Of a stretch of DNA of 64,000 nt, positions 1 through 64,000 are shown one piece after another (position 1 is the first letter of the stretch; every line of letters begins with the position of its first letter). Below the pieces are notes generated by a model. That model saw only the letters and a list, made by a program, of their open reading frames with translations. It ran no database searches and had not been told where the DNA came from. A program made the position numbers and the translations under genes. The stretch covers positions 34,040,001 to 34,104,000 of the forward strand of contig CM097885.1 in NCBI GenBank assembly GCA_044892525.1, given 5' to 3'. This stretch comes from Schmidtea polychroa. Taxonomy: Eukaryota.

Positions 1-1388
1 TTATTTAAACAATTTTAATAATACTAATTTCTTAATATTATTTCATATAGCTTATTATGGGGATTCAAAATAAAAAGATATTTCAGAAACTTCAATGAAA
101 TCCACTTTTTAATGTATATTTTAAGTCGATTTTTAAAAATCAAATGTGTAGGAAAAATTATGTTTATTTCATAAATTTTACATATTTCACAAAGGCATTA
201 CACAATTCATGGAATAAGCAAAAAGTTGCGCATTGCATGAATATATAATAAAGGATTTACTCATTCTATGGCGGTATTAACATACCATATGATAATTTAG
301 GAGATTGTAAAATAACATACTTAAAATAAATTATGCATTATTTGATAGAGAAAAGTCAATTTTCAAATTGCATTAAAATAAAAAGGTGATTAAAATTAAA
401 AGTTATCATAAAGTTGAATTGAATATATAATGAATCCACTAAGAGACCTGGAAATCTGTTAAATTTTCTATGTTAAAATGACTTATATGATATGGTAATG
501 CGATTAATCAGAGATTTGCATAATGACCAAAAATGAGTTAAGTGATAAATTTCGATTTTGTAAATAAATTACTTGTAAAATACCTAAATTTAATATACTG
601 TACCAAAAATGACGTTCTAATTGCCATATTTAAGTTTATTTGAGTGATTTCATTGCCATTTTGACTGATTAATATATAATATTGTCAATATTAATTTTGT
701 TAATACAGTTAATAATACTCAGTAAATGTTCTTGCTTGTAATAGAAATTTTAACTACTTATTTGTTGAAGTTATGAGCAAAGTAATTGTGAAAATAATAT
801 TTCGTCTAATTATTATTATCTAGTCTTTTAAGTAATAAGGAGATTTATGTAATTAATATACTTGTTTATTTCATTGCCGGTAATTAACTTTCGATCTGAT
901 ACTTCTTGTTCTTGATATAGTGAGAACAACCCCAACAAATCTTTTGGTAATACCTCAACAATGAAGACGACAAAATAATAAAGTCCGAGATTCATTTTTC
1001 TCTATTCCTTCAAGTTTCATTGTTTCTCTATTTTGTTGAAGCTCATTTAAATATTTTTGAAAACTATTGTCGACCATCAAATAACAGTTCCATATAACAG
1101 CTACAGAATCAGAAACTGTTGACGAAAACTTTCATTACATTTTTCAGGTTAAGTAATTTTCGAATTCAACCTACATCAAGGTAACAAAAACAAGTTTATA
1201 ATTCTAAAATAAATAATAAATTTTAATAACAATTATCTTAAAATAATTCGTACCTTAATTATAAAAATAATAATAATTTTTATTCGAATATAAATCCTCA
1301 AAATATTCAAATGTAGATAAACTAAAGCGTTTGTCATCCTGACTAATTGTTACTGGTGTTGTTTGAATGACAAACGTTTTACCTTAAT

Positions 1389-1391
<3 letters not shown>

Positions 1392-1468
<77 letters not shown>
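1392..1468. repeat. (TA)n microsatellite; left flank of the MULE insertion
   Basis: Perfect TA run ending directly at GGGTGGTTATT; TA repeats resume at 15823. Confidence 0.97.
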
Positions 1469-1472
<4 letters not shown>

Positions 1473-2033
1473 GGTTATTAACTGTGCACATAAATTTATT
1501 AATAGGGAGAATAAACTAACTGTGCTCATAAAACAATTAAAAGTGTGCTTATATTTTTAATAACTGTGCACATAGAATTATTGAATAAGTCTTCAAAAAA
1601 ATTATAAATGTGCTCAAAATTTTACAAAAACATCTTTTTTCCAGCAGGAAATTAATTTTAAGTAAGTGAAAAAACAGCTCATTTTTTTAAGCTTTGGACA
1701 CTTGAAGTCCGATTGTTCCAATTGCCTATTATATTTTGACTATATATTATGATGTGTCACCATTTTTTTGTACGACATCCCTTTCAATATTGAAGAGTCA
1801 TTCAATTAAAAATACTATTAGAAAAAGATCATGTGATCAACCAAATATATAATGACTTTCGCCATAATTTTATTTACATTGTGTAGCATTGTAGCACAGG
1901 TGCTTATTAGTATTAGGTACATAAACAAATGGAAAACACAATATTAACAATTAAACATTTATTAATTTTTTAAAAAGACAAGATAAATATGAAAATAATG
2001 ATATGCTGATTTCAGGAAGGCTATTAAAAATAC

Positions 2034-3773
2034 TTATTTGACTGTTGATTGTACCTTTGACTTTGGAGGCCTACCACGTTTTTTGGTGGTTAGTTGGGTA
2101 TTATTCTGAGAGGTATTTTGACACAGTTTTCTTGAATTGGTCCTGGTTGAACTTCCAATGCCTTCTTTGCTAATGTTGGTCGACCTCTTTTTCGTTTTTC
2201 CCCAATCGGAACAGTTTTTACCAATTTTGTGATTATGACAAGTTTAAGTCTAGCCGCAATTCCAATTATATGCTTGCAGATGTAATTCTTTTGATAGGAT
2301 GGACAGGAACATCTTGGTTCTTCCCAATTTGTTTCACTAGCATCAGTACGAAACTCAGCACACTAATTTGAAAAAAAAATTTGTAATACTCATCAAAGGA
2401 CAGGGATGAACAATTTGTTCCTCCACATTATTTTTTGATTTGTATTTTTGTGATCTGTGTTGTTACTCTTCTGCTTTTGAAGAAGTACTGATTAGATCCT
2501 GGAAGTTCTTTTTTAGTTATGGTTGGCGATTTTAGCCATTTGTTAGCAGAAGTAAAGGCAGATTTGGTTACTGTTGGCTTTCTCGAAAAAATCTTTGGAT
2601 GATTTGCTGATGTAGGATCTCGTATGAGTGACCAGTTTTCAGCAATTTCAAGTGTTGTTTTTAAGAATTCTGACATTTGCATTCTGTTCCGAAAAGTTGA
2701 TTCTTTTTTTAGAGTGCTGGTAATGGACTCTAGGCCCTTATTTGTGGAAGGACTTTATTCCAAATAGCCTTCATACTATCCAACATGCTTGAGGAGACAT
2801 TCACTGGAGAAATATATAACAAATTTCATTATATTTACATTCACATCATTTTTATAATTCTGAATAAAAGGATTGGTGGCTGATTTGAACTGTTTCTCAG
2901 AAATAGCTAGTTGAAGTACATCAATATCCTTTAGAATGGAATCTTGTAGGGTTTTGTCGCCAAGAATAAACAAGTGATTTACAACTGCTTTCTTCATGTG
3001 AAACCAGCACATGCGGCGTATGCAGTCATTTCCACTTGAAAAAACTGATTTGAATCCATTTGTTATGGCAATAGCAGTTGCTTCAAGTCCTACTTGCAGG
3101 CTTTCAAACATGAATTAAATATCTTCTTGTTTTTCATTTGTGTACACTGGAATTCCAAATGGATGAAACACTTTATCCATATCACTGATGCCGCAAATAA
3201 GGATAGGAAAATCGCTCCAAATTAGTTTGTAAGTGCTTTCTGCATGAATCTTAGTCTTCTGAAATGGTTGCATATTTCTCGAGAAGAGTGACTAACTCAC
3301 CAAAAGTTAGTGATTTTGAATTTGACCCTTTTAAAGTTAGAAGAAAGTTAAAAATTTGTCTATCATTGGAATTTCAATTTCAGCTTGTAAAAACTTCTCT
3401 TTAAACAAATTCTGGCTGAGGAGCTTTAGCTTCTTGGTTCCAAGTTGTAACAACTTTTTGATGGATTCCTTTGTTTCTGAATTAATCCCTCTTTTGGTTT
3501 GGTTTTCTAAGATTTCGTCATGACTGTTATTGCAGGTGGTTTCAAAGTCGATAACACCAAGATTGTCACTATTTTATTGACGTTTCATGACTTGACTACA
3601 TTGTGGTCCCCTTTTCCTGACAAGATTAAAACAGTACAACTCTTTGCGTCCATCTCTGGTGTCATATGCTTTATCAAATAACTGAATTGCATCCCAATTT
3701 TTAAATAATTTGGGTTTTTTTTGGCAACAGGTTTAGTGTCTGAGTCTGAAATATCTTCATCAGAATGATATTG
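2034..3773 (-). pseudogene. MULE transposase with SWIM zinc finger and AT-hooks, disrupted by stops and frameshifts; N-terminus displaced to 15556-15594
   Basis: Minus-strand translation gives HAESTYKL...HPFG, AITNGF...RMCWFH, STNKGLES, SWIM CSCPSYQKNYICKH and AT-hooks KRKRGRP and KKRGRPPK. Confidence 0.88.
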
Positions 3774-3864
3774 AGTAGTAGGATGTGAGCTCCCCAGACC
3801 ATGTCCCCTCCAGATCACATATACCCCCTCCCCCCCCCCGGGAAAAAATTTTTTTTTTTTTTTT

Positions 3865-4740
3865 TAGAACGATGCCTAATATTTTTAGAACTATTACGTA
3901 ATCAATGCCTAATATTTTTAGAACGATGCCTAATATTTTTAGAACTATTACGTAATTTTTTTTAAATTAAGTGATCCAGCGGGGACCTACTTTTTTTCTT
4001 CCCAAAAGTAATGTTCCCGCCAACAAATTTTATTAACCGATACCTCATCTTAAAGCTCAGTCCAAGACCTTTCGAATGAGCTATAGGTATCTTATATATC
4101 TTTAATAGTTTTAATGTTATTAACAATTGATGACCACCATCTTTTCAACGTTAAATTATTATTATTTTTCAAAATATTATTAAGTGATCCAGCGGGGACC
4201 TACTTTTTTTCATCCCAAAAATTATTGTTCCCGCCAACATATTATATTGATCGATAGCTTATTTTAAAGCTCTGTGCAAGAACTTTCTAATGAGATATAG
4301 ATTTTTATCATACGATGACTCATCACATTTTTAGAACAAAGACAATGACTCATCACATTTTTAAATCGATGCCTAATATTTTTAGAACGATGCCTAATAT
4401 TTTTAGAACTATTACGTAATCGATGTCTAATATTTTTAGAACGATGCCAAATATTTTTAGAACGATGCCTAATATTTTTAGAACGATTACGTCATACTTT
4501 TAGAACGATGTCTAATATTTTTAGAACGATGCCTAATATTTTTAGAATGATGTCTAATATTTTAGAATGATGCCTAATATTTTTAGAATGATTACATCAT
4601 AATTTTAGAACGATGCCTAATATTTTTAGAACGATGCCTAATATTTTTAGAATGATTACGTCATACTTTTAGAACGATGCCTAATATTTTTAGAATGATT
4701 ACGTCATACTTTTAGAACGATGCCTAATATTTTTAGAACT
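3865..4740 (+). repeat. Subterminal 21-bp tandem arrays (TTAGAACGATGCCTAATATTT) plus two 213-bp-spaced direct repeats, left arm
   Basis: Arrays at ~3865-3950 and ~4330-4740; TTAAGTGATCCAGCGGGGACCTAC at 3967 and 4180; mirrored at ~13855-14170, ~14690-15010 and ~15375-15465. Confidence 0.92.
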
Positions 4741-4902
4741 AATAATTTTGTTTTAATTATCGATTATATAATAATTTAATTTTGTTTAAATCGTTGATTA
4801 TATAATTTGTTTAAATCATTGATTATATAATTTTTGTTTTAATTATCGAATACGTAATAATATAATTTGTTTAAATCGTTGATTACATATGTTATTTTCA
4901 AA

Positions 4903-4953
<51 letters not shown>

Positions 4954-5358
4954 TGCAATTATTCATAAAACTTAATTTCTACATCAATTTAATGATTTTC
5001 AACATTTTCATCATTTGCATTTTTTAATAATTATCAATATTTTCATAATTTTCTACATTTTCAATATTTTCACGATTTTCAACATTTTCATGATTATTTC
5101 AGGAACTTTTACATCAAATATTGTTCAAAGTATTATTTTCAAAGAATTATTTTCAAAGTTTTAATCAATATTATTATTATTATTAATATTATTATTATGA
5201 TTATTATTATATATACTCCTAGTCTATCCGACAAGATATTCTGTCCCCCTAAGGGTAATGGTCACAAAGGTACTACTCACATTCAACAAGTTGCAATGGT
5301 ACTGCTCACACTCAATATGTCGTAAATTATTATTATTATTATTTCAAATACAAGTTCA

Positions 5359-5455
<97 letters not shown>

Positions 5456-5817
5456 TATTATTACGCGCACGGGGAATATTATTATCATATATACTCTTAA
5501 TCTATCCGACAAAATATTCTATCCCTTTATGGGTATTGCTCATATGGGTTATGGTCAAAGGTGTACTACTCACATTCAACATGTCTCAAAGGTTATAATA
5601 TAATTATTATTAAATTCTGACCAACTTAAATCAATGAAGGGGTAGAACAAAAATATATTAAGTTGCGGTATTTTAAATTTAAAAATATTTTAAAAACTTA
5701 TTTTGACACTTAAGTTTACTTAATTAACAAAGACATAATTATTGCACATGCTTTGCATAAATATTATTATTTTTTAAATTTTCAATATTTTCTTTTAAAG
5801 TATTAACACGCGCGGGA

Positions 5818-5871
<54 letters not shown>

Positions 5872-5874
5872 GTT

Positions 5875-6375
5875 AATGAAAAATCTAAAATATGGTTTAC
5901 ACACACACAACCCCTCAACCATTATTATTATTATCAGTATTAACAACCTAAAATATTTTCTACACACACACACAACCCATTAACCATTATTATTATCATT
6001 ATTAGTGAAAACCTAAAATATTTTTTACACACACACACAACCCATTAACCATTATTATTATTATCAATATTAAAAACCTAAAATATTTTTACACACACAC
6101 ATACAACTCATTAAACTTATTATTATTATTATTATTATTGCAAATATTAGTCAAAAACCTAAAATATTATTTACACTCACACAACCATTAACCATTATTA
6201 TTATCATTATTAGTGAAAACCTAAAATATTTTCTACACACACACACACAACCCATTAACCATTATTATTATTGCAAATATTAGTCAAAAACATAAAAACA
6301 CTCATAAACCATTATTATTATCAATATTCGTGAAAACCTCAAATATTTTTTACACGCATATACAACCCATTAAAC

Positions 6376-6428
<53 letters not shown>

Positions 6429-6545
6429 CAATATTAAAAACCTAAAATATTTTTACACACACACACACAACCCATTAACAATTATTTGTAACAATATTCG
6501 TGAAAACCTCAAATATTTTTTACACCCATATACAATCCATTAAAC

Positions 6546-6612
<67 letters not shown>

Positions 6613-6640
6613 GTGAAAAAACCTTAAATAATTTTTACAC
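5875..6640 (+). repeat. ~60-bp compound minisatellite (AACCTAAAATATTTT-(AC)n-AACCCATTAACC-(ATT)n)
   Basis: About a dozen degenerate units; mirrored at ~12390-13020. Confidence 0.9.
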
Positions 6641-9419
6641 ACTAAGTTATGGGGTAGAGTATTATTATGTTTGCAGTATTCTGTGTTTGCCTTTACAGGA
6701 AGTTGTCAATAAGGAGCGATAATTTTACACACACATTCTATATACACATACCTTGTTTAACATGGGTGTATATACTCCTAGTTTATCCGACAAAATATTC
6801 TGTCCCCCTATGGGTATTGCTAGCAAGGGTACTGGTCACATTCAACATGTCGCAAGGGTATATTAATTAAGGTTAGTAAATAAAACTTATCACACACACA
6901 ATTTAAACGATAAAAATCAAGACAAGAGAGGACAAGGCAAAGTTTATGCATTTATTATTGCCAGGCCTAATGAGCAGTGACCAAATATCTGTGCCTGAAA
7001 GACACGGTGGATATTTGTTCGCGTCCACAAGGGTCGTCTGTGCCTTCCCCAAGTGGGGTCAGAAGAACCTGGGCATTATAGCTTTCCGTACGGAACATTA
7101 CGCCTAGCATGGGTAGTCAACTACCAGCACATTCGAAACGTATAATTTCAAAATACATGCGTCATTGGCACTATAACCAAATTAATTAATGTTTTCACTA
7201 ACACAAATATATATTTACAGAGGCCTCCCACTAGTTGGATTACAACCACCCACCACGACGATCAGCTTGTAAATATATATTAATTAAGGGATAAAGAGGA
7301 CCCACCCAACCCTATTATATTTAATTTACAAATTTTTCTCGCTCTTCTGCTGGTATTCTATCTCAAAATTAATCTCTCCATCAGGCCATTTGATAGTGAT
7401 TTCATGGAATACATCTTGCAAATTGGACGTATTTCTTAGTTTCTGATGCGGCGTCCACTATCATTGCTAAAATTTATATTGATTTAAAAGCAATTAACTT
7501 ACATTATCTAACATTTTATCGTCACAGGCTTGATAAATTAGGCAACTGTTATTTGTGGTATACTTTTCAATGACATTTCCCACCATAAAACACAGATACC
7601 TAAATATAATATATTTATTTTAAAGAATTAATTCATGTCTTACATTAATAATAATATTCTTCAGGTAGTACTTTACAATATCTAATTGTTAAAACATCGG
7701 TTTTCCCATTTTTCTTGACATTCGTTGAAAGTTTACATAATTTAAGTCTGATAATTCATGTTGAAGGACACCTACAATCAGCTAATTCATTTAAAAAATC
7801 CAGAACATAACTCCTTTAGTGTTTCACCATTTAGTTCATCTTCCTCATAATCATATAATTCATGTTTTAATAAGAAATCTCTAAATCTAAAAACTATAAC
7901 TCCTTTAATGTTTCACCATTTTGTCTGGTTCATTTTCTTCTATAATTCATGTTTTAATAAGAAATCTCTAAATCCAGAACATAAGTCATTTAGTGTTTCA
8001 CCATTTTGTTCATCTTCTTCATAATTATATAATTCATTTTCTTCATTACTAAGTAAAATAATTAAAATATTTTAGTAAATTCTTTATTTACTTACTTTAT
8101 GGATACTAAAACGAAAGAAATAAAGTTATATCAAAAGTATATTTAAATAAATTAAATTTAAATAATTTAATTTAGTTATTTAAAAATATTTAAACAATTT
8201 AGTTATTTAAGCATATTTAAACATTAATATTATTATATAGTATAATTTTATATAATATTATAATTTTATGTACACTTATATATCCTTCATTTAATTTTTT
8301 AAATTCAAAATTTATAATGAAGATTCTTTGAATTAAAAAATATTATGTTAGTATTTCCAGGCAGTAAACAACGAATTCAATAATTAAAATCTTAATTTTC
8401 ATGTTGTTAGGGTTATGGCCAGAATTTAATCGCCATCTAATCGTTTGTTCTCAATTTCGCTCATTTTTGTTCAAAACATTCAGGTGAGTTGTTATCTGGA
8501 AAGTTTCTTTGAGCTCAGTTTTGTTAAAACACTCACAGTATTTTTGAGGGACGTGACACTGGGAATAAATTAACAATGGGTGGTCTTGCATACATGTTGT
8601 TGGTTTGAACTGTTGATTTATTTTAGAAATATGTATATTAAAAACATTTAAGGTATCATTCAGTAAAATAATATAGTATTTTTGAGTATTTTTAGTTGAT
8701 TTATAAATAACAGTATTTTGATATATCAATAAAGACCATATACTCCTAGTTTATCCGACAAAATATTCTGTCCCCCTATGTGTATTGCTAGCAAGGGTAC
8801 TGGTCACACTCAACATGTCGCAATATTAATCATTTAGAAATTCTTAGGTAAGATAATCAGAAATTTGTGAATATTTTAAATGTAACTTTACACTTATGTC
8901 GAGCGACTAATTTATTGGTTAACTTTTTAGACATTTAAAGCAAAAGGTAATTTATTCATCTAATGTTCGTTACAATAGATAATAATGAGAAAAACATGGT
9001 CATTATTCATTGATAATTTTAAATTCTTTATCATTTGGAGTAAATTTGTTTGAGGCAAAAATATTTAAAGGAGTCATAATAGAAATATGGTTATCATTTA
9101 ACCAAATAAGGTGCTTATTAGTTAAAAATATATATTTATATAGGGTTACAATTCTTTTCTAATTTAATTAGATGATCATTAGACGTAATATATCTTTGCG
9201 AGAAATTTAAGATGTTTGAGTAACCAAAACATTGATATTTTGGGTCATCAATTTATGAATAGTGCTTAATTTTCTCATTTTTAGTGATTTAAAATAATAT
9301 TTAGCAAAGGTAATTTGGCAAAATATCACTTATCCATCCGATAACAATATTCCTTCAATAGATTAACTGATATTCAACCGATTTAATTTCTAATTAAAAT
9401 CATAAAATTCCTTCAATAA

Positions 9420-9612
9420 TGATCAATTTACTTGGTTTTCACAATGAAATATTTGAAATCTTTAGAATTAATTGGGATTGATATCAAAGGTTATTGCTTT
9501 AAATTATTTTACTTAAGAAGTTATTTTATTCATTGTGGGGACATCAGTGACAAAACTTGAGAAATATTGACTTAAAAGTTGGAAATCGACAACGGCTAAA
9601 GAAAATTGATCT
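9420..9612. other. Spacer/loop of the giant palindrome (axis at 9516)
   Basis: Paired positions sum to 19032 (mirrored ORFs 8451-8729/10303-10581 and 6667-6870/12162-12365); perfect pairing stops at 9419/9613. Confidence 0.95.
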
Positions 9613-10983
9613 TTATTGAAGGAATTTTATGATTTTAATTAGAAATTAAATCGGTTGAATATCAGTTAATCTATTGAAGGAATATTGTTATCGGATGGAT
9701 AAGTGATATTTTGCCAAATTACCTTTGCTAAATATTATTTTAAATCACTAAAAATGAGAAAATTAAGCACTATTCATAAATTGATGACCCAAAATATCAA
9801 TGTTTTGGTTACTCAAACATCTTAAATTTCTCGCAAAGATATATTACGTCTAATGATCATCTAATTAAATTAGAAAAGAATTGTAACCCTATATAAATAT
9901 ATATTTTTAACTAATAAGCACCTTATTTGGTTAAATGATAACCATATTTCTATTATGACTCCTTTAAATATTTTTGCCTCAAACAAATTTACTCCAAATG
10001 ATAAAGAATTTAAAATTATCAATGAATAATGACCATGTTTTTCTCATTATTATCTATTGTAACGAACATTAGATGAATAAATTACCTTTTGCTTTAAATG
10101 TCTAAAAAGTTAACCAATAAATTAGTCGCTCGACATAAGTGTAAAGTTACATTTAAAATATTCACAAATTTCTGATTATCTTACCTAAGAATTTCTAAAT
10201 GATTAATATTGCGACATGTTGAGTGTGACCAGTACCCTTGCTAGCAATACACATAGGGGGACAGAATATTTTGTCGGATAAACTAGGAGTATATGGTCTT
10301 TATTGATATATCAAAATACTGTTATTTATAAATCAACTAAAAATACTCAAAAATACTATATTATTTTACTGAATGATACCTTAAATGTTTTTAATATACA
10401 TATTTCTAAAATAAATCAACAGTTCAAACCAACAACATGTATGCAAGACCACCCATTGTTAATTTATTCCCAGTGTCACGTCCCTCAAAAATACTGTGAG
10501 TGTTTTAACAAAACTGAGCTCAAAGAAACTTTCCAGATAACAACTCACCTGAATGTTTTGAACAAAAATGAGCGAAATTGAGAACAAACGATTAGATGGC
10601 GATTAAATTCTGGCCATAACCCTAACAACATGAAAATTAAGATTTTAATTATTGAATTCGTTGTTTACTGCCTGGAAATACTAACATAATATTTTTTAAT
10701 TCAAAGAATCTTCATTATAAATTTTGAATTTAAAAAATTAAATGAAGGATATATAAGTGTACATAAAATTATAATATTATATAAAATTATACTATATAAT
10801 AATATTAATGTTTAAATATGCTTAAATAACTAAATTGTTTAAATATTTTTAAATAACTAAATTAAATTATTTAAATTTAATTTATTTAAATATACTTTTG
10901 ATATAACTTTATTTCTTTCGTTTTAGTATCCATAAAGTAAGTAAATAAAGAATTTACTAAAATATTTTAATTATTTTACTTAG

Positions 10984-11706
10984 TAATGAAGAAAATGAAT
11001 TATATAATTATGAAGAAGATGAACAAAATGGTGAAACACTAAATGACTTATGTTTTGGATTTAGAGATTTCTTATTAAAACATGAATTATAGAAGAAAAT
11101 GAACCAGACAAAATGGTGAAACATTAAAGGAGTTATAGTTTTTAGATTTAGAGATTTCTTATTAAAACATGAATTATATGATTATGAGGAAGATGAACTA
11201 AATGGTGAAACACTAAAGGAGTTATGTTCTGGATTTTTTAAATGAATTAGCTGATTGTAGGTGTCCTTCAACATGAATTATCAGACTTAAATTATGTAAA
11301 CTTTCAACGAATGTCAAGAAAAATGGGAAAACCGATGTTTTAACAATTAGATATTGTAAAGTACTACCTGAAGAATATTATTATTAATGTAAGACATGAA
11401 TTAATTCTTTAAAATAAATATATTATATTTAGGTATCTGTGTTTTATGGTGGGAAATGTCATTGAAAAGTATACCACAAATAACAGTTGCCTAATTTATC
11501 AAGCCTGTGACGATAAAATGTTAGATAATGTAAGTTAATTGCTTTTAAATCAATATAAATTTTAGCAATGATAGTTGACACCGCATCAGAAACTAAGAAA
11601 TACGTCCAATTTGCAAGATGTATTCCATGAAATCACTATCAAATGGCCTGATGGAGAGATTAATTTTGAGATAGATTACCAACAGAAGAGCGAGAAAAAT
11701 TTGTAA
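10984..11706 (+). pseudogene. Possible decayed spliced gene of unknown function inside the palindrome arm (mirror copy at ~7326-8048, minus)
   Basis: Three short GTAAG...TAG intron-like AT-rich segments separate coding-like stretches (ELYDYEEDELNGETLKELC repeats, YLCFMVGNVIEK..., TPHQKLRNTSNLQDVFHEITIKWPDG); in-frame stops present. Confidence 0.35.
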
Positions 11707-12441
11707 ATTAAATATAATAGGGTTGGGTGGGTCCTCTTTATCCCTTAATTAATATATATTTACAAGCTTATCGTCGTGGTGGGCGGTTGTAATCCAACTA
11801 GTGGGAGGCCTCTGTAAATATATATTTGTGTTAGTGAAAACATTAATTAATTTGGTTATAGTGCCAATGACGCATGTATTTTGAAATTATACGTTTCGAA
11901 TGTGCTGGTAGTTGACTACCCATGCTAGGCGTAATGTTCCATACGGAAAACTATAATGCCCAGGTTCTTCTGACCCCACTTGGGGGAGGCACAGACGACC
12001 CTTGTGGACGCGAACAAATATCCACCGTGTCTTTCAGGCACAGATATTTGGTCACTGCTCATTAGGCCTGGCAATACTAAATGCATACACTTTGCCTTGT
12101 CCTCTCTTGTCTTGATTTTTATCGTTTAAATAGTGTGTGTGATAAGTTTTATTTACTAACCCTAATTAATATACCCTTGCGACATGTTGAGTGTGACCAG
12201 TACCTTTGTGAGCAATACCCATAGGGGGACAGAATATTTTGTCGGATAAACTAGGAGTATATACACCCATGTTAAACAATGTATGTGTATATAGAATGTA
12301 TGTATAAAATTATCGCTCCATATTGACAACTTCCTGTAAAGGCAAACACAGAATACTGCAAACATAATAATACTCTACCCCATAACTTAGTGTGTAAAAA
12401 TTATTTAAGGTTTTTTCACTAATAATAATAATAATTATAAT

Positions 12442-12513
<72 letters not shown>

Positions 12514-13020
12514 GTTTAATGGGTTGTATATGTGTGTAAAAAATATTTGAGGTTTTCACGAATATTGATAATAATAATGGTTTATGAGTGTTTTTATGTT
12601 TTTGACTAATATTTGCAATAATAATAATGGTTAATGGGTTGTGTGTGTGTGTGTAGAAAATATTTTAGGTTTTTAATATTGATAATAATAATTGTTAATG
12701 GGTTGTGTGAGTGTAAATAATATTTTAGATTTTTGACTAATATTTGCAATAATAATAATAATAATAATAAGTTTAATGAGTTGTGTGTGTGTGTGTAAAA
12801 ATATTTTAGGTTTTTAATATTGATAATAATAATAATAATGGTTAATGGGTTGTGTGTGTGTGTAAACCATATTTTAGATTTTCACTAATAATGATAATAA
12901 TAATGGTTGAGGGGTTGTGTGTGTGTGTGTGTAGAAAATATTTTAGGTTTTTAATATTGATAATAATAATAATGGTTGAGGGGTTGTGTGTGTAAACCAT
13001 ATTTTAGATTTTTCATTAAC

Positions 13021-13075
<55 letters not shown>

Positions 13076-13442
13076 CCCGCGCGTGTTAATACTTTAAAAG
13101 AAAATATTGAAAATTTAAAAAATAATAATATTTATGCAAAGCATGTGCAATAATTATGTCTTTGTTAATTAAGTAAACTTTAGTGTCAAAATACGTTTTT
13201 AAAATATATTTAAATTTTAAAATACCGCAACGTAATATATTTTGTTCTACCCCTTCATTGATTTAAGTTGGTCGGAATTTAATAATAATTATATTATACC
13301 CTTTGAGACATGTTGAATGTGAGAAGTACCCTTGTAACCATTACCTATGTAAGCAGTACACATAGGGGGGCAGAATATCTTGTCGTATAGACTCGGTGTA
13401 TATATGATAATAATATTCCCGGTGCGCGTAATAATAATAATA

Positions 13443-13509
<67 letters not shown>

Positions 13510-13675
13510 TGAACTTGTATTTGAAATAATAATAATAATAATTTACGACATATTGAGTGTGAGCAGTACCCTTGTGACTTGTTGAATGTGAGTAGTACAT
13601 TTGTGAGCAGTACCCATAGAGGGACAGAATATTTTGTCGGATAGACTAGGAGTATATAATATTAATAATTATAAT

Positions 13676-13738
<63 letters not shown>

Positions 13739-14474
13739 CAACGATTTAAACAAAATTATATTATTACGTATTCGATAATTAAAACAAAAAAATATATATA
13801 ATCAATGATTTAAACAAAATTATATAATCATCGATAATTAAAACAAAATTATTAATTCTAAAAATATTAGGCATCGTTCTAAAAGTATGACGTAATCATT
13901 CTAAAAATATTAGGCATCATTCTAAAAATATTAGGCATCGATTACGTAATAGTTCTAAAAATATTAGGCATCGTTCTAAAAATATGATGAGTCATTCTAA
14001 AAATATTAGGCATCGTTCTAAAAATAATAGAGATCGTTCTAAAATTATGATGTAATCGTTCTAAAAATATTAGGCATCGTTCTAAAAGTATTAGGCATCG
14101 ATTACGTAATAGTTCTAAAAATATTAGGCATCGTTCTAAAAATGTGATGAGTCATTGTCTTTGTTCTAAAAATGTGATGAGTCATCGTATGATAAAAATC
14201 TATATCTCATTAGAAAGTTCTTGCACAGAGCTTTAAAATAAGCTATCGATCAATATAATATGTTGGTGGGAACAACAATTTTTGGGATGAAAAAAAGTAG
14301 GTCACCGCTGGACCAATTAATAATATTTAGAATTTAGAAAGTTTTGTCTTGAATATATTTACCAGTAGCTTTGTGAGCAGTACCCTTGTGACTTGTTGAG
14401 TGTGAGTAGTACATTTGTGTGCAGTACCCATAGGGGGACAGAATATTTTGTCGGATAGACTCTGTGTATATATG

Positions 14475-14552
<78 letters not shown>

Positions 14553-15555
14553 CTTAGAAAATAATAATATGTAATCAACGATTTAAACAAAATTATATTA
14601 TTACGTATTCTATAATTAAAACAGAAGAATTATATAATCAATGATTTAAACAAATTATATAATCATCGATAATTAAAACAAAATTATTAATTCTAAAAAT
14701 AATAGGCATCGTTCTAAAATTATGACGTAATCATTCTAAAAATATTAGGCATCATTCTAAAAATAATAGACATCGTTCTAAAATTATGACGTAATCATTC
14801 TAAAAATATTAGGCATCATTCTAAAATATTAGACATCGTTCTAAAATTATGACGTAATCATTCTAAAAATATTAGGCATCATTCTAAAATATTAGACATC
14901 ATTCTAAAAATAATAGACATCGTTCTAAAAATATTTGGCATCATTCTAAAATATTAGACATCATTCTAAAAATGTGATGAGTCATTGTCTTTGTTCTAAA
15001 AATGTGATGAGTCATCGTATGATAAAAATCTATATCTCATTAGAAAGTTCTTGCACAGAGCTTTAAAATAAGCTATCGATCAATATAATATGTTGGCGGG
15101 AACAATAATTTTTGGGATGAAAAAAAGTAGGTCCCCGCTGGATCACTTAATAATATTTTGAAAAATAATAATAATTTAACGTTGAAAAGATGGTGGTCAT
15201 CAATTGTTAATAACATTAAAACTATTAAAGTTATATAAGATACCTATAGCTCATTCGAAAGGTCTTGGACTGAGCTTGAAGATGAGGTATCGGTTAATAA
15301 AATTTGTTGGTGGGAACATTACTTTTGGGAAGAAAAAAAGTAGGTCCCCGCTGGATCACTTAATTTAAAAAAAAATTACGTAATAGTTCTAAAAATATTA
15401 GGCATCGTTCTAAAAATATTAGGCATTGATTACGTAATAGTTCTAAAAATATTAGGCATCGTTCTAAAAAAAAAAATAAAATTTTTTCCCGGGGGGGGGA
15501 GGGGGTATATGTGATCTGGAGGGGACATGGTCTGGGGAGCTCACATCCTACTACT

Positions 15556-15594
15556 ATATTGGTCCAATTCCTGGAATTCACTGCTGTTGTTCAT
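15556..15594 (-). pseudogene. N-terminal 13 codons of the MULE transposase (MNNSSEFQELDQY)
   Basis: Joins in frame to HSDEDISDSDTKPVAKK at 3767 once the insertion and one TSD copy are removed. Confidence 0.85.
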
Positions 15595-16437
15595 TTTGTT
15601 TTTAAATTTAATTTAATTCTCTTTGATAATTATTTTATCTACCCTATTAAATATTTTTCGAGTTAATTAAATTAATTTATATGCCAAATTAATAAATCCA
15701 TGAGCACAGCAATTTCTTGATGTCAAATAATTAATTAATTATTACATATTATAAATCCATGGGAATAATCAAGTAATTCATTAGCACAGTAATTTTTTTT
15801 TGAGCACATTTAACAATACCCCTATATATATATATATATATTTATATATTTATAAAGGTGCTAAATTATAAATATTTAATGTTGGTGATAATAATAACAA
15901 GTATTTTATTTTTCAAAAAGTTGCTAGAAATTATTTTAATGTAAATTTTCAAATCATTAATTTGTTTTTCAATTTAATTAAGAATGCTGCAATAGCCGTT
16001 GCTGAAGAAAATGAACCCGAATAATTTGATATTTGGATGGAATTTTCAATCAACATTTTTTTTTTGAAAAATTCATTTTATCATTTGTTTAGTTTGCGAT
16101 AAAATTTCTTTTATTTTGTATAACTTGAATTTGATTTTCTATTGCTATTATTTCCAATAATAAGTGGTTTGTAATTATATATTAGATTTGAAATTTTTGA
16201 AATTTTCTATTTCGAATTATAATTCAATTTCAAATAATAATATTTTTTTCTATAATTTCAACTTATAAAATATGAAGTTTGGTGAAAATCTTTACATTAA
16301 ATATGAAGATATTAATGATACTCAAAATAGTTTTATGATACTTATCGTGAATGAAAGATATCAGGAAATTTGTCTTAGAATAAATTAAGAAAATATTTTA
16401 TTATTTATTGTTAAATTAAATTTCATTAGGTAATTAA

Positions 16438-16699
16438 CCCTTTCGACGAGTTTAGTTTTTATGATGTCACACGTAATGGATTCTTTTTATCTAGCAATCT
16501 TTTTTATATATCTTTGTCTACTGAAATAGACATAAAATAGACTACGTAATACTTAAATACCCAAGACTGTTTATTAAAAATTAGAATGTACACTTTTAAT
16601 ACTAATTTCTTCGAATATGACATTTCAAAATCTAATGAAGTTAGCTGTGCTTCATAAAATTTTTATATAGAAATATAGATTTCAACGGGTATTTAAGGG
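16438..16699. mobile_element. Possible piggyBac-type MITE
   Basis: TTAA-CCCTT...AAGGG-TTAA; shares TAAAATAGACTA with the similar unit at 37636-37840. Confidence 0.4.
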
Positions 16700-16936
16700 T
16701 TAAAAACGAGTTAAATTGCAAGTTAACATGCAATATTTCATGTCAGCTTAAGGTATACAGTTCTAGTCAAGATTGCAGATTGGTTACGGACAAATATGAT
16801 AGTTTAGGATTCATTTACACAAAATAACTCTATTTATTTTTTGCTCAAAACTTCCGACAGAACGCAATCGATCAGTGATTCTCGGTGGGTTCAATTTCTT
16901 CTCTATGGATATGAACGTGTTATCGATAGAGATTTC

Positions 16937-18084
16937 GGACCAACCTGTTTTTTTGACCTATTGGGTCAAAAAACCGGGTTGGATAAAAATTAAATAAAAA
17001 TGATTTTATTGAAATTTTAACAGGGAAAAATACATAATAATTAATTTTTTAATCCCTTTAAAATGGATATCGATATAATAATTAAAATGAATGAAGAACT
17101 CATATATTTTATGAAAGGCAATGGAATGTTAGCGAATGAATTAAAATGCTCTTCTTGCCAAAAAGAAATGATACTAGTAAAGACAAAAGGAAATTATGAT
17201 GGTATGTGTTGGAGATGCCGATTATCTGAATCTAGAAAACGAGATTATTATGTTTCGGTTAGCGAAAATAGTTTTTTTGAGAAGATGAGGATACCTCTCA
17301 AAGAAATTTTAAAATTTCTATTTCATTGGTCGAAAGGGTTGCAAAGTGCTGAAATTTTGAAGTTTGTGAAAATTAAAGAAGATTCAATGCGAAAGCTAAG
17401 ACGATTGCTTATTTTTGCAATCAAAAATCATAACAAAGCGCATCCTTTTCTATTAGGAGTTCCAGGAAAGTTCGTGCTGGTAGATGAATCACAAGGTGAA
17501 GGCACACAGAGGAAGAGCTCCAAAAAAACAAATTTGGTCATTGGGTTGATTGCGCTTTTTCACTAGCAAAAGGCTACACGTGCCTTATTCCTGATAAGAA
17601 AGCTGAAATTATAATACCAATTATATGTGAGAAAAGGTTCAATTATCTATACAGACGAGGCAAAAATCGATAGCAAAACAGATAAAGGGCATCTTATGAA
17701 CACAAATCAATTGTTCATAAATATAAATTCGTGGATTATAAAAATGGAGTTCACACCCAGAACATCGAAAGTTACAATAACAAAAGAAAGCTAAAGATAA
17801 AATAAATGCGGGGTATAAAAGAAAATTGCTGAGAAGATTTTCTTGTGGAGTTTATATGATTGGATAATAACAAAAATGATTGTTTTGAAAAAACATTACA
17901 TTTGATTAAAAAGTTCTAAGTTATTAATTTGTTATGTTATTAATGTTTAAAAGATATTTTCTGATTTTATAATATTGTGATTTTATTTAAAACAATAATA
18001 TAAGTTATAATTTATTTATAAAAAAAATTTCTGGGTCAAAAAATTGGGATGATATCGAAACGGGTCAAAAAATCGAGATGATCC
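16937..18084 (+). mobile_element. Merlin (IS1016/IS1595-like) DNA transposon
   Basis: GG...CC termini, imperfect ~22-bp TIRs with repeated TTTTTTGACC motif, exact 8-bp TSD GAGATTTC at 16929-16936 and 18085-18092. Confidence 0.92.
17063..17919 (+). pseudogene. Merlin/ISXO2-like transposase, frameshifted
   Basis: CxxC...WRC zinc ribbon, SFF, VLVDES, GSIIYTDE, VHKYKFVD..GVHTQNIES. Confidence 0.88.
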
Positions 18085-18205
18085 GAGATTTCTTTCAAAT
18101 TAGTAGTTTTGACAACAATAGCGAGTCAATGACAATCAAAATAGTTGTAAAAGCAAATTCGTGTAAAAAATTAGTGTGTAAATCGGAAGATGGGTATATG
18201 TAAAT

Positions 18206-19349
18206 TGCTGAGGATGCCTAAACAATAAATTTATGAATAAATAAAATTACTTGGGGGAAAATCGTCATGACAAACGGGACGGTCTATGGGAACTCGGAGA
18301 AGGAAACAAAAGTAAAAAGAAATAGAAAATGAAAAAAAGAAACCGAACAAAAGAAAACAAACAAGAAAGCAAAACAAAGGTCATTAATAATTAATTAGTA
18401 CAAAGTAGAAAAGGAATTTCAAATATCAAAAACAGAACAAGAGGAAAAATGAATATCTTGACAGCTTGTCAAAGATATCGGATTTGCTGAGAGAAGTCGG
18501 CCTTACAAAAAAGGGAGAAAGCAAAACATACCTCGACATCTGTCAAAGATAAAATGAGAATAGTCGAGAACTGCAGGAGAAAGAGAAGTGGGAAGCATTT
18601 GATTAGCTCTAGCTCCACAAATGAAACGAGCTATATAAAGAGGAACTGTTGGCCGAGAAATCAGACAAAAACCGAGACACAAACATCAGGTACAATATTA
18701 AAGGAAAATTTATTGAAAACGAAACGGGAAACGAGGCAAGAGTCTACAGAAAAAGGAAATAAAACTAACAGAGAAATTTATAGACGTCATTGAGACGAGT
18801 ATTTATTGGAAAACGATTTTATTGGAGAATATGCGATAAATGTGATATTGTTCGATAATATAAGCATTTACAATATTTGCAAAGTCCAGTAAAACATGGC
18901 TTGGATTAAGTGACACAATTTAGAAAGAAAAAGATGAATGAGAAGGACATAATTCAAACAAAACGCAAAAGCGAAAACAAAGAGAATTAAGAAATTATCG
19001 GAGAAAACATTGTGAAATTGGAAAAGAAATCCAAAATAAATTTATTAATTATTAATCGCGAGTTCAAAATAATTTCAAGTTAAGGCCTGGAAATCATACA
19101 GACCGATACTACCGATTGTTGAAATCAGAAGCCTTTGTCAAGTGATAGCGAATTACAACTACCGAATGGTTGCAATCAGCACTCAAAGTCACTGTTTTAA
19201 TGTCAAACCATTGTGTCATTGTAAATTGGTAATCATTTGTGCTGCTCGTAAAAAAGTTTATATTGTTTGGAATTCGTTATTGTTATCAAATAAAGAGTCA
19301 GCTTTGGAGTCAGATCAATAATTGTTTGATTTCACCGACAATCTCAACA
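18206..19349 (+). mobile_element. Probable solo LTR, same family as 31445-32392
   Basis: TGCTGAGGA...TCTCAACA ends; homologous 5' (CATGACAAA.GGGAC..TCTATGGGAACTC) and 3' (GCTTTGGAGTCAGA) blocks; no matching TSD. Confidence 0.7.
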
Positions 19350-19770
19350 TATTTAAAAAATTCAAAAATGAGTTAGACACAATTTTTACCGAAATATATT
19401 ACACATAAATGTTACTTTACAAATTAGAAATGATAAAATTATTCAAAAACTTGCTTAATCTGACGTCGATCTGACTTTTGTTGGAATAGGTTCTCAGTTA
19501 CACACTCCTTATTGTAAGGGTTTATTGGAATTTAGAAGCATCGGATAAAAACGTCATCAACCTACGCGAGTGGTTGATTCGGAACCGGTATATATATTTA
19601 TTTATTTTTAAATTTATTCCCACAGTTTGTATTGAATTTTTCTAATAAATTCATCTGAAATTAATATTTTAAAAGTAATATTTACTGCACTAATACCTCT
19701 TTCTTAAAAGAGGATTTGCGATGAAAGGTAAAAATAGAAAGGTCGTAAACAAAATGTTCGTATAGCATTA

Positions 19771-22064
19771 CACCTATCCCCCGATTTACACGGTACTTGT
19801 TTTACACGTTTTCGCTTTTACACGGTTTTTCAAATAAGTTTTTTTGTTTTTATCGCACTCTACTAAATGCTACTGTGTTTGAACACGTGCGCTGTGTACA
19901 CATCTCACGGGGAATCCCGAGCTTATGTGCTGACTTGCTGCACATGCACACTGTGTCTGTATTTCTTCGCATAAAATTAAAGTTTTAAAGTTTAAAGTGA
20001 GTGTATAATTTAGATTACATATTATAAATTAACATAAATTAAAAAAAATTATAGGCTTATAATGTCGAAAGAAGTTAAAAGAAAAGTTATTTCTTTAGAA
20101 ACTAAAATCGAAATTTTGGATCGCTTACGAAAGGGAGATAGAGTAGTAGATGTTGCAAAATCATATAGCATGAACGAAGCTACAATAAGAACTATTAGAA
20201 CAAATGAAAATACAATTAGAAAGAGTGTTGCAGCTGGAAATACCACGAGTATTGGCACAACATCATACACCAGAAATATCGCAATGGAAAAAATGCTTTT
20301 TTGGATAGAAGATCAAACACAAAAAAGAGTACCCATTGATACGGCCGCTATAACAAATAAAGCAGTACGAATTTATGAAAAAATTGTAGAGCAATTACCA
20401 TCTTCTTCTTCAACTGAAAAGAAGCCAAATTTTTTGGCAAATCATGGCTGGTTTGAAAGATTTAAAATAAGACATTTTTTACACAGCTTAAAATTAAAAG
20501 GTGAACTGGCTTCTGGCGACGTAGATGCAGCCCATGAATATCCAGCAAATTTTGGAGAAATTATTAACGACAATTCATACACCCCTGATCAGGTTTCAAT
20601 GCTGATGAGTCAGGGTTATTCTGGAAAAAAATGCCTGAAAGGACTTATGTCTCAAAATTTTATAAATCAGCTAGTGGTCATAAAGCAGCAAAAGATCGCA
20701 TAACAGTTCTTTTCTGTAGCAATGCTTCAGGAGATTATATTATAAAACCATTAATGATTAACAAATCAAAAATGACCGTGCCTTTAAAGGAGTAAACATC
20801 AAAAATCTTCCCGTTTATTGGAGGGCTAATAAGAAAGCGTGGGTTACTGCTGCAATGTTTACTGAATGGTTTCATGAATGTTTTATCCCAGATGCCAAAA
20901 AATATTTAGGTTCAAAGGGATTGCCTTTTAAAGTGCTTTTGTTAATTGACAATGCGCCGGGTCACCCACAAGATCTAGAATATGAGAACGTTGAAGTAAA
21001 ATTTTTACCAAAAAATACAACTTCATTATTACAACCATTGGACCAAGGCATAATTTCTACATAAAACGAGCCTTTACATATATTTTGGAACAAATGGAGA
21101 AAAATGAATCTTTAACAGTTATTAGTGCTTGGAAAGATTTTACAATATTAGACTGTGTGAAGCATATCGCCTTATCATACACTGCGATTAAGCAAACAAC
21201 GCTCAATAGCTGTTGGAAAAAATTGTGGCCAAATGTAGTCAAAAATGAACATTCCATTTCAAGGTTAAATGATGAATATTCGCAGATAGTACAGATGGCG
21301 CATTCATTGGGCGGAGAAGGTTTTGATGATTTTACTGATGATGATATCGCAGAGTTAATGGCTGATAAAGAACTAAGTGAGGATGATTTAGTTAACTTAG
21401 TTTGCGAAAGTGAGTCTGAAAAATCTGATGAAGAGGAATTAGTACCAGTAACATTCACTGCTAAAGTCATCCGCGAAGGACTCGCATTGGGAAGAAAGCT
21501 GGGTAATCATTTTATACAAAATGACACAAACGTAGAAAGGGCTTTACGATTCCAACGTGACATAAATCGCTGCTTGGCTCAATATGGAGAAGTTTACAAA
21601 GATCTTACAAAAAATTCGAAGCAATTGTTAATAACCGATTTTATTACCACCTCTCAGAATGTAAATATTTCTGCTTCAAACATCGAATCGGCACAAATAA
21701 CTTCGAGTGATGAAAATGAATTCCAACCTTCGATTCCGAAAAAGAGAATGAGAGTAATTTCTGATAGTGATGAAGGATAATAAAACACCATTGGTTTTAT
21801 TTTTTGTTCTTCTGTTTAATGTATTGTAATTAAATAAAAAACAGTGTTTCCATAATATATTACATATTTTAACCTGTCAATGCATTTTATTTTTATGTCT
21901 GTGTACACCTAAAAATATTGAAAAAAATCACAACTGTTAAATAGCAAAATTATGCATTTTCTGCAAGCTTTTCGATTTACACGGTTTTGACTTGAAAATT
22001 TTTAATTTTCGATGTACACGTTTTTCTCAGGAACGTATCTACCGTGTAAATCGGGGGATAGGTG
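19771..22064 (+). mobile_element. pogo/Tigger DNA transposon, full length
   Basis: Perfect 25-bp TIRs CACCTATCCCCCGATTTACACGGTA, TA on both flanks, subterminal TTTACACG repeats. Confidence 0.96.
20062..21780 (+). pseudogene. Tigger-type transposase (CENP-B-like HTH plus DDE_1), split by frameshifts
   Basis: [26 protein letters not shown] and [17 protein letters not shown] spread over three ORFs. Confidence 0.93.
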
Positions 22065-22517
22065 TATTAAGAATTTATTTTTTAATTAGAATTGTCGAGA
22101 CAAACTGTCAATGGTAATTTCTGTTAGATATCTTACATTCTTTTTATTATATACCAGAGGAAGTAAATTATATATCTGTCGGAAATTAGTTTCGTTATAC
22201 ATGAATATTGTCGGCAGAGAATTATTTAAACGAGGGGTTTCAAAACTATTTATTGAGATTAATTTTATGAGAAAAAATCAAGGGTTAAACATGTTTCTCG
22301 ATTCAGCAGGATCCTATATTCGATGATTAACTCATATCCTTCAATTTTATTTCCTCTTTCCTACTCGGCTTCCAATTTCCAAAACTGCGGATATCTTCAT
22401 AAAAGATACTTTTATTTAAATGAATTTATTAAAATAAATATAAATAAATATTAGTTTATTTACAAAGTAATGTTGTTTACATTCAAATCAAAAAATATAT
22501 TACAAAATATAATGTAT

Positions 22518-23834
22518 TTATAATGTCAATTTATCATTACTAATTATTCGAGATCTCTCTTTCATGCTGCAAGTCACGGACGTCACACCTTTCTGACAAT
22601 AAGGTTCTGAAAATTTCCCCACTTGACTAACGCAAGCAGGACAGGTGCTAGTATTTTTCACCGTGAGTCCCATAGGATAAAAATTTAGATTTTCTGTTGG
22701 AATATATTCAACATGAAATATAGTTCTAGTAAAATCATTGAAAACTCTCCTGATAGATTCCCGAATAGGATCATTCATCCATCCGTACAGTAACGGATTA
22801 ATGCAAGCCGAAAACAATGCTACTAATTTTAAGATAAGATCAACGAGAATAGTATGAGGACCAAGGAGCAAATTTGGTTCTTTAAAAATTGGAATATATT
22901 TACAGCTTGACGTATTTTGAGACATATTGGCATTAATAGCTTCATTGAAATCTGCGCTGGATATTTTCAAAAAAGCTATTATTTCTAAAATCAAAGAAAA
23001 TAAACACCATGGAGACCAACACATTCCAAAGCATATTACAACTCCGGCAAGTAATCTATTAGTTCTTTCTTTTCGTTCAATATCCCGCTTCATCGATGTT
23101 CTTCTTTGCAAACAACAATAAATCTTCCTATAAAGAATACCTGATACTAGAAGAGGAATGAAAAATTGTCCAAAAAATGTAAAAATCGAATAAATTAATC
23201 GAAGGTTTTTATTAGGCCACTTTTCCATGCAATAAATAAAAGATGCCGATTTTGAGACAGGACTATTTTGTGTAAACATTGCAACAGGTATAATACTTAT
23301 ACTACTGTAGGAGAACACCAGTAAAATCTCGCAAAATGCTCTTCTTTTTGTAATTCTCTTTTTGAATGGATAAAGAATCACTTTGTACCTATCAATTGAT
23401 ATTAGCATAATAAGTAAACTACTCACATAAATAGGAACTCCGAAACAGCTGAAAAGAAATTTACAGGCCCAATCAGGAATCTTTTTCAAACGATTCAAAA
23501 CATAAAATATCTGAATCGGACTGTTGATACCACAAAGAATAATATCCGACAATGTTAAACTCAGTACAAACAAATTGGTGACATTCGAAAGAACTCTACA
23601 TCGACAAAGAGCAACAAAAACAATCACATTTATTAAAAGACCAATTAAAGTCACCAAAGAATACGCAAAGATCATAAAATATTGCACCCAATTAAGTCTA
23701 TAAGACGCATATTCAGGGCGATTGAAAATTTCCAAGATTTTCATTTGAAAAATTGATTGTCCGGAATGAAAATTTGATAAATTGGATCCGCAAATGTTGA
23801 ATTTGCAACAAACATATTTATTGAAACCCTCCAT
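22518..23834 (-). CDS. Rhodopsin-family neuropeptide GPCR, NPY/NPF-receptor-like, single exon, 438 aa
   Basis: Seven hydrophobic segments; VTNLFVLSLTLSD, SIDRY, CMEKWP, CWSP and NPLLYGWMN motifs; uninterrupted ORF. Confidence 0.93.
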   Translation of the reverse strand: MEGFNKYVCCKFNICGSNLSNFHSGQSIFQMKILEIFNRPEYASYRLNWVQYFMIFAYSLVTLIGLLINVIVFVALCRCRVLSNVTNLFVLSLTLSDIILCGINSPIQIFYVLNRLKKIPDWACKFLFSCFGVPIYVSSLLIMLISIDRYKVILYPFKKRITKRRAFCEILLVFSYSSISIIPVAMFTQNSPVSKSASFIYCMEKWPNKNLRLIYSIFTFFGQFFIPLLVSGILYRKIYCCLQRRTSMKRDIERKERTNRLLAGVVICFGMCWSPWCLFSLILEIIAFLKISSADFNEAINANMSQNTSSCKYIPIFKEPNLLLGPHTILVDLILKLVALFSACINPLLYGWMNDPIRESIRRVFNDFTRTIFHVEYIPTENLNFYPMGLTVKNTSTCPACVSQVGKFSEPYCQKGVTSVTCSMKERSRIISNDKLTL

Positions 23835-24020
23835 ATTTTTTTAGTCTGTTATAATTATTAAATCTGAATATTTTGTTAAAAAATCTGAATATTTTCCTCT
23901 AACTTTCATTGGCTGATATTGAAAATTGAAAATTTTAATTTATGACAGTAATTAAACTGCAAATTTTCGAAGCGCTAATTTTCATTTTTCCATTATCTCA
24001 TATTACTTTCTTGTTTTGAT

Positions 24021-27000
24021 TAGGGTTGTTAAACGAAAATCGGAAATCCGATTTTCGATTTTGAAAACGATTATCGGTTTCTTTATTTCACAAAACGATA
24101 ATCGGTTTTGTTTGTCTTTTACATATTATACAGATAAATTGAATGCCGGGAATTTAATTTTGTTCATTGTTTACTACTGTATCCATTCAATTTTACCGAC
24201 AGAAAGGGGCAGTTTTTTTCAACTCGTCAAAACTCCTTACAACGTGTTTGTACATGAGTCAATCTTTTCAATTATCCCATTCCTGTAACAACGGCAAGAG
24301 GTTGCTCTAGTATTCCAACATATCTCACCGACTGACCAGTTATTTGTCAGTTGATGTCCGTAATCGGCAACCGCTGATTTGTTTTATACAGCCCCTGACA
24401 GGTACTGTGCCCATTAAATCTTTTAATCGGGACCAGCTGAGGCCAAGGTTGTGGTTGTGTGTTTTAGTATTTGCATTTTGCCGGTTTTGTTTGGCAACCT
24501 GATATTTGTTGCCGAAATCGGCCACCAAAGATTTGATTACTGCAGTCCATAACAGAAGCTTAGCTATTAACCCCCTTGACAGGGACTAGATGTGACCGAG
24601 GTCGGCGATTTTGTGTTTAGTCCGTGAAGGTCTATTTTGCAATCTGATATCTTGCATCTGCGAACCGGTTAAAAGTTTATTCTGGTTTTAACTTAAAACC
24701 AGAATAAACTGAATTGCATACCGCATCATCTTCATGAAAGCCAGATGTAAAGAGATCGAAAGACATGTGCCATTCCTCGAATCATAATGTTTGGTTGTTT
24801 ACCCATTGAAATATGGAAGAGAGTTGGACACTAGGACAAACTTCAAGTTTGGGTGACGACCATTGTCAAATTTATTCAGTTTGTTGATCTTTTGACAATG
24901 TCTAAGAGGCTGCTCAGGTCGAAGTAAATTGATTTTCGGGATTTTAATTTATGACAAGATTTTGGAAAGTCCAATCCATGGTTCAAATCTACTATAAACA
25001 TATAAACTGTTATATAATTTCCATTCATTCAGTTAGTTGCTCTTGTAGTAGCTGTTATTAATCCATATAATTGAAAATTGCGGTTTAGTTTGAATATTAC
25101 GTAATATTCAATAAACATTTTTTATATTATCTAAATCAATACAAAATCAGTTTAAATTTATGGGTTTCCGTTTAAATAAGTCTGACGTCTGGGACAATTT
25201 TGATAAAATTTCGGCGACGATGGCACAATGTAAGCTCTGTGCACAGCAAATAAGTAGGAGTGGAGGTACTACGACTGGTTTGCATGCACATTTGCGTAGC
25301 AAACGTGGTGGATTAACAACATCTTCAAATACTCAAACACGATTGACTGCATTGATTACAACACAAAGAAATTGTCCGAGTAGTAAACAGGAAAAAATTA
25401 CGGCTGCTGTTGCGAGATTGATTTCCGAAAATATGTTGGCAATTTCGCTCGTGGAATCGAAATCCTTCCGTGAATTGATGGCGATAGTGGAGCCAGGATA
25501 TCGTCCTCCGTGTCGTCAGACGATGACAGCACGACTAACAGCAATGAAAAATAATTTAGTGGTCAAAATGTCGAAATATATCCATGAAAATGTCAAGGAC
25601 ATTGCGATCACTACCGACATCTGGACTAGTGTCACCAATGAAGCTTATCTCAGTTTTACTGCAAGCTACATTGATACAGACTGGAATATGATGACGCCTG
25701 TTCTTGGAACAATTCTGATGACTCAACGCCACACACAAGCCGTCATTGCTGACCATCTATGTAGTATAGCTGATGAATGGTCAATAATAGAAAAAATTGT
25801 TGCATGTGTCCATGATGGTGCATCCAACATCAATCATGCAGGCAATCTCAATGGATGGTTTGACGTTCACTGTGCGGCGCATAAATTGCAACTTTGCATC
25901 AATAATGCAATGGGCTCCCATGTTGTCACGGATCATCAAATTTCCAAATGTATATCAGCTGCAGCACGACTAGTCGGACATTTCTCACATAGCCCAATGG
26001 CAACGGGGGAGCTCCTGAAAAGACAGTTGTCCATGGACAAGGATAAAACGCCACTAAAACTTATTCAGCACTGTAAGACTCGTTGGAACAGCGTCTATGA
26101 CATGTTTGAACGACTAGTAGAACTGAGATGGCCAGTAGTTGCAGTATTGAGCGACAAAAACGTGGTGAAATTGAACGATGCCAAAACGTTGGGTATGAAG
26201 GACGATTATTGGCAACTGATGACTGAATTGCTCCCTGTTTTAAAAGCGTTGCAGATCGTGACGTCCGTCATGTCAGCCGAAAGCCAGCCATCAGCCTCTT
26301 GTGTTTTTCCCATGTTATGGGGACTCGTGAAAAATCATTTAACCATTAAAGAAGAAGATTCTGACATTATGGGTGAATTTAAGAGAGATCTTGCTAAGAA
26401 TATTTCACGTCGTTTTGGATTAGAAAATAATGAAACAGCAAAAAACGAATGCGTTGTTGCATCAATTCTCGATCCGATGTATAAGCATCTTCCTGGATTT
26501 CCGGACGATTTCAAAAAGCTGGCGTATGAAAATGTCCGTCATCTCATCAGACAGCTGCCAGATTGCCCCGAACAGCCGAAGACGAGTCGGGATGAAGATA
26601 ACATGATCCCACCAACTAAAAGATCACGACCAAATCATGATGCAGTTATGTTTCTCCTTGGTGATAGTGCAGCACAACAGGCGCCAGAGGAATCCGACTT
26701 TGAATATTACGTCAAATCATCATGGTCGACAAACTCAAGTGAAACAGCCCTGGAGTGGTGGAAACATAATATGAAACTTTTCCCCAAAACAGCTATTCTT
26801 GCCCGGAAGTTCTTATGCATTCCTGCAACCTCAGTGCAATCGGAACGATTATTTTCGGCCACTGGACGTCTGATAACCAAGCTTCGTAACCGGCTCCTTC
26901 CAGATCATGCAGAATCTTTGGTCTTTTTGAATATGAACCAGGACTTGTCTGATATTTAAAAATAAAATCGAATTTAGTACTTACTTTTAAATGTTTACAC

Positions 27001-27360
27001 TTTGGAATCTTTGTTTTTGATATCTATGGTTTCGATATGTTTATGTTTAATTTTAAAATAAGGCCGCCGCAGCACCGGAAAGTTTTATTTTGATTTATAC
27101 TTTAGTATATACAGGGAAAATTACCGAAGAAATTGAAAACAAATTTACTTATATGCTTTAACTTTTTACATAAACAGTCAGTTCATATTCTCCTTGTGTG
27201 TGGTATAAACTTTGAATAAAACTAATTATACTATACACGTGCGTGAATAGTAATAATGTAAGTAGCTTTGGTTATGCAAAGTGCAAACGATAATCGGTTT
27301 AAAATCGGATTTATACAAACGATAATCGGATTGCTCGAAAAACCGATATTAACAACCCTA
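24021..27360 (+). mobile_element. Full-length hAT transposon (Ac/ZBED1-like)
   Basis: Perfect 12-bp TIRs TAGGGTTGTTAA; exact 8-bp TSD GTTTTGAT at 24013-24020 and 27361-27368; AACGAT(A/T)ATCGG subterminal repeats at both ends. Confidence 0.97.
25160..26959 (+). CDS. hAT transposase, 599 aa, uninterrupted
   Basis: BED-like VW..F...CKLC, TTDIW, HDGASN, CAAH, TRWNS and ATSVQSERLFS in the dimerisation domain. Confidence 0.95.
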   Translation: MGFRLNKSDVWDNFDKISATMAQCKLCAQQISRSGGTTTGLHAHLRSKRGGLTTSSNTQTRLTALITTQRNCPSSKQEKITAAVARLISENMLAISLVESKSFRELMAIVEPGYRPPCRQTMTARLTAMKNNLVVKMSKYIHENVKDIAITTDIWTSVTNEAYLSFTASYIDTDWNMMTPVLGTILMTQRHTQAVIADHLCSIADEWSIIEKIVACVHDGASNINHAGNLNGWFDVHCAAHKLQLCINNAMGSHVVTDHQISKCISAAARLVGHFSHSPMATGELLKRQLSMDKDKTPLKLIQHCKTRWNSVYDMFERLVELRWPVVAVLSDKNVVKLNDAKTLGMKDDYWQLMTELLPVLKALQIVTSVMSAESQPSASCVFPMLWGLVKNHLTIKEEDSDIMGEFKRDLAKNISRRFGLENNETAKNECVVASILDPMYKHLPGFPDDFKKLAYENVRHLIRQLPDCPEQPKTSRDEDNMIPPTKRSRPNHDAVMFLLGDSAAQQAPEESDFEYYVKSSWSTNSSETALEWWKHNMKLFPKTAILARKFLCIPATSVQSERLFSATGRLITKLRNRLLPDHAESLVFLNMNQDLSDI

Positions 27361-27472
27361 GTTTTGATCCATTGAAGTTATTTTAAGATAATTAAAATTA
27401 GTTATCAACTTATGACCGATCGACTTTACCACCATAAATTTTGCATTATTTTTCTTATTATTTTTGAATTAA

Positions 27473-27620
27473 AAGAACACTTTTCAATTTTCGAAACTGA
27501 TTACTTTTCAATTGACATTGTATTTATTTAATTAAGCTTGACTATGAATTAGTAAAGATTTAAAAAAACATCGATATCTTTACTGATTCATAGTCAAGTT
27601 TTTTAAGAAATACAATATTA
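27473..27620. repeat. Fold-back MITE-like repeat (relatives at ~32680-32812, ~44825-44950 and ~48134-48360)
   Basis: Hairpin CTTGACTATGAATTAGTAAAGAT...ATCTTTACTGATTCATAGTCAAG; the same motif recurs three more times in the window. Confidence 0.75.
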
Positions 27621-30600
27621 TTTTTGCACCTATATCTTGTATTTCTATTTATGTTTTACAAATATTCCATATCCATTGTAAAATCAAGGGTTTGATTTTA
27701 ACTTTTTTAAAAATAAATTAAAAACCATATTTCAATAAATTTTTCAAATTGTGAAAAAGAGAAATTAAAATGAAACAGAATACTATCTGAAAATAGTAAA
27801 ACTATTACTGTATGAAAATGATATAAAATATTAAAATTATACTTTTTAAAAAATAATGTGTTGTTTTAATATTATTTGTGTAATTTAATAGAATTTGAAA
27901 AAGATTGAAAATGTTATTACTAACAACCATACTATAAGAAAATTTGTCAATTCAATAACAAGCAAAGAGAAAAGACAGTTAATTTTAGATTAATCAACTA
28001 AAGAGTCTAGAGATTTTTAAATTTCAAGATCAGAACATTTAATTGAAGAAGTACTTTGATATCGACGATTGACTAGAAATGAATGATCTAAGCTTTAATG
28101 AAATTTTTGATTTATTGCTGACTGTTAAATCTAATATTCTATGAAACGATTACAGAAAGATGGGCATAATTAATGAATATACAAGAAGCTTGTTTATCGA
28201 TACTTTTAAGTCACAGAAATCGATTGTCTATAAAATTATGAATTATATCATGTAAAACAAGAACATTGAATTGAGACTGATACAATTTTAGATGACGCTG
28301 ATTATGGAATCACGAGGGAGACATAAACATCGAAATGCTATGGCACGCTAAAGCATCAGTTAGTAATAAGCTAGAGAGTAAGAAAATGACCATTACTAAA
28401 AAACAAAGTTTCTTTTTGCTTGGTGTGTTTTCAAAGTAAAATGTAATTATGATAAGTGTAATCTTAGAGGCTGATTGCATTTAAATAGGTTACTATTGTC
28501 ATTAGTTTCTGTAACATTAAGTGATTGATATTAGAAGGATTAAGTTTTAAAAACGTGGCTTATCTAGAACATGATGAAGAGTTAGAAAAATCTGTACATT
28601 TATTGAGATTTCGAATGCTATTCAAATAATAGAAAGTGGTTTGGAAATTGAAGAACCATCAAAACCATTCGGACTCGAAAGTAGAACATTGATGGTGAAA
28701 TTGCTGTACAGATAAAAGTCTTCACTGGGAGTTCATAAATCAAAGCTAATGAAGCAATTAAAAAAGGTTGATTTTGTGAAAAAGCCATATTCATATTTTT
28801 TGAGTAACCCCATTTTGAATAAATTAGTCACATACATTTTTCTATTTACAATTAGTGATTTGAACTTTAAAAATCAAAGAAATTCAGTTAAGTTGGTTCT
28901 CAGAAGCTTCTGTCTAAATTTATTTTCGGTTTTCAGTTATTTTTATTATGGCTGTCATGTCAATCACAGTATGTGGATATTTTAGAATTTTATACATAGT
29001 TTGTGCATAAAAACAACTGATTGTTGCTATGATACTTTTCTAATATTTTGTAGCACCGAGTAATTATTTGTGCCACCTATAAAGTTTACAACCAATTGAA
29101 GTTCTTTGCTTTTGATATTTGGGTGTTATTTTTAATACAAAATAATTCTGTTTCAAACTGTTGTGTAATTGAAAAATACTTTTAAGCATTTGGTATAAAA
29201 ATTTACAATTTTTAACAGTATTTAATTACTCCTGATGCCTGAGTTTGGTTTTACTTTTAAACGTGACGGAACTCAAAACCCTCTATGAACCCAGAAAATG
29301 TTAAACACGAGTTGAATATTTTGAAACAAAACAGTCTCGATTTATACCATTTAGAACTTTTCCGAAAGTCGGGGTTTCAGAAACACAAAAACACATTGAT
29401 AAAAATTTGATAAAACCATGGAAGTTGGTTTGTGGAATGCAATGTCACAAAGAATTGAAAAAATATTTTAAAAAAATACTTTCAAATGATGCGATTCACC
29501 CACGAATTCAAGACACATCTGCTGACATCCTCGAACAAGTGTTGAATAAGTTGAAACTCACTATTGATCATAAATTAGGATGAATATACAAATGTATTGA
29601 GTGCAGCCATCAACTGTTTTTCTATGATATGAAAACAAAGGTTCAATTAAAGAAGAATTATTTTTTGCAAACCGTTTGTAATTACTATAAAGGGCGTGGA
29701 TGTTTTCAATTTCAATCCTTTGTAGGCTATGATTTCTCTGGCTGGATTAAAATCGGGGTACAATTTGTAGTTTCGGGACGAAGCAATGTCTGGAAACAGG
29801 TTTTCGGATTTTCGTCGTTCACTGCATGCACTGGCATTTAAAATTCTACCCAAAAATTTAAAAGAAATAATGTCGACTTGAACAAAGGTTGTCAATTTCA
29901 TTTGAAATAGTGTTACAAATCATAGACTTTTCAAAAATCTCTGTCAAGAACTTGGGTACACAACATTTTATTTCATAATATAGATAAATTCCCAGACTGG
30001 CATGAGTCTTTGAGAGGTTTCTGTGTTTTTACAAGAAAAAGACAGCATCCACTTAAAATGTGTCTCGACTATTTTACAGATATTATTTGATTGAAATCGG
30101 TTGTCAGATTTATTCGGAATTTAAGTTTTTATTTTTATTGTAAGGTGTTTTCAGTTGAGAATTAAATATTTCAAATATTTTATTAAAATAATTAAAAATA
30201 AATTGAAATAGTAAATAATAAAATTATAAAGTGATGATTACTTGGTAGCAGCATTATAAATTTAAAAACAATTAAATGATAATTTTAGCCTTTTGATGCT
30301 TAAATTATTATTTAACAATAAAATTGTTAAAATCACAACTGCATTTTTTGACATACTTAAATATGACCGCCCTATAAAATAAATGAAAATAAACGAAATC
30401 ATATACGTTGATGCTATAGACATGAAAAAAAATCTTTAATTAATTGTTAAAATGATCTGCTGATTTCATTTAAACAAATACCGAATGAAATAGGAAATAT
30501 GTCAAATAAATCACAGACATTTTGATCAATTTTTTTAATCAAAAATTAAATTCTTTGGTCTACTAATTAGATTTTATCATTCTTAAAATAAAATGATTTT

Positions 30601-30899
30601 AGACATTTTTTGTTTTGAGTTTAATTGAAATAGATTATTTAAAATAATTTTTATTTTATTATTTTTCGTTTTGATAGGAAAGGAAAGTTTTATACTTGGT
30701 AATGTAAAGTTATATTTTTCATTAAATTTACATTTTTATAAATATGTTTTAATTATTTACTGATAATAATATTTTAAATGAAATGAGATCGGCGTGTTTA
30801 TCATGAAATATCGTATATTCTATTAAAATAAGTGTTCCCTAAAGCATAACTTAAAACCCTGTTGATAAAATGTGTAAAAGTAAAATTAGTTCTTTCATA

Positions 30900-31300
30900 A
30901 TAAGTAGGTAAAAGTAATTTCCCGCCGACACCCCTCCGCTGTCGTCAGTCGGTGGGAAGCAACAAGATGTTAAGTCAATGTAAAGATCACTCTATAATGA
31001 GGTCTATCTGGGTCTCAAGGTTTTTGTTTAGGAAATTACAATCTAAGACTTACTTGAACTAGATTTTGGACCTCACTCTCTCAAAAGTTATCACTAGAGA
31101 GTTTTTATTGGTCTAATTGAGATTTATTTTAATAACAATCCACTAGAAATTTTTATGGTAGATTGATGATTTTGATAAGTGTGAATTGCCAACGAATTTA
31201 TATTGGATTTTCTGAATACTTTGAACAATAAACCAATCAAAATTTAGAATTAATTTATATTAAGATGTGTCCAATTTAGGACAATACCCCTCCCCTTGAT
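30900..31300 (-). mobile_element. Possible LTR fragment preceded by a polypurine tract
   Basis: Minus strand reads AAGGGGAGGGGTAT then TGTCC from 31283, resembling a PPT/3'-LTR junction; other boundary uncertain. Confidence 0.4.
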
Positions 31301-31444
31301 GAGGAAACAATATTAACCAAAAAAAATTTTGTCAATATTTTTATGTAGTTCAACTCGAAAATTAAAAATTTTTACGGTTTTTGAAAGTTTAATAAAGAAA
31401 TTTTTCACAGCTTTTATGTAAGTCAATTCATTTTCAATGAATTT

Positions 31445-32392
31445 TGTTGAGGATACCTAAATGATAAATAACATAATAAATAAATAAATTACCTGAGGGG
31501 AAGATCGCCATGACAAAAGGGACTATCTATGGGAACTCAGAAAAGAAAACGGAAATAAAAAGAAATTAAAAATGAGAAAGATAAATTAAAGAAAAGAAAA
31601 CAAACAAGAAATTAAAACAAAGGTCATTGTTAATTAAGAAATACAAATGAAGGTGGGATTTCAAATTCCATAAAAACAAAATAGGGGAAAAAGCCGTATC
31701 TTGACAGCTTGTCAAAGATAGCGAAATTGTCGGGAGAAGGCGGCTTAACAAAAATGGAAAATGGAAAAATATCTTGATACCTGTCAGAGATAAGGCTGAC
31801 GTAGAGAAAAAGGAAAATGGAAAACTGAATCTGTCGCCAGTGCCACCAATGTAACAGACTATATAAAGAAGCGTAGTTGTCCGAAAAATCAGAATAAAAA
31901 CAGAACAAAATTAGGAACAAAAACAGAACAAAAGTAGAACAGAAATAGAACGAAATTAGAGACAAAGAGGTTAAAAAGGAGAATCAAAGGTAGAATTTCA
32001 AGGAACATTTAAAGAGAAAATTAAACAGAGTTCAGATCAGAGTGAAACGAGAAGTGACGAATCTTTTGTAAAATTTGAAATAAAGTGGAAGTGGAGTAAA
32101 TAAATTGTGTTGTCAAAGCAAATAGAACAATCGATCAACGTACCCTGCAGTCGAGTAGTTGACAGCTAGTGATTATTGTTGTGATTACAGAAAGAGCTAT
32201 TCTTCACATAGTGTCCAAATAAGCTTTGTGTGATAAATTGGTTTATAGTTAGTTGGTTGTAATTGAAATTTGTACAATCCCGTGTGGATATTAATAAAGT
32301 TTATCGTTGTTCGAGAGCGTTGAATTTTGAATTAATAAACAGGCTTTGGAGTCAGAATTTACAAACATTGTCACCAACTCAATAATCCAACA
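31445..32392 (+). mobile_element. Solo LTR (Gypsy-type)
   Basis: TGTTG...CAACA termini, 4-bp TSD ATTT on both sides, AATAAA near the 3' end. Confidence 0.85.
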
Positions 32393-32966
32393 ATTTCATG
32401 AAATGTTTTTAAGTATTTATGTAGGTCACACCGACACACAACCTCATAAAAACTTGTGTCTCCTCCTGGACAGTCCATATAATTATAAAAAAAGTAGTCC
32501 ATAGAAATTTAATAAATAAATAAGTAGATCATATAGTTTTAATGATACATAAGTAGGTATTGTAGATTTAATAAATAAATAAGTAAGTCATATACACACA
32601 TACTATATAGTTTGAATAAATATTCTAACCCAAAGTCGGTCAAATAATAAAAAATGTAAAAATATATAAAATATGAAATATTTATTAAAAAGCTTGACTA
32701 TGAATCAGTAAATACATCGATGTTTTTGATATATTTACTGGTTCATAGTCAAGCATTTTAATAAATACAATGGAAAAGAAATGAGTGGTGAAATTTGAAA
32801 AAAGTTCTTATAATAATATGAAATATATAAATATAACTATAGTTCAACCACTTAAAAATAGACAAACTTTGCGAAAAAAGATGTAGTTTAATTAGACTTT
32901 AAAGTAGGCACCAACTAAATGAGAGTTTCTGACACAATGTATTTCAGCAATCAATAGCTCATTTCG

Positions 32967-33082
<116 letters not shown>

Positions 33083-33339
33083 GTTGGGCTAGAATTGATT
33101 TCTAAACCCAAAGTTAGGAAGGTACGAAATTACGAAATGTGTCAGTACACAACACGCATACCCAGCATTAAGTTTACTTAATTAATATATAAAAATACCA
33201 AGTAAACAGTGATAATAGAGAAATAATTTACCCAAAAATAAAACATCTGAATTAAAAGTAAAATAAAACACGACCGAGAAGTGTCACACGAAAACTTACT
33301 CAAATATAACTGAAAGACATAAAACAATAAAAACAAATA

Positions 33340-35592
33340 AATTAATATATCGTTCAGATAAACCATTACCCTGTGTTTCAATAAATCCTTTAATATCTTC
33401 GTCATGAGCTCTTGAAATGTTCCTGGTGCTGCCACGATCCACAACGGTATTCGGTTGAAACAGAATTGCCCCTCTTTCGTTGAAAAATCTGTTTTCTTCT
33501 GTGATTCTCTATCCAGCTTTACCTGATAGCATGCGTTTCCAAGGTCAATAGAACTAAAATATCTAGTCCCATGCTAAGCATCTAAGATCTCGTCGACGTT
33601 GGGCATCGGGAACGCTTGCCTTTCAGTAATTTTGTTATTTTGTTAAGTTGTCTAAAGTCCAAATAGAGCCTGATATCCTTCTTTTCCTTTTTCCAAACGC
33701 ACACTAAAGGGGTATTCCAAGGTAAATTACACTTACTTATAACATTATTATCTTCCAGATTTTTAATGGCCATGTTTATTTTCTCTTCCTAGTTTATAGG
33801 CTGTCTTCTCGTCTTTATCATTATTGGTCCGCCAGTTGTTTCAATTTTATGTTCAATTTAATCAGTACATCCATCCTACATTGTCAGCCATGAAAACACA
33901 TTTATTTCTCTTGATAATTTCTACAAGTAATTTATCTTCTTTTACTTTCAACTTCTCTATCGCATGTTGGAATCTTTATTCATTTGTAATATTCCTTCCA
34001 AATTTAACATCAATTTCACATATACATTAGTTAAATATCATTTCATCTTCTTGAATCTATCTTAATTTAATACAGAATTGTTTATATAATTCTACAACCC
34101 CAATAACATCTGGGATAATGTTTTGTATGACGGTAAAGGTCACTATTTTTGTTAGCTTCCCTATCTTTACATCAATTTGAATTTTACCTATAGTCTCCAA
34201 TTTACTGTCATTTGCACACTTTAGCATTTCATCTGTTTTTATTATCTGGACTTTGTCCAATTTATCCAGTACTGCTTTAGACATTACATTAATTCATGCT
34301 CCTGTATCTAACAGACACTCGATTCCGCGCCCCTGAATTTCAAGTGTTATACTTGGTCTATCTTGCATTTTATGATAAGGCATATGTGGTCCTTTTCATT
34401 CGTCTTTCGTAAATATATTTGTTCCACTTTGTTCTTTATACTATCGGAAATTTCATTAATCCACATAATCTTATCTTCATTCATATCAAATGACTTTTTT
34501 ATGAAACTATATACTCTTTTTCCTGTTCTTTAATCGCTACACATAATTTTGCTGATTTCATTTCCGTGATCTATACTGCTACTTTTATAAACATTAAAAT
34601 TAGCTTTATTATCCATATTATTACATAAATCTTTACTAACAAAATTAAAATTATTTACATTATTCAAATTATTTACATTATTTTCATCAAAATCAAAATG
34701 ACCCAATAAATGGCTCCGATCATTGTCTCCTGTGATGGAGCTTCCTCGTTTGGGTATTGCATTTCGTCGTATTTCTCTTCGGCTTCATTTGAATAATTCA
34801 TTTGATAGTTTGCATCTTGATTTCCAATTGTTGCTACCTCTCTTCTGTTATACTGATTGTTCTGTTAAAATCGGTCCCCTTTATTAAGGTATGCTGCATT
34901 ATTTCTTCCGTAATGATTCATTTTCGGCTTAAATCTTTCTAAGTTTGTATAGAATTCAGTTTCTTTGTGACCTCGTAGATAACATCTCCTACACTGGGCA
35001 TTCTCGGCAAACGTGTCCATATAATCCACATCCAAAACACTGAATCCTCTTCTTCATAGTACATTCTTGGCTTAAATGGCCTGGATTTTGGCATGTCCAG
35101 CATACGACGTTCTTTGTCGCTTACAACGGTTTTGACATCAGCATTGCATTTGTCTGTGCGGGCTTTTGAACGGCATCTCTGTAGCTTTTGACAGATTTCA
35201 TATATGTAATAGGTCGGATGGAGTTGACATGGTTTATAGCTTTATTCACTTTCTTCTATTTTTGTGCTTTTAATTTCTTCTGACGTCTTTAGTTCTTGCA
35301 TTTCTATTTCCTTTTTAACTTTTTTCCCATTCATGAGCAGGCATTTTTTAATTTCTACTTCGTTCCATTCTTGTCGTAGTAATCTTTTGGTTAATTTCTC
35401 TACTTTTTCGATAAAGCGGTCTGCTGAATCCGATCCTTGTTCATAATTTAGAGCTTCCTTTAAGTCTTCGAATAATGATTTTGGCCTCGAAAAAGCTGAT
35501 CTGAGCTTCTCTTCGAATGTTTTTCCTTCTGCTTTTTCATTGTCATCGTATAATAGTTTATCCAACAGTGTGGTAACCAGAATCATCTGCAT
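33340..35592 (-). pseudogene. Ty3/Gypsy gag-protease-RT relic
   Basis: Zinc knuckles CWTCQNPGHLSQEC, CFGCGLYGHVCREC and CRRCYLRGH; protease CLLDTGA; RT WNTPLV..KK..IRLYLDFRQLN, SIDL, APGTFQ, VYLNDILI; stops and frameshifts. Confidence 0.92.
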
Positions 35593-37117
35593 CTTGACAG
35601 ATGTTTTCGTAATATTAAAAATATCTTTATGTAATTTATGTAATTTGATAAATACAATTTAAATGTTTACTAGCAATTTTCCTTTTTATCTTAAACGTGA
35701 ATTTTTCCCTTTCAATTACAAAGTTCAGGATAAATCATTATTAAAAGTGCAATGAATATTATAAAAAAAATATATTTAATTATTACAGTAGAAGAGTAAT
35801 TAATTAAAAACGTGTTTCTACTATATAAAATCAATATTATATATATTCCGTGCGTATAGGCCCTGAAATAAAATTATAACAATAAATATAATATTAAATA
35901 TTACACAACATAATATATAAACATCTGTTAAAAAAATATAGTGTTATTATTCCGTGCGTATAGACCGGAAATAAATTTATTTATTTTTATGAAAATTTCG
36001 ACAGCAAAAAATAATATAAAAATTCAGTTGAATTGCCCAAAAATTTGCGTTTTAACAAATTAATTAAAGGTAAATCCGCCGAATAACTTAAAACCAAGAG
36101 CAGACAGAAACGCTCTACATCTTTTGAAAATTGCAGTAACTAAAACATAGGAAGCACGATATAACAGTTTCACAAAAACATATAAGTACAAGCATCGTAT
36201 TTTCGAAGAATTGAATTGATCAACCAAACGTATATTTACATGTATTTGAAGCATCTATACATTTTAGATTGGTAAATTTTATTATTAAATAAACTTTTAT
36301 AATTAGACTTATCTTTATTTATTTATATAAGAACCAGTAAATTTGAGCATTTCAGATATTGAGACCTCAACACTAACAACAATCTTATATCTTTATAAAA
36401 TCAAAATTCAAGTCCTAAAATATAGTTTTTTCTCTTACTTGATGGTCATTTTAAACATTGTTTCTAAAAATTGCTAAATTAAAAAAAATGATACCATAAA
36501 TGATTTTTACAGTTGGTTTACGTACCAACCGGTATTATAGGTGTTGTTATTCCGTGTAAACGAGTGTATTACAAAATGTATTAATTTTTTATTATAGAAA
36601 TTGTTATCTAGTGGAAACAGATGTAGATCTCAATTTTCGGGTAAATTACAAATAGGCGTTATATATGGAGTTTTTCAGTAAATATTTCACAGTAATTTCA
36701 TTAGTGGTATAAATGTATAGCTTATGGATATAATCTTAAATATTTCATTTTACAGTAGATGTCTTAAATTCATATCCCAATTTTGTATCCATATAACTTT
36801 TGATAACTGAACTTATTAATATTTAATCTTAAGAAACAAAATAAAAAGGAAAGGTTTTAAATTAGATTAATAGAAAATAAAAAATTACAATCAAATTAGT
36901 ACAGCACTCTAAATATCATTATTAAAAATAGATGAACATTAATTGGAAGATAATTAAAATAAATTTAGAGAAAATATCAATTAAAACAAAAATTAGTTGT
37001 TACTTATCTAAATTTTGGACATTAAATTTCAATAAATAATTTACATAAAAAATATCTTTCAAATTATAGGAATTATTTAAATCTTATTTGCAGTGTATAC
37101 CAATCACTGTGTCAGAA

Positions 37118-37278
<161 letters not shown>

Positions 37279-37635
37279 TACATGATCATTTTCGGTGACA
37301 CTTACAAATTCATAGACAATGAATGAATATTTGAGAAGAATATCTTTACTCCACATGGTTATTTGAAATAAATTTTTAACAAAATTAAAGAATTTTATTT
37401 AGAAATACCCTTTAACAAATTCATAAATAATTATTTATAATCTATGTATATTTTTTCGGAAATTCATTAATATTTAGGTTAACACATGATAAATTCTTAG
37501 TAAAAGCATAATCATTTGGATATTATTTAGCAAATAATTCATGGGATATTTATGAATATTTGTTAGAAATGCCTGAGTGTCAGAATATCATTTAATAAAC
37601 TCTTAGTAAAAAAATGGTTATTTTGTTATCATTTA

Positions 37636-37840
37636 CCCTTTCAATTCGATTTTTTTATTTTAATAATTCATGTAATATTTATTGCACACGTGTATAGTGT
37701 TTGTTAGCAACATCTAGACTGACAAGATTTTATAGAAAAAAGCAGGCAGGTTTGAACTTGTTTACGAGCCTTTGACCGTACAGTACTAAAATAGACTATA
37801 AAATTATTTGGGGCAATATGTCTCTACAGTATTGAAAGGG
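37636..37840. mobile_element. Possible piggyBac-type MITE
   Basis: 10-bp TIR CCCTTTCAAT/ATTGAAAGGG flanked by TTTA and TTAA. Confidence 0.45.
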
Positions 37841-38096
37841 TTAAGCAAATACTTACGTAATTTAGTTAGAAGTTCATTGTTATTTTCAAGCAACATTCAG
37901 TAATTCATAGACAATCTACATATATTTGATAGAAAGATAAGGTTATCTAAGTTTTTTTCATATCTTACTTCTTATAAATTGATATAATAAAGATATTCGG
38001 TAGTTATTATTGTTTTATTATTATTATTAATTAATTATTATTACAGGGTTTTGCATTTCTATAATCACATAAAAATTTTTGTCCTAAAAATAATTA

Positions 38097-39104
38097 ATGG
38101 TAAGAAAGACGCGAGGAAAAATAACACAAGCAGTCGTAGACATTGTTTTATCGATGACAAATAGAAACGAAACCATCAAAAAAATACCCGAAACTGTTAA
38201 GCTTCATAGAAGAACAGTTAGAGAAATTTTAAAAAAACAAGAGAGTGGATCGTCCTTTACTTCTGCAACGGAAAAGTATAAGGAAACATGCAGAAGAAAA
38301 AGAGAATCTTTAACTGCCGAAGAACCGGTAATATTCAATTCTATAGCTTGTAACAACTCCTTGATTATTGATGAAATAAAGCAAAAAGTGTCTGAGCAGT
38401 TGGACGTTGATATTTCTAGTTCCATAATTTCAAGAAAAATGAAACAGATGAATATTACAAGAAAAAAGCTTGTTTTAGTGCCCAGAGAACGAAATACAGC
38501 GGCGAGACTTGATGAACGAGCAATATATGCTGAAGATATTAGTCGATTTTCCGATGAAAACCTTGTATTTCTTGATGAAACTGGATTTAACCAACGAAAT
38601 ATATGGCTATTCCAGTGTCAACACTCCTGCGTATATCACTGCGCCAGCAAATAGGGAAATTAACCGAAATTCAATGTGTGCTATTAGTTTAAGTGGTTTA
38701 ATCGCATCAGAGTACAGGACAGGCTCATTTAATTCAAATTCATTCATTCAATTCATATAGAATAAGCTAGTTCCATATTTTAGACTAAATCCGAGAAAGA
38801 TACTTATAATGGATAATGCTAGAATCCACAAAACAGCTGAAGTAGAAAGAACTTTAAGAGCAAATGGAATAGCTTTCAAATTTTTAACTCCTTATTCGCC
38901 AGAACTAAATCCGATTGAAGTTTTTTTTTCTATGATAAGAGCAAGATATTATTCCGTTAAGAATAATAATCCCGAGATCTCTCTTGAACAATGTATTTCT
39001 CAGATTTTATGTCCTGATAATGATTATTCAATTCCATATCAAGGATTTTACTGAAATATGAGAAGATGGCTTGATAAAGCAAGAATCAAAGAGATGTTTA
39101 TCTG
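38097..39104 (+). pseudogene. DD34E transposase, disrupted
   Basis: VFLDETGF, MDNARIH and YSPELNPIE, with 34 residues between the second D and E; frameshift and stops. Confidence 0.9.
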
Positions 39105-39150
39105 AATAAATAATTTATTGAAATTGCTTTATTTTTTTGAGTTATTTTTA

Positions 39151-39502
39151 TGTGATTAAAGAAATGCAAAAATGTGATTATAGAAATGAAAACATGTGAT
39201 TATAGAAATGAAAACATGTGATTATAGAAATGAAAACATGTGATTATAGAAATGAAAACATGTGATTATAGAAATGAAAACATGTGATTATAGAAATGAA
39301 AACATGTGATTATAGAAATGAAAACATGTGATTATAGAAATGCAAAAATGTGATTAAAGAAATGCAAAAATGTGATTATAAAAATGAAAACATGTGATTA
39401 TAGAAATGCAAAAATGTGATTATAGAAATGAAAACATGTGATTATAGAAATGAAAACATGTGATTATAGAAATGCAAAAATGTGATTATAGAAATGCAAA
39501 AC
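39151..39502 (+). repeat. 16 x 22-bp tandem array of the TIR-internal motif
   Basis: Unit TGTGATTATAGAAATG(A/C)AAA(C/A)A with an exact period of 22; the last copy forms part of the right TIR. Confidence 0.96.
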
Positions 39503-40601
39503 CCTGTATTATTGTTATATTATTATGTTGTGGTTTTATGCTTTCTATTGAAAGTTTTCAATGGCCTCTGAATATATATTTATAAATGAAATTCACATAC
39601 GTATTACTAAGCACCAAGAAGAAATGTCTAAAAATCATTTTTTACAAATAAAGGTAATTGAAAATAATATGAATTCAAAGAGAATTAATTGTATTCGAGA
39701 AGAGATTGATAAGAATAAACATGAATTGTTTGTGTTTGTTAATAAATTTTAATTTTTTTATTTTGTAAATCGATGGCAGAATTTTGTAGAAAAGATTGTT
39801 TGAAAATCGAATGACCAAAATCAAATCTTTGAAATTCGTTTAAAAATTTTTTGACAAATCGTAAAAATCCTTTTAGTAAGTTTGTTTTCCATTCAATTTT
39901 AAATTATTATATTCGTATTCAACTTTTCATTTGCTGCCTTCTATACCCTGCATCCTGCACGTGTGAAGGCATCATTTCAAATATTGAAGGTCCTTCGAGA
40001 TCTTTTGATTTACAGAAAGAAAAAAGCCATCGAAAATGAGCTGCAGAAAGAAGATTATAAAAATTTAAAAAACTATTTCATTCATTCAGTTTTGTAATTT
40101 TAAATCAAATGTACAATTTGCTATTTTAATATTCACTTTGGCCCGTAAATACTTATTCTCAATATGATGCGTGGACTGAAACTGCCAGCCATATCTGAAC
40201 TAGATTCAATATCTAACCTAACATTTAATTGAAAACATTTTGTTTGAAACTGGATACTTTGGCGAGAATATGGTTTTTCAAAATTATATTTCAATTTCAT
40301 TGATAATGCGGTGTTCTACATGATTGACAGGTCTTCACCATATATGAAACTCTAGTTCTATAGTTAATTAAATTGACAACATTGTCAGTAATATTATTAT
40401 ATATCAGAAAGTAAACTAATTGAATACCACTTCAGATATAATCGTCCACTGATAAGGTTTTTGAGCAATCATTAAATTACCAATATTAAACTTTTGATAT
40501 AATCTATAAATTTTAATCGCAATGACATTTAATTGAAGGTAGAAGTAAAATTATATAAATAGAGCTACTCATTTAAATATTTTCTACTTTCATTTGTATT
40601 G

Positions 40602-40754
<153 letters not shown>

Positions 40755-41134
40755 TGCTATAAATCAATATATAAATCAATATATAAATCAATATAAATCA
40801 ATTATTGAATGAATTATTAAATTTTTCTTTCATTTCTACTTCTTTTTTACGATATCGGAAGAGGGAAAACATAAAGTAGACATGTCCCAAACAAGTCTCC
40901 AAGGTTAATTTTATGAACGATTGAAATTGGACAATAATAATATTTGCCCACAAATAATCGTGTATAAACAGATTTTTAAGAATTAAATAATTCATCAATC
41001 TAAATCAGTGATGTCAAACCTTTTGAAATTGTGGGCCAAATAAAAGCTTTCCAAACATTTCGCGGGCCAAAAATCAAAATTGTTTTATATTCTAGACTAG
41101 AGTGAGATTAGGTTTTTCAAATTTGACTACTTAT

Positions 41135-41838
41135 TTAAGTATTACTACTACACTCTGCCAATGCTTAACTGTACAATTAGATAATAACATTTAGAATAAA
41201 AAATTGTATTATCTCATAAAAAGCATACACTCATCAAAAAATATATGGACTTGGTCAATTCAAATGCATGAGCAACTTCTTTATTAATCATATGAGGCAA
41301 AGCAATGCAAGTTGAAAAAGCTAAACGGGAATCCCGAAGTTCTCGTGCTGGATTAAAATTTCCAGTTGAAAGAATTCATCGTAAACTACGCAAAGGAAAT
41401 TTTGCAGAACGTGTTGGTGCAGAGGCTCCAGTTTATATGGCTGCCGTTATAGAATATTTGGTTGCTGAACTTGTCGAGTTGGCTGGAAATGCCGCCAGAG
41501 ATAACAAGAAATATAGAATTAACCCAACACATTTCCAATTAGCCATTCGTAATGATGAAGAATTAAACAAACTATTCGGACATGTCACAATTTCCCAGGG
41601 AGGTGTCATTCCAAATATCCAAGGCACATTAATTAACAAAAAGGCACAACCAGAAAAAGAATAATTTATTGAATTTTGTAATAGTTAAGTAATACTACTA
41701 CACTCCGCCAATTCTTAACTATTCTGTTAAATAATAACATTTAGAATTAAAAATTGTATTATCTCATAAAAAGCATACACTCGTCAAAAAATATATGCAA
41801 TTGGTCAATTCAAATGCATGAGCAACTTCTTTATTAAT
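41135..41838 (+). repeat. 154-bp direct repeats (41135-41288 and 41685-41838) bracketing H2A
   Basis: Colinear copies TTAAGTA.TACTACTACACTC...GCATGAGCAACTTCTTTATTAAT with scattered substitutions. Confidence 0.95.
41305..41664 (+). pseudogene. H2A: Divergent histone H2A ORF (119 aa) lacking the canonical N-terminus; functional status uncertain
   Basis: [58 protein letters not shown]; upstream in-frame TGA-GGC-AAA looks like a mutated RGK. Confidence 0.85.
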
Positions 41839-44085
41839 TAATAAGAAAATAATCATATCAAATTTAATTTAGTTCAAAAATCAATTTTAAAATATCTTTT
41901 TATTGACAAGACTGTAACTGCAAATTCAAATAAAATATACACATTTTTAAAACCTAAAAAACCTAACCGTCCTAACACAAGCTGTTTAAAAATAAATTGT
42001 AATTTAAAATTTAAAAAGTTTGGAAATAATTGACAACATCTGGCGAATAACTGATAATTTTAGAAATCAATGTATTCATTATTAAAACTAACAAACTACA
42101 TTTTAAAATTATTATTTTTAAAAAATGAATCAATTGAAGATACAAAAAAGTAGGGTAACTGCAAAGTTGTCTTTATGTTTGTGGGCCACAAAAACACGAG
42201 CGGATGGCCACATTTGGCCCATCGATCTAGATGTTGGGAAATAGTATTAAGCATTTTCAGTTCTTTAAATTTATAAATAAACTATCAAGAAATGTTTAAT
42301 AAGGAAGGGTACGAAATTATCGCCATCATCCTGAAAACGTGACAGAGACATGAGAATGATAGCTTATTTTGAAGGTCTCGGTAATAAATGACGAAATTTA
42401 TAAGTAGAATTTGTATTGAATGTACAAATTTCCTCCACAGATAGATCAAATGCGAAGGGCTTATACTCTGAGATTACTCTTCATTAGAAAATCTTTTTCA
42501 ATCTTGTGTTTTTGAAAAATTTCACGTATTTCTAAAATCTGGAATTTGTTTTTAAATTATATTTTAAAAATTATATTTTATATTTTAAATGGTTAAATTT
42601 TCATGGAAAAGTAAAAGTAACAATTTATTTAAATATATAATTACCTATGCAACAATTTATGGCTGTAACGCCATTTAAAGGTTTAAAATGAATACTAATT
42701 AATTGTTACTTATTGATTATTTTTTTATAAAAAACATTCTGAATATAAAAACAACTAATTATCTAAAGCTGAAATTTAGGTAGTTATTAATATTATTGCT
42801 TGAATATCTTACCATTCACATTTAATATAATTCATAAGTTTTAAGTTCCCTAAAATGATATTTATTATTCAGTTGTCTATGGAACTTTTCTAAATATATA
42901 TTATGAGAAATTTGGTTCCATTTAGTATTACTCATAAATCATAATTAATAATCCCAAAAAGATATTTATAGTTGTTATCTTTCAACAACACTTGGTACCC
43001 AGATATTGTTTTTTGCCAAAGATTATTTTAATTAAGAACTTATTAAACAAATCTTTTAGCAAGCGATAAATTATTTGTTTTTTCCTTAATAAAGGCTGAT
43101 TATAAATTTCATTATTTTTCGAAATTATGATATCGGCAAACGAGAATATCAAAATAAAAATTTGAAAATTATTTCCTATTACAAATTTGGATCTCATTAA
43201 TAAACAGAAATTTATTTCTCCTGAGAATTATTACTTTCTTTTTGAAATTTCTTTTAAAAGTCAATTAAATTTACAATTTTTAAATTTTATTTCGACAGTT
43301 TTTAAAAGCCTTGATAGAAATTTGATTGAAAATAATGTCGGTTTGATCTGTTATTGAATTCAAAAATAAAATTCTTAGTTTTCACCATTCAGCCAATAGT
43401 ATTTATAAACCAATTTTAGAAAAATTGTTATTATTTATGTCTGATTCAAACAAATGCATCTGCAATAATGAATGAGCAAATCTCTTTTGAATCTTTGTCG
43501 TATATCAAAAACAGGTAAAAATTTTATTTAAATATACAAATATTAACCTACTAAATTATTTAATTACATGCAATTTTTTTATAAATTAATAGTTAATTAA
43601 TAATTAACAAATATATAAATTAATAATTAAAAATATTGATTGTAATTAATGATAATTTTTTTTCATTTTCCTGAGTTCCGGTTTCTGCAAAGGCAAAGAA
43701 ATTAATCCTCATTCATTATTTTCATAACTATTTTCAATTTAGGTTTTATCAACAACCCATAAATTTGTTTAAAATTTTACCACATAGATTATTTGTAATA
43801 AAAACAAAATAAAATTGTTATTAATCTTATGAAATTACAATAAATTAACTCGTTCAAAAAAAGCTGTTAACTAACAAAAAAAATCATATTTATTTAAACA
43901 AATATTTTATAAATTTTGATTTTATTTTCTTATGTTTTCATAAAAATATATTTACAATTTAACATATCATTTTTTTAAACATTTCAATAAAAATATTTGG
44001 TTTTCCGAAAATTTTCTTTTATTATTTAAATTTTTTTCTTAATTAATATTTTTAAATTTAATATATCTGTACAACCATTTAGTTT

Positions 44086-44316
<231 letters not shown>

Positions 44317-44997
44317 AAAAGTAATTGAAATTGTGAATGAGTGTGTAGGATTTATTTGTGAAAAGTGACATTGTAAATAATTTAACATTATTTTAAAGTA
44401 AAAAAATCAAGGTAGTAAATTAGTTCTGAAATATAATATTAAATTTATAATATTAACAAATTTAATTATATTTATTAAAATCTAAATTGATTTGTTTATT
44501 TTTTACAATTTTTAAAACTTTAATATTCTATACCTGATTTGCTATTTTTCTAATCGTACTTGTTTCTCAACGGAAATGGATTATTCCATTTTAAATTAAT
44601 ATTTTAATAATTAATTTTTAAAATATATAATCAAAATTATGAATCTCACAAATCTTACAAATTAACGGCCAAAAAGAGTTTATATAAATTCAAAATCTGA
44701 TTAAAATTCCTTTAACATTACCTATAAACAAATTAAGTAATTAAATAGTTGATCAAAATAATATTAACAATTATATTAACAATCTTGTTAACAATTAAAA
44801 TTACTTGGAAAAGGCTGTGCCGAAAATTCGCGAATATCAAAAAAGCATCAATATCTTTACTGATTCTTAGTCAAATTTGTTTAATAAATACGATGTCTAT
44901 TGAAAAGAAATTAGAGGTGAAAATCATTTTCAAATATAGTTTTCCTTATCTATTTTTTGACTTGTCTTATTATGTCTGCTAAGATCTGATACTTACT

Positions 44998-45860
44998 TTA
45001 CTGGTATATTAATCCTAAAATGTACTTCTTGCGCCCATTGGTATTTGGGTGGGTTCCACATTCATCCAAGAATATAATTTTAAACATTTTGGTTGATTCT
45101 GTCTTTACTTCTTCCTTTGTTATCTCTACTATAGTCTTGGTTTTTTGACAAATCTCACAACTTCGAAATATTTCCTGAATCTGACTCCAAAGATGATTTC
45201 CAACACATCTATCTTTCATATAATCGGCTATTTTCACGACTCCAACATGACATACTAGTCCGCGTATTTCCCGCATTGTTTCTTGTATTTCTTTTTCTGG
45301 TATCATCATTTTTTTCTTTCGCCCTTCTTCTTTAATTGAGTTTAATCTTGTTTTTATCTTACCTTTCTTAGCATTTTCATGAGTCGTCTGACACTGAATA
45401 CGTATATCACATTTAGTACTCGACAACATGTATACATTTTTGCGATTAGCACTCTTATTGAATTCTACAATTATGACTAAACAGCTAATTATTTATCCAA
45501 GTTTGGAACTGTTCTTAGGTGGTCTGTTCTTAGCGTAAATCTTCGTCCATGCAAAATTAATATATTGCCAGTAGCTCTTTCCTAGTAATACAATACTATT
45601 TCTCGTGGATCATCATTGAGTGTAATCTGTATACTAAAACTCTCTCTTTTCATTCTTCAACTCTTTGTGAAAGCCCCGTTCCAATGATGTCGAGGCTCAA
45701 TTAACTCTCTTTTCAGATCTGAAAAACATAGAACCGCCTATCCTCAATCCCTTGAGCACATTATTCATCCCCCTTATTGATTCCACCCTTTTGTTAGTTG
45801 GACCACTACATAATTGTTCTAACATCTTGGCCTTTGCGTACTCGCTGAGAAATCTTTTTT
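44998..45860 (-). pseudogene. Gypsy RNase H/integrase relic
   Basis: Integrase zinc-binding segment HVGVVK...CEICQKTK followed by IFLDECG and KKYILG; degenerate RNase H-like sequence upstream. Confidence 0.75.
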
Positions 45861-45864
45861 GATA

Positions 45865-47330
45865 CAGGCGAACCCGCTTAATATCATGCTTACGGTTCCA
45901 AAAAAAATCATGATATTAAGCGGGTCGTGATAAAAACCGAAACTCACTTAATATCCACATACGTGACATTAACCGAAAACTCGGTTATTATCATTATTCA
46001 TGACAATAACCGAAATTTTATTTCAATAGAGAATTTATTTATGTATTTATTTATGAAAAAAAGACATTATATTGACTACTTAGTAATAATTTAATTATTT
46101 TTAATATACATCCAATATATTGACTAGTAATAATTCATTTATTTATTTATACATATACATATATACGCTCGCAAATTTATTTAAACCATTTTTCTAATGT
46201 TAATTGACGTGTTTTGGTTGTATTTTTTAATATAGTGTGCTGAACTATATTATCCAACTGATTTAAACAGTCCCAAGGTGCAACATTGTTATTTGTTAAA
46301 AACATTTGTATATTTTTAAAAGATTCTAAAGCAATATTGTTGGTTATAGTTGTTGCAGTTGATTCTATTTCATCGTCGCTATCATCACTTGCCACATTAT
46401 TATTTTCATTTTGCTTTTTTTGTTCCACGATGGATTCCACAAGCATTTGATCATTGAAAGGTTCTGAACATTCTTCATTGATATCCATTTCCAAATATTC
46501 ATTAAAATCAAAATCCAGTTCATTCATATACAAAGCAAGTTCGTCACTTTCAATTAAATCTGGAGCATTATTACAAAATTTTGCCTTTTTGAAACAATTT
46601 TGTACAGTTATGCTGGTAACGTTGTTACATGCTTCTTTTATTAAAATTACCGCATCCAATAGTACCCATCCCAAGTTTTTTTACTATTTGCCCAGCTTGT
46701 ATTTGATCAGTGGAAGATTCAATTGCTGCTAGTAATTTCAATACAAGTAATCGACGATAATGGAACTTAAAATTGCGGATAATGCCTTGATCACACGGTT
46801 GAGCTAGTGATGTTACATTTTGTGGGAGGAAATTTAATTCGATGTTATTAAATTTTAACTTTGGATGCACAGAGCAATTGTCTAAGACTAAAGCAATCTT
46901 CCGACTTTGAGAATACAGTTCTTTATCCCATTGACGTAGCCTTTCGTCGAATATAGAGGACGTCATCCAGGCGTTTAAATTATTTTTATAGTTTACAGGT
47001 AACTGTCTAACACCTCAAAAGCAACGCGGTGTTTTAGATTTGGCAATTACTAAAACTGGTTGCTTTTCACCATCTATACTGGCACAAAGTAAAATAGTAA
47101 CTCTTTCTTTTGATACTTTACTCCCAGAAAGTTCAGTTGCCTTAAAGACATGTGAACCATTCGGCATTGCACGCCACAAAAGGCCAGTTTCGTCGGCGTT
47201 GAAAATATCTTTTGGTTGATAGCAGCGGAATACAAAAAAAAAAAAAAAAAAAAAAAAATATCAAAATCAAAAAATATTCATGATAATAAGCGGGAAATGG
47301 ATATTATGCAAGATTATATTAACCGAGTAA
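45865..47330 (-). mobile_element. Second pogo/Tigger element, 5'-deleted, with transposase relic at ~46177-47230
   Basis: TA-CAGGCGAACCCGCTTAATATCAT end with repeated GATATTAAGCGGG; IFNADETGL, KERVTILLC, LVLDNCSVH, QPCDQGII; other TIR not found. Confidence 0.88.
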
Positions 47331-47838
47331 AAATGTATTGATTTAATAGTGTTTGGCAATTGCATATATAATTAATTAAATTTTTCAAATATCTTCAATT
47401 CTTTATCTCAATTTTATAATTTTTATTTGTTGTTTTTATTATTATTGATGATTGAAAATTCTAGTATCTTCATTTTATATTGAAATAAATATGATTACAA
47501 TGTAAATAAATATGATAAAGTTGAACAATCAAGCAAATTGATATGAAGATATCAAGTCAATAAATTGCTAATGTCATTGTGAAAGTAGTACTATTGTTTT
47601 GTACGACGCCTTTTGACCAATTACACCTAAAATTTTCAGTTAATCAAACTATAATTATTTAAAATTAATAACTAATTCAGTTCAGTTTTAGAAGAATAAT
47701 AAGTCAATGCAAAATATTTTCCGTTTATATCATGATAAAATCTTCAAAATGTTACCATAATATTTAGTTGTTCTGATAAAGCGATTCCTTTTTCTAGTTA
47801 TTCGCATTTTGTGACATATATATGCAAATAATTATATA

Positions 47839-48136
<298 letters not shown>

Positions 48137-50726
48137 AGAGCTGGAAGACTATAAATCAATAATATCTCGATGTTTTTTGATACTCACGACTTTTCAGCAA
48201 TATCTTTTTCAAGTGAAATTCACTTTAAAAAGTCAGTACCGACAATTCGTGAGTATCAACAAACATCGATATATTACTGATTTATAGTCATCAAGATTTC
48301 TTTTTAAAAAATTCAATGGAAAAAATAATCAGTGGTGAAATTGGAAAAAAAAGTTCTTATAATATATATAAATATATATATACGTCCTAAATTAAAATAA
48401 TCAACAAAATTTTGAGCTGTTTTTGAAAATTTGTATTTTTTGTAAATAATTTATACTAATAACTATGAATTTGTAATTTTCGATATAATTTTATTTTATT
48501 CTAATTGCAATGTTGGTTACAAGAAAGGAGTTCCAATTTGAAGGTTGTATAATAAATTAGAGGAATTTGTTTACTTTGAAATTTAATATACAATAAATAT
48601 TATGGCTCTGGAGAATTTTCAAATGTTCAGCGACTTTAAATGATGCTTAAATATTCCACTATGAAAACTATATTATTTAAAAGTCATGCCCTAAAGATCT
48701 AGTTCTAAAGGATTTCTCCATCGTAATTTTCTAAATTAATCCAACTGGATATTATCTATTAAATGGACAACTGGGAGAAAACCAAAATCAAGGTTCGGGG
48801 TAAAATATGAATTTTATCAACATGAAACTTTCTTGGTTAGTCAAAGAATAACTCAAGCAGATATGCAATGTGACATGACTCTCGATGTGAAAACTCATAT
48901 ACAATGTAGCAACTTAAATGGACGGATTTCACCTAATACCAATCAGAAAAATGTTACAAGGGCAGTTGGATAAATAAACTTGTGGGTTACAGCGACTACT
49001 TTTGATACAAAGAAAAATGCTAAATTACTTTAAAAATAAAATCAAAAAACTTAGTTTTAGAATGGGGAAAATAAGAAAAACAATATTTATTAACAAGTAC
49101 CGCAGAAAAAGAATAAAAAAATGAGAAGGAATTAACTGATGATAAAAAGAAGGAATTTGTTGATTTTAATGATAATAGTTGTTGTTTGATAAATATTATA
49201 TGATTGACAAATGTTTGATATCGGGAAATGTCGAAGTAACCGAAAACAGCACAAGTGTAAATATTAAGAACTACAAAAGCAAATACACAGGAATAATATG
49301 TTTAAGAAAAGAATATGTTTAAAGAAAGTTGAAATTATAATATTGTCAAGAAACGTGAGGTCGTTAAAAAGGAAATTTATTATCAAAGTTTGATTAAGGT
49401 GAACACTTTCTGAAAGAAGTTTATTTATCGATTAAACAGAAAAGGAAAAAAGCGAAACAATTAATATGTAATATCTGAAATTGAAGCAAGATATTAGTTG
49501 TGTGACCATTGCTAATATTCAATAGCGATGATTTTATATTTGGACATTTCGATTGTCGGGCATTTTTCGTGTTGTTTAGACACAAAATTAGGGGGTTTTA
49601 AAAATATATTTTTTGCCGCAATATTAAATAAAGGCGCAATTCACTTAAAATTATCAAACAATATTTTTAGAGAATATAATTTGATATTCTTTACCGCACT
49701 GATGACCTGACATAAGCGATTAGCTATAAAGCAATAACACATGCATATATTATTTCTATCTGATGTGAATTACTTCGTTATAACTATTATATGTATATAA
49801 AATACAATACTACCAATTCATAGGCAGACCCGAACAGAGCTATTTACAGGTAGGCGCAAATTTATATTTTTCCTGGTGCGTCAAACAGGTCTATCGTCCT
49901 ATGAAATAAGCAATGCTATTTATGTATTTTGCATTTAAATAACAAGTGTCTTAAAAAAGTAATCTGTGTACTAAATATATAGTCAATGAGGGCTTGATGC
50001 GTAATTTACCTTGTTAGTAGTTAGTGTTTTCAGAAGTCAGAATGGTGTTATCTCAGTATGTAATTTATAGCAAAACCAAGCGATAAATGTGGACCATATG
50101 CCAGTACTTCCATTTGTATATTGATCAAATTATTATAAATTACCACTTGGCGGCCTTAACCAACATTTTGGACTTCATAAGAATTAATGTAGTTGGATTT
50201 TACAAAATATTAAAGAAATGAATATAAAATGCTAGCAAGAACTTACTGAAGTAAGTTCTGAGACTATTAATAAATTTTTAAGAAAAAATACCACAATGAT
50301 AAAGCAAGCTTTTTAAAATCCGAACATTTAATAATGAAAATCTTGAGAACAAGAAACTCATTTTGTCAAAACTCGGTGAACAGAAAGCAGAATTTTGGAA
50401 TCTGTCGATTTATCTTCAAAATAAAAAATTGGATTTTAATATGATGTTGAGTTATAATTATAATTCAATTGGACCAAACCACAAATCTCATTCCACGTGT
50501 TCTCGATCAAAATAGCAACTCAACACAATAACTTTTATTATTATTACAAATTAAATACGTTCAACCTTTCAACGATACTAATTATCTTTTGTTTAATACA
50601 AGGACAAGTATTTTAAGACTGATTCAATGTATATGTATGATAAATACAATGTGAAGTTAATAGAGTTTTAAAATATTAAAATTGATTAAATATAATTATA
50701 AGATAACGCCAATCAAACATTCTTTT

Positions 50727-50765
50727 CACGATTAATTTCGACAGTTTTCCTGTCATCATCAGGTG
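50727..50765 (-). ncRNA. Minimal type I hammerhead ribozyme motif (Penelope pLTR type)
   Basis: Minus strand: CAC-CUGAUGA-U-GACAG-GAAAA-CUGUC-GAAA-UUAAUC-GUG. Confidence 0.75.
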
Positions 50766-50879
50766 GGATATAATAACTCATTAAATTAAGGATTTTAAAC
50801 AAATTTATTAATTATATATAAAAATTTTTTATTTTATAAAAAAAATATATTATTTTTTTTAAATTTTAACATTTAAAAG

Positions 50880-51156
50880 TATATGTAAATAAGCTTAATG
50901 ATGTTTTGAACGCTCTCCAGTTTGTGAAAATAGAGATTTCTCGAAAAAATGGAATACAGCCTCCTCTTAAGAATGAGAATTTGTTGAAAGAAATACTGAA
51001 TAATTAATTAAAAATAAGCAAATTGATGAAGAGTTGTTTAAATTTATTCGTCCAATGGGATCACAACCAGCAAAAATGTATGGGCTTCCAAAAATCCATA
51101 AAGATGGCGTGCCTATGAGACCTGTTTTATCCATGATTGGCACTGCCCAGTATAAA
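50880..51156 (+). pseudogene. Penelope-like reverse transcriptase fragment
   Basis: FIRPMGSQPAKMYGLPKIHKDGVPMRPVLSMIGTAQY. Confidence 0.88.
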
Positions 51157-53174
51157 ATATAACATTAATTTTTTTATATAACTAATTCTTTTTTTTCTTT
51201 TAATTAACTTATTTAGACATTACATGTGTTTCAAAGGGAAATCGTCATAACCAAGACAAACGAATCTGATTACTTGTGGTAAAAACTTACTCCTTTCTCT
51301 CTTTAATTTCTTTTCTCATTTTAACCCGTTGTTTTCTTTTTTTTCGATCAGAAAGGCACTTTGACTGTTTTGTTTGGTTTTTATATAAGTCTCATCTTTT
51401 GTGGTTAAATTTAATTTGTTTTCAACAAGGAACCGATAATTGTTAGCAAAATTTAATTAACTAGACAGACTGATATTTCGCAAGTCAATCTCGGGGATTG
51501 AGTTATTAATTTAATTAATTTATTTTTCTCATTTAATTAATTAATGTTTATTTCTTAAATAACTTTGTCTAGGAATATCCAATCAATTTGATATTACTAT
51601 ATTCGTGTTCGTCTCGTCATTCAATTATATCCGTCCCCCGAAAAATATAATTTCTTGACATTTTTTATTTATTTTTCCACATTCATTAGTTCTTTTGAAT
51701 TTTTATTACATTATGCATTTTACTATTTTGCACACAGATTTCTGTGCATTAAAACCCCAACACATCACTCCAAATTAATTCGTCCTCGAATCATGTTTAA
51801 TTTGCAAAATATGAATTTATTGTTGATTAATTAATCTACACGTTGGAAATTAACATAATTATTATATTTTATAATTTGACATTAAAAAATAATCAAAATG
51901 TTCACTTAAGAAATTGTTTGTACTTTGTATTGAATAAATTGCACTACTTATTAAGTTCTGGTATATAATTACTTAAATATGTTTTGTTATAATTTACCTC
52001 TAAAATTTAGAGTCTAAATTAATAACTTTCGTGACCGATTGTTTGCATATCTATATATCATTTTCATTTTAGAAAAAATAATGAGAAAATAGGCATCTTC
52101 CTTTATTCTTCAATTCTTTTGACAATCGGGATCTCATCGACATCATATGGAGCGTCATTTGAAAATGCCAGTGAAAATCTATTGTTTGTAAATGTAAAGT
52201 TTTTATACCAGAATTAAATATATTTAATAATTTACAGTAAATTAGAGATTAATTTAACATGGAGGGTTTATAAAATAATGTTTATTAAAACAAAGTTAAT
52301 TTCATTACAAAATTTTCTTAAGATATTTAAAGTGTATGATGTGCAACATTTGTTGAAGATGGCCAATAATCCAGAGAAAATGTCAGGTTTACTTAGAGAA
52401 AATAAACCGTTATTCCAAACATACCATTTTCAAGTAAATAAAGATGCGTCATTCACTTGAAGTAAACTAAACTTACTTCAATCAAATTTGGTATTTAAAA
52501 TTAAGCTCAATATTTTCACTGTTTTCAATTCAATGGGTAAAATTTTGATTTAATTAAAACAAACCTGACTAGAATTACAAGAAATTATTAAAGATTTAAA
52601 AGTATTTTGAATTCACATAAATCAAAGTCTTTTTGAAAATTAAATTAGTATCGTAATTGTTTTAATATTTCAAGAATTTTAGCATAATAGTTTTTAAAAT
52701 TATAATAGATTCTATTTCGTTTGTCTCGCATTCTGAGATATCTAGTTTTTTACGTTTCACATATTTATCCATCCACAATAATAAATAAAATATTTAATAT
52801 TAGATATTACAGTAATTGCAAATTAATTTCAATAATTTGTTTTTCAGCTTTTTAAATGATTTATTAAAACGAAAATTTGCATTTAGTTTTAAAATTTCAG
52901 TATAATCATTAATAAATAAGGACAATAACAAAACAAATGATATTTAAGTATATTTAAAATACAAAAACATATATTTTTATTTCAGATAATTTATATTTGA
53001 TTCCAAAAGTAGAAATGCAAAACACCACATATAAACTAGACCATTTTCGATGTTGATAGACGTAAAATGTTTTAATATTAAATGCAATAAAAATCATTAA
53101 ATAACACAGACATACACAAAAATTGAATCAATAATGTGCATCTTATTATTTGTTTAAGAATATTTAAAATCGAT

Positions 53175-53239
53175 ACGGACCCTCAAAAAATCGCTCACGG
53201 ACCCCTTGGGGTCCGCGCACCCCAGTTTGAAAAGCCCTG
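53175..53239. mobile_element. Isolated hAT-type terminal fragment
   Basis: CGGACCC repeats ending in CAGTTTGAAAAGCCCTG; partner end not found. Confidence 0.55.
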
Positions 53240-53402
53240 TAATAGAATATATGTTAAATATGGTGACCCAACAATTGCACGCTGACAAATGCGCGCAATA
53301 AAAAAAGTTAAAAAAATACAATTCTAATCTACCATATTAATTTCAATAGTAACTGTTACTAATAAAATTGAAAAGCTGAATAATGGTAGTCTACATTTTT
53401 TA

Positions 53403-53660
53403 ATTAAATGCTAAGGTTGTGTGCGATTTCTCGGAGGTAGTATCCAACTAAAATTGTTCAATATGTTGGGATCAATCCTGCAGGCGTCGATTAAGGCGAA
53501 CATATTTCAACTTGGATGATTCTTGCTGTCTGATTCCTGAACGAAACATTTTGATCTTATATTCGTAGTGATCCTTTTCTTGATGGAATTGTTCAACCAG
53601 TTTGTAGACGGACGGGTGCTGGCAATCAACTGTCTGTTGTAAAGATCGGTGCCAGTCCTA
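53403..53660 (-). pseudogene. MULE transposase C-terminal relic
   Basis: WHRSLQQTVDCQHPSVYKLVEQF...YLREIAHNL resembles the MULE C-terminal pattern. Confidence 0.6.
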
Positions 53661-54479
53661 ATATTACTAATATTAATCAATTCCTTCAGTCAATAGTGAT
53701 CAGGTTATCTTCGCAGATTAATTATTTGAAAAATTTAACCGTTTAGGTTTTGCTTAATTTGTAAACTTCAATTGGCACGATTTTGTCGGCGCGCATTCTT
53801 TACTGCACTGTTAAATATATTTTATTTCTACATTTTGTATGTTACTTTATATACTTAACAGCATTGAAAGTAAAGTTATCCAGCGTCTTATGCATGTATT
53901 TTTCTCTATGCATGTATTTTGTGAAATGGATTTCTTACAATTAATAAAATTATGAGAAATACAGATAAAACAGGTGATTATTTTTAAAAAGATTATGTAT
54001 GTGTTGTATTTTATGTCATATTAACATTACACACAAAAAATAGTAAAAAAAGTAAATAATTTAATATGAAAAATTTTATTAAAAAATATTAAAAAAATAA
54101 TGAGATCCTTGAGCCTCATGTGATTGCGTCAATTCAATATATTATGTTCAATTTTAGCTAAATACAATATTTTAGGGTTCGACGAGAGAGGCACAAGAAC
54201 GATGTGAAAATCAATAAAAACATACAATTCACAATAATCATTTAAATTACAAAAATATTAATTAAAAATCAACAAAATTAGAAAGGAATATTTTCCGGGG
54301 AAACTGGTATGGGCGGACGCCGAATAGTGAAACGAGTTCAAATATATTAAAAATAAAGTCAATCAGGTTATTAGAAGGATATATAATTACAAAAACTAAA
54401 ATTAATGAAAAAATTAATTATCTAATGGAAAACCCGAGTAATGTGAGAGTAGAGAACCCAAAAAGCACCATAATCAAAA

Positions 54480-55860
54480 AAGACTGAATATTATTTTGGC
54501 TTCAGTCATCATGTACTGCTCATTCAAATTTTGACTAACACTTTCAACGTCTGATAAAAATGGATTAATTAACCAAGCTAGTATTACGAGTTTCTGCAAG
54601 TCTGAATCTTATTATCATATCTTCGGTAAGAATGTCAATGTGGCTACAATATATTTCCAAATCAGAATCCTTGAACATGTCTTCTGTTAAATTGTTGTAA
54701 AGAAAAAAACTGATGGCATTCTTGTCAGCAAAGATTATTTTTACAAAATTTGAGTTTGGCGATAAAGCTCAGTGCAACTCATTTGGCTTTAATAGGTCAA
54801 ATATTGTTTCTTTGAAGTTTCAGGAGATTTTCATTAATCTATTCGAATAAATGAGAAAAATAGGACAAATCACTTCGTAATCATTTTAATTCAAAGCACG
54901 TGTTTCATTGTTTTCATATAAAAACTCAACAATTGTATCAAATAGTGTATAAAATCTTTTTAAACAATCTTCTTTCGACAGCCATCTTACTTCTGTATGT
55001 AAGATAAGTTTTTCCAATTTTTCATTATTTTCTTTTCACAGTTAATGGAATGCATTATCATTCAAGGTATGGGACTTTATTTTATTGATCACATTTATAA
55101 CTATACTCATCGATATGTGAAGTCTTCCGCTAAGATGTGTTTCGACTAAATGTTGACGGTGAATGATGCAGTGAATTATTAGAACATTTGGTGGCACATT
55201 TTTCAATCTTGATACAAAACCACGATGATGACCAACCATAGCAATGCTCCATAGTTAGCACAAGCAATCAAATTAGTAAATGGAATATTTTTTTCGGCGA
55301 AAAAATTTTCAAGCGTTTCAAATATTGATTCAACAATCGTGTTAGTAATAAATAATTTTGCAATTAAAGTTTCTTCGAAGATTTTTTCATTCTTCACAAT
55401 CCTACGTAAGCAAGTAGTTGAGATTCATTATCATGCATTATTATTGTCATTCATTATCTATTGTAATGAGAATTCATTACATAGTTAAATTTTGATGTCA
55501 CTTGCCATTTCATCAATTCATTTTGAAACTTTATCATTGTTCAATGGAGCTGAAGAAAGAATCTCTTCCTGGTTTTGCCCTATCATATAATTAATGAATA
55601 AACAATTAGCTGATAGTATTACATTTTCTCCGGAGATATGTGGTGCACTACATTCCGACTTGAAATGTTTTCTTAAGTTCTTAAAATTGCAATATGTCTT
55701 TATTATTTTTGTTGGGTTGTTTCTTTAAAAAATGTTCATTTCGTTAGTAAATACATATCGACAGAGTAAATACATTAGTAATTGTTGATTTTGTATGAGA
55801 TGGAATAAAACCAGATTTTAAATAGTCAATAGAAAATTGTCAACACCTTTTCTGTTAACT
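54480..55860 (-). pseudogene. hAT Buster/Charlie (ZBED5/SCAND3-like) transposase relic
   Basis: IACANYGA, MVGHHRGFVSRLK, HCIIHRQHL, LHTEVRWLSK; heavily disrupted. Confidence 0.85.
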
Positions 55861-57502
55861 GACCTCTTAAAATAAGGGTCAATTTATGAACAATTTTTAT
55901 TCAGAAGAACTCAGATACACTAACAATGAAAAATGAACATAACCATCTCCACGGACTTTCAACCATGATTGATGTGCATTACACAAAAAATCCGCTTTTC
56001 ACAACACAACGCCGTGATATAGAAAATAAGATATGCGCATCTTTCTTTCATGTGACTCTGCTAACTGTCAGACCAAACGTGGTAACCCGATCATATGCAC
56101 AATTAGTTATCCTTTCGCACTCCGTTGGCGAATATATGTCCCTACTATTTATAAGCTATAAAACTTATAAAGTCATCGATTGTTGTTATTTTTATTTAAA
56201 TCAATTAATTTACTAATATATATGGTGTTTTGAATGTACATTTGGATGATAACATTTTTATTTTTAAATTAATATCAAAAATGTATGCTGGAGTTACAAG
56301 TATGTCATACAAAATAAATTCGAGAGTTTAAAGGGTTAATGTGGTGTTGCGTGCAGTGTACGCATCAATTGAACCTACCTTGTTTTTCTATATGGACACA
56401 ACGCCCACTCGAAAATAAATTTGAGGTATGTAAAAATAAAACTTTAACCCTAACGTCTAACCATGGTTTACACATGTTGTGATTAACAAACATAGTTTTG
56501 AAACTTTTACGAAAGCCCCGTCCTTATTGATATCAAAGTTTCATTTCAAAAAGTTTACTCAAAACATTATTAAGACTGCTTGGTTTGTAAAACTGAAATT
56601 ATTTTAAAAATAAAATTGATTTGAAACCTAATAAAATTTAGATGCGGCAATATGATGTGAAATATGATGGAAAGAGAGTTAATGAAAAGTTCATAATTAA
56701 AAATTACAAGCGTAGAATTGCAAGTTTGTAGAAAATTTTTCGAATTTGAAACTGAAAACGGGTCAGAGATAGAAGTAATTGGGAACAATGTGCTAATAAT
56801 AGTTCGATCTAACAAAGCACAAAAAAATTACTAATTAATTAATTGGAAAAGCCTGATTAGTAATCAAGCAAGAAAGTAAACCAACTGAATTTTCGAGAGC
56901 CATTTCCATGCAACATGATGGTAATTAGTAAACCAATTGTAAAAAATCAGAATTACCTTTAATTACGTTTATTAAATAATAGCCAAATTTTTGTTATGAG
57001 AAATTTATTAAAGTAAATATTTTTAGAGATTATTTTGATTATAAAAAAAGAAGTAGAATCAGAAATCGGCTATCTGTCTGTTATCAGATTCAATTTTATT
57101 TATAAGACATGCTAAAAAGTATAATTTAAACAACAACTGTCAAATAAGTACATATATAGAATATAATTAAATATAAATAATATTCTGAATAATGTCATCA
57201 TTCAATTTCAACATTCCATAAACATATAAATATTTATAAATATATCTTAGTCTTGGGTAGGAGAGTCAATGAGTCAAGGAGATAGGTTATTAAAAACGGA
57301 TATTATTTCTAACTGTGGAGAGTTGAGCAGCTCAATTAAACCTTTTACTTTATTCATTTATTGTAATAATTCAATTGTACATATTCACAGATTGTAATAA
57401 TGGAACATTAATGTACTTTGAGAGTTTTGTTCTTTTGTTGAATTAAAAGAGCACAAGGAATCAATAGCAAACCGAGTACAATTACTTGATTAAAATCTCA
57501 AT

Positions 57503-59150
57503 CAGGGTTGGGGAGCTTGAGTAATATTGACGGAGCTCCAGCATCGACTCCGGAGCCAATTTTTTTAATGAAATCTGTGGCTCCGGCTCCGGCTCCTTAA
57601 ATATGAATTCAATTTTGGGCTTTTTATTTATTTCCAGAAAACATCTTAACCCAAATAATCAAACCTAGAACTTAAATTTATAAAAATTAAGTAATTCACA
57701 GTAATTTTTTAGAGTAAATTCATAGTATTCTTACATATAATATTAAATAACTTATTAATAAAAATATTGAGATAATATGATAAATAATAACAATTTAAAA
57801 TCAAAATTGAAAATGAATTCGTTCTTTAGAACAATATAGCTTCAGTCAAGTCATCCTTCATTGATACTCGAAGGTCCAAACGTATGATGCGAAGGACAGA
57901 AAATAAACGTTCTACACTAACTTGGGTTGTAGGCAATGTATTTACCGCATAGGCCACTTTTTGTATTATTTTTGGGTAACGCGGTATAGCCTCTATTACG
58001 TTTATTTTAGATTACCAATCTTTTTTTTCTACCTCATTCAAAGCACTAGAGAAATCAAGTTTAAATTTAGAGATTAGAGATATTGCTATATTCTCATTTT
58101 CTGTATCAATTCGGTGACGTTTAGCTTGTTCAAATCAAGACTCTTTTCAAAAGCTGCGTTATCGTTATCAGCTTCATCTTCAGAAGCGGAATTAATTAAA
58201 ATCTGACTCGCTATTGTAATGAGTGATTCATCTTGTTCATCTACATCTAATGTAATTTCTTCCCGTTCCTAACTGCTGTATTAATTAATGTTGCCTTTCC
58301 TTTTTTAAGTTGCTCCTCGCTTAAAGTAATGCGGTACATTGGGTCAACATATATTGTTACCAATATTACATTGTTATCAAGCAATTTAATCTCCCTATTT
58401 TGCATAGATGTTTGAATTTATTTTGCAATGGAACTCCTATTTTGGACAATTTAAAAATAATCGTTTTCCATTCCTAATAAAATGTGCCAAAGGTCAAATC
58501 CGTTACTTGCAATCTCTTGGTAACTTAGTATGGGAGACGAAGAACTAATTCACTTTCCGTTACTGTATTCCATTGTTCTTCTGTCAGAGTTATATTTAGA
58601 TGAGCCATATCAATTAGAACGTCTTTCAATTCAAGCAGACGCAGAATCATTAAGTAAGTACTACCTCATCTAGTTTCTTGGTCGATTATTGCACATTTTC
58701 CTGCTCGACACTTTAATATTACATTAATTTTAGGTGTTCTTGCAACAATTACAATTTGGCGTAACTTTAATATTAATGCATGTGTATATCTTAATTACAA
58801 TCCATCACGAACAGCAAGCTGTAATGTAAAAAAAAAGTTTTATTATTAATTACAACTGTCTTTTTGAAGGCCTAAGTGGAGAAGATCACCCATCATTCAC
58901 TAAGACTTTTTTTCTGCAATCTTCAGGTTGGAGTACTTGGAGTGCTCACAACAAACATTTATTGACTTTCACAGAGCCACTATTATAAAACTTATGCTTT
59001 GAGTAGATATGGTAATGCTTTGTATTTCGTATAAATACAAAGGGTATTCTGATTGGTCTTCTTTGTAAATTCTTTCTTCTGTTATGGCTTAGTTGATATC
59101 CAATTCCTTATCTATCTCAATATTTTCAGATATCTTGAGGCTGAGTTGAT
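57503..59150 (-). mobile_element. Decayed hAT element with one end and transposase relic
   Basis: End CAGGGTTGGGGAG with GGCTCC repeats; minus strand LPTTQVSVERLFSVL, IDQETR*GSTY, TLQLAVRD. Confidence 0.8.
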
Positions 59151-59219
59151 ATCTAGTTAATTAAGTAAGAATTAAGTAGCAAGGGTCATCACAGTATATT
59201 AGATTATGCAAACAGCAGG

Positions 59220-60100
59220 CGGAGTAGGTAAAAAGGTGTAGAAATAATGGTATTATTAAGGTTAAGGTGTAGTTTCAGCGTGATGCAGCCAGGATGGTTC
59301 TGAATGGTAGAGAGTAGTATAAGATCGGGTATATGTGGATATCAGATACTTATGCCTAACAAGTCAAATATACTTATGTTAGCACAGATTAACAAACATT
59401 AATGAGGTATAAGGGTAGGTAAAAAGGTGTCAAAATAATGGTGTTATGAAAGGTAAGGAGTTTCAATATGATTAGTATGTGTTAATGTGATGAATAGGGG
59501 TAGTTTAATGAGTAGAAGACGCATTAAGTAGCGGAGTGGAGTAGCAGTAGAAAGGGCGAGGATAGTAATGAATGGTAGAGAGTAGTATAAGATCGATTAT
59601 ATGTGGATATCAAATACTTATGCCCAATAAGTCAAATACGATCAAACAGACAACATACATTCATATAGACATAGTTATGTTAACACAGACTAAAAAAAAC
59701 AAACATTAACAAGATGAGGGGTATAAGGGTAGGTAAAAATGTGTCAAAATAAAGGTATTATGAGAGGTAAGGTGTAGTTTCAATATGATTAGTAAGTGTT
59801 TATGTGATGAGTAGAGGTAGGTTAATAAGTAGAAGGAGCGAAATATGAAGGATAGAGCAGTACGAGCGGAGTGGAGTAGCAGTGTAAAGGGTAAGGATAG
59901 CTGGTAAAGAGTATGGAGCAGTAGTAGATTAAAGATCATCAGAAAATGTATGATTCCCAGAAAATAATAATAATATCACCAAAATTATTATGGAGTATAG
60001 GAGCAAGTCAAATACATTCAATAAGCACCATACATCCATACAGACACACATATGTTCACACAGACTAAAAACAAAACATAGACAAAACAAGACACTCCAA
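59220..60100 (+). repeat. Three degenerate long direct repeats of unequal length
   Basis: GTAGGTAAAAA(G/T)GTGT at ~59224, ~59415 and ~59729; AATGGTAGAGAGTAGTATAAGATCG at ~59303 and ~59571. Confidence 0.75.
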
Positions 60101-62311
60101 AAATATAGCCATTCGGCTGTGCGGCATCTGAGGTATCTATCCATTCTAGTCTGACTGCCGGTATTGGATGCTGGGCATATTGACAATAATTTTCAGGTTC
60201 CAAGATATCCGGGGCTATCTGGCTTCTATATATATAATACTGATTTATTATTTTTTAAATAAATTTGTTGGTTCATAGATACGTCATGAAATATAGGTAA
60301 ATATTAATTATTCTCCTCTACCGACTCCCTCATTTCGCAAATTAGGTATACTTATTTTTACGGCTACTTTTACCCGTAGATCTAGTGTTAAGTGAAAAAT
60401 CAACATATAGATGAATTGTGTCAATAATAATTTTAATTATTGGCGTTATTAAAAGTTAAATAATTTGTTGACAGCCCCCCTCTAAGTTTTTCTCAGAGTG
60501 TTTAAATTTGCATATTAAATATTAAAAAATTTTTAATTTTTTAAAATTATTATGAAACATACAAATTAAAATAATATTTAAATTAAGGTATATTATAGCA
60601 TAATGTTTATCAGTTCGTCATTAATTATGATCGGAATGTGGATATACATCTATAGAAACCGATTTCAAACTTCTGAAGCAGCCGAGAAAGGTACACATGC
60701 AAATTACAAACTTGTTCTCTCTCAGAAAGGTGAAAAAGTAAACCTGTATCTGAGGTTAGGAATAATAAGTATGTATATATTCTAAGGTAAATTTTAAGAT
60801 AAATCAATAAATCAATATTAGAAATTAAATAAATACTATTAAAATATTTTATTTTTGCACATTTGATTTACAATTTAGGATAGTTTGTATTCATTCATTT
60901 AGATTTAGATCAGTGGATTTTCTATTTAACAATTACCTGCAATTTAAAAATGATATATTAAATAAAATAGTAAAATAAAGCATTTTAATTTTTTAAATAA
61001 ACTAACAAATTATTGAGAGTAAATATTTAAGGAAATTTTAACATTTAAATTAATTTAAATTAATTTAGTTCTTAAAATTTAAATACTAATTTTTGTAAAA
61101 TAAAATGTTTCATAATCAAATGATAATAAATATTTTCAATTTATTAATATTTTTATTTATCTAAACATATAAACAAAATAATAAATTTAATTCTGATATT
61201 ATGATATACATTTTAAATAAGTACACAAAAAACTTTGAATATTTAAACACAACCATCTAACTAACTTTCCAACTTAATAAGTTACTCAAAAAATTGTAAT
61301 TTTCATTTGTATAGCAAATTTTCAATTTACAACTGTTGGAGTTAGCGCAAAAACCAAAAATTTATATATAAAAAAAAGCAAAACAAATAATGTTAAAATC
61401 AATAAAAGTGCAAAATTAATTAAAATTTACTAAAAATAAAAAATCAATATTAAACGGGGGTATCGGGTATGGTTGAACGCCAAATTGATAGACGAGTTCA
61501 GAAATTATAATAAAAATTTAATAAGGTGTTCACAGGGAAAGTTAACGCGAAAAAAACAAATCAATTCAAATTAATTAATCTGTAATGGACAACCCGAGTC
61601 AATGGGAAGCCCGAGACCATGGGAAACCCGAGCGCCATAAGAAACCCGATTCGCAGTGAGACCCAAGAAGTGAGATAAAAATTGGAATATTTTGAGCTCT
61701 AATCAAGGGTAAACAAATTAGAAACCCAAAAATATTGATTTAGGATAATTTAGCTCAATTTTCTATATAATTTACCTCTTATGAAAAGTATAAAAAGAGA
61801 ACTCAGAAGTGAACAGAAGTGAAGAAAAAAACTCGAAAGTTATTTGGTATCACAGCGCCCCACAGCATTTAGAGCCCCAAGCAATAGCCTGTACTGTTTT
61901 CTACTTGTCCCGTCCCTGGAAACACTTGACTACACTGTGATCATGCAACCAACCACAAGTAAGGGTTCAATATAAATTTAACAGTTAAAACTTAAGAGTC
62001 AGACAGTCAATGCCTATAGGTTAAGTTTGTTTGGACTAAGTACGGTATTGTGTAGCGAATAAAAATGTTTCCGTAATAAAATCATATTCAACATATATTA
62101 TTGTCCATAAAAAAATATATGAAAATAAAATGTAAGTATTTTTAATTCAGTAATTAGTGTTTCATGTAATAAATAGACTCATTGCTGTGATGAATAAATG
62201 GTTGAAAAACAAACTATTAGAAATGAAAAGTAAAATGAAAAAGAAGGATTTGCACTAGCAAAAATAAATAATAAGAGAAAATTTGATGAGAACAAGTTTT
62301 CAGACATCATA

Positions 62312-62940
62312 ATGAGCAAAAGAAAATATAATTCTGAATATTTAAAATTTGGATTTACTTGATGAAGACGATTCGCGTACACTGTGTTTTATTTGCCGAG
62401 AAATCTTTGCTGATGAAAGTATAATAACTAAATATTTACTACAACATTTGAAAATGAAACATCCTGATTTAAAAGGAAGCTGATCGATTATCTTAAAATC
62501 GAAATACAAGAATTAAATAATTTCAAACATCTACTTTCCACCTCACCTGCATTAATGAGAAGGTCTCACTGCGAAGTGCACAATCTCGAACCGCGCACAA
62601 TTGAGGAGTAAATAATACTTCTAGTGATAAAATGAGCTGTTAGAGTTAGATTTGGATATAAGAGCCGAAATGAAATTGAATCCAGTCCTCTTTAGATTAA
62701 CAGTTTTGTTGATAGAATCGATGAAACATCCGAATGGATTGAAAATGTCTTGTTTATGAAATTCAGGTTAGTGGATATTTTGCACTGCAGCCGGATGGAT
62801 CAATAAATATACATAGCTTGTTCCAGCCAATATGTTTCATTTGTTTTATAGGGGAAACAAACTTCTTGAAGATATTTTATTTTTAAAAAACAATCAATCG
62901 AAGAAGTGATGAAACATTTTTCGACAAGTTTATCATTTAT
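62312..62940 (+). pseudogene. hAT Buster-type transposase N-terminal relic
   Basis: MSKRKYNSEYLKFGFT, CREIFADES, HLKMKHPD, ALQPDGS; many lesions. Confidence 0.72.
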
Positions 62941-64000
62941 ATAACATTAAAAAACTGGAACTAAATTACATTCAGAATAAATTACACGAAGAATGAGTTT
63001 ACTCGAAATAAGCACAAATTGAAAGTTGCGCAAGCTGTTAATTTTTATTTATATTGGTATTTTATTTATATTTATATTTTATGATTCAAAATGCATGCAA
63101 ACTTTGGGATATAAAAGTTGTCTATGCGGTGAATTTTTTAACTTTTGACGTCGTCCTTAAATATGAATTACCTTGTAGTACACGTAATTGAAGGTTCTTA
63201 ATTTACCTTAATTTACATTTACCTTCATTTCAATTAAAGGTCAATATTTTATCTATTGAACACAATTTATATTTTATATTTTATTATATTTATATTTTAT
63301 TATATTTTATAAGTAATATTTAACACTTTAAATATAGTATTGCAGAAAATTTGTGTTCAAAAGAAAAAAAATATTGTTGAACATCAAAATGAAAATAAAT
63401 CACATTTTAAAAGGAAAAAATAAATCAGATTGAACAAAAAAATTATTTATTTTATTTATAAAAAAGTTCATTGGTATAAATTATTTTAAAGTAAAAATAA
63501 ACAAGTAAATTTATATAAAATTATTTCTTTAAATGCTTGCATATTAAAATGTTTTATATTCTCATAACTTTGATTTAGTATTTGGACTCTCGAGTCTGGT
63601 ATACATCGGAATGAAAAGAGGTATGAAATTCCGGGAAAGCAATTCCAAAGCGAGTATAACAGTTTACGGTGTTATTCAAGGATTCTTCATTATTATTCAA
63701 ACAAGTTTTATTTTGTTTAATCACCGGGTAAGTAATTTAATTTATACTGAAAAAGAAAATACAAAATATTTAAATTTCTATATTTAAAAGTTCTCGACAA
63801 TTCAAGGTTATCTCAAAATAAGGGGTACTTTCCAGGAAAATAGGGAATGGGATTTAGTATAGTAAAGTATTAGGTACTTCCGTGTTATCTTACCCCCAAA
63901 AATTAAATTATAAAATACAATTAAAATAACAATATAAAAAATCAGAGAATACATTTTTGATGACGTTATTGAACATGAATTTATTAAGGCTATCTGTGAT

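Follow-up and report, generated by a model that had tools for sequence, protein, structure and literature searches.

Non-autonomous derivatives of Polinton/Maverick elements keep the cis-acting ends of a coding partner and have lost its mobility genes, and the replication cycle of Polintons themselves (an excised strand, a panhandle, protein priming, possibly a virion) is still a model. Foldback elements of the MULE type have a longer target-site duplication (TSD), and undersized adenovirus vectors form palindromic dimers. Polintons end in (AGT)2 or (AG)3 motifs (PMC8097293) and are described with 5'-(AGT)2//(ACT)2-3' ends, a 6-bp TSD and terminal inverted repeats (TIRs) of 46-1,447 bp, intact vertebrate Mavericks measuring 16.9 +/- 1.7 kb (PMC8097293, bioRxiv 2023.08.22.554363); in C. 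elegans strains, a TIR and pPolB occur without integrase at 10 loci (bioRxiv 2024.01.15.575659). The foldback elements Drosophila FB and Galileo are characterized in PMC3573991 by long modular inverted arms, inner tandem repeats, a variable centre and chimeric copies, the arms being longest where a copy does not code. Snap-back defective viral genomes (PMC13506859) and helper-dependent satellites combine a near-full palindrome with one type of end and dependence on a helper.

Here we analyse an element of Schmidtea polychroa that resembles each of these systems in part. It lies in a window of 64,000 nt (GCA_044892525.1, CM097885.1:34,040,001-34,104,000), to whose forward strand all coordinates refer. 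Its ends, its TSD and its total size near that of intact vertebrate Mavericks are those of a Polinton, but it lacks pPolB, integrase, ATPase, protease and capsid genes, and its inverted arms measure 5.7-6 kb (~7 kb in the parental form), compared with the TIR lengths given above (PMC8097293, bioRxiv 2023.08.22.554363). Like other non-autonomous derivatives it has the ends of a coding partner without mobility genes; it differs in being no internal deletion of that partner, having instead a foreign interior that is itself mirror-duplicated. With foldback elements it shares long modular inverted repeats, inner tandem repeats, a variable centre, chimeric copies and greatest arm length in copies that do not code, whereas Galileo, as described in PMC3573991, belongs to the P superfamily and has a 7-bp TSD and TIRs of up to ~1.26 kb, against a Polinton partner, a 6-bp TSD and arms ~5 times longer here. 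Unlike snap-back viral genomes it sits in the chromosome between TSD copies, is passed on in hundreds of copies, and has an arm of mostly non-helper sequence. The first-pass annotation had recognised no described class with this architecture: the literature searched, which leaves aside the founding Polinton papers, indeed holds no description of it, although foldback elements, snap-back genomes and non-autonomous derivatives with TIRs each represent a known kind. We favour, with a probability of roughly 60%, the reading that it is a satellite dependent on a helper, a Polinton/Maverick family resident in the same genome, and is amplified via a hairpin intermediate.

Ends, arms and gene content

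The element starts with AGTAGTAG at 3774 and ends with CTACTACT at 15555, carries the (AGT)2 end motif and is flanked on the + strand by exact 6-bp copies of ATATTG at 3768-3773 and 15556-15561, as the first-pass annotation had read them. The TSD length and the Polinton partner set it apart from foldback elements with a P-type transposase and a 7-bp TSD. The insertion site is a decayed SWIM-finger (MULE-like) gene on the - strand (2090-3773), whose first 13 codons lie across the element at 15556-15594. Read from the right flank, its frame crosses the duplicated six bases and enters the left flank in register, which independently backs the element boundaries.

Self-comparison revealed a left palindrome arm at 3774-9433 (+) and a right arm at 9599-15555 (-). 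Perfect pairing runs for 1,442 bases outward from 9419/9613, and imperfect pairing extends inward as far as 9433/9599, leaving a spacer of 165-193 bp. Counting inverted alignments of more than 1 kb, 10,638 of the 11,782 element bases are paired (90%), a nearly complete self-complementarity, and the arms lie outside the Polinton TIR range of ~50-1,500 bp. At this locus, the reported architecture of reverse-complement arms around a spacer of less than 200 bp is therefore correct.

The two arms are not equal throughout. Mismatches number 4/575 at 3774-4350, 6/220 at 5600-5820 and 21/817 at 6640-7456 (+), and fall to 1/1,963 across the inner arm (7457-9419, +; mirror 9613-11575). The outer segment at 6640-7456 has different family haplotypes in the two arms: for 18 of its 21 differences, both alleles occur in other copies. 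Differences in arm length are found at 5819-6640 (+; mirror ~12390-13073), a stretch of TTA microsatellites and a 65/130-bp minisatellite, and a 190-bp block at 4960-5150 (+), present only in the left arm, is a family variant found also in copies L019 and L030. The right arm contains ~750 extra bases, with 14372-15162 directly repeated at 13558-14332 (-) as a second, partial TIR copy. The copy at 3774-15555 is a mosaic of family haplotypes.

Nine copies of a ~90-bp motif are spread over both arms, the first at 5210-5310 (+), with cores at 5225, 5503, 6784 and 8752 (+) and at 10280, 12248, 13389, 13643 and 14457 (-). A 33-base pattern of this motif has 12,487 matches genome-wide (control, 0); the coding Polinton carries one motif per TIR, at the inner end. 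As DNA, the motif folds weakly (-4.1 kcal/mol). A further fragment at 7222-7266 (-; mirror 11766-11810, +) resembles the 5' Alu domain of SRP (7SL) RNA at 27.1 bits (Rfam RF00017, E 0.00037), a value that does not reach the gathering score of 70, and folds no better than shuffled sequences (z -0.17).

No Polinton gene was found in the element. Ten Polinton loci of the same genome supplied 49 reading frames for tblastn searches, none of which matched the element, and the frames of the putative helper matched solely through a translated non-coding TIR motif. Among 27 frames of at least 38 aa from 6621-9620 and eight from the parental centre, none exceeded the Pfam cut-off, with three weak matches at E 0.011-0.04. 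Across these searches neither pPolB and retroviral-like integrase genes nor packaging ATPase, protease and capsid genes were detected, in agreement with the earlier report of an element devoid of pPolB, integrase, ATPase and capsid ORFs. A 99-aa stop-to-stop frame at 8454-8750, open in two other copies, was considered as a gene and rejected: it lacks both an early ATG and a match in Pfam.

A coding Polinton with the same ends

By sampling the centres of 16-17-kb end pairs, we identified in the same genome a 16-kb Polinton family with a TIR of ~1.3 kb and genes for an A32 ATPase, an rve+chromo integrase, an adenain and pPolB. Its capsid frame was named by fold alone, as Pfam, PHROGs and PDB sequence searches left it unnamed: the model of a 97% identical protein, P0001, adopts a double jelly-roll (pLDDT 91.5; best PDB match E 7.7e-18). 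The helper integrase is present at 99-100% identity in 40/40 of the matches listed. The first 49/49 bases of the element end are identical to the helper TIR, and in the next 530 bases 525 are identical with two mismatches (525/527 aligned). A helper-type TIR with the (AGT)2 terminus, a C-run and sub-terminal 21-bp and 25-30-bp repeats forms the left end (3774-4953, +), without the innermost ~300 bp of the helper TIR, and a complete one forms the right end (14319-15555, -), where the match to the coding Polinton continues up to the last base of the TIR and then diverges. The expected autonomous, pPolB- and integrase-coding Polinton with these termini thus exists, the termini did not prove to belong genome-wide to a non-Polinton superfamily, and the element is non-autonomous in the sense first proposed: no Polinton gene of its own, with the ends of a coding family. 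Based on the ends shared with this coding Polinton and on many insertions with the helper's TSD length, the helper integrase very probably excises and inserts the element.

The helper TIR accounts only for the outer ~1.2 kb of each arm, and the remaining 4.5-5.7 kb have no credible match to the helper interior, so the initial description of the element as nearly all TIR does not hold. The same observation bears on the proposal that it is a defective genome formed by direct snap-back of an end of the present helper. Such molecules are present for another Polinton family in this genome, and an inverted pair of helper integrases is listed at C2:77652451/77666624. Against this, beyond the ~1.3-kb TIR neither DNA nor protein of the helper interior credibly matches the arms or the parental centre, the lone match being AT-rich (125 bp, 70%, E 3e-4), and the arms contain satellites, repeated TIR motifs and the SRP-like fragment. 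Because helper TIR is limited to the outer ~1.2 kb, the whole arm does not come from one helper end, and the idea that this end snapped back is rejected; this origin is largely refuted for the present helper and improbable overall. The kind of mechanism stays plausible, because true snap-back coding Polintons occur elsewhere in the genome.

Those molecules came to light among other pPolB loci. Ends were read for four pPolB inverted pairs, and all four are flanked by Polinton TIRs and 6-bp TSDs; one turns round within the pPolB frame, and one has no integrase frame in the parts read. Polintons therefore fold back, and gene-deficient palindromic molecules are inserted in the genome. Compared by eye, none of the 91 pPolB places listed falls inside a listed end pair. 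Two further pPolB families, L031/L034 and L047/L048, were rejected as helper, with related but different ends and no further TIR match; over 80 bases of end alignment, L046 scored 34.5 (shuffle maximum, 11) and L047 scored -1.0, a value reached by 10/1,000 shuffles.

The family across the genome and the central deletion of this copy

Family ends number 1,239/1,234 genome-wide with coding and mini copies counted, and copy numbers are rough estimates. In the first 20.3 Mb of C1, family ends enclose 2.4% of the sequence if coding and nested copies are counted. The end pairs there number 43: 23 span 12-17.6 kb, a class that includes coding copies, and 17 are shorter than 10 kb, 11 of these below 2 kb. 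End pairs of 30-32 kb are satellites with other elements nested inside (16 probes of 501 bp, two pairs). Every one of 15 end pairs tested has its own exact 6-bp TSD, and 10 contain satellite sequence, in line with the prediction that other copies would have different TSDs. The terminal pattern has no match in IMG/VR.

Palindromes are difficult to sequence and assemble, and one locus, L005/L068, has an extra inner end flanked by the inverted left flank, which could be an artefact. It is nevertheless very improbable that the element stems from a collapsed repeat or from a long read that is chimeric and folded back. The inversion ends exactly at the termini, within a direct 6-bp TSD and an interrupted frame that stays in register, the arms are told apart by indels and by alleles that other copies also carry, one centre is common to different loci, and the 15 TSDs are each their own.

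Comparison with other copies reveals how the centre arose. The spacer (9434-9598, +) has two inverted copies in most other family members, and 12 of 14 spacer pairs have the same centre spacing of 3.2-3.5 kb. At 9417-9433 (+) a deletion junction coincides with a 15/17 direct match between two parental arms. The copy at 3774-15555 derives from a parent of ~14.6 kb, with a 695-bp centre and arms of ~7 kb, by a private central deletion of 3,283 bp, unique to it among the 40 copies scored. The short spacer is a one-sided, unpaired remnant of the parental right arm and not a family trait, and the annotation's inclusion of it in the general architecture does not stand. The centre has been revised repeatedly: in this copy slippage at a short direct match deleted part of it, and in another copy it folded back at a short inverted repeat.

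Arms within a copy are far more alike than copies are to each other. In seven other copies the arms differ at 0, 0, 0, 1, 0, 0 and 0 of 841 bases, whereas the same copies differ from one another at 10-29 (mean 20.6, ~2.4%). Equalisation is incomplete, because the arms at 3774-15555 match in the inner 2 kb but not beyond it, and one of four other end pairs differs at 11/600 terminal bases. Family copies exchange sequence. Of 406 site pairs, 222 are incompatible, which may also stem from recurrent mutation, since incompatibility does not rise with distance (p 0.17).

Equal arms can alternatively come from chromosomal gene conversion or be inflated by assembly. In the fuller form of the former, the element is of the foldback type, moved by the Polinton integrase through cut-and-paste only, with arms extended and equalised in the chromosome by break repair and gene conversion. 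Galileo TIRs extend and its copies become chimeric by such repair (PMC3573991), and conversion tracts formed after insertion would leave the TSD intact, the inner 2 kb equal and the outer arms mosaic, as in this copy. The central deletion, unique among the 40 copies scored, implies that some revision does happen in place. However, the compared arm segments are equal in 7/7 copies despite lying 6-8 kb apart, and the common centre spacing in 12/14 pairs indicates that the long palindrome multiplied as a unit. Galileo TIRs reach at most ~1.26 kb in PMC3573991, hundreds of copies require a copying step, and the pPolB palindromes with TSDs point to a replication cycle. We consider this chromosomal route unlikely, though it is the strongest competitor to a replicating satellite.

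A possible replication cycle

The protein-primed polymerase of the helper may amplify the dependent satellite extrachromosomally, a step of which we are less sure than of integration. A displaced single strand of the palindrome would snap back to a hairpin, whose single double-stranded end could serve as the origin; the (AGT)2 ends permit jumping-back initiation in protein-primed replication, according to PMC8097293. One arm copied on the other, by template switch or end repair, would yield equal arms prior to insertion, and mosaics like the copy at 3774-15555 could arise when a strand anneals to one from another copy or to a helper TIR. More speculatively, the doubled ~7-kb unit would reach the helper genome size and enter the helper capsid, an idea weakened because 17/43 pairs are shorter than 10 kb and the 12-17.6-kb class includes coding copies.

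Tentatively, and with the odds against it, such elements might form a widespread, so far undescribed class of integrated polintovirus satellites in which the palindrome is functional: the helper would supply the polymerase that copies it, the capsid that packages it and the integrase that inserts it, and a ~7-kb non-coding unit would be doubled so that both displaced strands can fold into an origin and the molecule attains the helper's packaging size. If true, the genome would house a three-tier system of helper, replicase-bearing defective (the pPolB-only palindromes) and gene-less satellite. Together, a high-copy coding family, some hundreds of dependent palindromes that share its TIR, and the pPolB-only palindromes offer natural markers for the Polinton replication cycle. 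They bear on which cis sequences suffice (~1.2 kb of TIR with the inner motif), on whether the arms become equal prior to insertion and on whether the capsid sets size. Near-perfect palindromes of 12-15 kb can make up roughly 1-2% of an animal genome, an abundance relevant to genome stability, repeat annotation and assembly.

Among the matches listed in sequencing archives, no RNA run contains the stretch. The stretch or part of it is present in 20 of the 24 runs listed, and the four runs with at least half of its words belong to one study, possibly the source.

Boundaries and ends of the palindromic element

The element at window positions 3774-15555 opens with AGTAGTAG at 3774 and closes with CTACTACT at 15555, and ATATTG lies directly outside both ends as an exact 6-bp TSD. 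It splits a decayed SWIM-finger gene whose reading frame keeps its register across the 6 duplicated bases, and this fixes the boundaries. The halves are reverse complements, with 10,638 of 11,782 bases within inverted alignments longer than 1 kb. Starting at 9419/9613, the arms (3774-9433 and 9599-15555) pair perfectly over the next 1,442 bases outwards and imperfectly inwards to 9433/9599, with 165-193 bases unpaired. They differ in length, the right arm having ~750 extra bases and the left a 190-bp block. Both the palindrome around a spacer of under 200 bp and the duplication were described correctly in the first-pass annotation, as was the lack of coding genes: our search of the element found no Polinton gene or remnant. 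The arms contain micro- and minisatellites and a 45-base piece resembling the 5' Alu domain of SRP RNA; this match (E 0.00037) falls short of the gathering score, and the piece folds no better than shuffled sequences.

Sampling the centres of 16.0- and 16.8-kb end pairs (left plus right terminus of one copy) with the element's exact ends revealed the genes of a coding ~16-kb Polinton family, hereafter the helper; the ends of two pPolB families considered earlier are only related. Pieces read from the 16.0-kb copy hold frames encoding a TBP-like protein, A32 ATPase, rve+chromo integrase, adenain and pPolB, besides a conserved ~407-aa frame. A 97% identical database relative of this last frame is modeled with a double jelly-roll capsid fold (pLDDT 91.5) that matches iridovirus, PBCV-1, mavirus and Sputnik capsids (best E 7.7e-18). 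Helper integrase DNA gave 40 of 40 matches at 99-100% identity among those listed, 3 of them inside the 27 end pairs from the exact-end search.

The helper TIR is ~1.3 kb long. Its first 49 bases equal those of our element, and the next 530 show 525 identities and 2 mismatches to the element's left end; the right end tracks the TIR to its last base, where a second partial TIR begins. A ~90-bp motif occurs once per helper TIR, at the inner end, and nine times in this element; its 33-base pattern has 12,487 genome matches, and our guess is a promoter, packaging or origin element. Beyond the TIR, the helper has no credible match to the arms. The expected autonomous Polinton with the same ends, pPolB and integrase therefore exists, and the proposal of a non-autonomous element with Polinton ends holds, but its derivation by snap-back of the helper's own end fails on the unmatched helper interior. 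The element is real and has firm ties to a coding Polinton. It is not an autonomous Polinton itself, nor simply the helper's end snapped back; it appears to work like a satellite or defective dependant and, judging by ends, TIR and TSD, very probably depends on the helper's integrase.

In match listings from the searched genome (G000), helper integrase and a lone match to the satellite spacer lie 5-6 kb apart on contig C1 (57048654 and 57054420; 31263715 and 31268534), possibly as helper-satellite chimeras or nesting. An inverted pair of helper integrases at C2:77652451 and 77666624 is a possible helper snap-back. Coding Polintons with TBP-like genes also occur at L046:2672-3127 and 3788-4255 and at L124:2299-2775 (loci read from G000), one of them with a Bcl-2-like frame.

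Family size and insertion scars

Across 781 Mb, the exact first 24 bases of the element occur 60 times forward and 58 times in reverse, and a degenerate 17-base end pattern 1,239 and 1,234 times on the two strands (0 in each control), counts that pool the gene-less satellite with coding and mini copies. Among the 30 ends nearest to this element's, 7 run into coding helper and 8 into satellite sequence, the other 15 (2 being this element's own) being of undecided class within the 1.7 kb compared. The first 100 listed ends, spanning 20.3 Mb of C1, resolve into 43 end pairs and 14 single ends; pair lengths are <2 kb (11), 6-9 kb (6), 12-17.6 kb (23) and >27 kb (3). From the 2,238 and 1,151 first-look candidates for inner-arm probes, we estimate roughly 500-1,100 satellite copies.

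As predicted from the sequence of this copy, others carry TSDs of their own: in all 15 independent end pairs read the 6-bp TSD is exact and no two are alike; one lies in a TAA run and is uninformative. Ten enclose satellite sequence, three are coding copies and two are undecided. A sixteenth pairing, involving an extra inner end, has no TSD. At C2:136004270-136026129 (L005, L029, L068), the left flank recurs in inverted form after an extra inner end at 136019238, through either a local chromosomal fold-back or an assembly artefact. Five same-orientation ends with a period of ~2.45 kb form a tandem array of a terminal segment at C1:266246044-266255877 (L026, L030). A more distant palindromic relative adjoins another Polinton at L047:1121-6410 (65-80% to the parental centre, described below), suggesting that the satellite type has older subfamilies.

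Revised centres and equalised arms

The spacer of this copy matches elsewhere in the genome: of its 39 further best matches, 28 fall into 14 inverted pairs (12 spaced 3.2-3.5 kb) and 11 are single. In two copies with paired spacers (14.6 and 14.7 kb), the arms extend 1.2 kb further and share a 695-bp centre. Relative to this ~14.6-kb parental form, our copy fuses the left arm to the right where the two match directly at 15 of 17 positions, a level reached by 2 of 200,000 random pairs, with 3,283 bp lost; its spacer is the remainder of the parental right arm. The junction was in no other copy scored (the best 40 of 1,151 candidates), and the deletion was probably an in-place event. A third copy shows another one-sided deletion, its centre being 280 bp, while a fourth reverses direction at a short inverted repeat of the parental arm with almost no loop. 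With four kinds of centre among five copies read, the centre has been repeatedly revised.

Outside repeat-rich parts, arm-to-arm mismatches in this copy number 4/575 at the element ends, 6/220 at 5600-5820, 21/817 at 6640-7456 and 1/1,963 at 7457-9419. Over an 841-bp segment in seven other copies, a biased choice from the 40 best left-arm matches, the arms differ within copies by 0, 0, 0, 1, 0, 0 and 0 and between copies by 10-29 (mean 20.6). In four further copies the two inner arms are 99.5-100% equal, whereas two of these copies are 98.4% alike. Terminal 600-base arms differ at 0, 2, 2 and 11 positions in four other pairs, of which one or two may not be satellites, and at 10 in this copy by multiple alignment. 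Both alleles at 18 of this copy's 21 arm differences recur in the other seven copies, and at 0 of 21 are both private, so this copy combines two family haplotypes as a mosaic, its inner 2 kb being equalised. In the four-gamete test, 222 of 406 pairs among 29 informative sites fail, with no rise with distance (p 0.17); given this flat profile, exchange between copies is likely, and recurrent mutation may also have produced incompatible sites.

Our preferred reading, at a probability of roughly 0.6, is a helper-dependent satellite that would be copied outside the chromosome by protein-primed replication through a hairpin intermediate. A single strand of the palindrome would fold over its entire length, and the end repeats would suit jumping-back initiation, as treated for protein-primed replication in PMC8097293. 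In the Polinton model, as described by bioRxiv 2026.07.28.741278, an excised strand with annealed TIRs is copied by pPolB. The main rival is a cut-and-paste element whose arms are repaired from one another in the chromosome, the scheme that PMC3573991 gives for Galileo; it seems unlikely as the whole account, although it and hairpin replication are not mutually exclusive. The 12-17.6-kb size peak invites the speculation that doubling of the unit might serve to reach capsid size; an adenovirus result reportedly bears on this. If hairpin replication and packaging are true, the element would represent a new class of integrated viral satellites, a tentative proposal that we consider possible.

Fold-back Polintons and neighboring features

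Ten of 91 listed pPolB places form five divergent inverted pairs. Ends were read for four, and all four are bounded by Polinton TIRs with a 6-bp TSD; they belong to a Polinton family other than the helper's, and each has two outward-facing pPolB copies: C1:264964907-264972309 (7.4 kb), C1:139677856-139690446 (12.6 kb), C3:32532201-32547693 (15.5 kb; L075-L081) and C1:126056156-126072149 (16.0 kb). The 15.5-kb arms are 98.8-99.7% equal, with no integrase frame in the parts read; the others are probably symmetric, judging by ends, centre and gene pair. The 7.4-kb palindrome turns round inside the pPolB frame, and the centre of the fifth pair is non-palindromic over the 1.2 kb read. Gene-deficient palindromic molecules are thus inserted with a Polinton scar in this genome, which requires a helper integrase.

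One of the four is nested in a satellite copy. Satellite-family ends or mini copies (1-1.7 kb) lie upstream of pPolB or centrally in pPolB palindromes, with the same junction three times (L077-L079, L089, L006, L010; C1:4828642-4829786). In the C3 palindrome the flanks of these ends are inverted, not direct, as if they had primed the fold-back. The 5' part of an 18S rRNA gene (L072, C1:264963400-264964122) lies ~0.8 kb from one pPolB palindrome.

Non-autonomous Polintons are reportedly named in the founding Polinton papers and in the Repbase and Dfam databases. Full-text searches of a literature including PMC6431247, PMC8097293, PMC3573991, PMC7805219, PMC13506859, PMC9863843 and the preprints bioRxiv 2023.08.22.554363, 2024.01.15.575659, 2022.07.12.499685 and 2026.07.28.741278, with founding Polinton papers, Repbase/Dfam entries and supplements outside this scope, returned no description of kilobase-arm palindromic Polinton dependants. 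PMC3573991 mentions earlier reports of inverted-repeat expansion in Polintons.

Elsewhere in the window are a single-frame rhodopsin-family GPCR gene (22518-23840, minus strand; 7tm_1, E 3.8e-36), a hAT transposase frame with zf-BED and dimerisation domain (25115-26959, plus strand), a split Tc5/pogo-type transposase (20038-21780, plus strand) and a 22-bp tandem repeat in 16 copies (39150-39502).
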